Part shown: positions 1 to 64,000 of the stretch, piece after piece | How the letters are laid out: every line of letters starts with the position of its first letter | Position numbering within the stretch: position 1 is the stretch's first letter | Source: Tricharina praecox | Taxonomy: Eukaryota | Length of the DNA: 64,000 nucleotides | NCBI RefSeq assembly: GCF_024521635.1 | Contig: NW_026250434.1 | Coordinates: 186,001 to 250,000, forward strand | Reading direction: 5' to 3' | Program-made: the position numbers and the translations under genes | The notes under the pieces: model-generated | The model's database searches: none | What the model saw: only the letters and a program-made list of their open reading frames with translations | What the model was told of the DNA's origin: nothing

Positions 1-470
1 GTACGAGCCCATCGGCCACGCTTACTGCCACGTCGGCACGGTTGTCCCGAGGAATCGCAGGAAGTCTAGGAGGGGCGGCGATATGTGGTGGGAGGGTGGC
101 CGCGAGAAACATATCGACTTTTCGGATTCAAATGCTCGGTGACATGAGACTTAGCCGTTGAGACGGTTCGTTAATGCTGGAGAATCGTTGGTGGACGGGC
201 GAGATACAGGAATCCAAGATGGTGCCCCACATAATGGAGAGGTGGAGGAAGGAATGGTACAAGTGGGCATTTGGATGGGACTGGATTGGATTGGATGATG
301 GTATGTACGAGTGATGATCTAACGGCAACGGTTTTCTTTTTTTAACTTAATTCCCTTTTCCTTTCTCTACCTTTATAGCTATCATAGTAGTTTTGCTCAA
401 TTTCGTAGTACGGTACTTGTTACATTTCTTTAGGAGTATTTAGTGGTTGGTCTGTGGGGGTGTACGGGGC

Positions 471-504
<34 letters not shown>

Positions 505-1825
505 GGGAGGTGCGGGGTTTTCTCCTTTCCTTTGTTCTTCTTTTCCTTTTCTTTGCTTTTCGTCCGGGAAAGGTGTGCTTTGTATTTGGTTTTTTACGCT
601 GGGGCGATTGCGCTGGAGATTCGAGAGGCGCATGTATTCTACTTTTATATATTCTAATGGTGATCAGCGATTAATGTCTATTCAAATTCCTCTTTGTTCT
701 AAGTATTCCTTTTGAATGATAATTACTTCAATGCTATACGGTACTTCAACGGGCATCTGTCCGCAGAAAACGACCTCAACATTCGAGGTTCTGATCTTTT
801 TTTTTTGTAGACATACCTAGCAATAGTATGAAACTATGTTTCAGGGTCAATGCGGAGGGTGAAAGGGGAACGGAACTATGATGTATTGTGGGACCCTAAG
901 TAGGGCTGAGGACAATTCCCATCGCGATTGCCGACTCACTGTTGCCCCAGGGCCGCAGGGCGGGCTCGACCGCCCTGTCCTGTTCGGTTCATTCCGGTAG
1001 GTTCGAAGGTTCGAAGGCTCGAAGCGAGTGACAGGTTGAGATAACTATGATAGGTAGTGGCTGGCGCCACTATGTGGCGTGGCTGCGGAGTGGTATTCAC
1101 ACTGCACACTGCACTAGTATATAACCGGTAGTTGGTGCATCCTCTAATCGCGGATCTGACCTATGGTTGGGGACTCCTACAGTAGAGCCGATGGGGTCGA
1201 ACATTCGTAGAAAATCGAATTAATTACAAAAGGGTAAATATATGGCGATTTTTTAGTTTTTTTAGTAGAGAATGTGCATTTTAATTCCATTTTAGGCCTA
1301 TTTAATCCAAATCTCAGCCTAAAATCGTTCTTGGCTTACCTGATCGGGCTGTTCATGGGCCCAGAATGGGCAAGCACAGTGCAAACATGGGTAAATCGGG
1401 TGATAACAGGGGGGGGGGGAACGTTAGGTTGGCCTCCATACAAAACGATTTACTTTGTAAATTCTTCTTCTCCACAACCACGCTTCTTAAAACCAATCGG
1501 ACATTATTTGAATGACGGCCATGCGATTCTCTATCTATTAATCACGAGTTTTTGTTCAAAAGAAACGTTTTGGTGGAGGAGATAAGTGTCAAAGTTGGGG
1601 GTGTTTTTCCATCGGTTATGCACTAATAGGCGTCCCCAACCAAAATCGATCACTCGCACCCACGGACGCGCCACTGACTAAGCACACAAAGTTCAGAGCC
1701 TCCACAGAAGCGAACCGTACTCACGACGTGAACCTTCAACTCAATAACGCGTCTTCCCGCGGCCGCCATTCCGCCCATCGCACGCACACACCACCCCCCA
1801 CGCACACACACACATACAATATACT

Positions 1826-4800
1826 ATGGCATCGCCCACGTCGCTCGCCCCGGATACAGATGACGAACTGCAGCTGCTCGCAGACACCCTCGAGGTTGTG
1901 CCAAAGCCTAACGAGGTCGAGCCCGAGGGCCTGCGCCAGCTGCTCGATGACCGGATAGAGGAGCTGCGCCAACTGCTCGATACGCTAGGCAAGAACGATG
2001 CCAGTAGGAACAAACTCAAAGAAGGTTCGTGGGATGGAAAACACACAGCTTGGCTTTGAAGGGGGGGTTGCGAGCAGGGAGTTGTGGGGATGGGCGGGGG
2101 AGGTTCTTCTTTCGGAGGGGGGCAGTGCGCTGACGATTGGGTGGTGTTGTTGCGGCGGCAGGGAAGCTGAACATTGGCGGCGAGGATTTCCAGCTCAACG
2201 AGGCGTTCCAGCAGGAGGCGACACAGCTGTCGGACGATTTCAACATGGATGAGATTGCGGCGGCGAAGCTGTTGCAGCGCGGCGACCAGAAGCGCGAGGA
2301 GCTCGATCGGTCCGCGCTGCAGAGCGCGAAGTTCCTCTACCACACCCGGCGAAAGAATATCCTCCAGTCCATCCGGTTAATACTCTCGTATGTGGGCGAC
2401 GTCAATGTCGGGAGCTCAGACACACGACACATGCTCAATACCGCAACGGAAAAGCTGCTCGAGAGGAAGGATGGCCGCAGTTTTGCAGATAGGTGCATCT
2501 CGGCGATGGTGTCAGTTAGACAGGCGGTCCAGCAGCTGCGAGATAAGGAGAAGCACGCTCACACCCTCGGAATGGCGCCGGACCCCGGACTCAAGGAGGA
2601 TTTGGATCTTCAGCTGCGCTTCCTGCGGAATCAGCATGAGATGCTGGCTGTCATCCTTTACCACCTAGTCAAACTCAGGCGGACTGGCGTCTCCGAACTT
2701 AGGAGGCTGCTGGATACGATGAGGACACTCGACCGTTACGACGTCTTTACGGCGCATCACATACTTCCGCTATTTGCGTCCATCACATTCCTGTGCGCTA
2801 TGGAGTCACCTCTGAGCTTCGAGGAAACCATTCAACTGCACAAAGAGATCGCCAAGACGTACACTGAGAACCATTGGCCGTTGCGGTATTGCCAGGCTGG
2901 AATATACCTTTGGTGGCTGAGCGAATTCAATGGACTGTGCAATGATCCCCCGGCCGGCCATGCCCCAAGCAAGGCTTCGCTAGATTACTACCAGGACATA
3001 CAGAACCCGGCCAAGGTGGCCCTGACGGATGGCGGACTAGAGCTCGTAATGGGCCTGTCGGCAGACATCGCTCAGGAACAGCGCCTAAACTCGTCGAAAG
3101 AAGACTTGCATCGGTTCTTGCAGACGCGGGTACCGCCATTAGAAGACGTGGCGATGCTGCTGCCCGATTTCAGGGGTGCTCTCACAGGCCAATTCGAGCT
3201 GTTTATCGATAGTATCATCGCGAATCTGGCGAGCCTCTTGCAGACCATCAAGACCGCCGAAGAAGAGGACGATATCATGAACCTGCGCACTTACGATTAT
3301 GAGCTGGAAAGGTTCTTCTTGATCGTCCACTACACGTTCGACGGGCGGCCGGAGATGGGTATGACGTTCTGGGGTGATCCCGAGGGCAATCTGTTCGGGT
3401 TCCTCCGGTGGGCGGCAAAAAACCAGACGCCGTTCATGGTGGCGACATTCTGCTACATGCTGGCGTCGATCTCGTATGGTACTGAGTGTGCTGCAGCGGC
3501 GCATAAGTTTTTGATCGACGAGACAAATGTAGGAGCATTAAACCGGAACCGCCGTGGGGAGTCGTTGAATTGGACCTTCATCTTCAAGCATGTGAGAGTC
3601 TACCTGGCAGAGCTCGGGAAACGCCAACAAGCACTGGTTCCCAATCCAGCGTACCGCATGCCGCCGCCGCCGGTCGAATCAACTGAGCCTGCCCCGCACC
3701 TTAGTATGGAGCTGGATGGAATGTTGCGTCTGACCGGTCAACTCGCTGCGGATTGTCCCGAGGCGAGGCAATGGCTGCGTGGCAATACGGAATACAACAT
3801 CGTCAGCGGTCTGTTCGAACTACTCAATCTGCAAGCCTCCACACAGCTGTGGGACTCCATCTTCGCCGCGATCACCGCGCTTCTGACCGACAAGGACGAA
3901 GCTTTCCGGGACGAAGTGTGGAAGTGTCTCGATGATTGGGCTATGGGATCACCGGCACCTCCCTCCTCGTTGCAACTTGGTGCGAGCACGGCAGTCGCCA
4001 CCCCCTTTGCGCAAGGCGGATCCGAGAATCTCGACTTGGTGATCCGCGCAGTTCATCCTGCCGAAGCCTTCACTCGCCTGCTTGCGAAATTGGTAGAGCC
4101 ATACGAGGGAGCAGGCGAACTCAGAGATGCCGTTCCGTTCCCCGAGAATCTCGGGAGCAACAACCGGATGTCGGGAATGGTGCCGTACGTCGACTTCATC
4201 ATGCGGACCATATTCAACAACACCACCGTCCAAAACCTTCCGCGGGAATCGGCGGTCAACTCCGATAGAGTGGAAACCGTTTCGGAGAAGCTGCTTCGAG
4301 TACAGTATCGACGGTTCAGACCGGCACTCCAGCTTAGCTGCCTTCAGTTTATGTACGACTGTCTGGCTAGCTTCAACGATGATCTGCTGGACTTGGCCCA
4401 CAAGGGCTTTGTCGTTGACGGTGGCCTGCGTGCGTCCTCGCTACTTACGTATACGAAACTTCATCCCTTCGGACGCGTCATGGAACATATCTTGACGGAG
4501 AAGTGTCTGAATGTCTTGTTCGAGATTCTGCAGCTTGGTGTCGAGGACTTGTACGGAAATGTTGAACCATCGAATGCGGTTGTCGACACCATCTGGTACA
4601 CGATCCGAATCCTCGATTTAGCGATTCAGATGCAGCCTACGTATCTGCGTGTTGTACGGCCGTTCATCAAGCAGGATGAAGGGGCGAGGCGGGCAAACAT
4701 CATCGGTAATAGCTTCGAAAAGCTGGAAAAGGCAGTCCACTACCGGTTGGACACTATTGTCAACTTGGGGTTGTACGTTGGTGCAAGTCAGCACAACATT

Positions 4801-7137
4801 GTGCTGGATTCAATCAAATTACTGGAGAAGCTCACTATATCGCCCGAGTTCACGACTTCGACGGAGGCCAGTTATGGGCGGCCGTCATCCGTGAACAGGG
4901 CACTCGGCGCCGTGGAACAGAGCCCCGAATCGAAGAGGATCCTGTTCAACTTTATTCAGCAGTGGCAATTCCCGGATGAGAATCAACTCGAGAATTGGGG
5001 GTTCCCGCTCAAGATGCCAATTCTGAGGTTCTTGGATAACAGTCTGGCGGCTCAGCCGAATTCCTTTACTCTGGCCCATCTGGTACTGGGGTTCGGCCAC
5101 GACACTAAGGCGGGCGGCATCGAGTTGAGTATGGAACCCGGTGGTGTGGGATCGGGCGTATCGTTACTTCACCAGGTTCTCTATGCTGCGATGGAGGCAA
5201 AGGAGTGTGTCGACGAGAACGGGGCACTGACGTACATTCCGGCGTACTGTGAGCTCAAACATGCGTGCTTCTCGATACTTCAGCGGTTGTGGAGTGCACC
5301 GTCAACCTCCGGCGACGTCCTATACATCCTGCGGATGAACAAGTTCTTCCTCCAGGGCTTCTTGTCCGAATCAACCATCACTCCAGCCACCCTGTGGGGC
5401 ATCCATCCGAATAGGGTCGCGATCGAGCCCACCCCACAGTTTTTCGAACACGGCGCCTGTGCCTTTGCAGACTTTTTGGAGCGGCGGACAGCGTTGTTTA
5501 ATTATACGGCACTCGAAATCCGACAGCTGTCGCTACAAGGCGCATCCACAATGGTACAGCGATACCTCTCGACGCTACTGGGGACAACGATGTTAGAAAA
5601 CCAGAGAGTGTCCAATGTTCACATCCTGGACCTGCTGGACTTTTTGGAGTTTACGTTCCCGGAGCGGACAAAACAGCCCCAGGTGCAGTGGATCCGCGAT
5701 ATCAACTTGTCTGCCTTCGAAGAGGATGATGCCTCTGGAGCTCCGGTGTTCAACGTGGACAAGGTCGTCGAGTTCCTGCAAATCAAGAAGAATGAGCGGT
5801 TTAGATCCGCCGGCATTGTTATGGAATACGGCCAACACCAGCAGGTGGATGACGAGATCGAAGTCGTCCGCAGGCACCTGAATTGCGAGAACCTGCTGCG
5901 ACGGTGCAGGAGGGCGCGGATACGGTGTCTGGGGGCTTGGAGCACTCTGGTGATCATGATGCTGGAGGACTGCGACATGGAGCGGATGTCTAAAACGGGC
6001 TTTATCCTTCAGGCGCTGCAAGCCGTCCTGCCAAAACTGGAACTTTTCAGTGTTGACGATGTCGATGCGGCGCAAGTACTCAGCGAGCTCGCACATTCAT
6101 TGATTTCCCACCTTCCGTTCGACGCTACGACATTCGGTGTTGGCAGGGGCAGCGACCTGGCGAATGATCGGTTATACCAGCTTTTCCGGGTTTCTCTGCG
6201 TTCCATACAGTCGCCTTCCGCCACCGCGAAGCTGAGGGAGGACTTTTACAATATCGCTTTGCAGTACTTGAACGGCATGGCTGCGGTTTCGGGACAGAAC
6301 CCTGGTTCGCGGCGACACAGTACACAAACTGTCAAGGCGTCGGGAGACAAGCTGCTGGAAGTCGTGTGCAACGATGCATACTCAGGCGACGGAAGGTGTA
6401 AGGTTGTCTCGTTATTGCTGCTCGAGGCTCTGGCGGCGGTTGCGGCGGAAGAAGGCTCGTCGTTCGTCATCGAGACACTCGTGAAGCAGAATTTCTTGGT
6501 CGTGTTGGTTGATTCCATCAAGACCATCGCACAGGACGTGGAGTCGACCCGGACAGAAGGTATGTAACGTAACTGCGCACTTGCATGAAAAAAGTGGATG
6601 GGCTGACGGTAGACCAGATATCAAAGGGATCATGATTGCGTTCAAAGCTGCGACCGGCTTCCTCATACGGATATCGCAATCCCGGTCCGGCGCCGCGCAA
6701 GTGATCAACTCGGGCCTCTTCCAGGCGCTCCGCGAGTGCCGACTATTCTCGCTCGACCCGGACCTCGGCCTGCAACTCGAGCAGCCGCTGAACCTGCAGT
6801 GCTACTACGAGTTGCTGCTGGAGATCATGCGCGTGGTCGTGTCGTGCATCCTTTCCCGCGGTCCGCAGAATAGACAGGCTATCGACAGCGTAAAGCTGTT
6901 CCTCCTTGATAACCGCAACCTCGCCCTCACTATCTTTAAGCGCCATGCCGGCATCGGCGGCGCGAAGGGCCTCGAGGGTGCGGGAGACCTGAAGACACTC
7001 GTAGATATGTTTGTCTTGCTCTACTCGCTGACGGAGTTCATCGATGTGAGTTTTTGAGCACCCCCTTTCCGTCCCTGTCTGCGGACTTTCAGAGGGCTGA
7101 CGAGTGGGCGAAATAGGATGGCAGCGAGAATTATTAA
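1826..7137 (+). CDS. NUP192: Nuclear pore scaffold nucleoporin Nup192/Nup205 family (exons ~1826-2024, 2162-6559, 6618-7045, 7117-7137)
   Basis: 1476-aa alpha-solenoid-like ORF with family-like segments (LNEAFQQEATQLSDDFNMDEIAAAKLL, YELERFF, FPENLG, DAYSGDG). GT-AG introns with CTGAC branch sites join the upstream ATG at 1826 and the downstream exons. The last exon is tentative. Confidence 0.88.
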
Positions 7138-8438
7138 CGGATGGATGGATGGACGCATGGGTTGGGCTGGGTTGGGTCTGGTTGGGTTTAATGAGTATCA
7201 CGAAGCTGCAAGCTGCGGGTGCCAGGGGGGAGTGGACGTGGAAGCTGTTCGATATATGGGGGTTTCTCTTTTCTTCTTTTGTGTTTCTTTTGTATTTCTT
7301 TTGCAAGCATGGTCATTACCATTTTGTCAGCTTATCTTGTTCCACCACGTTTGTTTTTTGTTTTTGTTTTTGTTATGTGTGCGCGTTTATGGTGCAAATA
7401 TCAACTATGGTGAGGTTGGGTTGAAAAGTTTCGTTCTTATTGCGAGATTGATTGATTGGTTATTTGGGTACCTGGGTGGATGGGCATGAGCTGGTGTCAT
7501 TTGGGGGGACGGGAGAGTGGGGGGGGGGGGGGGGGGGGGTTGTAGGTTCGTTGGCGAGTGTGAGTGGAAGTGGAAACGGTGAGTGGAAGCGGTGAGCGAT
7601 GAGCGGTGAGCGATGAGCGGTGGATGGTGAATGGTGAGAAAGTGCCTGTTGGGCAGCATTGCCGGTATGGAGTGCATATTATTCTCGTGATACCTATTCT
7701 TTGGAATACTGGAGTCTGAATATTGGATGATCTTCAACTCCACTGTTGGTATGTACGGGTGGTCAGTTGTGACACGGTCAGTTGTGGCACGGTCAGTTGT
7801 GGCACGGTCACCTATAGTACGCTACGCTATCTACTCTAGTTGTAGCGGCCCGATAACCGAGTCGCCGTCCGACCCCAATCCCCAATCCCCAATCCCGACA
7901 CGGATGACGCCTTCCCCTAGGCCACACATGCACAGATCCGACTCCCGAGCCGAGCCGATCGATGTCCAAGCTCCGAGCACGCCAACGGCTCACCAGCCAG
8001 CCAGGTACCCGCATGGATGTCCCATGATTGCCCATGGCCGTTAAACGCCACCTGCATTCTGCCTACATACAAACCTACAAACTCTATCTCCGCAACTCCG
8101 TCACCCCGTGAACCCTGGGGGCTACCCGGACCCAGCAAGGTGTTCGAATATATTTTATTTCCGCAGTTGATGTGCGGGGCGGATAGGGAGGAGAAGGTAA
8201 GAGAAGGTGGGATATAAAGACGGAGAACCTAGGAGGGGGAGAGGGACGAAGAGGGAGTACTTAGAACCGACATTTCGCCCAAATTCTAAACCGCTTTTTC
8301 GCAGTATTCTGCCGTCTTCAAATAGCAGCAGCGGTCCGCCTGCTCCTCCTGAGTCCTCCTGAGTTCTCCACTTCATCCTGAGTCCTCCACTCCACTCATC
8401 CCCCGAAGACAATACAACAGAAGACCAGCCCAGCCACG

Positions 8439-9360
8439 ATGGACCCCCTCCCCTCATCCCCCCCCTCCCCCGCCAACCCCCCCAAACCCCCCTCCACATC
8501 CACCTCCCCCTCCCCCTCCCACCCAATCTCACCCTGCGCCCCCTGCCTGCACGCGCCCACAGTCCTCCACGACACGATCCTCCTCGACATCCTCCTTTAC
8601 CTCCCTACGTCCTCGCTCCTGCGCGCGCGCAGCGTAAGCCGTCACTGGCACACCCTGATCTCGACACGGCGGCACCTACGCTCGCGCTGCTTCCTGCTGC
8701 CGCCTACCGCGCCGCCTTTGCGGCCGCTGCAAGAGTGGACGCTCCATCCCGCGCTCAGGGGGGTGGAGTATTGGGGGTACTCTTTACACTGTTCTCACGG
8801 GGAGGGGGCGGGGGAGCGGGTCGAGTTGGGAGAGAGGGTATCCCTAAGGGGACGCAGGGTGGAGGGCGCGTGTGTAGCGGCGAATATGGCGAGTGCGCCC
8901 GCGGTGGAGAGGGTGGGGGTTTGGGTTGCGGGGTGCACTATGTGGGTGAGCTGTGAGATGGGAGTCACGGTGTGGATGCTGCTGGAGGGGTTCGATAAGT
9001 TGTTTGTCCCCCCCCTCTAACAAATGTGAAGATGGGATGCTGACACCAAACAGAATCCAGGAGAAACGGAAACCGACAGATGGCGGCCGAAGGTTCCTGT
9101 GGGACCACAAGACATATCCGTAAGCTCCCCGCTTCCCTCCGAGCACCTGCCTGCCTGCTCGCGCTCAGTACTGATGTGCTGTGGATAATAGTCTAGCGGG
9201 CTTCCGGATCCTCCCAGAACTGTGTGACGCCAGCGGTAGTGGCAGCATGGTCGTCACCCCGGAGTTTTTCGATACGCAGGCAATCATCGCGGAGCTCAGG
9301 GATGGCGGCTGGGTTAGGGAGAGTAGTCGTGTTCCGTTCTGTTTTGAGCTGCCCGAGTAG
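8439..9360 (+). CDS. F-box domain protein (about 2 introns)
   Basis: F-box-like motif ILLDILLYLPTSSLLRARSVSRHWHTLI. Splicing at ~9002-9053 and ~9120-9191 keeps the frame open to TAG at 9358-9360. Confidence 0.7.
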
Positions 9361-9753
9361 CGGTGGATGGATGTGTGTTGGGAGTTATGCGTGTAATTCT
9401 ATTAGTTGGGATGGTTGGGTTATTCTTTTTTGGCAAGTGCTGCTGGAAAGGTGGATAGACATGGTAACGAGAAATGTGCAGTTGATAACCTCAGCGGAGG
9501 TTGAGTCAATAGATGCTTATATTGAAGCTTGAGTCTCGGAATCACGCTAGTGAATCGATCGCCAGAAACATCAACTGAGCACATGTCAACCAATAAATCA
9601 TAACAAAGGCCCGCCATCAAGAAGAAAGATAGTCGATAGACACCGCCACTAAGAACAGCTTGATTAACACCCAAACGCCGACTCCGTAAGAGTAAATGCA
9701 TCGCACAGAAAGAAGAAGAAACATTAACCTCCGCCTGCTCCCAGCCCATCTAC

Positions 9754-10535
9754 CTACTGCAGCACGGCCTCACGCTCCAACACGCTCTCATCAAACTTGA
9801 TCAAAAACACCGTTTTCGCGGGAAACTGTTCGGAGGCGACACTATGGGCGGTGACCCTGCAGGGAAACAAGCTGCCGTCCAGCACCGCTTCGATGATGCC
9901 CGCGACGAACGCGGCACAGTTCAGCTGCGCCATCTCCTTCGGCACCGAGATGTAGCTGTTGACCGCGGGGTCGTGGTCGATCAGCATGTACTCGTCCTCG
10001 TTCTCGCGCGACTTCTCGAGGCCGTCCGCGGGCTTGCCGAAGAGGTGCCGGTACAGCGTTTGCGCAACGAACTGGAGGATGCCGAGGACCCTAGTCTCCC
10101 GCTTCGCCGAACGCCCCTCACGGTGAAGCAGCAGCTCGAGAAGTCGCTGCCCGATCGCGTAGCCTTGCGTGTTTAATCTGACCATCCCCCACCCGGGGCT
10201 TGTCAGCGGGGAAGCTAGTGGGCGGAACGGGGCGCGGGAGCTTACTTCTTCTCGAGGTCTTGGATGCCGGCCACCTGCTTCTGCGCGTACTGGATCATCT
10301 CGGCGAAGAGGAAGGCGAACGATGACTTTGATAGCTCCGAGCGCTGCGTGCGGTTGAGGTGGCGGTCGTAGATGGATTTCCGCGACGAGGCGAAGCGGAG
10401 GTTCGAGGAGCCCAGCTGCGTCGGCTTCTGCGAGACCGAGAGCGGTGTCGTCTGGGTCGGCATGCCGGATTGGATCGACGGATTCGGCGAGAACGGGACA
10501 AAGGGAGAGGCGGGCGGTTGTTGGAGGTTTGACAT
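9754..10535 (-). CDS. TRS31: TRAPP complex subunit Trs31/TRAPPC5 (intron 10178-10245)
   Basis: Motifs SIYDRHLNR, SSFAFLFAEMIQY, RLNTQGYAIGQRLLELL, LNCAAFVAGIIEAVL, TVFLIKF. GTAAG donor and CAG acceptor join the two ORFs. Confidence 0.93.
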
Positions 10536-10885
10536 GAGTCCGGAGGTGTTGGGGAGCTGTGCTTGTGCTCTTACCGCATCGGAGCACTTTTGTTGTGTGG
10601 AGGGACGGCGGATGGTGGGTCGATGGTTCCGGATGATTACCCGCCTCGTGGCGCTGCAAGACAACCAACCCTGCCCAACGTTTTTAACCCTGTTAGCTTT
10701 AGACCCACAGCGTCAAACAAGGCCACACCAAAGGAAGATCTCTAACACCAACGATCACGAGAAACCAGCCAACGCCACAGCACCCTAACCACAACAACTC
10801 CCAATCTTCAAACGGAATTGATCTGCCTACAACCAACACACCCGTCACTCACCGCCAGACCGTCTGCTTCCACTCCGACCAAATC

Positions 10886-13524
10886 ATGGGCGATCAGTTC
10901 ATTGGCCTCACCGTGTTCCTGACCATCCAGGGACCCGAGCCTCTTCAGTTGCGGGGCCTTGTCGCGGCTGTCGTGGATCAGCAACTTGCGTTGACCAATG
11001 GTCAGTGAACACCCTATATGCCCTAGATTGATATGTGTATATGTCCTGACGATTGGACACAGTTTTCTTCCCCAAAACCGGCCATGCGATGAATAACTAC
11101 CGCGTCAAGGGCGCCGACATCATAGATGTCGAAATCGTCGATGGTAACTTTGTCCCTCCTCGGCCTCAGCCTCAGCCACAGCACCTACCGCCGAAGCATG
11201 CCTATCCTCAAATGCGACCACAGCCACCTCCATTGCAGCAGCAGCAGCACCAATATCATGTGCCACCGCCGCCGCCGGCATACCACACCTTCGCACCCCC
11301 GGGCTTCATGAACGCGCCGCCGCCAGCCTTCCCAGGCTTCGCGCCTCCTCCTGCGCCGCCGTCTTTCGTGCAGCCGCCTCCTCCAGTGTCTGTGCATGTA
11401 TCAGCACCCACCGCCGCAAAGGCCGCACCGCCGCCATTCGAAGACCCTGCCATCGTCTCGATGTCCCGGAAGCCCAGCGTTATTCCATCTGCGTCCGCGC
11501 CTGAACCGCAACCGGGACCTCCGTCGCGACCGCAATTCGACGTGAAAACCCCGACTCGGACGCCGGTGCTCCCCGTTCCATCGGCAATATCGAGATCCGG
11601 CTCGCACGGTTCGCACGGCTCACGCAAGCAATTGTCGCAGGACATCAGCGTGCCGTTGAATACTGTCAATGTCGCCGGCATTCCCGCGGCGGCCAAGTCT
11701 TCGCTTCCTCGCGCTTCTGGTGCTCCCTTGGAGAAAAGGGCCGAGCCGAAGGCGGCGCCGACGCTGCAGCAGCAGTTCACGGATATGTCGTTGCGCAACT
11801 ATGCGGCGGAGTCGAGTGCGTTCGAGACAGACGACCCGGTTACGCCGTTTCCCCCAAAGCCCACTTACCCCTCGCAACGGCGCCCCGTCAGGAAGCTACC
11901 GCCGCGCAGGCAGATGCAGCAGAACGACCAGTTCATGCCTTCTTCTACGCAACAGCAGCCGCTGGAGGGATCGGTGGTGCTGCAGCCGGGGATGTTCGGG
12001 GGTGCCATTGCGGCGGCGGCGGGAGCGGGCTACGGTGCGCAAAAGAAGAAGAGCAAGCGGCGGCAACGCTACGAGAATGGCCACTACGCGCGCGACGAAG
12101 AGGGCTGGGCGACCGAGGACGTCACGGATTTCAAAGAGACGGAGTTCGATTTCCAGGGAAATCTGGACCGCTTCGATAAGAAGACAGTCTTTAGCCAGAT
12201 CAAAGCGGAGGATACTACGGCTGATGAGGCCCGCCTGGTCTCGTTCAATCGTCTGCCGAAAAGAGATAAGGCGGTTCCCGTGAGGAAGAATTACCGCAAT
12301 AATGAGAATGTTATCAATAGCTATCCGACTGGACAATCTCTGGCTGATAGGGACGGCTGGAAGTCGCCTGAGTTCGCTGCGGAACAGTCGGAAGATTCGG
12401 ATGACGACGAGGATGAGGATGATGAGGATGATGAGAACGACCGTAATTTCGGAGCTGTCGATAGCGGACGCAGCAGTCGTCGGGCCGTGTCACGTCAATC
12501 CGTCTCAAACCGCTTGAGTACTCGACAGATGAGCACGGCAGGGCGAGGATCCACGGACAATCTGCAAACCTTATCCAGCAGCGGCAGCGGCATCACGAGC
12601 AAGCCCGGCAAGCCCGCCTTCCGCCTCACACCCGGCAACCGTCCATGTCCCACCGTCAGTCCTTTGCAAATGCTCGACGTCGAGCGCATTGCCGAAGTCG
12701 AACTCGGCCTGACGGACGACATGATGACCGAGAACGCCGGGCGCGGCATCGCCCAAGTCGCAATCCAAGCATTCGGCAAGCGCATCTCAGCGTCCAACCA
12801 CAACGCCCTCCCCGTCGTCCTCGTCTTCGCAGGAAACAACAAATCTGGCGCCCGCGCCATCGCTGCCGGACGCCATCTCAAGAACCACCACGTCCGCGTG
12901 ATGGCGTGCGTCCTCGGCCTCGAGCGCGAAGACGAGCTCCTCGAGAATGTGCGCCGACAACTCAACATCTTCCGCAACGCGGGCGGCCGAGTCGCCAGCT
13001 GGCCCGAAATGCAGAGCAACCTCAAGGGCATCGATTCACCGCCGGAGCTAATCATCGACGGCCTTTTGGGTTGGCACCTCGGCTTCGAAGACCTCCGCAC
13101 GGACCACCGCGCCACCGCCTTCGAACTCGTCCAGTTCGCGAACAAGAGCAAGGCCTCGGTGCTGAGCGTTGACATTCCCAGCGGTGTCGACGGCAGCTCT
13201 GGTATAGTCTCCCCCGCAACCCACCCCGCCGCCGCTTTTACCCTCACAAGGATTAACACATACTCCGCAGGCGAGATTGCGCAGCTCGAGGACACGGACG
13301 CGTTCTACATGCGCGCCAAATGGGTCGTGTGCATGGGCGCGCCAAAGAGTGGCCTCCTCCACGCTATCGTTATGGGCATCGGCGCAGGTTGGAGCGTGTT
13401 TGTTGCCGATATTGGAATCTCGAATACCGCCTGGAGGAAGTATGGCACCCGCAGACGCCATGGCGTCGAGTTCTCTTCTGAGTGGGTCACGAAGGTCGCA
13501 CTGGCTAATGAGGCGCCTGAATGA
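10886..13524 (+). CDS. EDC3: Enhancer of mRNA decapping Edc3 (LSm, FDF, YjeF-N domains)
   Basis: N-terminal MGDQFIGLTV LSm-like start, FDF motif EFDFQGNLDRFDKKTVF, YjeF-N domain (ENAGRGIA, GNNKSGARAIAAGRHL, LSVDIPSG). Introns at ~11001-11061 and 13202-13270. Confidence 0.93.
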
Positions 13525-13884
13525 TGGGGAATATGCGGGTTTCTCATATCTCAATACTTTATTATTGGGTGATATCTGCATATGGCTTTACTCGATATCT
13601 TTAGCGACTTGTATTCTACCTTTGTCCCTTTTTTTATTTTTGTTATCGTTTTTTCTTTGGGCTATGGGTTTGTGGGGTGGGGGGCGCTTGGGATTGATTC
13701 ATTGTGGCTAAGCTTGCCGATGCTGATGGTTATGATTTGTTTCATGTACGATGTAAGATGTAACATAACTCAGTACTTTGTGGACCGAGAAGGTTGTTAA
13801 TGGCATCAGGATTGATCATGATATCATCATGTGTTATGGCTCGATCTCCCGTAGGTTAGCCATCATGGAGACGCCACTCCCGTG

Positions 13885-14972
13885 CAGACCCTCCAACAGT
13901 TAGTCAGTTGAAATGGGAACACTGGTTTACTCTAAACAGTTCAGTCCTGGTTAATTTTGTTCCTGGTTCAGTTGGGAACAGAGGCTGTCATGACAGTTCC
14001 CAGCCGGTTTAGGTATGTATGTCTGGCAGTTGTTCCCGGGAAAACTGTCAGCGGATGAACTGTCAGTTCAGCCCGGGCAGCCAAACTGGGCGAGATACCT
14101 AGGTTCCCATGGTCACGGAAAGAGCGATAGAAGATGTACAGTACTAGATTTGAAGTACTAGGTACTCTGATGCTACCTACCCATGGTACCCATGGGAGCA
14201 CGGCGATTGAACCGCTTGATTTGATGGCGCAGAGTCAATTACGGTAACTGACTGACTAAACATGCGCCCGAGGCAATCTGTGTCAATCAGGATTATTGAC
14301 TTGGGACCCGCTGCGGTCAATTACGTTTATTGACGAAACGTGTCCCGGAGTCAATCGGGGTCATTCACGATTATTGACTCGAGATAGTATGTACCCAGTC
14401 AACCACACCACGGAGATCGATACCGTTGGCTGGCTTGGATACTCTCCAGGGCTTCAACACTCTCGGTACGTACCTAGGTAGTGTGTGCCGATGATCAGTC
14501 AGAATCATCTCGCACTCGGTGCGGAGAACAGCCGTTCAACCTCCGCCGACATGGCTGGTATACCTAGACAGAATGTCAATGGCCATTCGGCCGAGGTTAG
14601 GAAAATTAACGTCGTTGCTGCCATGGTTCTTTCTAGCCACCATTCGATCGCGGTAGGACTGTTTCGAACATTCCTCTCGACAGGCAATCAACAAGGCTTC
14701 CGAAGCTCGTCGACCGGCGGCGTTCTACTGCGCGCTGGGTTGATAGTAGCGACTGGGTGGTGGGTTGTAGGCGGTTGGCCGGTGGGTTTGTGGTGGCGAC
14801 GGGTTTGGCCCAAACTTTTAAGCCTCACTGAACTGATGGGACAAGTAGTTTTCCCAGTTCAAAACCTGGCAGTTGGTTCAGTTTGCCAGTTGGTTCAGTT
14901 CACTACCCCTAACAGTTGGTTGGTTCAGGAACACCCCCGGTTTGTTCCCGGTTCGAACTGTTGGAGGGTCTG
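13885..14972 (-). mobile_element. Non-autonomous hAT-family DNA transposon remnant
   Basis: Perfect 17-bp TIR CAGACCCTCCAACAGTT (13885-13901 / 14956-14972), subterminal CAGTT/GGTTCAG repeats, and a decayed minus-strand hAT dimerisation motif (EWW...IPAMSAEVERLFS, 14505-14687). Confidence 0.85.
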
Positions 14973-15126
14973 AACTGTAGCACCGTATACTCATCCTCCA
15001 TCATCAGAGGAGAAAGACACCGCTTTTAATTCCTGCCACTAAGGCCAATGAACACGCCATCAAACAAGTACAAAGTCGAAATATTCACATAAACCAAAAG
15101 AAATCCCTCATCCCAACAAAACCAAA

Positions 15127-18100
15127 TTACTCATCATCCTGCTGCTTCCCCTTCGCAGCAGCAACGAACGCCTTAGCCCTAGTAAGAACATCCTGCACGT
15201 TCTTCTCGCCGCCATTCTTCTCCTCAAACTCCTTCCACTTCTTGAACAGCGCGGCAGCCTGTTTCGCGGAGCACTTCTTGTCGGCGACGGCACGCTTGAA
15301 CAGGTTCCGGACTGCGTCGGCCTCGCCGTGCTTCATCTCCATGTCGATAAACACGTTCCAGATATCCATTCGCTTTTGGTAGGCGCCGATGAGGTTCTCG
15401 AAGAGCGTTCGGCCGCGCTCCGGGTCGCCCGTGCGGAATTCAAGACTGGCGAAGCGGATGATCAGATCGCGGTGCTGATCGCGGGTCAGTGCTTGCAGAG
15501 CGCGCTTCAAAAGGTCGCGGGCGGCGGTGCGGTTGCCCGAGGTCAGAAGGAAGTCGGCGTAGTTGATCCAGATCTTCGGCACTTGGCTGAATTTCTTGAT
15601 CATTACTTTGAAGAGGTCGTCTGCTTTCTGAAAGGGTATTAGTACTGTAGATAATGGCAATGGAGGGTGGTAGTGGTTACCTCAGTCTTGCTGCTCTGGA
15701 TGTAGATACTAGCCATACGCTCGTGCGTGTCCTGGGCATCGTTGTATTGAACGGCACGCTTGAATGTAGCCTCGAGTGTCTCGTCATCTCCGTAGGCATT
15801 CTCCATGTTCAAGAGCGCAACCCAGACATTCCTCCTCTCAGAGTCCTCCTTCTGTTGGATAATCTTGAGGGCACGCTCAGCGATCTCCCGAGCTTTCTCG
15901 GGCTCACCAAGTTGCAGCTGGAACGCCATGTACTGAATCCACAACCTCGAGTCATTAGGATCACCGAGCACCATGCGCTCGAAATCTGTAACCGACTGTG
16001 GCTCACGGTTGACCATGTCACCAGTAAGATCCTGCTTGATCTCGCTCTTCTTCTTCTTCTTCTTCCGCTTTCCTTTCTCTTCTTCCTCATCGGAGTCAGA
16101 TTCTACTTCGCGCTCGCGCTTTTCGAAGATGTCGTTGGCGGTCCAGTCGAAACCTCCGGCAGAGAGTCCTTGACCGGAGAGAACAGGTGCATCCTCCATG
16201 TCGACATCAGATGCATCGTCATCCTCGTCCTCGTCATCCTCGATCTGGATATCGCGAACGGCCGATAGATCGACACCACCGTCCTCACTCTCCTCGTCGG
16301 AGTCGGCGTCCTCCTTCTCCTCTTCGTCAAGATCCATACCACCGTCATCGCTGTCAACGTCTTCATCCTTGAAGTAGCTAGCCTTCAGCCCAAAACTAAT
16401 CCGGCGCTTCTCCATATCAATGGTCAGAATCTTTGCCTTGACCGGATCGCCCTCGGCATATAATTTCGAGATGTCCTCGACCTTTCTATCCGCGATCTGC
16501 GACTTGTGGCACAGACCGGAGACGTTGCTTCCGTCGATAGAGACAAAGACTCCGTATTCGGCCACCTTCTTGATCTTTCCAGTCACAATCTGGCCCTTGG
16601 TGAAGTCTCCAAGACCGCTCTGCTTCTCCGGAATCTTACCAGAGATGGCTGATGGTCGCAAACTCATCTGGATGTGGCCCAGAGGGTAATCAACGTTGAT
16701 AACTCTGCCCTCGACGACCTGGTCGACCTGGAACTTCGACTTCCATTCCTTGAGGAACTGGTCCGCGAGGTCGGAAACCTTGACCCAGGCCGTGACATTG
16801 TGGCCCAAAGTGATGAAGAGACCCTTGTCCGACACGTTCTTCACGAATCCCCGTCGCAGTTCCCTGTCCTTGACATCTCTAATGTTGTTGACCTCTGCGT
16901 CCTTGACAGGAAGCTGCGCGTTCATCACTCTGGATGGTCTGGTGGATAGCGACACCCGCTTGTTGGGCTTGTCGACATCGAGGACACACACGCGGACGAT
17001 TTCATTCTTGGCGAAGTTGGAAGCCTTTACCTGAGTGAAATCATCGGCCATATCGACCAAACTGACGACACCGATGACCGTGTCGCTAAGCTGTACCAGC
17101 ACCTGGCGGTCCTGAACCTTGGTAACACGACCAGGGACAACCATGCCCTTGCTCAGCCCGTCGAGGTCAAGCTTCTGCACAGAGGCTCTCTTCGCGGAAA
17201 GGTCCAGCTTTCCAGTAGAAGCATCCACATGAACGACCGAGACCTTGAGCGCCGATCCAGGGGGGAAGTGCTTCTCCAGATTTTTCAACTGGGCAACATC
17301 GTCGGAAATATCGAGAAGGCGGATTCTCCCTCGAATAGCGGGGGAGATATTGACCCATAAACAGTCCTCCGCAATGTTGTTGACAAAGGCCAACCATTCC
17401 GAGCCGACAGTGATCTTTTCCAGCGCCAAATTATCGGAGGAAGCATCGGCTACCAGAGCACTTGGCTTCGCCGTCAACTCGAAGATAGGCGTTTTGTTGC
17501 TCGAGGCTCTGTGCGAAATCGGTAGGAATCTGTGGTTGCGAGCGTCGTGCATGCCGATGACTTTGACATCCATGATACCGCCCTTCTTGAATCCTTTCAG
17601 TGGGGATTTCTTATCCTTGATGTCGCTCCAGTTATCGAAAAGCTGGGATACATCGATACGTCCCTGAATATTGTCCGCCAACTGGACGTTGATCTGAGTC
17701 TCCTGAACAGAAATGATCTTCGCCTTTGTGATCTTTCCCGGCTGGTAGTCGGCCACCGTCTTAGAATCACCGTCCACGGGGTGCATGGCATCCTTGGCTT
17801 CGACCTTCGTCTCTTTGTCCGCAGCCTTGGGCGCTGTCTCGTCGATGGGCTTCAAAGATAACAGAAATTTCTTCTGTTCGTGATCCATAGCGAAGACCCT
17901 ACCGGTAACAGACTGGTGTTTGAAGTATCCGAAACCAGGAAGTGATTGCTTCTCGACCGGCAGCGCATTTCTGAGAGCCAGACCGACGATTCCACCAGCA
18001 CAGCTCACAAATACACCCATATCGGCACTGCTCTTGACGTATCCATGAACAATCGCTCCTTCGTGGATCTGCTTGAAGCTATGAACCAAGGTGTTGCTCT

Positions 18101-20757
18101 TGGCTGCTTTGACGAGCGATGGCTTCAAACTCAGATGGATCATCCGCCGTCCCTCGTGCTTGTCCACCACCACCAGATCCTTCAGGACTTGACCAGCTCG
18201 GAACTTTTTGAACGTGTTCATGTTCTTTTCCCGGCTACCGTCGGTGATCTGACCAATCATGACGACTCCCTTCAGACCGGTGGCACCGACATCCTCTAGG
18301 TCCACAATGACATCGTCATTCGACTTCTCCGAGATCTTCCCCGAAACAATCTGACCAATCTTGAGGTCGGCCAACGCAGTCTTCTGGGCATCACCAAAGG
18401 CATTGGCATCCTTGCAAGATACACGCATCTTCTTCTCCTCGGCATCGACGCTCAAGACGTGAACGTTGACCGACTGTCCGACACGGAAATGCTCGGCGGG
18501 GTTCTGGATATATGCCTCGCTCATCTCCGAGACCGGCAGCCATGCCGAGACACCAGCGTAGAACTTCACCACCGCACCGTGAGCCAGGATGCTGACAAGG
18601 GTTCCGACCGATTGCATTCCGGGCTCGACATCGTACGAGGCGATGACGGGCAGTTCCGAGTTGACCAGGGTCTTCTTCAGCGTCAATCGGACCTTTCGTC
18701 TTTGCGGGTTCGTAGTCAAAACCTAGTTAACGCCATTGTTAACTCGTTACCCTAATCATCACTCGGAAAAGATATACTCACTCTAGCCGTGACCTCCATA
18801 CCTTCCCTGAACTTCTTCTCCGGGTTCTTCAGCTTGATGTCGCTCAAGTGGTCCTCCTCGACAACACCACTGATTCCGTCGGCGATGTTGATGACAACAC
18901 CACCACGCTCGAGGACCTTCTCGATCTTGCCCTTGACTACAGAGCCGATCTTGATATCATCAACCCTCAAGTAAGGCTGCTCAAGGATACGCTTCTCCAT
19001 ACTGAGTAAGTAGAGGCCATCCATAGGGTTGAAGCCTAGAATCCTGGCAGGATGAGTGGCACCAATTTTGTAGGCACCAATGGTCTTCTCCAAGTTCTCA
19101 ATCTTCTCGTCACTGGAAATTCTTGAGATATGGACAAATCCAGGAACACCAGCGACACCGACGTCAACGAAGAGACCAAGGTTAGGTTCTACACCGATGA
19201 TCTTGGCCTGGTCGATTGTGGTGGCGATTGGAAGAGCGATGAGAGGGCTGGTCTCTGAAGCCGGTACGAGTTGGAGGACATGAGGCAATATGGAAAAGCC
19301 GACTTTCTTGGATTCGGCGTCAGGGAAACGAGTGGTAATTCTGGCTTTGATCTGGAAAGTGATTTTGTGAGCATATATCGAGACAGTTTATGCGGTAAGC
19401 TTCATACCTTGCTGCCAGGTTTTACTCTCTCCTCAAGCTCTTTTTGGTCCCATCCGGCCACATGGAAGAAATCTGCCACGGCATCCAACATTCCCATTAT
19501 CGTCCCCACTACACCACCCTGCTTACCAACATCCGTAACCAAGATTTCCACACCAATTCCAGGCAGCAATGCATCGATAGAGTTGGCCTGGCTGAGCCAC
19601 CAGGACGCCTTTCCTCCTCCGAGCTTTCCCTTCTTCGAGAACTTCTGCTCCAAGTTGGCCGACAGCTTGACAATCTTACCGTTCGAGGACAGACCGGTGA
19701 CTGTGCACAGCATGACTTGACCTTCTTTCACCTCCGTATAGGTGAATCCGCTGCCCAGCTCCTTGGACGAGAGGAATCCCTTCAGATCGTTATCCAATCC
19801 CAGATCCATCACCAGACCATGATCTTCCACGGACACGACAGACGCCTGCACCGAGATTCCGACCGCCAAGTCGGGTGTCGTCAATCCAGTATTCGCCAGT
19901 TTAGGGTCGAGCGAAAGCTCTATCCGTTTCCGTGTCCTGGGAGCACCCTTTTCTCCTCGTGATGTCTTCACCGCGACTTCCTCTGTAGCATGAAGAACGT
20001 ATGCTCGCAGGTACTGTCCAACTTTGAACATGCCCTCGAGCTGAACGTCGTCGGAATCCTCCTTCTCGGCATCCTCCGTCTCCTTCTCCTCGTCGTCAGT
20101 GTCCTCGACCATGGCATCGACACGGCTGGTAACCTTGTCGGAGATCTGAGTAATCGGCACGAAACCTGTAAGGTTATTCGGCAGCGAGAGCGCAATATCA
20201 GTAGCATTGATCCTCTCCACGCAACCTAGAACCAACGTTCCGGGCGCAAGCCTCTATCGCACCAGCACGCCGCAATCAGCCTTCACCCTCCACAGCAGAG
20301 GAAAACTCCAGCACACGGGACGCACCTTGTAACTCAGTCCCTCAACCTTAGGCCCGGTGTCCTTCTCCTTCTCCTTCTTCCCATCTCCCTTCTTTCCCTT
20401 CTTCTTCTGGTCCGAGTGTCGCTGCTGCTGCTTCTTCTTTTTCTGCGCCGAGCCAGCATCTAGCAACGTCGTCGAAGACACCGCCGCACCTCCCGCCTCA
20501 AAGAGCGCATCCTTCATAGCCTCATTGGCCACCTCCTTGTACTCGAGCGGAGTGAGCGCCGACGCGCCTCCACGGGGGAACGACGAAGCCTCATCGTCTC
20601 GGAGCGTCGACGGTGTGGGAATCGGTGCTCTGTCGCCACTGCCGGGAGTGGTGGAAGGTTTCAGGCGCTTGTTGGGGCCTTCCGCCGCAGCTTTGGGCGC
20701 GGGTTTGGACTTGGGGGCGGACGACTCCTGAGGCCGCTTTCTCTTTTCGGGCGCCAT
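15127..20757 (-). CDS. RRP5: rRNA biogenesis protein Rrp5 (S1 repeats + C-terminal HAT/TPR), about 4 introns
   Basis: [14 protein letters not shown]-terminal motif, multiple S1 domains, [29 protein letters not shown] and HAT repeats spread over five ORF segments separated by short introns. Confidence 0.96.
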
Positions 20758-21119
20758 TGGTTTGTGTGAGGTGTGCGGGTTGCTTGGGGAGAGGTGGGAT
20801 GAAGACAGAGACCGCTGAGATATGGTTCTTCTTCCTCTCGTCTAAGATTTTTTTTGACAGGGTTCAATCGAATGACGGATCAAATATGCGCTAACCGTAG
20901 CGGGTCTTCGAGTGAGAGTTAGATTACCACTAGGCAGTACATCACTGGAACATCAGCTTGCCTCGTGCGTTGGAGAACAGAAGTGGGAGAATTAGCTCGT
21001 TACAGTATATTAACGAACGATCCCAAACATTCAGTAAAACAACAATTAGAAATTCCCAAATGCAAGTCCCAAATACAATGACAAGTCCTCAGAAAGCACA
21101 ATGATACAATACAAGCCAT

Positions 21120-24100
21120 CTACCACGAAATCTCATCAAGATCGAACCTCTTGAGCTCTTGCTCACGGTCCTGCAAATCCTTCCTAGCCTTCATGCGCAT
21201 ATAGAAGATAGGACAGTCCTTATTACTGCAGATGACCTCGCAGTGGATGGAGCCCTGACAACGTTGACACTGCGTCCACAGTCTGCCAAAGCGCACTTGC
21301 ATCTCATTGACTTTGGCTAAACTCTTCTGGTAGAGCTCGCCAAAGCGCGGACGGCAGTCCTCGCAGACTGCACCATCCGTTTGGCCCTTCTTGGTCAGCG
21401 GGGCCTTGCAGCCCGTGCACGTCTGTGTCTTCTTTGCAAACTTCATGAGGCCGCCAACTTTTGGCGCGGTGATCGAGATGGTGCGCGTATGGTCACCAGT
21501 CACTATATCCCATTAGTAGCTACACGAGGATTCAAGAGAAAGAATACATACGCAGCTGCTGAGCCTTACGCTCACCTATGATAGGCTCGAAGATACGTCC
21601 AAGTGGCTTTGCCAGCTGGTTGTCCAGATAGTATTTGGTGTCGATCGGGACCGAGTGCTCGAGCACATAGATGGGGTCTTCAGATTTCTCGTAGTTTTTG
21701 GCTCCACCCGCGCCCTTTACAATGACGTATGCCACACGATCACCGAGGGTGGGAGCGGATCCAGCATCTCGTTTCTTCATTCGCTCGACGAGTTCGGTAT
21801 GGGCTTGCTTGGACGTGTAGTCCGCCTTCGATAGGGCTTTGGTGATGACCAGCTGCGACATGTCGATGCGGTTCTGGAGGAGGTCGGCAATCAAACTCTT
21901 GACGTAGCTACGGCGATGACACGGATAAGCAAGGATTTAGGAAACCATTCGGCATGTGAGACACCTACCTCTGAGCGCCCTCCGGATCCTGATCGATCAA
22001 CAGCTTCTTCAGCACGGTTTCGATGCAAACCTGCACCAACCTGCAGTTGTCACGACGGACGGTCTCGATACCCTTACTGTCCATCTTGTCGTACTTGTCT
22101 GTTCTCGTCCAGTACAGCCCAGCGTATCGCTTCTTGTTGATCAGAAGGTACGGGAAGTAAACCTTTTCGAACTCCAACTTGATGGGTGTGATGAACTTGG
22201 ACGACACGAGGTCTGCAGCCTCTTGTCCCAATTTCATCGCCGTCGGTAGATCTTTCGGTCCAAACTTTACCATGACCGAATCGGTATCACCGTAGATAAC
22301 CTGAGCGTCGTGCTCGTAGCCATTGGCGATAGTGTAGTGCGATTCGACCACATCCCGAGTCTTTTCAATCATTTGTCTGCCGTAACTCGTAACACTGGAT
22401 GCGATCTGGAGACACGGCAGCTTTCCGACAGTGGCACCGGTGATACCGTAGACCGAGTTGGCCGAGATCTTCAACGCGAGCTGTCGACCGTTCAGCACAG
22501 CCTTCTTGAACGGATCCGTCTCCTTCTTGAGCTCATTCTTGGCTCGCTTTCTGGCGCCCAGTAAACCCTCCAGAATCAGCGGTACCATACCCTTACGCTG
22601 TGTGGCTTTGACGAACCAGTCACCGTTCGGTGTGACTGTGTAGTCCTCACCTTCCTTCAATTTGAGTCGCACGGCGGTCTCTTTCTTGAGGAGGGTTGTG
22701 TAGCAAAGGTTATGGGCCTGCATGATACTCGGGTAAAGGGACGCAAAATCTAGGGTGGCAATCGGCACGTTGTAGTATCCCCTGGTCGGATCGATGACAG
22801 TTGCACCTTCGTATTGCTCCTCGGACCCCTGATGTCGCAGGTTCGGAATGACGAGATTCTGCTCGAGGGCTTTCCGGAAGATTTGGGAAAGGAACCGGAC
22901 CTGCTGTCCACGGGCCAACAGATAGTTGAATGGGACACCAGTGACACGAGCCATCTCCGTGAGGTTGATCAAGCACATCAGTTTGTCCAGCAATCGCTGT
23001 GGAAGGTAGGCGTCCTTGAGACAGTAGACGGCCAAACGACGCCGGGTTTCCGAGGTACCGTTGAAGAGCTCGGTAATCATGCTGTGATGAACATCTTCCT
23101 TCTGTTCGCCCAGGAAGTGTGCGGAAACCGAGTTCAACGTGTACGAACGCAGCTGGTGATCACGTTGGATGACCTGCAGCAGGTCGATCTGTAGTCTACC
23201 GTTGGTGTTGGTCGTCTTTGTTTCCCTGTTGCCCATCTGCTTGCTGGAGAAGTTGGAGTCCTTCGCCTCCGTCTTCATGTTCAACAGTCTGGTCCAGAAC
23301 GGGAACACGGCGGCCTTCAGATGCTTCGCTCGATCCAAGAGATATGGCATATCGAAATTGGACGTGTTGTAACCGATGATCACGTCGGGGTCAACCCGCT
23401 GCACGAAGTTCTTCCATTCAATCAACATCGTCCGTTCATCCTTGAACTCGAGCAACTGGGTATTTATGATTGGCGAGCAGGTGTCCAGACAAAAAACATT
23501 CCGCACGAAGGGTTTGTCCTCTCCGTATCGAGTCACCATGTTGGCGATCTGAATCACGGGGTCATGCTGCGGCTCCGGAAAGATTCCCTTTCTACCCGCA
23601 CACTCGATATCGAAAGACAGGATCCGCAGCGGTGCCATCTTCGCATACTCGCCGTCGAAACTGTGGGCGATCAAATCCTTGTAGTTGATCTGAGCCTCGA
23701 GCTGGCAATTCGACGCCTTGTTGTTCCCAGTCACCATATTGTAGGTTCCGGCAGGCGCCTCCACCCAACTCATTCCCGCGATCTTGGTGTCTACCAGGAA
23801 CCGCATGACATACTGAATATTGTCGAACGTCATCAGACCGGTATCAGTGATGGGCCACATCCTACTGTAATTCCCTTCGCCTTTTTCGATCAACGCACGC
23901 ACTCGACTGATATTCTTCGGATCGGCAACCGAAATCTTGAGGTACGGAGACTTCTGGTTCCCGGTGAAGCCGTAGAGGTTCTCTCGCATGACAATCTCGA
24001 CTTTGTGGACCACCGGGTCGATGCTGTTGGAGAGCTTGTTGTCCAGCCATCTTCTGTATCCTTCGACGTTGTCTTGTGTGAAACTCATGGGTGCAGCGAC

Positions 24101-24542
24101 GAAGAGGTAGTGCATGAAATCCGTGACGTGTAGCAGAACCGAATGTCCTTCCTGAGGAATTGTCAGTACTTTCCAACTCCTCGCCCTCAAGTAAGAACGG
24201 AGCAATAAAAACCTCTGTGACTCCGAACAAGCGGATAGCATGTTTTCCCGCGTGATTTCCCTCCTCGACATCGATCTGCTGGAATAGAAGGCTATGCGTC
24301 TGCGGGTCAAACTTATCGTCCACGGCCGGTCTACTCCACTTCTGGTCCCTCTCGGCACCGCCATCCTTCAAATCGGTGATCTCCTGCGAGAGGTTCATCA
24401 ATTCCTCTTCGAAGCTGCTCGGAGGAGCAGCCTGCGAGAACTTCGCCAGCCGGTCATTCTTAGCTTTCTCTCCAACCTTGCGCTTCTTTGCTGTAGCAGA
24501 GTTGTCGGTGGCGAGGGCTCGTTTGGGGGCCTTGGGAGGCAT
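21120..24542 (-). CDS. POL3: DNA polymerase delta catalytic subunit
   Basis: Exo I FDIEC, polymerase motifs [24 protein letters not shown] and C-terminal CysA/CysB (CTGC...CEDC; CQRC...C...CPIFY). Three introns. Confidence 0.98.
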
Positions 24543-24669
24543 TGTGGGGGGTTGGGGGGTGTTTGGGTTCGTAGAAATCGTGTAAGGAGTGACGTGTAGA
24601 TGGGTGAATGGGTTTCTACAGTTGCCACAACATGGGTCTGCTGCGCGTGGAATGTTTTTACGTCAGTGG

Positions 24670-24675
24670 ACGCGT
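24670..24675. promoter_or_regulatory. MCB (MluI cell-cycle box) upstream of POL3
   Basis: ACGCGT about 130 bp upstream of the POL3 ATG, with a nearby CGCG core. MBF sites are typical of fungal DNA-replication genes. Confidence 0.5.
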
Positions 24676-26316
24676 TTTGGCTTGGCTCATGTGACTGAAC
24701 TCAATTAGGTGATATCGTGGCGAAACCTCCATTGATTTCCACCACCATTGCAGCCTCCCGACAGTCCTTTGTCGGTTTGAGACGGAGAAGCACAATGACA
24801 GCGGTATGTTCCAAAGACTTTTGCAATTAGGTTAAGGAAACATAGGCAGGTCATATCAATTACTGACCTCAACCGCGTCATTCTCGCGCAATCAGATGGG
24901 TGGCGGTACTAACTAGTACAATTAGTAGGAAGTAGTTCGTATCTGCGGTGATTTTGCAACTCTTAGGAGCTGGCTAGGACCGGAGAAGCTTCGACACTCA
25001 AAGTTGCGGGATCCGGGTACGGATCGCCCAACATACATAGCATCCAGTTACCGGTCATGTAGCCAGCCCTGACTCACGTGATGTTTCCGGATCCGGGAAA
25101 GGTTTATTCCATCAGAAGTTCGGAACGTATCATAGTTACAAGGAGGAAGCCTTAAGTCGTGGCCACCTCCATTACAGAGAAATCTTCCTATTTTATTTCG
25201 CATGCAGCCTATCTAGACTATGGCGAAGACCTCCATTACAGTTTCACTAGAAATTAGTCCCGATGCTTTTGTATGTAGTTAATGGCGAAGTGGAGATGGT
25301 CACGACTTACCCTTTATACTTACAAGTTCTTCCCAGGGCACCTACCACGGACGAGGTTCGCCCATGGAATATGTAATTGGTACTTCTTAAGCGATGGACA
25401 CGAGTTATTTTTTGTTTAATCATCATTGCATTCGATCTTAGTACCTAGATCACGGCAGATTATATATCCTTTTCCACCCGGCTGTCACCGACCGCTGGCC
25501 GTAAGCTCGGTACCGATTCCCTATTGCTCTCCGCCCAGCCCTACCCGCGAGCCAACCCTTCCTGCTCCCTTACAGCCATGGGAATGTGTGATCTACTATC
25601 TACCTACTATATATGAAACACGCAGGCTGTGATCGATGGCCACTCTACTTCACGAGTACCGTATTTAGATCTCCAGAGGTAGCTAGCTTTTCGCAACTCG
25701 CCGAAGTGTGGGATGCGAGTAAGCTATGAAGCATTGTTTCGACTCGAGAGAATTGGGGCTGTGATGCGGAGTACGGCAGTTGTTTGCGAGTCGAGCCAGC
25801 AGTCATGCCGTTCCCTACAAACAAAAGCCATATCCAACCTATCAGTAATCCACTCGCACAATGTGATGTTCGCATATTCTCAATACACACCTTGGCATCC
25901 CTCACTGTCACCCCTCACTGTCACCCCTCACTGTCACCCCTCACTGCCATCCCTTACTTCCATTGCGTATGATGCTGATTACTCGTCCACGTTTGACGTG
26001 GTTAAGCCAAAGTCAGTTTTGTTAACACCGATAGTGCCCGGCATTAGTTAACTAACGCCGGAGCCGCGCACAGCAGCTAGGCCACCACAGTCACTTATTC
26101 GGGCCGGGGCGTATAGAGTAGTTATCTCCGCGTATGTAGCGAGCCAGTATGATATAATCCGTGTATAAAATATGAGGTGTCCCGAGAGTCAATTTAGATT
26201 TTACTCGATAAACAGACAGCAAACAATCCATTTGTATAACAAGCCAGAACGGTAAAGATAAATATCATAGCAAGAAAGAAAGAAAAACTCAAGAACGCAA
26301 GCCCAACATACGAACA

Positions 26317-27402
26317 ATGTCACAATACGGTCACTCCACCACCGGCGCCGAGATCATGCGACGGTTCTCCTCCTATGCGGATGGGAAGACGAGTGCGTAC
26401 CCTCATATTTACCTCCACATATCCGCCGACTAACAGACCCTCGTGTGATATCAGTCCTGGTCACCGGCCCCTCGCCCTCGACTCTGGGCTCAGAGACCGC
26501 GATAACGCTGGCTAAGCACTCGCACCCCGCCCACCTCCTCCTGCTCGGGCGGTCGGCCTCCAAGCTCGAGCCTGTCGTGGAGAGCATCCGCACCGTCAAC
26601 TCCACTGTCAAAGTGACCATCATCCCCTGCGAGCTCTCGTCGCTAGCCTCCGTGCGTTCCGCCGCCGTGTTGATCTCGAGCACGCTCGCGGCCGCCAACG
26701 CGAAGCTCGACATCATCATCAACAACGCCGGGATCATGGCGGTCAGCCCCTACCGGGCGACCGGGGACGGCTTCGAGTCGCAGTTCGCAGTGAACCACCT
26801 CTCGCACTTCCTCCTGACGAACCTGCTGTACGCAGACCTGGCGCAGGGCGTCCGCGTGGTCAATCTAACCAGCAACGGCCACGAGATCGGACCCATCCGC
26901 TGGGACGACTACAACTTTGGCGAGGGCAGGGAGTACGACCCGTGGCTCGCGTACGGGCAGTCGAAGTCGGCGAATATCCTGTTCTCGAAGGCGATCTCGC
27001 GGAAGATGGCGAAGAAGCAGGCGAAGAGTATCGCGGTGCACCCCGGAAGTACGTTTCTTTTCAGCCATAACTACATCTGATACGGCACAGGACTGACGGC
27101 CAATAGTGGTACTCGGCACATCGCTCTGCGCCAACTCCAATGTCTCCAAGGAGCTTCTGGACCAGGGCATAGAACTGGCAACTCAAAACGCTGGCGGAGA
27201 GCTCCCACCCGCGTCTCTGAAGAATCTAGAGCAGGGTTGCTCAACGACTCTGGTTGCAGCACTGGATCCGGATATGGAGGATGGGGCGTACCTGACAGAC
27301 TGTAACATCACGGAGCCGAAGCCGTGGGCTAAGGATGATGAGAATGTATTCAAGCTGTGGGAGCTGAGTGAGAGGCTCGTGGGGGAGAAATTTGAGTTCT
27401 AA
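26317..27402 (+). CDS. Short-chain dehydrogenase/reductase (retinol dehydrogenase/WWOX-like), 2 introns
   Basis: GKTILVTG...LG cofactor motif after splicing, NNAGIMA, NHLSHFLL, catalytic YGQSK, VHPG, QGCSTTLVAALDP. Confidence 0.92.
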
Positions 27403-27516
27403 GTGGGTGGTGGGCTTGTGGGAGCGAGTGTGTTTCTGTGAGTAGTCCACTAGCCGTTCGGAGGACCGGTGGTGGGTACTTGGAATATTCGGTGCGGTAG
27501 CGGGTCCAAGTTCGGT

Positions 27517-27552
<36 letters not shown>

Positions 27553-28380
27553 TCAGTAGCTCCTAGACCCGAACATACCACTTCTCTGCTCTCCATCTCC
27601 ATCGCTTCAGTGATCACTTCCACGAGTCCTTCCAACATCAAGTGGTGGTTTTGTTTTTGTTTAATCATCATAAGCTTGCGAGGGAAGGAAAATAGCTACT
27701 GCCCGTGACAACGTTTAGGAGACAGAAAATTATGCCCAATACAAGACCATCCAGTGCCATACAGAATAAAAGTCCTGCTCAACTCAAATCCTTCCAACAT
27801 CATCCAGGCTATGCCACAACTCCTCTCCTCGCTCGTAATCCTCCCGAGCCACCACCACCATAGAGATGATGACTCCCCGCTATCCGTACCCAGCTTCCTG
27901 AAACTCGCGATGCTGCCTATCCCTCAATAGCGCCAGGGCAGGGTCATAAGGTTTTAAGCCAACAGATGTAGAGCAAATAGAGCTCACACACCCTGCCGGG
28001 CTCTGCTGCCTTGCGGGGTGATGTGCGGATTTACGCTGGGTTGCGCTCGGTTAAAGATGCATAAAAAGGACGACTCAGTGATGTTTTTTGGTTTAATCAT
28101 CATTGCATTCGACCTTACCGGTAGATAGTAGATCACGGCAGATTACTTACATATCCCACGACTCAGGGATTTCTCGGTACTATAGGTACAGTTAATGCCC
28201 CTCTCCGATTGGACGTAATGAGTGATTTGCGAATACCCTGAACGGTCTCCAACTCGCCAACTCGTCCACGATATACTTCTTCTCCCGTTTTCTGAAGGCG
28301 TCGTTGCACTCGTCCGAGGGTGGGGAGTCAGGAGTCTCAATGCAGGGACTTGCAAAACCATTCAGTATAAACCTCAACGC

Positions 28381-28820
28381 CCCTCCTCTGCACTTCCCAT
28401 TCACTTTACACTTTCAGCCCCCATTCAACCCCGCTGTATTATTTCCCTCTGCCCGACACCCCGCCTTGGATGAAGAAAGTGTAGGCAGCAGTTACCCTCA
28501 CCTCGCTGGCTGACACCGAGCATTGATCGAGAGATTGCTTGTGGTTGTGGACTCCTCCTCTTCCCCATTCACTTTATGCTTTCAGCTTCCATTCAACCCG
28601 CTCCGATTCTCCCCCTCCTCCGCACCTCCCATTCACTTTACGCTTTCGGCCCCCAGGCCCCCATTCAACCTCGCTGTATTCTTTTCCCCTGCCCGACACC
28701 ACGCCCCATGTTAAGAAAGTTAGGCAGCAGTTAACTACCCCCACTTCGCGGAATGATAGAGCACCGAGCACTGCTCTAAAGATTATTTTTGCTTGTGGAC
28801 TCCTCGTCTTCCCCTTCTTC
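28381..28820. repeat. Diverged ~230-bp direct tandem duplication
   Basis: Units ~28381-28612 and ~28613-28820 share CCCATTCACTTTA, TGCCCGACACC, AAGAAAGT..AGGCAGCAGTTA and TTGTGGACTCCTC in the same order. Confidence 0.75.
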
Positions 28821-30310
28821 ACCTGTAGCTTGGCTTCGTGTCTAGGCTAGTCGACCTCGTGGGACCGGAACGGGCCACTGAACGGAACGAACAAGTACCT
28901 CATGTACGTATCTACAGCAATCCCAAAGACAACATACCGCAGTAGGAACGCAAGCACATCTCGAAGGTTCTCGTAGTCAATGCCGCACAACTGACAAAGC
29001 GGCGGAGCACACTTGAATACGGATACTTGCTTATGCATGGGCGGTGGCTTGCCAGCGTGGCTATGTAGGCATGGCTCGGTATCAAGCATGGGTAGCTAGC
29101 ATAAGCTTCTTTTGACTACATACCTCGTACGTGTACCATCCCGAGCCGAAATACCTACTTACCTAGGTAGAGTACAAAGTACCTTTATAGGTAACTATCC
29201 GGTAAATCCACGGCGGGGCCGCCACATAGTATGTACGAGACACGACGCACTCGATATACCTACCTATGTACGTCCGAAATCTGAAGGTCATCTCGCAGAT
29301 GTGGAAAGAACAGTCGATAGGAGAGGGTAGGTATCTGCTACTATTGAAGGAACTCCGCAGAACCACTGCCTTCCACGTGACAACTAAACGAGTGATACCG
29401 TAGGTAATAAGACATGCTCCCGAGAACGGAAAGGTAACTCGCGCGAGCGGTATGTGCGGAAACTGGGCACATGCCTAGTCGGAAGCTCCGGAAGCACTTC
29501 ATGTGCCCGATAGCTGCTCGGCAGCTGGTATCGAATTCTCGCTACTACCTACCTAGATGCGGCACAACAGCACTGCGCTAGTTACGCAGCGGGAATGCGT
29601 CACTGAGGTATCACTCGCTCCACGGAGCGTCCCCTCATTTTCGATGCTTATTTTCAATAGATTGGGTGGTGATGTCCGAGCTAGACGGGAATATAAAAAG
29701 CCAAGAGGGTGCGAGAGGACGCCAATTCGGAGCGTTGACTGGTGTGTGCTTTAAGTGGGTTCCTGGGGGAGGCGGTTGTGTAGGAGTGATGATCACGAAA
29801 GTTGAGATATATGTTGTCGTCGTTGGGATCAGTGGGATCTCTGGCTCAGTGTGGCATCCCATCTCCCACGCTTCCGCCTAGGCTCGGTTACACCTTTCAC
29901 CATTTCCCCAACCAATCCGCTAACGGTTCGGTCCATCGGCGAGTGATAACTTATGTATGTATCCGAAGGGGGTGGAGGAAGAGGGCAGCTGGCCGCAATG
30001 TGCCGAACTCAGACCTGGAGTAAATAAGATACGTAGGTACATACTGGATGCCGCGACCTACATACATAGGGTCGAATGTGTTATGTTGAAACAAAACCAA
30101 AAAAAACACCAGCTGTGAGTGAGCAAAGGACCCCTCGGACAGTGCACAAGGCGACATCGTCGGGACCGAAAGACAGCCAGAAGATCACGTTACTATCGGG
30201 AGCAGCCAAGCAACTACCGAAGGGCAAGACAAAAGCACAGACCTTAACTGGAGTAGCCCTAAGCCCTAGTAGCGGCAAGAGCCCGACGAGGCTAGTGCCC
30301 CTCCAACAAC

Positions 30311-30318
30311 TATATAAA
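30311..30318 (+). promoter_or_regulatory. TATA box of U2 snRNA copy 1
   Basis: TATATAAA about 40 bp upstream of the inferred U2 5' end. Confidence 0.7.
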
Positions 30319-30353
30319 GCCCCGTTCCGCCCCTCTCCTGTTCTTTTCTCTTT

Positions 30354-30607
30354 AGCTCTCTTTGGTATGTCATCTCTACCCCCAACATTCAACATCAGCG
30401 AATATCCCGCTAACAATTTCCCTTCTACAGCCTTTTGGCTTAGATCAAGTGTAGTATCTGTTCTTTTCAGTTTAATATCTGAAATCCGATAACATATCGG
30501 TTCTAATATTAATCTTATTTTTGAATGTTGCGGAGCTGGCCGCTGTGCTTGCGCATGTCGCCTCCCACTGTGTCACTGGTATTACACTGCCTCCAGTTGA
30601 TGCGAAC
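30354..30607 (+). ncRNA. U2 snRNA: U2 spliceosomal snRNA, copy 1, with a 66-nt intron (exon 1 ~30354-30364, intron 30365-30430, exon 2 30431-~30607)
   Basis: Spliced sequence AGCTCTCTTTG|CCTTTTGGCTTAGATCAAGTGTAGTATCTGTTCTTTTCAGTTTAATATCTGAAA is the conserved fungal U2 5' domain. Branch-pairing GTAGTA at 30451-30456, stem IIa/IIb, Sm site ATTTTTG at 30517-30523, SLIII with GCTTG loop, SLIV CTGGTATTACACTGCCTCCAG. Mature length about 190 nt; ends approximate. Confidence 0.95.
30365..30430 (+). other. Spliceosomal intron inside U2 snRNA copy 1
   Basis: GTATGT donor, GCTAAC branch (30409-30414), pyrimidine tract TTTCCCTTCT, CAG acceptor. Removal restores the U2 consensus exactly. Confidence 0.9.
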
Positions 30608-33016
30608 AAACATACAAACTGCGTCTGCGTCTTTCATTGTTGCTCTGGCTGTATGCGAGAGGACGAGGAAAGATCTTGGCGGATTGAACATGTGCGCATG
30701 TCATGTCATGTCACAACAATAACATAACATGGAGAAGCTGAGAGTGCTCTCACGTCTCCCTCCAGCAGCAGCACCATCTGATAGGTATCCGATCTTGAAG
30801 AAATGAAGGCGAGGACTGCGGCGGCGTACTTTTTATCCTCTTCGCTGTCCACCGCTGAGATCACTGGCACGAAAAGAGAACACGTGCTACGTTGAAACTT
30901 GAAAGAGTGATGCTTGCTAGACACATATGATAGTTCGACTTAGAAATTTCAGCAAGTGGCATTCTGTCAGTCGCATGCAGTCCGAGGCAGCAAAATTCTG
31001 GGACGGACTGAACTCATACCGTCCTCCAATTTTATGGACTGAACTGGACTGATGCAGTCAGTCTACCTAGTCCTGACCGCCGTCCTGACTGGACTACCTA
31101 TCGGAAGCACTGGGCGACGGTGACGGATGTCGTCGCATTCTCTGTCTGAGGCTACGTCTCTTTCTCTAGCTAGTACACGAGCTCGTTTGCTTTGTAAGCA
31201 ATCTGCTTTCTCGTCTTTGTCATGTCATCTACATCAATCAAGTCAAGTTCTTCTCACAGTTTCAATAGGTGATGTCGGGTACTGCCGAGTGACCGCTCAT
31301 GCCGGAAGTGCGGAGGATGAGTCTGACGATGTGTACTACGAAGTTACAAATGCTCATTTTATCTATTCTACAAGGTGTTGCCCGCTCTTACGGTATCCGT
31401 CAAAGGCCAGCAAACTCCATTGCTCCTGAGATGTACCGGCTTTAAGTGATACAATCACTGTCGCTTTGCAATGTATGAATCCTGCGAAACAATTCCCGTC
31501 AAAAGAATTTAGATCTTCACGGAACCACCGTTACCACTTTATTGAACTTCCATTGCCCAAGTGAGTGATCGATACTCACTTTGTACCACTGCCGCATGTA
31601 CCACTACCGGAAACCCCTCGGTCCCCCCGGCCCCCCCGGTCCCAGTGAGCTTACCGGTGATCTACTCTCCCGTTACGGCCGGCGAGCCGCGAGCGCCGAC
31701 CGGGGTCTGGGTACAGTACTCTACCGGTACTCTGGAGTAACCGAGCACCATCCCAGCACGCTGTTTCCCGCCGATGCGGGGGATAACTACCGGTACTATA
31801 CTGACCGGGGGCAGAATTTTGCAGCCAGCGACCGCTGACCGCCGACCGCAATGCCATCCCAATGATCCCATCACTCCGATCAGCTCATCACTCCGATCGG
31901 CACACCGGCGCCGGCCCGCCACCGTTGCGTGACAACGCCCCGAGCTGACTGCGTCCCGAGCCAAACAGCGACCGCCGTCGTCCGCAGATATACCCTACAC
32001 ACGGTACTCCACTCTCCGTCGTGGCGACCCAACGATCCCTCCCAGCGACCTGACGAGGCAGCTCCAGCCTCCAACCTCCACGCATCGATCCTCCCCGTAC
32101 CCGTACCCGTACCCCAGTTCCAGCCTCAACCCACCTGCCACACTCCACTCCACACTCCACTCCACACCCCAGACTCCCAGAGTCCACGGGCCCAGAGTGC
32201 ACTTACATAACCCTGGTGGAGTGAGTAACTAAGCGCCTCAATGCTCATGAACGCCGACTCCCCCCCCCCTCCCCCTCCAGACTCCAGTGTCCACCCCCCT
32301 CCGCCCCCGACATAAATTTCACCGCTAAAAAATGCGATGCGGCATGTGATGCTCGTTTCGTATGTAACATACTAGTACTCTGGGGTTGCAGTCTTGCAGA
32401 ACCTCGATACATACCGTATTCTCCCCCCGAGTCCCCGTTCCATACCCGCCTCCGCGGAAATCCTCCTCAACCGCGAGCATCATCCCATTTCAACCGCCGG
32501 TGCACCGTTCCATTGCGCACGTGGACGCGTACAGAGCACAAAGTATTACCTACCAATGTAGGCAAGTAATTATTGCCCAGATTGAAGCACCATTGCACAA
32601 GAAGACGCCATAGTGATGATGATGATGATGATGAGCAGGCAGATCGCCCATCCCCTCAAATCGTGATGTAAACCATCATATGTATGCTATGTACTAGTAC
32701 AGAAGAAAGAAAAAAAATCGGAACCCCATGATGCGCCTGTTGCCTGTCCTATCCTGTCCGCCTGCCGGTACGGTATGTAACAAAGGAAATCGTAGCTAGC
32801 AAGGAAAAGAAGAAAAGAAAAGAAATCCCGTTCGCTTATGGTAAAGTGCACAGGAAGATGAAGAAAGAGAAGAAAGAAAAGGGAAAGAAAAGAAAAATGT
32901 CAATCATGTTAACGCCTTGTTGCCCCTGCCCCAGTGCCCCTGCCCCCGCTAACTACGCCAGCCAATGCACCCGATGGGAAAAAAAACGTCCGGACATGGA
33001 ATTCAGAAGGAAAGAA

Positions 33017-33027
33017 ACAGAGAGAGA

Positions 33028-33092
<65 letters not shown>
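33017..33092. repeat. (AG)n microsatellite just downstream of the arrestin stop codon
   Basis: Visible dinucleotide run with two AT interruptions. Confidence 0.95.
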
Positions 33093-33093
<1 letters not shown>

Positions 33094-33111
33094 CCCCATA
33101 TGAGCAGCTCA

Positions 33112-34326
33112 TTAGACGCCGTTGAGCATCTGCGCGAGCGGCGGAGGAATGGCGGCGTATGAGAACGAGGTGCGCGAGTCGGGAATGCCGTAGCTGGGGG
33201 GTGCGGCCGGGACGTTCTCGTACATTGGCGGGGCCTCTTCGTCCCAGCTGATGCCGAGACCGCTGCGCGCCGTGACCACAAGCTTGAACTGCATCCTGAG
33301 GACTCTCGCGGCACCGGTCGGGGTGACCAGTCTGCTCGGTCCGGCGGGCTTGTGTTCCTCGGCCACGATCATCTCAACGACCAAGATGTGCTCCACCGTC
33401 GAGCCATTGGCGGCGTCGAGCTGGCACGCGGCCTTGGTGTGTGCTGGAATTCCCGCCATGATCTCGAGCTCGATCTTGCCGTCGGCCGACTCGAAATCCG
33501 ACTTCCAGCCGGTCTTGATATCGCCGAAGCCGACCGTCCGGATGTCCTCGTGGGCCACGCCCTTGCCGGCACCACCGAGCTTAGCGCTGTGGTATTTGCA
33601 CGCCGGGGACACCGCCTTTGAGTTCTCGTCGATCCGCCAGTTGACCTTGCGCAGGCGCCATCGCGTGTTCTTAGCCTTGTTAAGAATGCCGTCGAGCCGC
33701 ACGTCGATGGCGAAGTCGCTGCCGGTGTGGACAACCGAGGGGAGCTTGAGGGTTGCCGAGAGGGTGGTCGGTGGGAAGACGCGGACCGAGTGGCGGTCGG
33801 GACCTGGCAGGATCGAGCGCTCGACTGTGATGGATTTCTTGAACTGGACTTCGTCACCGTCGGCGGCGATGGCACGGGCCACCAACGTGTAGCTTATCCT
33901 CGAAAGAGCGTTGTCATTAGAGGCGGGGAGATGGCCTGGAAGCAGGTAGCTGAACGGATAGCTGAGTAGGAGGTCTCTACGAGCGCTGGCGGTTGTGGTA
34001 GCGGAGATGAACGTCCACCGGTTGATGACATCGACCTGCGTGGCGCAATCCGAGCAGGCGCCATGTACCGGTCTCTTGTTCAACGTCTCGGCCAGCAGCG
34101 TCATGGTGAAGCTCTCCCACTCCTTCCCCTGCTCGTTGTCAATGTGAATCAGACCCGAGAGCAGCGCGCCGCTCGATTCCTTGGGTGGTCCGTAGAGCAC
34201 CAGCGGCGGCGACTCAATCTTCAAGTCGATCGCCGAGTCAGGCGAGCTCTTCAGACTGGACTTGGAGCTCTTTGCTGACTCGGACTTGGATTTCTGCGCG
34301 AACTTGCGCCTCGACAGGCTGGGCAT
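33112..34326 (-). CDS. LDB19: Arrestin-related trafficking adaptor, Ldb19/Art1 family
   Basis: IESPPLVLYGPPKESSGALLSG, YPFSYLLPGHLPAS, RVFPPT, WRLRKVNWRIDE, GWKSDF, PTGAARVLRMQF, GLGISWDEEAPPMY and PPxY motifs. Intronless; probable start MPSLSRRKF at 34326. Confidence 0.9.
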   Translation of the reverse strand: MPSLSRRKFAQKSKSESAKSSKSSLKSSPDSAIDLKIESPPLVLYGPPKESSGALLSGLIHIDNEQGKEWESFTMTLLAETLNKRPVHGACSDCATQVDVINRWTFISATTTASARRDLLLSYPFSYLLPGHLPASNDNALSRISYTLVARAIAADGDEVQFKKSITVERSILPGPDRHSVRVFPPTTLSATLKLPSVVHTGSDFAIDVRLDGILNKAKNTRWRLRKVNWRIDENSKAVSPACKYHSAKLGGAGKGVAHEDIRTVGFGDIKTGWKSDFESADGKIELEIMAGIPAHTKAACQLDAANGSTVEHILVVEMIVAEEHKPAGPSRLVTPTGAARVLRMQFKLVVTARSGLGISWDEEAPPMYENVPAAPPSYGIPDSRTSFSYAAIPPPLAQMLNGV

Positions 34327-34816
34327 GATCATTTCGCCGGATTCGAGGTTGAACACCGAGGTGGTGGAAATGGTTCTGGTCGACTTGATGTGATAGCCGA
34401 TGCGCTTGAATCTAGGGACCGAGATGTAATTGTTGTAGACGGGCATAGGTATCTGGTGGGGGTGGAGGAGTAGGGGGAGAGGGTGGTTGTATATATTGAT
34501 ACTGGGTGGTTGACTAGCTTGAGAAGTGAATTGTGTGATGGCTTCAAGATTGTATTTGGCGGAATGTTGTTGAAAGTTGTTTGGGGAGAGCTAGCTTTAT
34601 GATATCTTCTGTCGTAGGTCGTTTGGTTGCAGACACATAATGCGGCGGCGACGGAATAGTGTTGGTCGAGTGGTGTGTGGATGTGTGTGAGTGAGGTGAG
34701 ATGTTGGCCCCCAGTTGATGAAGTGCGATGCAGGATGTGAGCTGGGCCGAATTGATCGATTGGAGGAGAGGCAGATGGGCAAGCCTCAAAGGTGAGGAGG
34801 ATGCGAGCGAGATTGT

Positions 34817-34910
34817 AGGAGGAGGAGGAGGAGGAGGAGGAGGAGGAGGAGGAGGAGGAGGAGGAGGAGGAGGAGGAGGAGGAGGAGGAGGAGGAGGAGG
34901 AGGAGGAGGA
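34817..34910. repeat. (GGA)~31 trinucleotide microsatellite
   Basis: Pure run about 500 bp upstream of the arrestin start codon. Confidence 0.97.
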
Positions 34911-37900
34911 AATGTGTGTGCTTGAGCGTTATATGATGGTGGTGGTGGTGGGCTCTTCCGTCAAGTTATGTATTGCACGTTTGGATGCGGTTGGAAGAAC
35001 TGCACGCATCTGGCTGGCCATCGTGACCGAGTTACGTACAGGCTAGCGACTCGAAGGCGCCAGCATCTCCTAATGGAGCATCGTTGCAGCTCTTTTGTTC
35101 TTTTTCTTTTTGTTCGGCGTCGCGGATTCGTTGGAGTGCAGCACTGCGGAACCCTGCTCCCCTGCGGATCGAACAGACTACGGTCGTACTGCTAGTGGCT
35201 GGTTACTCGACAGTAGCGGTGGTGGTTTCTCGTCTCTCGTTACTCCAAGAGATCTCTCCATGCGGCGATGCACAAGCTCTTCACCAGCTCCGGAGGAGTC
35301 TGGCCGAACTGCCCCTCTGCCTGCCGGTCCCCATTGCCCCTCCGCCTGCCATCGGCCTGCCACCACGACGCCTCAAGGCCCAATGGGACAAGGGAATGGC
35401 CTGTCAGTCTGCCTACCTGCCACTACATCCTCTACCAACCTACATACCCGAACGGCTTGCTTACGCTGAGCAACGCTTCCAACTGCTCGGAAACGAAATC
35501 GAGAACTCTGACTCTGAACTTGCTTTTTCCCCTCGCCCCAACTTTTTCGTCGCCGGTGACGGTGGTGGCCGGCAGTGTGGTGTGCTTGCCTTCTCTGCCG
35601 CACTCTAGTTATGTAACGAATCGACGGGGACGGACCAGACACGCCATCATACCGTACGCACCCCCGGCCGACGCAACCCAGCCCAGACGGTGCGGTACGG
35701 TACGAGGTGATGTACCTTAATTCTCATTACGTACGTTAGCCTCAGCGCGAAAGAACGACACCCATTCATCGAGAGACCGGCGGCACGGATCCATAGAGGC
35801 GTTGTGGAGAGACAGCGAGAGACAGCGGCATGCAAGGCTTCGAGCAGATGCTGCGAAGTGCGGAATCATGGGGACACAGGATGGAGATGGAGTCGACGTT
35901 TCCGCGGATCAGGGGGCTGGGCTGGGTCTGGAGTACGGTATGTACTCTACGCGATGTCGAGTACTCCAACTCTCGACATCGCAACTCCTCGGTTGGCTGT
36001 GCGGATCCCATCACGATTTTGGATTCTCGCGGCAGCTAACCAATTGTTTTTACAGTATACATATAGGCTCCAATCACTATGGCTGTCTCCAAGAAGCCCC
36101 TTGAAGGCCAGCATCCATCCAGCAACCTCTCGGCCACCACCGACAGCCAGCTTTTCATTTTCATCCCCCATCATCTACCATCCATCATCGAAAGAACCTT
36201 TTTCTACATACGCTCCAACGGCTACATTGGTCATCCCTATCCCTGACGGCAGCTCGCTGCTGCACTCCAACTCTTAAACCCCCGCCTCGCTGGCATCTCT
36301 ACCACTAGTTAGTTAGAGTAGCACGCGCATGACCTGAACCTGCAACCGGCGGGTCACAGTCGACTCTCGAGCGTGTGGCATCCTGCAAAGAAAGAAAGGA
36401 AGAAAGAAAAAAAGTTGCTGCTGTCGCCAGAAAATTCTACTACATATGGCTTGGCTTGGCTGGCTGGCCTCTGCGGATTTTGCGAGCCACGTGCGCCGTG
36501 CGGGCTAACTAAGTGCTAAGTTTACACGCGGCCGGCGGGTGTTGACCGTTGTCGGCGATGCCCAAGGGCAGGAATAAAGAAGAAGGATGCAGAGAAGAAG
36601 ACACTGATTAGGCAAGTAGGCAGCTAGGTAGGAAGCAGGTAGGTACTCCATGTGCGAGATGATGCCCGGCTTTGACTATCTTTGTCGCAAATGTCGAGTT
36701 CACGGTTCGACGGTTGCGCGGCAAGGCGGCATGTCGGCATGGAATGCATGTGGCTGCCCAGATGACGACCCTGACTGCAGTTCTAACTTTGAGGGCCGTC
36801 ACCGTCACCATCGATCGAGCTCGGCATCGCGGCCAACACAGTCGATATGACGGCCGTTGATATGACGGCCGTTGATATATACCCTCAGTACCTAAGGTGT
36901 GTATGTACGATTGAGGACGCCGGCGCAGACGCCGGCTGCGGCAGCGGCAGCGGGTGGGATTCCCGATGGAAATCTGGAGATGTGGGGATTTATATGCCTA
37001 CCTGGGTGCTTATGATGCCTACCTACCCACTCCATGGAGCTGGCACGTGCGATAAAGCTTGCTCCGATAAGGTGAACCGAGCATTTACCTACCCCATATC
37101 ATACAAGGTATATACTAGGTAGTAATATGCAGTCATAGGGCTGAGGAATCCGTGAAGAATCCGTGAGCAATGAACATGCGAGTGCCAACTTCCACGCCCA
37201 GTTTAAACTTGGTTCCATTGCCCCACTACCCCACCACCCCACTACCTTGGGTACATACATTGTACGAGCATCGTGAGCCCATATGTGCTATACATAGTAC
37301 ACTGCAGACTCCCGGATTCCCAGATGGAAGATTCTCGGATTCCCAGAGTCCTCACGCGTCACCGAGTCGACGCGGAAATAGAAGTCGTTGGGAATTTCTA
37401 TCTAGGTATTGACGAGAATGGGCATTGAGTCCCGCTGCCCGCACAATCCTCTTTTGTTCGAATACCTAGAGTACACCACATGCTTTGTGGTAGGTATGTC
37501 CTCTTCCACGATGCTAACTAAGCCTTAAGGGCGGTTCAACACCGCCGAGTGATGTCCGAGTGGTGTCTGTCGAGTGTCGAAGGAGGAGATACGATAAGAT
37601 GAGATAGGTACCGTAGGATACCGTATGATGAGCTACTGACGGATAAGATAAGATAAGATTTGATGGCAATTAATGACATGGATACCGATAAGATAAAGGT
37701 ACCAGCTTGTCAACTCCTCATCTGCGCTATCTTATCCAATTACGAGTGATATATCACATACGCAGACCTGTGTCTCGTGCACCAGGGCCAAGGTTGGGGC
37801 CATAGGTGGATAGTTGGCGGCGCTGGTGGGGCAGGAGGTATGTGAAGAAAGTTACGTCGTCACAACCTGACGAGCTCAAAGGCCAGGACACGTAATGGGG

Positions 37901-38163
37901 GAAAAGTGAAATAGGTAAGACACGCAATGGCCATTCGCAATGGACATTCGCAATGGATACCTATCGCAATGGCCTGCGCAACGGTTATGCGTAATGAGGG
38001 AAGGGAAATACTCAGGATTTTGGGAGGACAGGTGTCCTCCAGTATACACAGTACTGCATTTCTTGTTTTCTGGTCGTATAGGTATAAACTTTCTAGGTAC
38101 CTATGTTGTTCGCTCTTTTATTTCTCAACCAAGTACCTACTCAGTCAATTCACTGTATTGTTT

Positions 38164-38166
<3 letters not shown>

Positions 38167-38215
<49 letters not shown>
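38167..38215. repeat. (CT)n microsatellite
   Basis: Visible dinucleotide run. Confidence 0.95.
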
Positions 38216-38217
<2 letters not shown>

Positions 38218-39809
38218 CTCCCGTCCGTACGATCATACTTCCGCACCGCCCATCAACAGTATGTACAACGTACATACAAAGTAGGTACAGATCACACGTC
38301 CTGTTGTGCTATGTTCTCGGGAATACCTACCTATAGGGCACATCTTGTTCTTGTTCTTGTTCTTGTTCTTGCATTCCATCACGAGATGTTTGACTGCATT
38401 TACGCACCTTGCAGGTATACGGTATACCTATCATATAGAGTTGTATTGGAAGGTTATCGGTAGATATTGCTGCGGACGCAATGCACAGATGGCGATGGAA
38501 TTGGTGCGTGCTGGACTGGACGCTCTTCAGCTGGCCGTTTTCTGCGCCTTTCGAATATTGAGATAAGCGTCGATCCGTAACTAGGGTCAGTCTACCGTGA
38601 GAGAGATGGATCGTATTCCGGCGTCACCAACGGGGTGGATATGCTAGTTGTTTACTAAGGTGAGGAAACGACACAAGATGGGGCCAATCCTACCATCGCT
38701 CTTGGTCTCTTTCAGCTGCTTATTCCACCATTCCACCACACGCCAACGGCCGTGACAGCAAGCCACCATCTCATTTGCGGATCTGGAGGAGGAGGAGGAG
38801 GAGGGGGGATGCCTAGCCAGAAGGCGTACCTGCGTAGGTACCGATTGCCCTCCAACATAGTTCCGGAATCCCACCAACCAACCAGATGATCGCAGCCCCC
38901 CCACAAACGTGAGATAAGCTCCTCTGCGTTGTGACGCTGTCGATGCGAGCTGTCGAGATGCGCCTCGTCTCGTCTTGTCTCCGGTTGCGACCGCCGCATT
39001 GGCTGCGTGCAGTGATGCAGTGATCGTTCAGTTGCTCCGAGCAACCGCGTGCATGGCGTGTGTACCACCACCTTCCTCCAAACGAGGGACGAAAGAGGTG
39101 GAAACAAGCCTTCCGGGGGGGTGTGGGGGCCGGGGGAGGGGGACAAACGGGAGCTTGAGAAGATCGTACATGTGGCGCAGCTATGTAGCAGCTACCCTAA
39201 CTAACTAAGGGAGTCGTGGCACGGCAGGCGAGCGGTTTCGATGATCCACCCAGCGCAGCGTTCGAAACCTGGTTTGGTTGGCCGAGGAGAGTGCAGGCGG
39301 CGGGCCAATGATGCCTGCGTGAGGCGATACGACATCGCTCCTGCTGCTGCTGTTCAGCTCAACTCCAACCCAGACTTCCCCGAAACGCAGATGCCATGGG
39401 TACTAGTATCGTACTCTGTGGATCTTCCGCGGTCAACTGTTGCCGGAGTCATGTCTTACTAGGTATATTAATCTAGACAGGTCGGATGCAATTACTGATG
39501 AAACAAAAACAATAATCGGGAAGGTGTACCCGAGCCCAGGCGGAGGCGCGGGAGATGGGGGTGCCAGTGATCTGGACCGTGAACAGGGAAGCGGATGAAA
39601 TGTACGCTGCCGCAGTCCTCGCCTTCATTTCTTCAAGATCGAATACCTACAAGATGGTGCTCGCTACCGGAGACGTGCCCGTACTCTTGGCTTCTCCATA
39701 TTATTGCTGTGATGACATGACATGCGCACATTCACCGCTGACATCTTTCCTCGTCCTCTCGCATACAGCCAGAGCAACAATGAAAGACGCAGACGCAGTT
39801 TGTATGTTT

Positions 39810-40063
39810 GTTCGCATCAACTGGAGGCAGTGTAATACCAGTGACACAGTGGGAGGCGACATGCGCAAGCACAGCGGCCAGCTCCGCAACATTCAAAAAT
39901 AAGATTAATATTAGAACCGATATGTTATCGGATTTCAGATATTAAACTGAAAAGAACAGATACTACACTTGATCTAAGCCAAAAGGCTGTAGAAGGGAAA
40001 TTGTTAGCGGGATATTCGCTGATGTTGAATGTTGGGGGTAGAGATGACATACCAAAGAGAGCT
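39810..40063 (-). ncRNA. U2 snRNA: U2 spliceosomal snRNA, copy 2, with the identical 66-nt intron (39987-40052)
   Basis: Exact reverse complement of copy 1 (position sum 70417), including the TATA box at 40099-40106. Confidence 0.95.
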
Positions 40064-40520
40064 AAAGAGAAAAGAACAGGAGAGGGGCGGAACGGGGCTT
40101 TATATAGTTGTTGGAGGGGCACTAGCCTCGTCGGGCTCTTGCCGCTACTAGGGCTTAGGGCTACTCCAGTTAAGGTCTGTGCTTTTGTCTTGCCCTTCGG
40201 TAGTTGCTTGGCTGCTCCCGATAGTAACGTGATCTTCTGGCTGTCTTTCGGTCCCGACGATGTCGCCTTGTGCACTGTCCGAGGGGTCCTTTGCTCACTC
40301 ACAGCTGGTGTTTTTTTTGGTTTTGTTTCAACATAACACATTCGACCCTATGTATGTAGGTCGCGGCATCCAGTATGTACCTACGTATCTTATTTACTCC
40401 AGGTCTGAGTTCGGCACATTGCGGCCAGCTGCCCTCTTCCTCCACCCCCTTCGGGTACATAGATTATCACTCGCCGATGGACCGAACCGTTAGCGAATTG
40501 GTTGGGGAAATGGTGAAGCA

Positions 40521-40960
40521 AGAGAGAGCGGAGCTGAGGCGAGGAGGAGGAGGAGGAGGAGGGTGCTGAAGCCGATGGGGAGGAGGGCACTCAAGCTGAG
40601 GAGTCCAGCGACGCAGAATAGCGGTCCAGAAAGTTGCGGTGGAGGTGGGGTGACTCGAGGGTGCGGGAACGACTCGAGGGCGGGGGGACGACTCGAGGGC
40701 GAGTGCGGGTGCTCGGACGACTCGAGGGCGCGGGGACGAGTGCGGGCGCAGGGGCGACTCGAGGGCGCAGGGGCGTTTGCGGGTGCGCGGGAGCGATAAA
40801 TTTTCGGGAAAGGCCAGGACGGAGGGCAGGGAAAGCCACATCGGGCCGCCTGACGAAAGTTAGGTTTGGACAGTGGCGTGGAAACGGGGGGGTGAACGAG
40901 ATGATATTGCCATGATCTTGTTAGGTCGCATGCAATCAATGATTAAACGGAAAAAAAAAA
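40521..40960 (+). mobile_element. 5'-truncated non-LTR retroelement (SINE/LINE tail) with poly(A) and TSD
   Basis: A10 tail at 40951-40960. 15-bp TSD GGAAATGGTGAAGCA (40506-40520) / GGAAATGATGAAGCA (40961-40975). Five internal GACTCGAGGG repeats. Absent from the left arm. Confidence 0.8.
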
Positions 40961-42165
40961 GGAAATGATGAAGCATGTTCCCCATCATCCAACTCGGACG
41001 GCGCGCTGTCTCCCCTTGCCATCACCCAAGCTATTGACGATTTATTGACAATATGCATACCGAAAATGAGGGGATGCTCCATGCAGCGAGTGATATCCCG
41101 GTGACGCATTTCCGCTGCGCAGTGCTACTGTGGTACGTCTACTAGTAGCGAGCATTCGGTCGCATTAGATGCTAGCTATCCAGCACACCGAGTGACTCCG
41201 CCGCTTCTGACTATGTGCCCAGTCTCCATCGGCCCACACCGCTCGGGCGAGAGCCATCTATTCTCGTGAGCATGTCTTATTACCTACGGTATCACTCGGC
41301 TGCGTAGTCACGTGGAAGGTACCTACTGGTTCTGCGGAGTTCCTACGCTACTACCTATTAGCAGATGCCCTCCCCAATCGACTATTCTCTCCATATCCAC
41401 ATCCACGAGACCAGTTCTTGTACAGACACACATTAGGTGCACATGTAGAATAATGGCCGGATTTCGGGCGTACATACACGGTAGAGTACACGGTAGAGTA
41501 CCTACCCCGTCGATCGGATCCACTGATCTGCTTCGCCAATAGGTACTCCACTCTAGATACTCCACTCTGGGCACTATGTAGAGTAGATGCTCCCCCCTCG
41601 GTAATCTTGTCTTCAGGGATCCGCATGTACATAGAGTACATGGAGTATTGTACATGATCTCGCCCTCAAGTTTCGAGCATCACTTGCAATTGCCTGTCAT
41701 AGGTACTTACGTCAGAAATCCCCCACGACGACACGGCTAACCAGCATCGAAAGAAAGCTCCATAGCAACGGTACCTGCATGTGCCCGTGGTTGTGGAACC
41801 TTGGGCGCTGTTATCACGGTTGCAACACACAGCGGCATCGAGGGGCCCATCCCATCTGCAGCAGATGGAGAGAAGTGCGATGAATAAGTAGCTTTAGAAT
41901 ACACAGTCGACACCGGCCAACACCGGCCGACACCCGCCGACACGATGTACCTCCCGCCCCATCATTGATAAATGACGAGGAATAAATATACAGAGATGGG
42001 AAACGCAACCCAAGCCAAGCCAAACGAAGGGTAGAAAAAGGGAATCAATTACAAACGCCGTCCATCCATCCAGCCATCCAGCCATCCGGCCATCGTCCGT
42101 CAAGTTACCCCATGTATCTCATCTAAATATCTGCCTCCCGCGCGCGCGCCCAAACGAACGAACGC

Positions 42166-44906
42166 TTACGACCTCCTGCTCTTTGTGCTCTCAATCCTCT
42201 TTGCAGCCTCCGCCGCACTCGAGAGGCTGTCGTAGAACGTTCTGACCCTTTCGTGCGCCATCACCTTCTTCTCCTCGAACCCCAGCACTTGGAGACCCTC
42301 TTTGCAGGTAGCACGCGAGAGCGCAACGTACGCCTGTCCCTTCTCGAACGCTCTTCGGAGGTCCACCTTGACTCTCTCTAGTGTTTGGCCCTGAGCCTTG
42401 TGGATCGACAGCGCCCAGGCGAGGATGAGGGGAACCTGGTTTCGTGCAGCTTGGACCTCACCGTTGGGTAGCTCGATCTTCCACTGTTCGGGTTGGCAGA
42501 GGAGCTGCCGTGAGGTACCGTCCATCAGTGCGAACTGCACCAGGGGCCACAGCTGCGACGTGTCAACGGCACCAGGCAGCTTCTTTTGCTTCGAGGCAAT
42601 ATCAATTTCGCCGTCTTCCGTCATTATGTCGAACGTCTTTGCGCTCATGAAGCCCACCACACGACCGAGGGAGCCGTTGACGAGCGTATCGTCGACATTC
42701 TTGATGAGCATGACTTGAGAGTGTATCTTGAGTTCGATCGACATGGGAGCCATGCAGTTGCCGAGCAGTTTTGCACGGAACTTTGGATCCGTGACGGACC
42801 CGGTATCCATCGCTTGGAATCGCATTACCTCTCCGGGCAGACTGCGCATCTTCTGGTTGTTGGCAGTATCGACCTCGCTACGTGTGGAGAAGAGCTCTGT
42901 AGCTTGGATACCATCGTCGTACTGGATCGGTCGGGAGAGTTGCCGGAATGCATCAACGGTTTCCTTGCTCAACTTTCCCAGTCGCATCTCGTTGAGCATG
43001 CGAGCAAACTCCGGATCTCGCTGACGGAAGACTTGTGTCAAGCCGATAGTATGTGCGATGCAAGAATTCCACGTTTTTGCATCGAACGCAAAAGTGGCGA
43101 TCTTGCCGCTATCGGGAACCGGAGGTAATTGGAAGAAATCACCGGTGATGACCAACTGTATCCCACCGAAGGGCTGGCCGTTGTTCCGGATCTGTCTTGC
43201 GATTGCCTCTAGCTTGTCAAACAGATCTCCGTCCACCATGGAAATTTCGTCCATGATGAGAATCTTGGTCCGAATCCAGCGTGTCCGAGCTTTTTGGTTT
43301 TTCTTTATCTTCTTCACGAGATCGGCGACGGATTCCTTGCCGAGTCCGATGCCGGAAAAGCTGTGGAGAGTAACACCGCCGATGTTACACGCAGCGAGGC
43401 CGGTAGATGCCGTGACCGCAACCGCGTCCGAGTCCTTCTTGTGATTTCTCTTCAGCTCCAAGATGAGTTCCCTGAGCAAAACGGACTTTCCAGTTCCTGC
43501 AATCTCCAGTCAGTCACGATTCCAACATTCCGAGAGTTCACTGCAAAGTACACACCAGCGGATCCCGTAAAGAAGACGCTCTGCCTCGAGTTCATAACGA
43601 GATCAACCACCCGTTTCTGTTCCTCGCTCAAGAAAATATGCGCAACCTGCTCCTTGCCCTTCTTCGCCCTCTTGATGTCCTCCGGATCGCCTGTCGCCGT
43701 GGTGATCGACCGCTTCTGCTGATTCGCCGCATTCCGTTTCCTGGCTTCCTTCCTGCCCGCCTCAACATTGGAGAAGGAGTCATTCCACGGCATTACGCCG
43801 CTCGCAATCTTCCGTGTCCCGACCTTGCTGCTGCTGGTTTTCGGCGTCGTCACGATTTCCACCTTAGCCACCTTCGTCACTTGCTCCTCCACCGTCCACG
43901 GGAAAATGCGCGCCTTCTTCCTCTTCGGCTTCACCACCTCCTCTTCCTGTATTGGGGCCCTCGGCTTCGGCGACTCAAAATGTTCCGCCGGCGATGACGA
44001 CCACGGCAACGGCTGGCTGCTGCCGAAGAGGTCATTCCCGTGCTGCTGCAGCTGCAGCCGCGAATTCACTAGCGGCCTCGGTGCGAACTCGAGGCCCTCA
44101 AAGTCATCGTGGTGTACAGGCGCTGCTGGTGGGAGGAAGCTCTGCGGCGAGCTCTGATCTGTTTGCGGCGGGGGCGTGGGCAATGTAGCAGCGGCGGCGG
44201 TAAGCGAGGGGTAGATGATTGGCTCCGTTGTGTCAAAATCCAAGTCGCAATCGTCGTCGAAATCCGCCTCGTCGAAGTATACGGCGTCGTGCAGAGCTGA
44301 CATCCTGTCCTTCGGTGGCTCTTCGAACGATTGAAATGCTGGCGGAACGAGCTCCTGGAATGCAGACTGGCTGTTGAACACCGACGCGAGACCTCCTTGC
44401 TGGTGCTGGCTCAAAGAACGCTTTCGTGAAATCGACGAGTACGGGGATACGCTCGACGACGTCAGGGAGGGAGTGGTGCCGAGTGTCGGGTAGCTGACTG
44501 TGGAGGTGTGCGATGGTCCGAAGGCATCATTGCTGGAGGAGGGATTAGCCGGCCGCTTGACGAACGCGTTTGCTATCGTCTGCTGGGTCGTGGTTCTCGA
44601 AGAGGGCGAGGAGTGGAGAGGATTCGGCTTTAATTGGGTCGGTTTGCTTGACGAGACGGCACGCTGGAGCATGTTGTATCGCACGAACTGAGTGGAGATT
44701 GTAGGGTTGTTGGCAGCGACGGTGGTGGTTAATGTGGCGAGACGCGACCCAGGGGTTGATGGTGGGTGGGGTGGGTTCAGATAGTTGAGCGAGAGTATGG
44801 AGGAGTGGAATTGGCGTTGTTGTGGTCGTCGGGTTGTCGCGTTTGCGTATCGCAAGGTCAAGGCGCGCAGCACTTGTGACGTTTTGGGTAAATGAGGGCT
44901 GACCAT
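42166..44906 (-). CDS. PIF1: PIF1 family 5'-3' DNA helicase (intron 43497-43555)
   Basis: Walker A FFTGSAG|TGKS across the intron, [51 protein letters not shown]. In-frame ATGs at 44906 and 44672. Confidence 0.96.
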
Positions 44907-45757
44907 CCACCCACTCTTTATTTTCGACTTTTTTTTCTTTTTGCCCCTCTCCTCTGAATTAAGAAATGTAGGGTATGAGGGGAACGTTTGTGAGCAAAGG
45001 AACACACAAACCGAGATTGACTTCACTCTTCACGGGAGAAGAGCGCAAATGGGATCGAACGAAGGAACGAATGAGTGATTGGCTGGCTGGCGATGCGGCT
45101 CTCTAGATGAGCGTGGGGCAGCAAAAAAATAATCAGGTGGGACAAAATAGAGTGGAGAACGATCTCGCGGAGGGCCTTGTGTGCATATGTGGACGATATA
45201 CTAAGGGCTTAGGGTATCGAAGGCTGAAGGAAGACAACGAGGAAGGAGAAGAAGCGACAGGTGCAATGCGGACAGATATCGGGAGAGAGCTGGCTGGAGG
45301 TGGAGACTACTGAATGAACGTGTGATGAAGTGTGGCAGTTTGACTTGACAAATCCTTAATCGTGGTCTGGAGTACTAGTAGTTATGCCTAGAAGCAAAGA
45401 AAAGAAAAGAAGATGAAGAAAAGACTGCCATGCCCGCCAGCATCCATGCGTATGCTGAGCTAGGTATATAAGTTACATGCCATCAATGAAGAGTAAGCGG
45501 CGGGAAATAGAACAAACAAGCCAACACCAGGTCGAAAGAACAAACTCCTCCACGGCTTCCGGCCATGCAACTCATTATCATCAATCAGCACGCAACAAAC
45601 CAACCGGACCGCTAGAGAAAGGAACCCCCAAGAAAAAAGAGTCGAAGGAAAAAAGAACCTCGCACCAGAACTCCAAACCCCACAAGGAACACGAAACGCC
45701 CCAAACCAGCCTCAGCTCCTCAAACCAGCCCCAATTCCTCTCCCCTCGCTCCGCAGC

Positions 45758-46445
45758 TTACTTGTCCTTCTCTTTGTCCCCGCTACCCCCACCCGTCAGA
45801 ATCTCCCTAACCCTCGAGATCCTATCGACCGCCCTCTCCAGCACTCCTAACCGCTCCCTCTTGTCATTGTCCCTCTTCTCCAGCGTTGCCACCCGTTCCT
45901 CAAGTTTGCTCCTAGCCCTGCGCTCCTCGGCCACCATTTCGTTGGCGCTCTGGAACAAGCTCGCACTGAGATCTTCGAGCTCGGCGGTGACCTGCTGCAG
46001 CTGCTCTTCGGCCTTAATCCTCAGGCGGCGCTCCTTCGCCAACTCGGAAGCCGGCGATGCGTTGGTAGGCAAGATATCTGGTGGCGGCGACGGGGGAACG
46101 CTCCTTCTCAGCGCCGTCGTCGGAAACAGGAACGCACTGATGCGGTTCGCGGGGGATGGCGACCTCGGCCCGGGTTCTGGCGGCGCGAAGGACGGGGAAA
46201 TTGGTGGGCGTAGGAGTCGTAACTCGGACTCGTAGGCGTGGATCTTCGCGTCTGCCGGGGAAGGAGATTAGTGGGATCGCTCGAGAGGGTGGGGGCTAAG
46301 AGAGGGGGGTGCTACTTGCTATCGTCACCTTGTCGCTCAGGTAGGCTATTTGCTCTTCGAGGTCGTGGTTACGATGGGCATCGGATCCGCAGCTGAAACA
46401 TTTTGCGGGTGAGCGCGGTTCTGTTGGTGGTGTCGAGTTGGTCAT
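45758..46445 (-). CDS. Small Sec2-type Rab-GEF coiled-coil protein (intron ~46252-46315)
   Basis: ELEDLSASLFQSANEMVAEER matches the Sec2 GEF core. Two ORFs joined by an intron. Confidence 0.75.
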
Positions 46446-47035
46446 GGCACAACGGTTACCGCTATGGTGTTGTAGGAGCTGTAAAGGCTGTGATGGAGCT
46501 GGTGATGAGGAATGAATGGCTTGCAAAGGAGAGACTACGGTGAAGGGAGGGAAAACAAGAAGAAGGGGAGAAGTACGAGAGGGAGAAGAAGGTCGTAGAG
46601 CATTGCCGATCGTGAAACCTCGCGTCTGGTGTCTGATCAGGCGTTGGTGTGCCCCTGATCTTGACCTGAAATGCTGCAGGGCCGGGCGGGCGCTTCCCAC
46701 AATCTTAAGCTTATCATCACGAGGGGGGGTGTGCATCCATGCGTCTGCTCAATCACTTACAACGCGAGAGTTATTTTTGAAGTAACAGATTGAACGGGCC
46801 ACGTGCTCGAATACTCTATCGGGTACGCATACACCGGGAACGAAGAACCATTGCGCTTTAAAACGATGGAGACAGCACAGGATGTGTTCGCAGCATGAGA
46901 ATGACCGTGGGAGGCGCACGGTATCGAATTCTATTCGGAGCACCCATCGCCCAACAAGACACAAGACACAAGAAACACATCGCAAAAAACGCCCAACAAA
47001 GCCCTCAAGGTACACGCCCGAAGCCCAAGAAAACA

Positions 47036-47839
47036 CTATCCCCGACCTCTGAAGAACCTCCTCCTGCCTTGGCCTCCACCCTGGAATCCGCCCCGTCCGC
47101 TGCCACCTCCGCTGCCACCTCCGCCGCCAAACCTGCCACCCTCCTCCCACGCCGGAGGACCCCGCTCCTCCGGTTCCTCCCTCGGCCGCTTGACCGTCGG
47201 CAACGGCAGCGTCGCAGGACTAACCCACTTCGGATGCGCGCCCTCCTTGCAGCCCTTCCCACCGCCGACCGCACCAGCCACCGTGCTCCCATCAGGACAA
47301 AACCCGGCCAAAAAGAACTTACACATCAACGGCCTCCGCACATGTTTCCGCGCACACTTTGGACCGAGCTCGCAGAACCCATTGTCGTATCGCTGGCAGC
47401 GCGGGATCCGCGATTCCGGGTCGACGTGTAGGTACAGACACTCTTCGCCGTTGCTGCAGTACCCATTCCGCACGAAGAAATTGCACTCCGGCATCTTCCG
47501 GAGGTTGTACTCGTGCAGGAACTCGCAGCCCTCGCCCTTCTTGCATAGTGATCGCAGCCAGTGCTTGCACACTAGATTGTTGAACGACGAGGACGAGTTG
47601 TTGGTCGAGAGGAAGTGTTTATCGAGACAGCTGTTACCGAGCGGGCAGTGGCCCTGTAGGAACAGCGGACATGTCTTGCGCGTCGGGTCGAGGCCGAACC
47701 GGTATTCTTTGCGCAGGAAACTGTTGAAGGCGAAGCGGTCGACCGAGCGCGGGGTGGATGGCGGGCTGAGGATAATATCGGCGTAGCTGCTTGGGGGGGT
47801 GTAGGCGGCTGCGCCGGGGTGGATGTCGCTGTCCGTCAT
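47036..47839 (-). CDS. YTH1: mRNA 3'-end processing zinc-finger protein Yth1/CPSF4
   Basis: Five CCCH fingers, including VCKHWLRSLCKKGEGCEFLHEYNLRKMPEC and GFCELGPKCARKH. RGG-rich tail. Confidence 0.95.
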   Translation of the reverse strand: MTDSDIHPGAAAYTPPSSYADIILSPPSTPRSVDRFAFNSFLRKEYRFGLDPTRKTCPLFLQGHCPLGNSCLDKHFLSTNNSSSSFNNLVCKHWLRSLCKKGEGCEFLHEYNLRKMPECNFFVRNGYCSNGEECLYLHVDPESRIPRCQRYDNGFCELGPKCARKHVRRPLMCKFFLAGFCPDGSTVAGAVGGGKGCKEGAHPKWVSPATLPLPTVKRPREEPEERGPPAWEEGGRFGGGGGSGGGSGRGGFQGGGQGRRRFFRGRG

Positions 47840-48948
47840 GGTCGTTGTCTGGGGGTTGTCGCGTCGCAAGTAACTGGAGCTCGTGATGACGGTTCGAACT
47901 CTACTATAGATTGCGGCGTAGCAATGGCGCCAAGCATTTATACGCCTCCGCACTGTGGCTAGTGTTGGGTGATATTCCATGAACTTTTCAGCACTCTATC
48001 CAACGCACACTCATCACTCGGCCCCGGTCCATCAACCGCCAATTCCGGCATCGGATCTTTCAAGCATGCACAACCGCGCGGAAAGTCCGGGGTACCTAAA
48101 CTCCCATGCACGTCGCATATTGATTTTTCATATCGAGATTTCTGCATTCAGACACCATCCCCCGTTGATGGGAACGTCAACTACCATCTCCGTGAAACTT
48201 ACAACCGCCAGTCATGGTACTTGGGCGGTGGTTTCCGTGTCCCTTCGCTTGGTGGACTCATTTCAAATTCTAGAAGTATACTTCTGAGCTGGTGTCGGTG
48301 GTAAAGATACCTACAGCGTGAAACAGTGGTCAGACCATCACGATATTGTCATTTTGAACGCTATGCTACCATGGCTACATCTTATCCTTCACTGTGGGAT
48401 GGGTGTCCTTCACTGTGATATGGGGTGTAGATACTCCATCTCATGCTTTCCTGGCCATGAAATGCAGTGATTAGTGCTGAAGAGTTGGCTGCATCGCCGG
48501 AACCTCCCCTATGCATTTCCCGAAGTTCCACCAACTATACCAAACGAAAAGGTAGGATAAATGTCTGACCCCGCCTTTCACGCCACGATCTCATGATCGC
48601 ATCACTCTGGCTGACCGGAAAAGCATCGTGGAGATTCCGGCGGGGAAGCGGAGATTCGGAGTGAGCATGCGTGGCACCTACATACTGCCTACTGCAGGAA
48701 CAAAAAAACGTCAAACGTCAACATCCCTTCGCTTCGTCTCCCATCCCATGGTGCATTACCTACGGGATGGACGGGGGGGGGCAAGTAATCTCAAGGTCGT
48801 CCGCGTGGCCCATTCCCCTCCCCTCCCGTCTCGGCGAAACAATCAGCGAAGACCGAATGCATAGGGTATATAAGGTGGAGGTATTGGCCATCGGAGGTGC
48901 CTACCAACATCGCCATCAGCATCCAGAAGCTCGCAGACAGCATCCAAG

Positions 48949-49832
48949 ATGAAGCTCCTCTCCACTGCCCTCCTCTTCGCCGCCGTTATCGGCCAGGCTT
49001 CTGCTCACTGTACACCTCCCCCTTCTCCCCCACGCCATGAGTAGCCGCTGACGCCCAACCCCCAGACCGCTTCCTCAAGCTGATTGCCAACGGCGCCACC
49101 GGCGCCGAATACGCCAGCATCCGCACCAACACCAACGCCAACTCGCCCGTGACCGACGTGACCAGCGAAGACCTCCGCTGCAACGTGGGGGCTCTGGCGA
49201 GTGCTTCGAGCACCACGACGACCTCGGTGACCGCGGGCAGCACCATCGGCTTCGAAGCTGACATTGCCGTGTTCCACCCAGGAGTCTTCAACATCTACAT
49301 GGCGAAGGCGCCCAGCACCGCCGCGGCGTTCGACGGCAGCGGCTCAGTGTGGTTCAAGGTCTGGGAGGAGGGCCCAGCTAGCATCACTACCTCTGCCATC
49401 ACCTTCGATACTACTTCCACGCAGTTTAAGTTCACCGTGCCGAAGACACTGCCAGATGGAGAGTACCTCGTCAGGATCGAACACATTGCCCTGCATAGTG
49501 CGAGCACTTTCGGGGGCGCTCAGGTACGTACATAGCGTCAGCGTGGTTGGGGCGAGCGAGAGAGGCGGAGGGCGGGAGGCTAATGTGTCGTGTTGCTGGG
49601 CAGTTCTATATCTCCTGTGCGCAGATCAAGGTCACGGGCGGTGGCTCAGGCAGCCCAAGTCCCAAGGTCGCGATTCCAGGTGTATACACCGGCAACGAGC
49701 CCGGCATTCTGCTCAGCATCTGGTGGCCCATTCGTGAGTTTTTGCTTCCCTTCATTATACGCATGTTCAGCACTGACGACGGATGAAGCTACCACCTACA
49801 CCCAACCCGGCCCGGCAGTTTGGTCTGGTTAG
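48949..49832 (+). CDS. Secreted AA9 (GH61) lytic polysaccharide monooxygenase, 3 introns
   Basis: Signal peptide MKLLSTALLFAAVIGQASA followed by His1 (H|Y across intron 49010-49065), SPVTDVTSEDLRCN, second His in FHPG, GEYLVRIEHIALH, GAQFYISCAQ, PGPAVW. TATA near 48869. Confidence 0.95.
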
Positions 49833-51321
49833 ATGGAGAGAGGAGAGAAGGTGTACTATATGTGTTGCGTGTCAAATGGGTTCCGAGAGAACTAGCAATT
49901 CATTTTATGTTTATACTTTATTATCAAGCCATATGGAGCGTCGAAGCTCTTGCTATGTCGGTTGCCCGAATCGTTGGTGTCTGCTGTTGTGATTTCCAAG
50001 CTGTCTTGTGGGACTTCCAAGCTGCGCACGCAGTGATATACACCCAAGTATCGCAGGCTTCCAAGATGTTCCATCCTACGACGACAATTACCCATTCTTC
50101 TACCATCTCCTTCCCACAACATGCGGTAAATTGTTCACTAACATTCACTTTCTCACGAAAACTGACACTAGCTACCCAGCTGCAGACCGAAGATGCCGTG
50201 CAGGCGGCATCCAGTAACCTACAAGCCTGTATACACCGACTACCTAAGTAATTCCGCTCGTCGTAGTCAAAAATTTGCAACCGCAACCATTATCATTCCC
50301 TCCGTCCGCCTTATGTACTCAGCCAACAAAACCGCTCAGTATCAAGGAACTGCGTCATGCATTGTCAATCGGAATAACGGAAAGTACTGCCAGGTATCGA
50401 AGACGAGAATCTCCCGTCAACAAAATCCTTGTCAAACCAGCTACTACCTTTGTCTGGCAGAACAGTGGTGGATAACGAAGCGGTAACTGTTCACTTTGTG
50501 CACCTCTCGGCGCAGGAGTTGGGCTGTTTCAAACAGGCCACAGTCAGCTCGCGGAAATCTGTCTGACATGGATGAACTTCAGCGACAATTGCGACCGTTG
50601 TTGTTATTATGGTTATCCCGTCAGAACATATCAGAAGAATCGCTCGCTATCAGACGGAAACTACTGGACACACGCACTCTATGTCGCACTGCCGACCTCC
50701 ATCCACTGCAGTCGGTCGGGTCGGCGAATCACGTGCGTCGAGTGTGTCGAGCATCATTTATGTACAACGAACCGTCTCGCCGGCTAAGAGGATCTGGATC
50801 CGGATACTGCAGAGACACAAAAAAACACTGGGCAAACTGGCACCGGCCCCCTCCGTCCTTTAACCCGATGTCTCGGAAAAGCGTCGTTTCCGGATGCATG
50901 GACGAGGGGAGGATGGAGACGCGTTCGCACGAGTTCAGTTCTGGCTCGACGAAGCCCCCCCCACCGGACGAACGGTTGTATGTATGTCTTATGTACCTAA
51001 GCCGCCGTGGGGAATACGGTACCAGGAAATTGTGGAGAAATTGGGAAGATCCTTCATTTATGCATACCTCTACGATCATCATGTGATTGGACGAAACGAG
51101 ATGCTAGAGCAGGTTCGCGGCCTGTGGTTATTGTAGATCTGAGGCATACCTGTTTTTATGTCGTACACCTCCCTCAATGTACTTGTGTTTCATCATTCAT
51201 GGGAACCATCAATCCATCCAATTTTCAAACGGAAAAATATAATTCTGTAGAGTACATAGATCGTGATCTCATCACTACAGCCACCACTACCATCACCACT
51301 CTCCCAGCGACGAGCCAGCAA

Positions 51322-51914
51322 CTAAAACCTCGAGAAAGGCAGCCTACGCAGCGACAATATTAGCCACTACCCCGTCCCAACGCACGCCCTCAGAGCCATC
51401 AAACTCACCACTTGCCCCTCAGGGTAATAACCGCCCAAGTTCCATGCTCATCGACCTCCTTCTCGACCTTCGTGCTGAAGGAGATAGCACTCATGATGCC
51501 GTCACCAAACTTCTCATTGAGAACCGCCTTATAGGCCATTCCATAGTTCTGAACAATTTCGTACAGGCGGTAAACCAGGGGTTCCCTCGGGGGCATAGGT
51601 GTGAGGTGTCCCCTGTTTGGGAAGTCCTCTGCGAGCGGCTGCAGGAACGCCTCGGGTATGCCGAGGACGGAGGCGAGCGCGGTCACGTCTTCGGGCGACG
51701 CCCGCGACTGCCCGTAGAAGATCGCGGCGACCGCGACTTCGTCGCGTCCGAGCTTTGCTGATAGCTCCGCGAACGTGATGTTCAGCGACTTTTTGGCCGC
51801 GAACAAGGTGCTCGAGATCGCTGGGAGCGCGGGGTTAGTGGCCTGGCGTGGGGTTAGCTGCGTGCATAGCTGGAGAAGACAGGCGGATGGGGTGGCTACT
51901 TCGTAAGAGGTCAT
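51322..51914 (-). CDS. CYN1: Cyanate hydratase (cyanase)
   Basis: [59 protein letters not shown] after the final intron. Confidence 0.95.
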
Positions 51915-52349
51915 GGCTGGTCTGGCTGTGCGGGGAGGATTGAGGGTGTGGGGTTGTGGTCCTGGTAGTTTGTGGAGGTGGAGAGAGCTTTATGTGGTCT
52001 CGTCGTCCGCAACCCGGGGATCCATCGGATGGAAGGGAAGGGAGGGGCAAGCTCGCGGGCGTGCTAAAGTAGCTTTCATCACGTCATAGGAAGGTCGTTG
52101 GGTGGTAGGTGGACATTGATGACGGAGTTATCCGGCGGGGTTGCAATGGATGTGTTGTGTGTGTGCCGTAGATCCCACCATCTCATCACACAATAATCGT
52201 CGAAGGCCGGCCGGCGGGCGCGGGTATATGCGAAGGGTAGAGTCGACGTCGGCAGCATGTCGGATCACTCGGTGTGGTAAACGCGCTAAACCGAGCTCGA
52301 TACGCGTCGACATGAACTCTCCTCGGGCCCGCCTATGTACTACACAGGG

Positions 52350-52526
52350 TTACCAGTAATCGCCTGTACAATACGGACACAACCCATCTTTGATGGCCCA
52401 GCGTTTGATCACCGGTGGCCAATAGCACTGGTTGTCCGGGTCGTTGCGAGCGCCATGACAGAAGCTGGCGAGACGCTTAGTGATGTGGCTGCAACCGCGC
52501 CATGTCCTTCGCTCGTACCTACACAT
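52350..52526 (-). CDS. Putative 58-aa Cys/His-rich small protein
   Basis: MCRYERRTWRGCSHITKRLASFCHGARNDPDNQCYWPPVIKRWAIKDGLCPYCTGDYW*. A at -3 of the ATG and a pyrimidine-rich leader. Confidence 0.5.
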   Translation of the reverse strand: MCRYERRTWRGCSHITKRLASFCHGARNDPDNQCYWPPVIKRWAIKDGLCPYCTGDYW

Positions 52527-53337
52527 ATTTATAGTGCAGGTATATAGGGGGGCAGGTGAGGTAAAGAGGAAAGTTGAGCTGATTGCAAGATGAAGATGGT
52601 GAAGATGATGGTGGTGATGATAATGATGACGAAGTGCGCAGTATGTTTTCAAGCCCGTGGATCAAAGTGTTATGGTTAATTGGACATGAGATAGATACCG
52701 CAGGAAATGGAACTGGGCTGTTGGTCCTCTTTAGTACTCTCCACTAGGTGTCTGATAAGCGGTGGTTACATATACACTTCAATAAGCAGAACCCACAAGC
52801 AATAGCTATGTGCGAGTATCAAACCAAGCTATCTATCACGCGCTGGGGGGGTGTTGGCGGGTGGCCGGTTCGACGACACTACTTGCCTGCATATTCACTG
52901 CACAAAGATGGGAGGGGGTACCGGCATAGCGCTAGTAGGATGGAGCCTTTTAATGGCCTTGGAGCTGTTGGGCTATGGAACAGCTGTTATTGGGGATTCT
53001 CATGAGGGAATTTGGTAAGCCAGAGAGGGTCCGAAGAGCGAGTATGTGGTCAAGGCTGAAACTGCCGCCGTCTTCAGGAAGGGCGTTAGACACGTGTGGG
53101 ACATAATAAAGCCACAGAAAATGCCGAGGAATGAACGATGGAATGCTGTGGCGCCCCGCCTGGTAAGGTATCATGTGGAATGCAGGAAATTTCACCAATA
53201 CAAAGAGTAAGAAGGAAACGCCCCCCTCCTCTTCCCCCCTGCCAGAAACAAATCCCAACCGGTAACAGAGCAGGTATCCAGCTGAGAATGACTCGTCTCC
53301 TGTAGGCGCCAATTGTAAAACGATGCGGGTATAGTGC

Positions 53338-54221
53338 TTATTTGCCAATCGTAAGGAAGAGGCGATCTCCTATGTCGCCAACTCTGCTTGCTATTAGCTT
53401 TCTGCGCTTGCTTCTACAGCAGAGGAAGGAAGCTCATATACTTACCCAGGAACAATCATGCCACCACCAACCCCTCCTAACTCCTTGTCCACGGCACCAA
53501 CGAAGATCTCGACACCTTCAGCTTCATTCGCGGCCCTGGTAACACCTTCGGTGCTGCCCAGAATGCTAAGCACCAAGATCTACGCCATCCATCAGTCCAT
53601 CACTTTCACTCGTCATCTCGCAGAAGCAAACACACCTTGGGAACACCCCACTCCTTGAGGGTCTGTATCGCAGCCTCCGCCGTGCCGCCAGTGGCGATGA
53701 CGGGATCGACAACGATAGCGAGATCACAGGGACCAGCATCACCGGTGGTAGGCGTTACGCGGGTCGGGAGATTGTTGTAGTACTCGACGGGCTGCAACGA
53801 GGTCTTCTCGCGGAACAGTCCGAGGTGGTGTACTGGCACTGGCACCGGGAGGATGGTCTGAAGGGCTGCAAGGTGTCAGCACAACAATCGCCTATTATGG
53901 GAGGTGGGAGAGGAGGAGGGGATGATGGGACGGAAGAATTATACCTTCAACCATTCCCAATCCGCTACGGAGAATGGGGACCAGGACGATGCGCGAGGGA
54001 TTGGTCTTGTAAACATCGAAGCTGACACCCAGGGGGGATACATCCGTGCCGTCGACTGTGGTGGTGAGAACCTTGCTCAACGCCTCTGATCCGAGAAGGA
54101 TGGACAATTCGTGAACTAAAGCTTTGGTCTCCTTGGGCGAGGTGCTCGCCGAGCGGAGCTGCGAGAGCTTCGCCAGGAGACAGGGATGGCTGCTGACGGT
54201 TACATTTGCGGGCAAAGACAT
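53338..54221 (-). CDS. Uracil phosphoribosyltransferase family protein, 3 introns
   Basis: HPCLLAKLSQLR, VPILRSGLGM, GLFREKTSLQPVEYY, PRPP-binding VDPVIATGGT, terminal PG|VGDIGDRLFLT. Confidence 0.93.
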
Positions 54222-54884
54222 GCTGGGTGGGATTATGTGTAGGACCGACGGGGTGGGAATTGGAATTGTTGTGGTAGTTGGGTTGGTGATGATGATTGTT
54301 TTGATGATGGCGAGGACGAAGGATGTGGAAAGGGAGGAGGAGGTGATAGAAGAGGATTGGTGGGTTGAAGGGAGTGGAGGGTTGAGTGACAGCACACACA
54401 GAGGTGTGAGGCCCCACGGGACCTTATGCGCCTAGCTTCGGTTTCAGCTCTCTGAGCTTTAACCCGACTCGTGGTGCCGCTGCCGAACCACAGAATCCAG
54501 ATGGCGGAGAGCCAGATAGGCACCGCCGGCACAAGCCGAAGGCGGGGGATTGGCAGGGGTAGCTATCGTCCAAGCATGCCCGTCGGCGTGATGGTGGCTA
54601 GTCAAAGTCTATGCACCCCACAACCGCCGGCCCTCGCCGTGCTCTAATCTAGCGACAAATCGAAGCCAAATCACTTTAAAGTTTACTCTGCTAGTATGAG
54701 ACTATACATAGCAGTCTCCTCTGACATCTTCTCCTCGCTTGGCTTCACTATAAGTAGTCTTCCGGGGCGATTCGTGCGCTCTGTGCCAGTTTAGGCCAAT
54801 TGCCGGAGCTCTCCTCTCTGTCGAGATTCGTTGACTAACATTACCATGTACTATATCCACACCCGACGGGTCCTCCTTCGTTGA

Positions 54885-56127
54885 CTACTCCATCTTGCCT
54901 GTGACCTCCATCGTCTCGCCGTTCTTCTCGCCCGACTGCAGCATCTTCTCAATCTGTCCGGGACGTCGAATTAGCATTCGTCTCGGCTTCGGTTCCAGGG
55001 CCGGATGGCTTGTTTACCAGCTCAAGATCTCTCCATGCCTCTTCCGGCGTTTGTCTGCCATCGATCTCGCCCTTCAGGACACCCTTCGCAAACGCCATAA
55101 GTTCCTCCTTGACTGAGGAATTGCCCGAGATCGTCTTCACCTCCTCCTGCGCACCTTTCTCGCTTGGCCGCACCGTAACCTTTCCACCGCCACCAACCAC
55201 CACCACACCACGCTCACACGCAACCGAAAACTCATAACAATTATCGGTGGTGCCAAAGCCCAGTGAAAAGGTCCCCACGGTGCCCGCCTTGGTCCTCATT
55301 ATCGCATTAACCGTGTCGACAGGCGGCAGATGCTCTTGATTACACCTCGAGAAAGCGGAGACCCTCTCGATAACCTCGTCCTCGCCGAGCAGCATCCTTA
55401 AGCCCGCAACCTGGTGCACACCCCCATCCATAATGAATCCACCGGGGAACGACGGCGTCTTGCGCCAGCTCGTGGCAAAATACTTGTTCGTCTCCGGCTC
55501 GACCATGCTCGCAACGCGCACGTTGAAGTTCAGGATCCGGCCAAGCCCTTCGATGCGCGTGCGTGCGTAGCCCCACGCTCCTTGGAACCGGTAGTTCTCG
55601 GCGACGGCCCACAGCGCAGACGTAACGTGTGTGTGTGCCGTGGTCGCTAGGAAGGCGGGGGTTTCCGGCCGCTGCGAGAACAGCAGAAGCTCCCGCGCTG
55701 CACTGAGGGTCGGCGCGATGGGCTTCTCCGAGAGCACATGTTTGCCAGCGCCCAAACACGCGCGGATAATCGAGGGCTGCACGGGGATCGGTAGGCTGGA
55801 CGAAAAACGTCAGCTATCTGCCTCCATCTGTCCATCCGGGGGGAGGGGGGATGGTAATAACCAGATGATAACAGCATCGATATCCTCACGCCTCAACAGC
55901 GCCTCGAGATCGTGGTCCTTGCTCTCGGAGGCATACGCCTCCACATCTTGGAGCCCGGCCTCTTTAGCAGCCGCAGTAAGCTTTTCCGCAGACGCAATAG
56001 AACGGCTGTAGATAGCCTTCAGCTGCACGGTATCCGCGCACTCCAGAATGGCCGGAAGGTGTTGTTCGCGCGCGAAGATGCCGCTGCCGAGGAGGGCTAT
56101 GGATAGCTTCTGTTTCTGTTCTGACAT
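54885..56127 (-). CDS. Gfo/Idh/MocA family NAD(P)-dependent oxidoreductase, 2 introns
   Basis: IALLGSGIFAREQHLP, AGKHVLSEKP, VAENYRF, GGFIMDGGVH. Confidence 0.92.
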
Positions 56128-57905
56128 CGTTGATTCGTTGTAGGTATGCTGATATCTCAGTGGTGAAGACGCGGCGGACAGACGCAAGCTTGATAAAGTG
56201 TTCCGAACGGATTGTTTCAAGATTTGGATGCGGAGAAGTTGCCCGTCCCCTCCGCTCAGGGTGCGACGGAAGACGTCATCGCATCTGCGATCTGCCAGCT
56301 GCAGGGATGAGTATTTTCTGTTGACGTGACGGGCCCCGCCGCCGCCGCGAAGAGGGGCTTGGGGGCAATATATAGTGTTTGTGGCGGGAGTCGCCGGGGC
56401 GCGCCATGGGAAACGGTGAAGTATTGACACATGTATTTTTGGGAGTTTGGGAGGTTGGACGCATATCTGGTAACCGTCTCACGGTAATAAAGGTGAGATT
56501 CCCAGGTACCATACAGAAGTTAGAAATATCTCGGAACAACTGGCCAAAAGTTTTCTCGAAGTTGTTTCCTTATCACCGGTACCATCTCATCTCCAGCGGG
56601 AGAGGATAAGTACATATGAGACAGGCGGGCCGCCGAATACCAAAGTTTTCAGGTATCTACTGACCTGTCGATCCCTGGAACCATATGTAAAGTACCGGTA
56701 TCATGGCACCAGTGACTGTACTCCATGGGTTCGCCGGTACAAACATACAACGAATACCCCAGCTCTCCGTTCCCTGTATGCACAAATTCGGGGCTTCACG
56801 GCAGAGCAGGTATATGTAAGGGTGCTTTTCCCCTCAACTTCACCTGCTTCCCGGATACCGTAGCGGCGGCGGCGGTGGAAAATAGGTTGACGGACCAGCA
56901 AATCCGTTCGATCCCACGGCGGCGCAGCGCATCGCGGTGAAAACCTTCCTCCTGTTTATCCTCTGATTATTACCATATCTTGATCCGCATTCTTCCTTCT
57001 CCCTTATCGCCACATAGTGATCATCTCCACACGTTTGGCGAAGATCAGATAACAAACACCCCACGCCTGACCGATCAGATCCGCATGCACGCTCTAGAGT
57101 ACTCTAGAATGCCTTGCTTGCATCCCGGTGGTTGGGTTGCATGATGACCCTAACCGAAGCAATCAGCTTTGCAGCTCCGAAGAGCTATCATACATATCGA
57201 TGGAGGAATCCGATCAACTAGAGTATCGGTGTGCACTGTGGAGATAGATGGATGGGAGCTGTGTGTGATATGGATGCTGAAAGGCATCATGCACTCTTGT
57301 TCTGTGCGCGGGAGGGCGAGCTCTGGAATGGACTCCGATGGAGGTCAAGGGTTCGGAGGTAACCAAGATTTGCGAGGGGTAACTGCTAGCTGTGGATGGG
57401 TGCCATGTGGGGGACGGAGACTTGCTTTCATCCTAGCGGCGAGCATCGTGGGGTTCCTGGAACTGATACCGGTAGATATTTGAAGGATCAGGAACTTTTG
57501 CGAGTAAAGGACCGCTTTCTAGGCATCCATCTACCATTTGATTAAACAGCTATCATCTTCATGTGCCTAGGAAGCCTGAGCTGTGTTGCATCTCGGTAGT
57601 CACAGTGTACTCATCCGCGTGCCCAACATGTGCACACGCCCCTCGATACAAGTAGTAGTAGCGCGACTCCAAATGCACCGCGGTGGGGCGGTGAGCGGTG
57701 CTGGTGTTACTCCTCTCCTCCTCTGCCTTCTCTGACTTCTCCTCCTCTTCCTCTTCAAGTCCACTCTCTGCCACATTCATTCAAACTCCTGTCTTCCACC
57801 ACCTCTTCCGGTTTTTTGTCGCAAGACTTAAGACTTAAGACTTCATTCAGACTTCTGACTTTCTTCCACTCAACTTTCTCCAATATTCCACAAACAGTCG
57901 CAGCC

Positions 57906-58911
57906 ATGTCTAAGGAAACAGAACAACAGCAAGAGCAAAAACGCCTCGCCGAGGCTTTCCCCGAGAAGCCTCAGAACCTCTCGCAGGCGATCAATACGGC
58001 TACCAGGTAAACCTACCGCTCCCCACTATGTAGACCACCGTAGTAACCCCCACTATTCAGGGACCTCCATGACATCGTAAACCACTTGATCGTCCAGCGC
58101 TTCATGCTCGGCCTGCGCGACTACCGCCTTTACCGCGAAGGGATTCTTTCCTTCTACCACGTCTACTCTGCCTTCGAGCGGACCTGGGCACACCTCCTCG
58201 CCAACGCCTCCCTCGTCAAGCCACACATCTACACCGCTTTGCAGGCACTGTCTGATCCTCGCCTCACGCGCGCTCCTGCCATCGCTCTAGACTTGACGTA
58301 CCTCTACGATGCCCAACGGTTCGATCCGGATGCCCCAGCGGATGCCAACTCTGTGCGCGGCGAGTGTGTAGCGCACATCGAGAAGGTTCTGCTGGAGAAG
58401 CCCCATCTACTGCTGGCTTATGCGCACAATTACTACATGGCCCTCTTTGCCGGCGGAAAGATGCTGCTGAGGCAGATTCTCATGGCAAAGGACTTTTTTC
58501 CCGTCAAGGCGCCGGCCGGCGATAGCGATGAGGCCAAGGCGTTTTCTACCAACATGTTTGTCTTCCCTGTGGAGACGGGCAAGGAGGAGAGTCTGCGCGC
58601 GAAGTTCAAGGCTGCTATGGAGCTGGCAGAGGAAAACTTGAGTGAGGAGGAGAAGACTGGTTTGTTTGTCCGTCCCTTGGCTTCAGATTCGCAACTGATT
58701 AGCTCGCACAGAAATCATCCAGGAGTCCAGACACATCTACCAGATGAACGAGCGCCTTGTCCGAGAGCTCGATGAGATCTGTGGATCCCTCGCTATACCG
58801 GCAGCACAGCTAGATCGGGCCAATGAAACCCTGAGTTTTGTTGCTCAATACAAGCTGCTATTGATTCTGGTTGCCGTCACTACCCTCTCGGTTCTTAGGT
58901 ATTACCTCTGA
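57906..58911 (+). CDS. Heme oxygenase-like protein with C-terminal membrane anchor, 2 introns
   Basis: INTATR|DLHDIVN (proximal His), FYHVYSAFE, LLLAYAHNYYMALFAGG distal helix, IIQESRHIYQMN, hydrophobic tail LLLILVAVTTLSVL. Confidence 0.85.
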
Positions 58912-60017
58912 GCGTAGGGTGGCGTCTTTCCCTGTCTTTTCTGTGGAGGCTTTTAGACCGTTTGGCTTCGGTGTTTGCAATAGGGATACCTTCTGATTTG
59001 CTTGATTCTTTTTTGGTTTTTTTGAGCTTTGCCAAGTGGCTTTTTTTTCATTGTTCTAGTGCGGAGTAATCTAATGCTGTGGTTTTTGGAGTATCGACAT
59101 GGTCCACCTTTGTACTCTTTGTGAAGGCAGAGCCCTCGAACTTGATGGTTCCAAGGCTCTTTAAGCTTTTGTTGTAACACCTTCATCTCAGTACCGGGTA
59201 GTACCTTCTTTGCAGATTCCTCGTAACGTTTGGATTCGGCATGTCTTGAGCCTATATCAATGGAATGGCTCGAGTCAATTAATGTCGGCACTCGTGTGGC
59301 AACGGCTATTGCCTGGAACCAACCTTATTCTACGTGGCTCGGAAGCTTGGAAGCTCGTGGTCGTGATCAATTCCTACGGAATGTCGTCAATCTATCTGTG
59401 CACTTCTGCGGTACCCAGCTATGTAATAACTATGCGAAGTCGTGTATGTTTGCCACTTGGTATTTGACCGTTGCCGGAGCCAAAAACCTTCACATCAAGA
59501 GGCTAAGTACTCAGGTGGTACATAGAAGTGGATTTTATGTTCCGGAGAAGTTGTCAGATGGTGCACCGCCACGAAGGCATCCACTGTGGCGAAGATTACC
59601 ACACCCAGCGTCTGTACGGCACCCACGCTCTGAGATCCCTCCTTTATCTCCGGAACGAATCCCCTCCCGCCCAATCTACAGAAACCCGTCGAAAGTTCGT
59701 GCTCAATCCCTCCTCCCCAGCGCGAGTCACTCTGCTTTCTAAGCCGCACACTTACACACTCACTCATATCTTCCCCGAGCTTTCTATGGACCTAGCCTAA
59801 CTACCCGGCTTGGCTTGGCACTCTCACTTTGTTCGCAACCCGCCCAACTAACTCAAGCTACAAACCCGCCCCAACCCAACACCTTCCCACTGCCCTCTCC
59901 CGTCCATCTTCCACCCTCCACCTAACCATCATCACCTCCTCCTCCTCATCATCATCCACCATCTAAGTTCAACCCTCACAACAACACCGCCCTCCTCGAT
60001 TCATAACAACATTCACA

Positions 60018-62926
<2,909 letters not shown>

Positions 62927-64000
62927 ATTGTTTGTTTGGGGATTCTTTCGGGGCCGGGACTGGAATAGGGTAGAACCGGGACTTGGGTAGTTTGCTGAAT
63001 GGTTTTACGACTCTGATAATGTCTTTTTACCCTTTGAATGAATCGATCGGGGTTTTTCTGTTGGCTTTTTTCTTTGTTTGTTTCTGTTTGCTATCTGTAG
63101 ATTGCAGATTGCTTTACTCGATGGAATGTTGGACCCCTCCATGTCGGGTGGATTACGATACGTGATACGTGATGCAAGTTCACGGAATTGATTTTTATTG
63201 AGAGCTGGCGTATGTCGAGATGTATCGAAATAGCATTCTCATCAAGTAAACTCTTCAATGCTGTCATCCGGGTCATATGGCTTCCCAGAAGCCAGGGTTG
63301 TCCACGACCACAGATGACGAATCCTGTCGAAGGCAAGATTTACACTCTGGAGGGCCATTCTATTTTACAGCTCGAGTACATAGAAGGCTGCAGTCCATCG
63401 TCTTTTCAATGTATATTTCAGCCATTCCGCGAGTCGAATTGAATTGTCTGTTTCAGTTTATCGTTAAACCCGCACATCGTGTGTCTGCCTGCGATTATAA
63501 GCAGTTCTTTACCCCGGCGTAGTCGTGATACCTACCTCCCACTTCCCCCTGCCACCCCACTAAAGCTTGCATCTGTCTGACCGTCCGACCGCTGCTACAC
63601 ACGCACCCCAGCCCAGCCGAGAGACTCTCTTCTTACTCTACCACGACCGCCTACCACCACCACGACCACCACCTCACTGCCCAAAGTCGCGACTCGACAA
63701 TCTCTCGAGTCATCGCATCATCAACCTCCTCCTCACCCACCAAACCCCCCTTTCTCTCCCCCTCTTTCATCTTCCTCACTTCCTGTCTCCCCTGCTCCAC
63801 CCCGTCGCGTTCATTCCCCGTTCGTCGTTCCGCCATCAAGCGCGCCGAGCTTCCTTCATCACCCTCCCAACTCGACTCGAGAGAGAACTGACCTGACAGT
63901 TTTCTTCCTTTTCTCCTTCATCGTCATCACCCTGTTCTTCACTCGAACTCCTGTTTCGGAAGGAAGAGACCTGTACGCGCACAGCTTTGGAAAGGAGGCC

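What the first reader, a model, noticed from the sequence alone, without database searches (positions are those of the whole stretch)
30354..30607. U2 snRNA gene interrupted by a canonical spliceosomal intron
Seen: the invariant fungal U2 5' sequence CTCTCTTTG|CCTTTTGGCTTAGATCAAGTGTAGTA is split by 66 nt with GTATGT donor, GCTAAC branch, pyrimidine tract and CAG acceptor, like the mRNA introns in this window. TATA box, Sm site and stem-loops II-IV are intact. Established: mRNA-type introns are known in fungal U6 genes (e.g. S. pombe) and were reported in U2 of the basidiomycete Rhodotorula hasegawae, but U2 introns are rare. Inference: this one falls in the stem-loop I / U2-U6 helix II region, 20 nt upstream of the branch-pairing sequence and close to the catalytic core, consistent with gain by reverse splicing. 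U2 would be needed to mature its own precursor. I cannot confirm novelty for ascomycetes without a search; standard annotation would probably report a 5'-truncated U2.
Basis: partly seen in the sequence, partly recalled or inferred. Interest (0 to 1): 0.92.

Follow-up and report, generated by a model that had tools for sequence, protein, structure and literature searches.

The report
U2 snRNA gene with 5' intron
Two identical genes for U2, a core RNA of the splicing machine, in a cup-fungus relative are each split eleven bases from their start by an ordinary intron, and similar hidden introns turn up in many environmental fungal U2 genes.

Summary
The window has two U2 snRNA genes (Rfam RF00004, 150.1 bits each) in a perfectly identical 712-nt inverted repeat. 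In each, an 11-nt first exon (30354-30364) lies about 36 nt after a TATA box. A 66-nt GTATGT...CTAAC...CAG intron (30365-30430) separates it from the rest of U2.

Removing the intron restores the 5' end seen in 33 intronless environmental fungal U2 genes: 0 of 15 mismatches, against 8 of 15 unspliced. The six metagenome rows closest to this U2 (five distinct sequences) all carry an intron at the same position. Exon 1 and the splice signals are invariant while the intron interior has diverged.

Infernal reports a full-length U2, not a truncated one, so the intron is hidden from standard annotation. U2 introns were also not rare in the sample: 25 of 122 matches carry one, at 11 or more positions.

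The organism is a Pezizomycete near Pyronemataceae. I found no paper reporting ascomycete U2 introns.

The parts
30311..30318 (+). TATA box (TATATAAA) of U2 copy 1, 43 nt from its first base to the first base of exon 1
   Evidence: Sequence. TATA-to-AGCTC spacing is the same range in intron-bearing loci (34-62 nt) and in most intronless loci (27-57 nt where the nearest TATA-like motif was picked; three others gave 169-184 nt from a far-upstream motif). The homologous promoter is aligned.
30354..30364 (+). Exon 1 of U2 copy 1 (AGCTCTCTTTG, 11 nt if transcription starts at A30354; the start is not mapped). It is the U2 5' end, the strand expected to form U2/U6 helix II and the 5' side of stem I.
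   Evidence: Invariant in all 6 same-position sequences and identical to the 5' end of intronless loci.
30365..30430 (+). 66-nt spliceosomal-type intron: GTATGT donor, CTAAC branch site (30410-30414, branch A 30413, 17 nt from the 3' end), pyrimidine tract, CAG acceptor
   Evidence: An orthologous intron at the same position in L055, L081, L082, L083 and L089 (=L103), with lengths 51-66 nt.
30431..30612 (+). Exon 2: the rest of U2 (stem-loop I 3' part, GTAGTA 30451-30456, stem-loops IIa/IIb, Sm site 30517-30523, stem-loops III/IV). The mature 3' end is not mapped; the Rfam alignment ends at 30612.
   Evidence: Rfam RF00004 alignment, 150.1 bits.
39805..40106 (-). U2 copy 2 on the minus strand: TATA 40106-40099, exon 1 40063-40053, intron 40052-39987, exon 2 39986-39805. 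Identical to copy 1.
   Evidence: Coordinates mirror copy 1 (the two positions sum to 70417).
29953..30682 (.). Arm 1 of the inverted repeat that carries the U2 gene. Arm 2 is 39735-40464. The arms are identical over 29963-30674; the only 5 mismatches lie at the edges.
   Evidence: I1, 730 nt, 99%; mismatch list. The flanking arms I2-I4 are only 87-95% alike.
30634..30680 (+). Conserved element downstream of U2 (TTTCATTG ... CTCTGGCTG ... GCGAGAGGACGAGGAAAG), a likely 3'-end formation signal. The function is inferred.
   Evidence: Aligned in 5 of the 6 same-position sequences; the sixth, L083, was mis-anchored by the script and is not informative ('flank' block).

Best explanation
These are two functional, RNA polymerase II-type U2 snRNA genes of a Pezizomycete fungus. 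Their primary transcript carries a cap-proximal 66-nt U2-type (GT-AG) intron after about nucleotide 11.

Proposed sequence of events: transcription starts about 36 nt downstream of the TATA box, at or near A30354. The spliceosome, using pre-existing U2 snRNP, removes the intron and joins AGCUCUCUUUG to CCUUUUGGC. This creates the normal fungal U2 5' end: the strand that pairs with the U6 3' region in helix II, plus the 5' side of stem-loop I.

The intron is inherited, not a recent accident. It sits at the same position in every sampled member of this U2 clade.

Shown: the gene anatomy, exact restoration of the conserved 5' end on removal, conservation of position and signals in relatives, and promoter geometry. 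Inferred: transcription, the start site, actual splicing, and that these copies supply the cell's U2.
For: 1. U2 identity. RF00004 scores 150.1 bits against a gathering score of 46 for both copies, with GUAGUA, the Sm site and all stems aligned.

2. Precise restoration. Joining exon 1 and exon 2 gives 0 of 15 mismatches to the 5' consensus of the intronless ascomycete-type loci. The contiguous genomic sequence gives 8 of 15.

3. Not chance. Exon 1 plus GT gives 3 hits against 0.08 expected in the window, and 0 of 100 shuffles reach 3.

4. Orthology. The six metagenome rows with the most similar U2 bodies (84-88% identity over the variable 154 nt; the next best is 80% and intronless) all have an intron at exactly G11|C12. 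With the window they form one clade of 7 rows (SH-aLRT 99). Across the 6 distinct sequences, exon 1, GTA.GT, a CTAAY branch site and CAG are kept. Intron length varies from 51 to 66 nt and mean pairwise identity is 0.58.

5. The last 13 nt or so of the intron vary between relatives, so they are not a conserved U2 5' end.

6. Promoter geometry. The order TATA, CT-rich tract, Y-AGCTC has the same spacing relative to exon 1 in intron-bearing loci (34-62 nt) as it has relative to the U2 5' end in most intronless loci (27-57 nt; three of 39 rows gave 169-184 nt from a far-upstream motif).

7. The intron looks like this genome's mRNA introns. The DNA polymerase delta gene, mapped with a named homologue, has about three short introns with GT.. 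donors, CTRAY-like branch sites and YAG acceptors (lengths of roughly 50-65 nt are my count by eye).

8. Two copies are kept identical over 712 nt inside an older, diverged duplication. This suggests conversion or selection.
Against: There is no RNA evidence at all.

The window's whole genome is not held, so an intronless U2 copy elsewhere cannot be excluded.

The transcription start is unmapped.

Rfam can align a full-length U2 without splicing, so a covariance-model score alone does not discriminate between the readings.

Elsewhere in the sample, intron-bearing and intronless U2 genes are close relatives: L035 and L029 are sisters (SH-aLRT 98) with U2 bodies nearly identical in the alignment. 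Mixed gene sets within one genome are therefore conceivable.

In the precursor the 3' splice site is predicted to pair into a stem-I-like hairpin, which could slow splicing.
Confidence: 0.87

Rival explanations
1. There is no intron. U2 is transcribed from a start inside or near the pyrimidine tract (about 30418-30424) and used unspliced, as in the Rfam alignment. The upstream AGCTCTCTTTG is a relic or a coincidence.
For: Infernal aligns model positions 1-192 to 30418-30612 with a complete stem I (UCU/AGA and AGCC/GGCU) at 150.1 bits. The consensus fold of the precursors keeps that hairpin in 6 of 6 sequences.
Against: The supposed 5' end has 8 of 15 mismatches to the ascomycete-type 5' end, against 0 of 15 after splicing. 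It varies among the five relatives (for example, L081 has no UCU), while the upstream 11-mer plus GTA.GT is invariant. TATA spacing fits exon 1, not the pyrimidine tract. Under this reading the helix II strand would be lost. The chance of the 13-mer is 0.08 per window.
Confidence: 0.04
2. The intron is structurally real, but these two loci are silent or minor copies. An intronless U2 gene elsewhere in the genome supplies most or all U2.
For: The genome is not held, so other copies cannot be counted. In other lineages of the sample, intronless and intron-bearing U2 genes are near-identical in the body (L029/L035; L118 with L095/L114). PMC5855946 section 14 raises mixed paralog sets for U6.
Against: Both copies have an intact TATA box, Sm site and fully conserved core, and are identical over 712 nt. 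All 6 rows (5 distinct sequences) of this U2 clade in the sample have the intron and none lacks it. Splice signals are conserved across relatives whose intron interiors have diverged, as expected only if splicing is under selection.
Confidence: 0.07
3. The insert is a self-splicing or mobile element (group I/II intron or small transposon) rather than a spliceosomal intron.
For: None beyond the fact that it is an insertion in a structural RNA gene.
Against: At 66 nt it is far too short for a group I or group II ribozyme (established knowledge). Rfam found only the two U2 hits in the window. The consensus fold predicts no structure in the insert. Its boundaries are GT..AG with a CTAAC branch site 17 nt from the end. 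Around the U2 genes, one search shows only the large gene-carrying inverted repeat; I saw no short repeats flanking the 66-nt insert, though I did not test this separately.
Confidence: 0.01

Closest known systems
mRNA-type intron in the U2 snRNA gene of Rhodotorula hasegawae (Takahashi et al. 1993, Mol Cell Biol 13:5613). Seen only as a citation in PMC5855946 section 14 and in the PMC2396436 reference list. The paper itself is not held.
   Same: A spliceosomal GT-AG intron inside a Pol II-transcribed U2 gene of a fungus. U2 is needed to splice its own precursor.
   Different: That host is a basidiomycete yeast; this one is a Pezizomycete ascomycete. As far as I recall, the Rhodotorula intron lies next to the branch-site recognition region (recalled, not checked). 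Here it lies after nt 11, in the helix II / stem I strand. Four environmental loci (L044, L087, L105, L118) do have introns in stem-loop IIa, just after the branch-pairing region.
Introns in fungal U6 snRNA genes (S. pombe, Tani and Ohshima 1989; survey by Canzler et al. 2016), as summarised in PMC5855946 section 14. Canzler 2016 is not held.
   Same: Canonical splice signals in a spliceosomal snRNA gene, many positions, lineage-specific presence or absence, and a proposed origin by reverse splicing.
   Different: U6 is transcribed by Pol III, and its introns are said to concentrate near the catalytic core. Here the gene is Pol II-type with a TATA box, and the introns cluster in the first 13 nt, which form helix II rather than the catalytic centre.
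Introns in fungal U3 snoRNA genes (PMC5832005, passages read)
   Same: A capped, independently transcribed, TATA-driven small RNA gene. Introns cluster tightly near the 5' end (5' arm of stem-loop M1) and are present in 'the vast majority' of Pezizomycotina analysed. Neighbouring positions vary, which that paper discusses as intron sliding versus repeated insertion. This is the same pattern I see for U2 positions 5-13.
   Different: It is a different RNA. [quoted passage not shown]

Membership tests
U2 spliceosomal snRNA (Rfam RF00004) | Covariance-model score above the curated gathering threshold, with stem-loops I-IV | tested here: met
   150.1 bits against 46, model positions 1-192, both copies.
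U2 spliceosomal snRNA (Rfam RF00004) | Branch-point recognition sequence GUAGUA and Sm site AUUUUUG | tested here: met
   30451-30456 and 30517-30523, aligned to the invariant model columns.
U2 spliceosomal snRNA (Rfam RF00004) | Lineage-typical 5' end (the strand for U2/U6 helix II) contiguous with stem-loop I | tested here: met
   Met only after removal of 30365-30430: 0 of 15 mismatches spliced, 8 of 15 unspliced, against the 5' end of the intronless ascomycete-type loci. Complementarity to this organism's U6 could not be tested, because there is no U6 in the window and the genome is not held.
U2 spliceosomal snRNA (Rfam RF00004) | Expressed, trimethylguanosine-capped RNA found in snRNPs | not testable with these tools
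U2-type (GT-AG) spliceosomal intron | Donor GTRNGT, branch site CTRAY 10-20 nt from the acceptor, and YAG acceptor | tested here: met
   GTATGT; CTAAC with the branch A 17 nt from the end; CAG. All 20 parsed metagenome 5' introns show the same grammar, with branch sites 10-19 nt from the 3' end, though some donors depart from GTRNGT (GTCAGT, GTTCGT, GTACGC).
U2-type (GT-AG) spliceosomal intron | Size and signals like the host's own mRNA introns | tested here: met
   DNA polymerase delta gene introns mapped with P0004 are short, with GTATGT/GTAGGT/GTTTTT donors (lengths of roughly 50-65 nt are my count by eye).
U2-type (GT-AG) spliceosomal intron | Same position in orthologues, with conserved signals and a diverging interior | tested here: met
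   L055, L081, L082, L083 and L089/L103: exon 1 invariant, introns 51-66 nt, mean pairwise identity 0.58.
U2-type (GT-AG) spliceosomal intron | Spliced junction observed in RNA (and a lariat) | not testable with these tools
   No transcript data for this species were reachable.
mRNA-type introns of snRNA genes (U6 of S. pombe; U1, U2 and U5 of R. hasegawae) | A canonical spliceosomal intron inside a spliceosomal snRNA coding sequence | tested here: met
   See the rows above. The class itself is described in PMC5855946 section 14.
mRNA-type introns of snRNA genes (U6 of S. pombe; U1, U2 and U5 of R. hasegawae) | Origin by reverse splicing into an snRNA region next to the catalytic centre | not testable with these tools
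   The position is in the helix II strand. The clustering at nt 5-13 and in stem-loop IIa is descriptive only.

The most novel reading that the evidence does not exclude
Cap-proximal spliceosomal introns in U2 genes may be a common, ancient and so far unreported feature of filamentous ascomycetes, not a curiosity of one fungus.

In a capped sample of 122 environmental U2 matches, 20 have an intron after nt 5, 6, 7, 8, 9, 10, 11 or 13. One more (L113) lies after about nt 12 of a variant exon, and 4 have one in stem-loop IIa. This compares with 33 intronless ascomycete-type genes.

Whatever their position, 16 of 21 of the 5' introns share a run of four or more C in intron nt 7-32. The shuffled mean is 4.9, and 0 of 2000 shuffles reach 16. 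This hints at one old intron whose boundaries slid and that was repeatedly lost, or at a shared functional element.

Infernal hides all of these introns by reporting full-length hits. If this reading is right, U2 biogenesis in a large share of Pezizomycotina depends on splicing. The positions also give a new data set against which to test the idea that snRNA introns mark the catalytic centre.
Probability: 0.45. Interest if true: 0.75.

Novelty: new member of a known kind. Interest (0 to 1): 0.62.

Why it matters
Introns inside spliceosomal snRNA genes were early evidence that splicing is reversible and that these RNAs sit at the active site. U2 examples rest on a single basidiomycete yeast (PMC5855946 section 14).

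This case adds an ascomycete one at a new position. It has an 11-nt first exon, so the U2 strand that pairs with U6 in helix II is created only by splicing. U2 supply therefore depends on working U2, a self-dependence loop that could couple U2 production to splicing capacity (inference).

There is also a practical consequence. Rfam/Infernal annotation silently gives a wrong 5' end for such genes. Fungal U2 annotations, and any design based on them, may be wrong by 11 or more nucleotides.

The environmental survey suggests the phenomenon is frequent and evolutionarily dynamic. That makes the question of intron gain versus sliding in a 13-nt target testable with named genomes.

Tried and rejected
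1. RNA evidence. The look-up of sequencing runs (kind rna) on 30300-30660 listed 23 runs, none holding more than 0.12 of the sampled words. I did not resend it, so splicing remains unobserved.

2. The window's own genome is not held. I could not count U2 copies or test U6 complementarity.

3. Covariance-model discrimination. The Rfam score cannot separate the spliced from the unspliced reading, because it aligns full length either way. I used mismatch counts to the intronless consensus instead.

4. A conserved RNA structure in the intron. RNAalifold on 6 precursors found none. The only helix is a stem-I-like hairpin that includes the 3' splice site, with 0 compensatory pairs.

5. Extra conservation of the intron interior. 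Mean pairwise identity is 0.58, against 0.50 for the promoter spacer and 0.48 for the 3' flank (the flank figure includes one mis-anchored row, L083). This is not clearly above the flanks, so I make no claim of a functional intronic element from it.

6. Single origin versus many gains. The U2-body tree has 159 columns and only 7 starred branches of 49. Only the position-11 clade is resolved and the other positions are scattered, so the question stays open.

7. Literature. Searches found no report of U2 introns in ascomycetes. Takahashi 1993 and Canzler 2016 are not held. The supplements of PMC2396436, which list snRNA sequences and mark 'i' for introns in Figure 1, were not opened and could bear on novelty.

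8. Earlier notes of this scan held nothing on this or a similar locus.

9. I considered a group I/II intron or a transposon and rejected it (see rivals).

Full report
**What is there.**
The window holds two U2 snRNA genes. Rfam RF00004 matches 30418-30612 (+) and 39805-39999 (-), each at 150.1 bits (gathering score 46) over model positions 1-192.

The sequence, recomputed, shows these features upstream and across the plus-strand hit:
- a TATA box (30311-30318);
- a CT-rich tract;
- AGCTCTCTTTG (30354-30364);
- a 66-nt insert (30365-30430) that starts GTATGT, carries CTAAC with the branch A 17 nt from its end, and ends in a pyrimidine tract plus CAG;
- then CCTTTTGGCTTAGATCAAGTGTAGTA and the rest of U2, with GTAGTA at 30451-30456 and the Sm site at 30517-30523.

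The minus-strand copy is the mirror image. The two copies lie in an inverted repeat, 29953-30682 and 39735-40464, whose only 5 mismatches are at the edges. They are therefore identical over 29963-30674. Neighbouring repeat arms are only 87-95% alike, which points to an older duplication kept uniform around the gene.

**Is it more than chance?**
The 13-mer made of exon 1 plus GT, allowing one mismatch, occurs 3 times in the window. Two of these are the U2 loci. Dinucleotide-preserving shuffles give 0.08 expected.

**Why the covariance model does not settle it.**
Infernal aligns a complete U2 without any splicing. It reads the intron's last bases (pyrimidines plus CAG) as model positions 1-12, including the lower part of stem I.

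It did the same for 20 of 20 environmental U2 loci given to it. Twelve of them have a 5' intron, and three have an internal intron that it simply spans as an insertion.

The intron is invisible to standard annotation, which gives a wrong 5' end.

**Comparative evidence.**
The whole genome is not held. I therefore scanned the metagenome contigs for a 31-nt stretch of exon 2.

The 122 matches sort as follows:

| Class | Matches |
|---|---|
| 5' end of the form ..AGCTCTCTTTGCCTT directly joined to the match, no intron | 33 |
| Canonical intron within the first 13 nt (19 distinct sequences) | 20 |
| Intron in stem-loop IIa (L044, L087, L105, L118) | 4 |
| Intron after a variant exon (L113, judged by eye) | 1 |
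| Probable intron cut by the contig end (L078) | 1 |
| Truncated U2-like fragments | 2 |
| A different 5' end type (TTACCACTCTGGCC) | 41 |
| Other types | 14 |
| Too short upstream to classify | 6 |

For the 20, a parser required AG before exon 2, GT after exon 1, and at most one mismatch of the rejoined 15-mer to the consensus. It placed introns after nt 5, 6, 7, 8, 9, 10, 11 or 13. Lengths are 51-66 nt, donors are of the GTAAGT, GTACGT, GTATGT and GTCAGT kind, and CTRAY branch sites lie 10-19 nt from the 3' end. None of the 56 rows that one search left as 'other' (non-consensus 5' end types; two of them, L113 and L078, I later judged by eye to carry introns) gave such a parse.

**The window's own lineage.**
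The six metagenome rows whose U2 bodies are most like the window's (84-88% over the variable 154 nt) are L055, L082, L081, L089, L103 and L083. L089 and L103 are identical. All have the intron at exactly the window's position. The next best row (80%) is intronless.

In a quick maximum-likelihood tree of 53 U2 bodies, these seven rows form one clade with SH-aLRT 99. The tree uses 159 columns and is poorly resolved elsewhere.

The alignment shows the intronless genes L075, L063, L118 and L038 aligned to the window up to ..AGCTCTCTTT and again from GCCTTTTGG. The six intron-bearing sequences carry the insert exactly between these two points.

Within the six, exon 1, GTA.GT and CAG are invariant and a CTAAY branch site is kept. 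The interior differs in length and has 0.58 mean pairwise identity. The last 13 nt or so of the insert vary, so they are not a conserved RNA 5' end.

Joining exon 1 to exon 2 in the window gives 0 of 15 mismatches to the intronless consensus. The unspliced sequence gives 8 of 15.

The distance from a TATA-like box to AGCTC is 34-62 nt in intron-bearing loci. It is 27-57 nt in most intronless ones; three of the 39 intronless rows gave 169-184 nt because the regex picked a far-upstream motif. Both groups have the same CT-rich leader. The promoter is therefore positioned for exon 1.

**The host and its introns.**
The window encodes Nup192, an Edc3-like protein, Rrp5, the DNA polymerase delta catalytic subunit, an LDB19-type arrestin and an AAA ATPase.

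The polymerase fragment is 84% identical to Wilcoxina mikolae, 83% to Trichophaea hybrida and 82% to Pyronema omphalodes. Identity to other Pezizales is lower, and to other ascomycete classes it is about 72-75%. The fungus is therefore a Pezizomycete close to Pyronemataceae.

Mapping the Wilcoxina protein on the window and reading the gaps shows short mRNA introns with GT.. donors, CTRAY-like branch sites and YAG acceptors. By my count by eye they are roughly 50-65 nt. The U2 insert has the same style.

**Mechanism.**
The best reading is a Pol II transcript with an 11-nt (or slightly longer) first exon, whose intron is removed by the ordinary spliceosome. Splicing creates the U2 5' end.

In yeast that region pairs with U6 nt 93-102 as helix II, which stays formed through catalysis (PMC5855946 section 25).

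Existing U2 snRNP is needed to make new U2. Cells inherit snRNPs, so this is a dependence, not a paradox. Whether it serves regulation is inference.

RNAalifold on the six precursors predicts an unstructured intron. The intron is poor in G: 9% in the window and 14% overall. The fold also predicts a hairpin in which the 3' splice site takes the place of exon 1 in stem I. I attach no function to either feature.

**What is not shown.**
Transcription, the start site and the junction are therefore all inferred.

An intronless copy elsewhere in the genome cannot be excluded. Other lineages in the sample do show near-identical U2 bodies with and without an intron: L035 and L029 are sisters at SH-aLRT 98.

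**Origin.**
Two points temper it.

First, helix II is not the catalytic centre.

Second, fungal U3 snoRNA genes are also capped and TATA-driven, and they show the same tight clustering of introns near the 5' end with slightly varying positions. That pattern is discussed as sliding versus repeated insertion (PMC5832005).

In my sample, 16 of 21 5' introns have a run of four or more C in nt 7-32, whatever their position. The shuffled mean is 4.9, and 0 of 2000 shuffles reach 16. Among 23 unverified intron-like strings elsewhere in the window, 3 have such a run. Relatedness inflates this count, and C-rich tracts also occur just after the TATA box of intronless genes. It is a lead for common ancestry, not proof.

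**Novelty.**
A 2018 review names only Takahashi 1993 (Rhodotorula hasegawae) for U2 introns (PMC5855946 section 14, read whole).

Six full-text searches found no report of U2 introns in ascomycetes. Takahashi 1993 and Canzler 2016 are not held, and I did not open the supplements of PMC2396436.

I file this as a new member of a known kind: mRNA-type introns in snRNA genes. The bolder, partly supported reading is that such U2 introns are common and overlooked in filamentous ascomycetes.

Noticed in passing
L044:301-560(+), L087 (-), L105 (-), L118:301-560(+): Four environmental U2 genes with an intact 5' end carry a canonical intron inside stem-loop IIa. In L044 and L087 it follows ..CAGTTT, with a GTGAGT donor. 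In L105 and L118 it follows ..TTYAG, with GTGAGG and GTACGC donors. All have CTRAC branch sites and YAG acceptors. Infernal spans them as insertions, giving hits of 241-246 nt.
   Followed up: partly
L046 and L074 (minus-strand matches at 301-331): Two contigs hold a normal U2 gene head-to-head, about 275 nt away, with a U2-like fragment. The fragment keeps only about the first 50 nt (5' end, stem I, branch-pairing region) and then continues into an unrelated GC-rich hairpin (GGAGGACC TTCG GCCCTCC). It could be a pseudogene or a small U2-derived RNA.
   Followed up: no
window 30634-30680 (and 39737-39783 on the minus strand); the same block in L055, L081, L082, L089: A conserved block 20-70 nt downstream of U2 (TTTCATTG .. 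CTCTGGCTG .. GCGAGAGGACGAGGAAAG). A shorter TTTCATTG..TCTGGC version follows U2 in other ascomycete-type loci (L027, L110, L113, L029, L035). It is a probable 3'-end formation signal.
   Followed up: partly
window 30290-30299; L075, L063, L118, L038, L081-L083, L089 upstream regions: A motif CACTAGCGC (GGCTAGTGCC in the window) lies about 10-30 nt upstream of the TATA-like box in many of these U2 promoters. It is a candidate snRNA promoter element of filamentous ascomycetes.
   Followed up: no
21 5' introns of the U2 loci (window 30378-30384 in this copy): A run of four or more C occurs within intron nt 7-32 in 16 of 21 U2 5' introns, regardless of intron position. The shuffled mean is 4.9. 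The introns are G-poor (14% G overall).
   Followed up: partly
L035 versus L029: These two U2 genes have bodies that are nearly identical in the alignment, including a compensatory change in stem IIb. One has an intron after nt 8 and the other has none, and their promoters are partly alignable. This is direct evidence that presence or absence of the intron is evolutionarily dynamic.
   Followed up: partly
window 33005-33098 and 38167-38220: Long (GA)n / (TC)n microsatellites in inverted orientation, inside the 9-kb segment between the two U2 copies.
   Followed up: no
L030, upstream of the match: A sequencing-adapter-like string (..GCTCTTCCGATCT) is fused directly to U2 nt ~14 in a public metagenome contig. 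This is an assembly artefact.
   Followed up: no
window 2245-24542 and 33112-34446, 61218-62501: Gene content of an ordinary fungal chromosome arm: Nup192, an Edc3-like protein (FDF plus YjeF_N), Rrp5, the DNA polymerase delta catalytic subunit (about 3 short introns), an LDB19-type arrestin between the two U2 copies, and a Cdc48-like AAA ATPase.
   Followed up: partly
41 loci (for example L004, L033, L060): A second large class of U2 genes matches the same 31-mer. It has the 5' end ..TTACCACTCTGGCC and a TATA box about 30-35 nt upstream, and no 5' introns were parsed in it. Its taxon is not determined.
   Followed up: no
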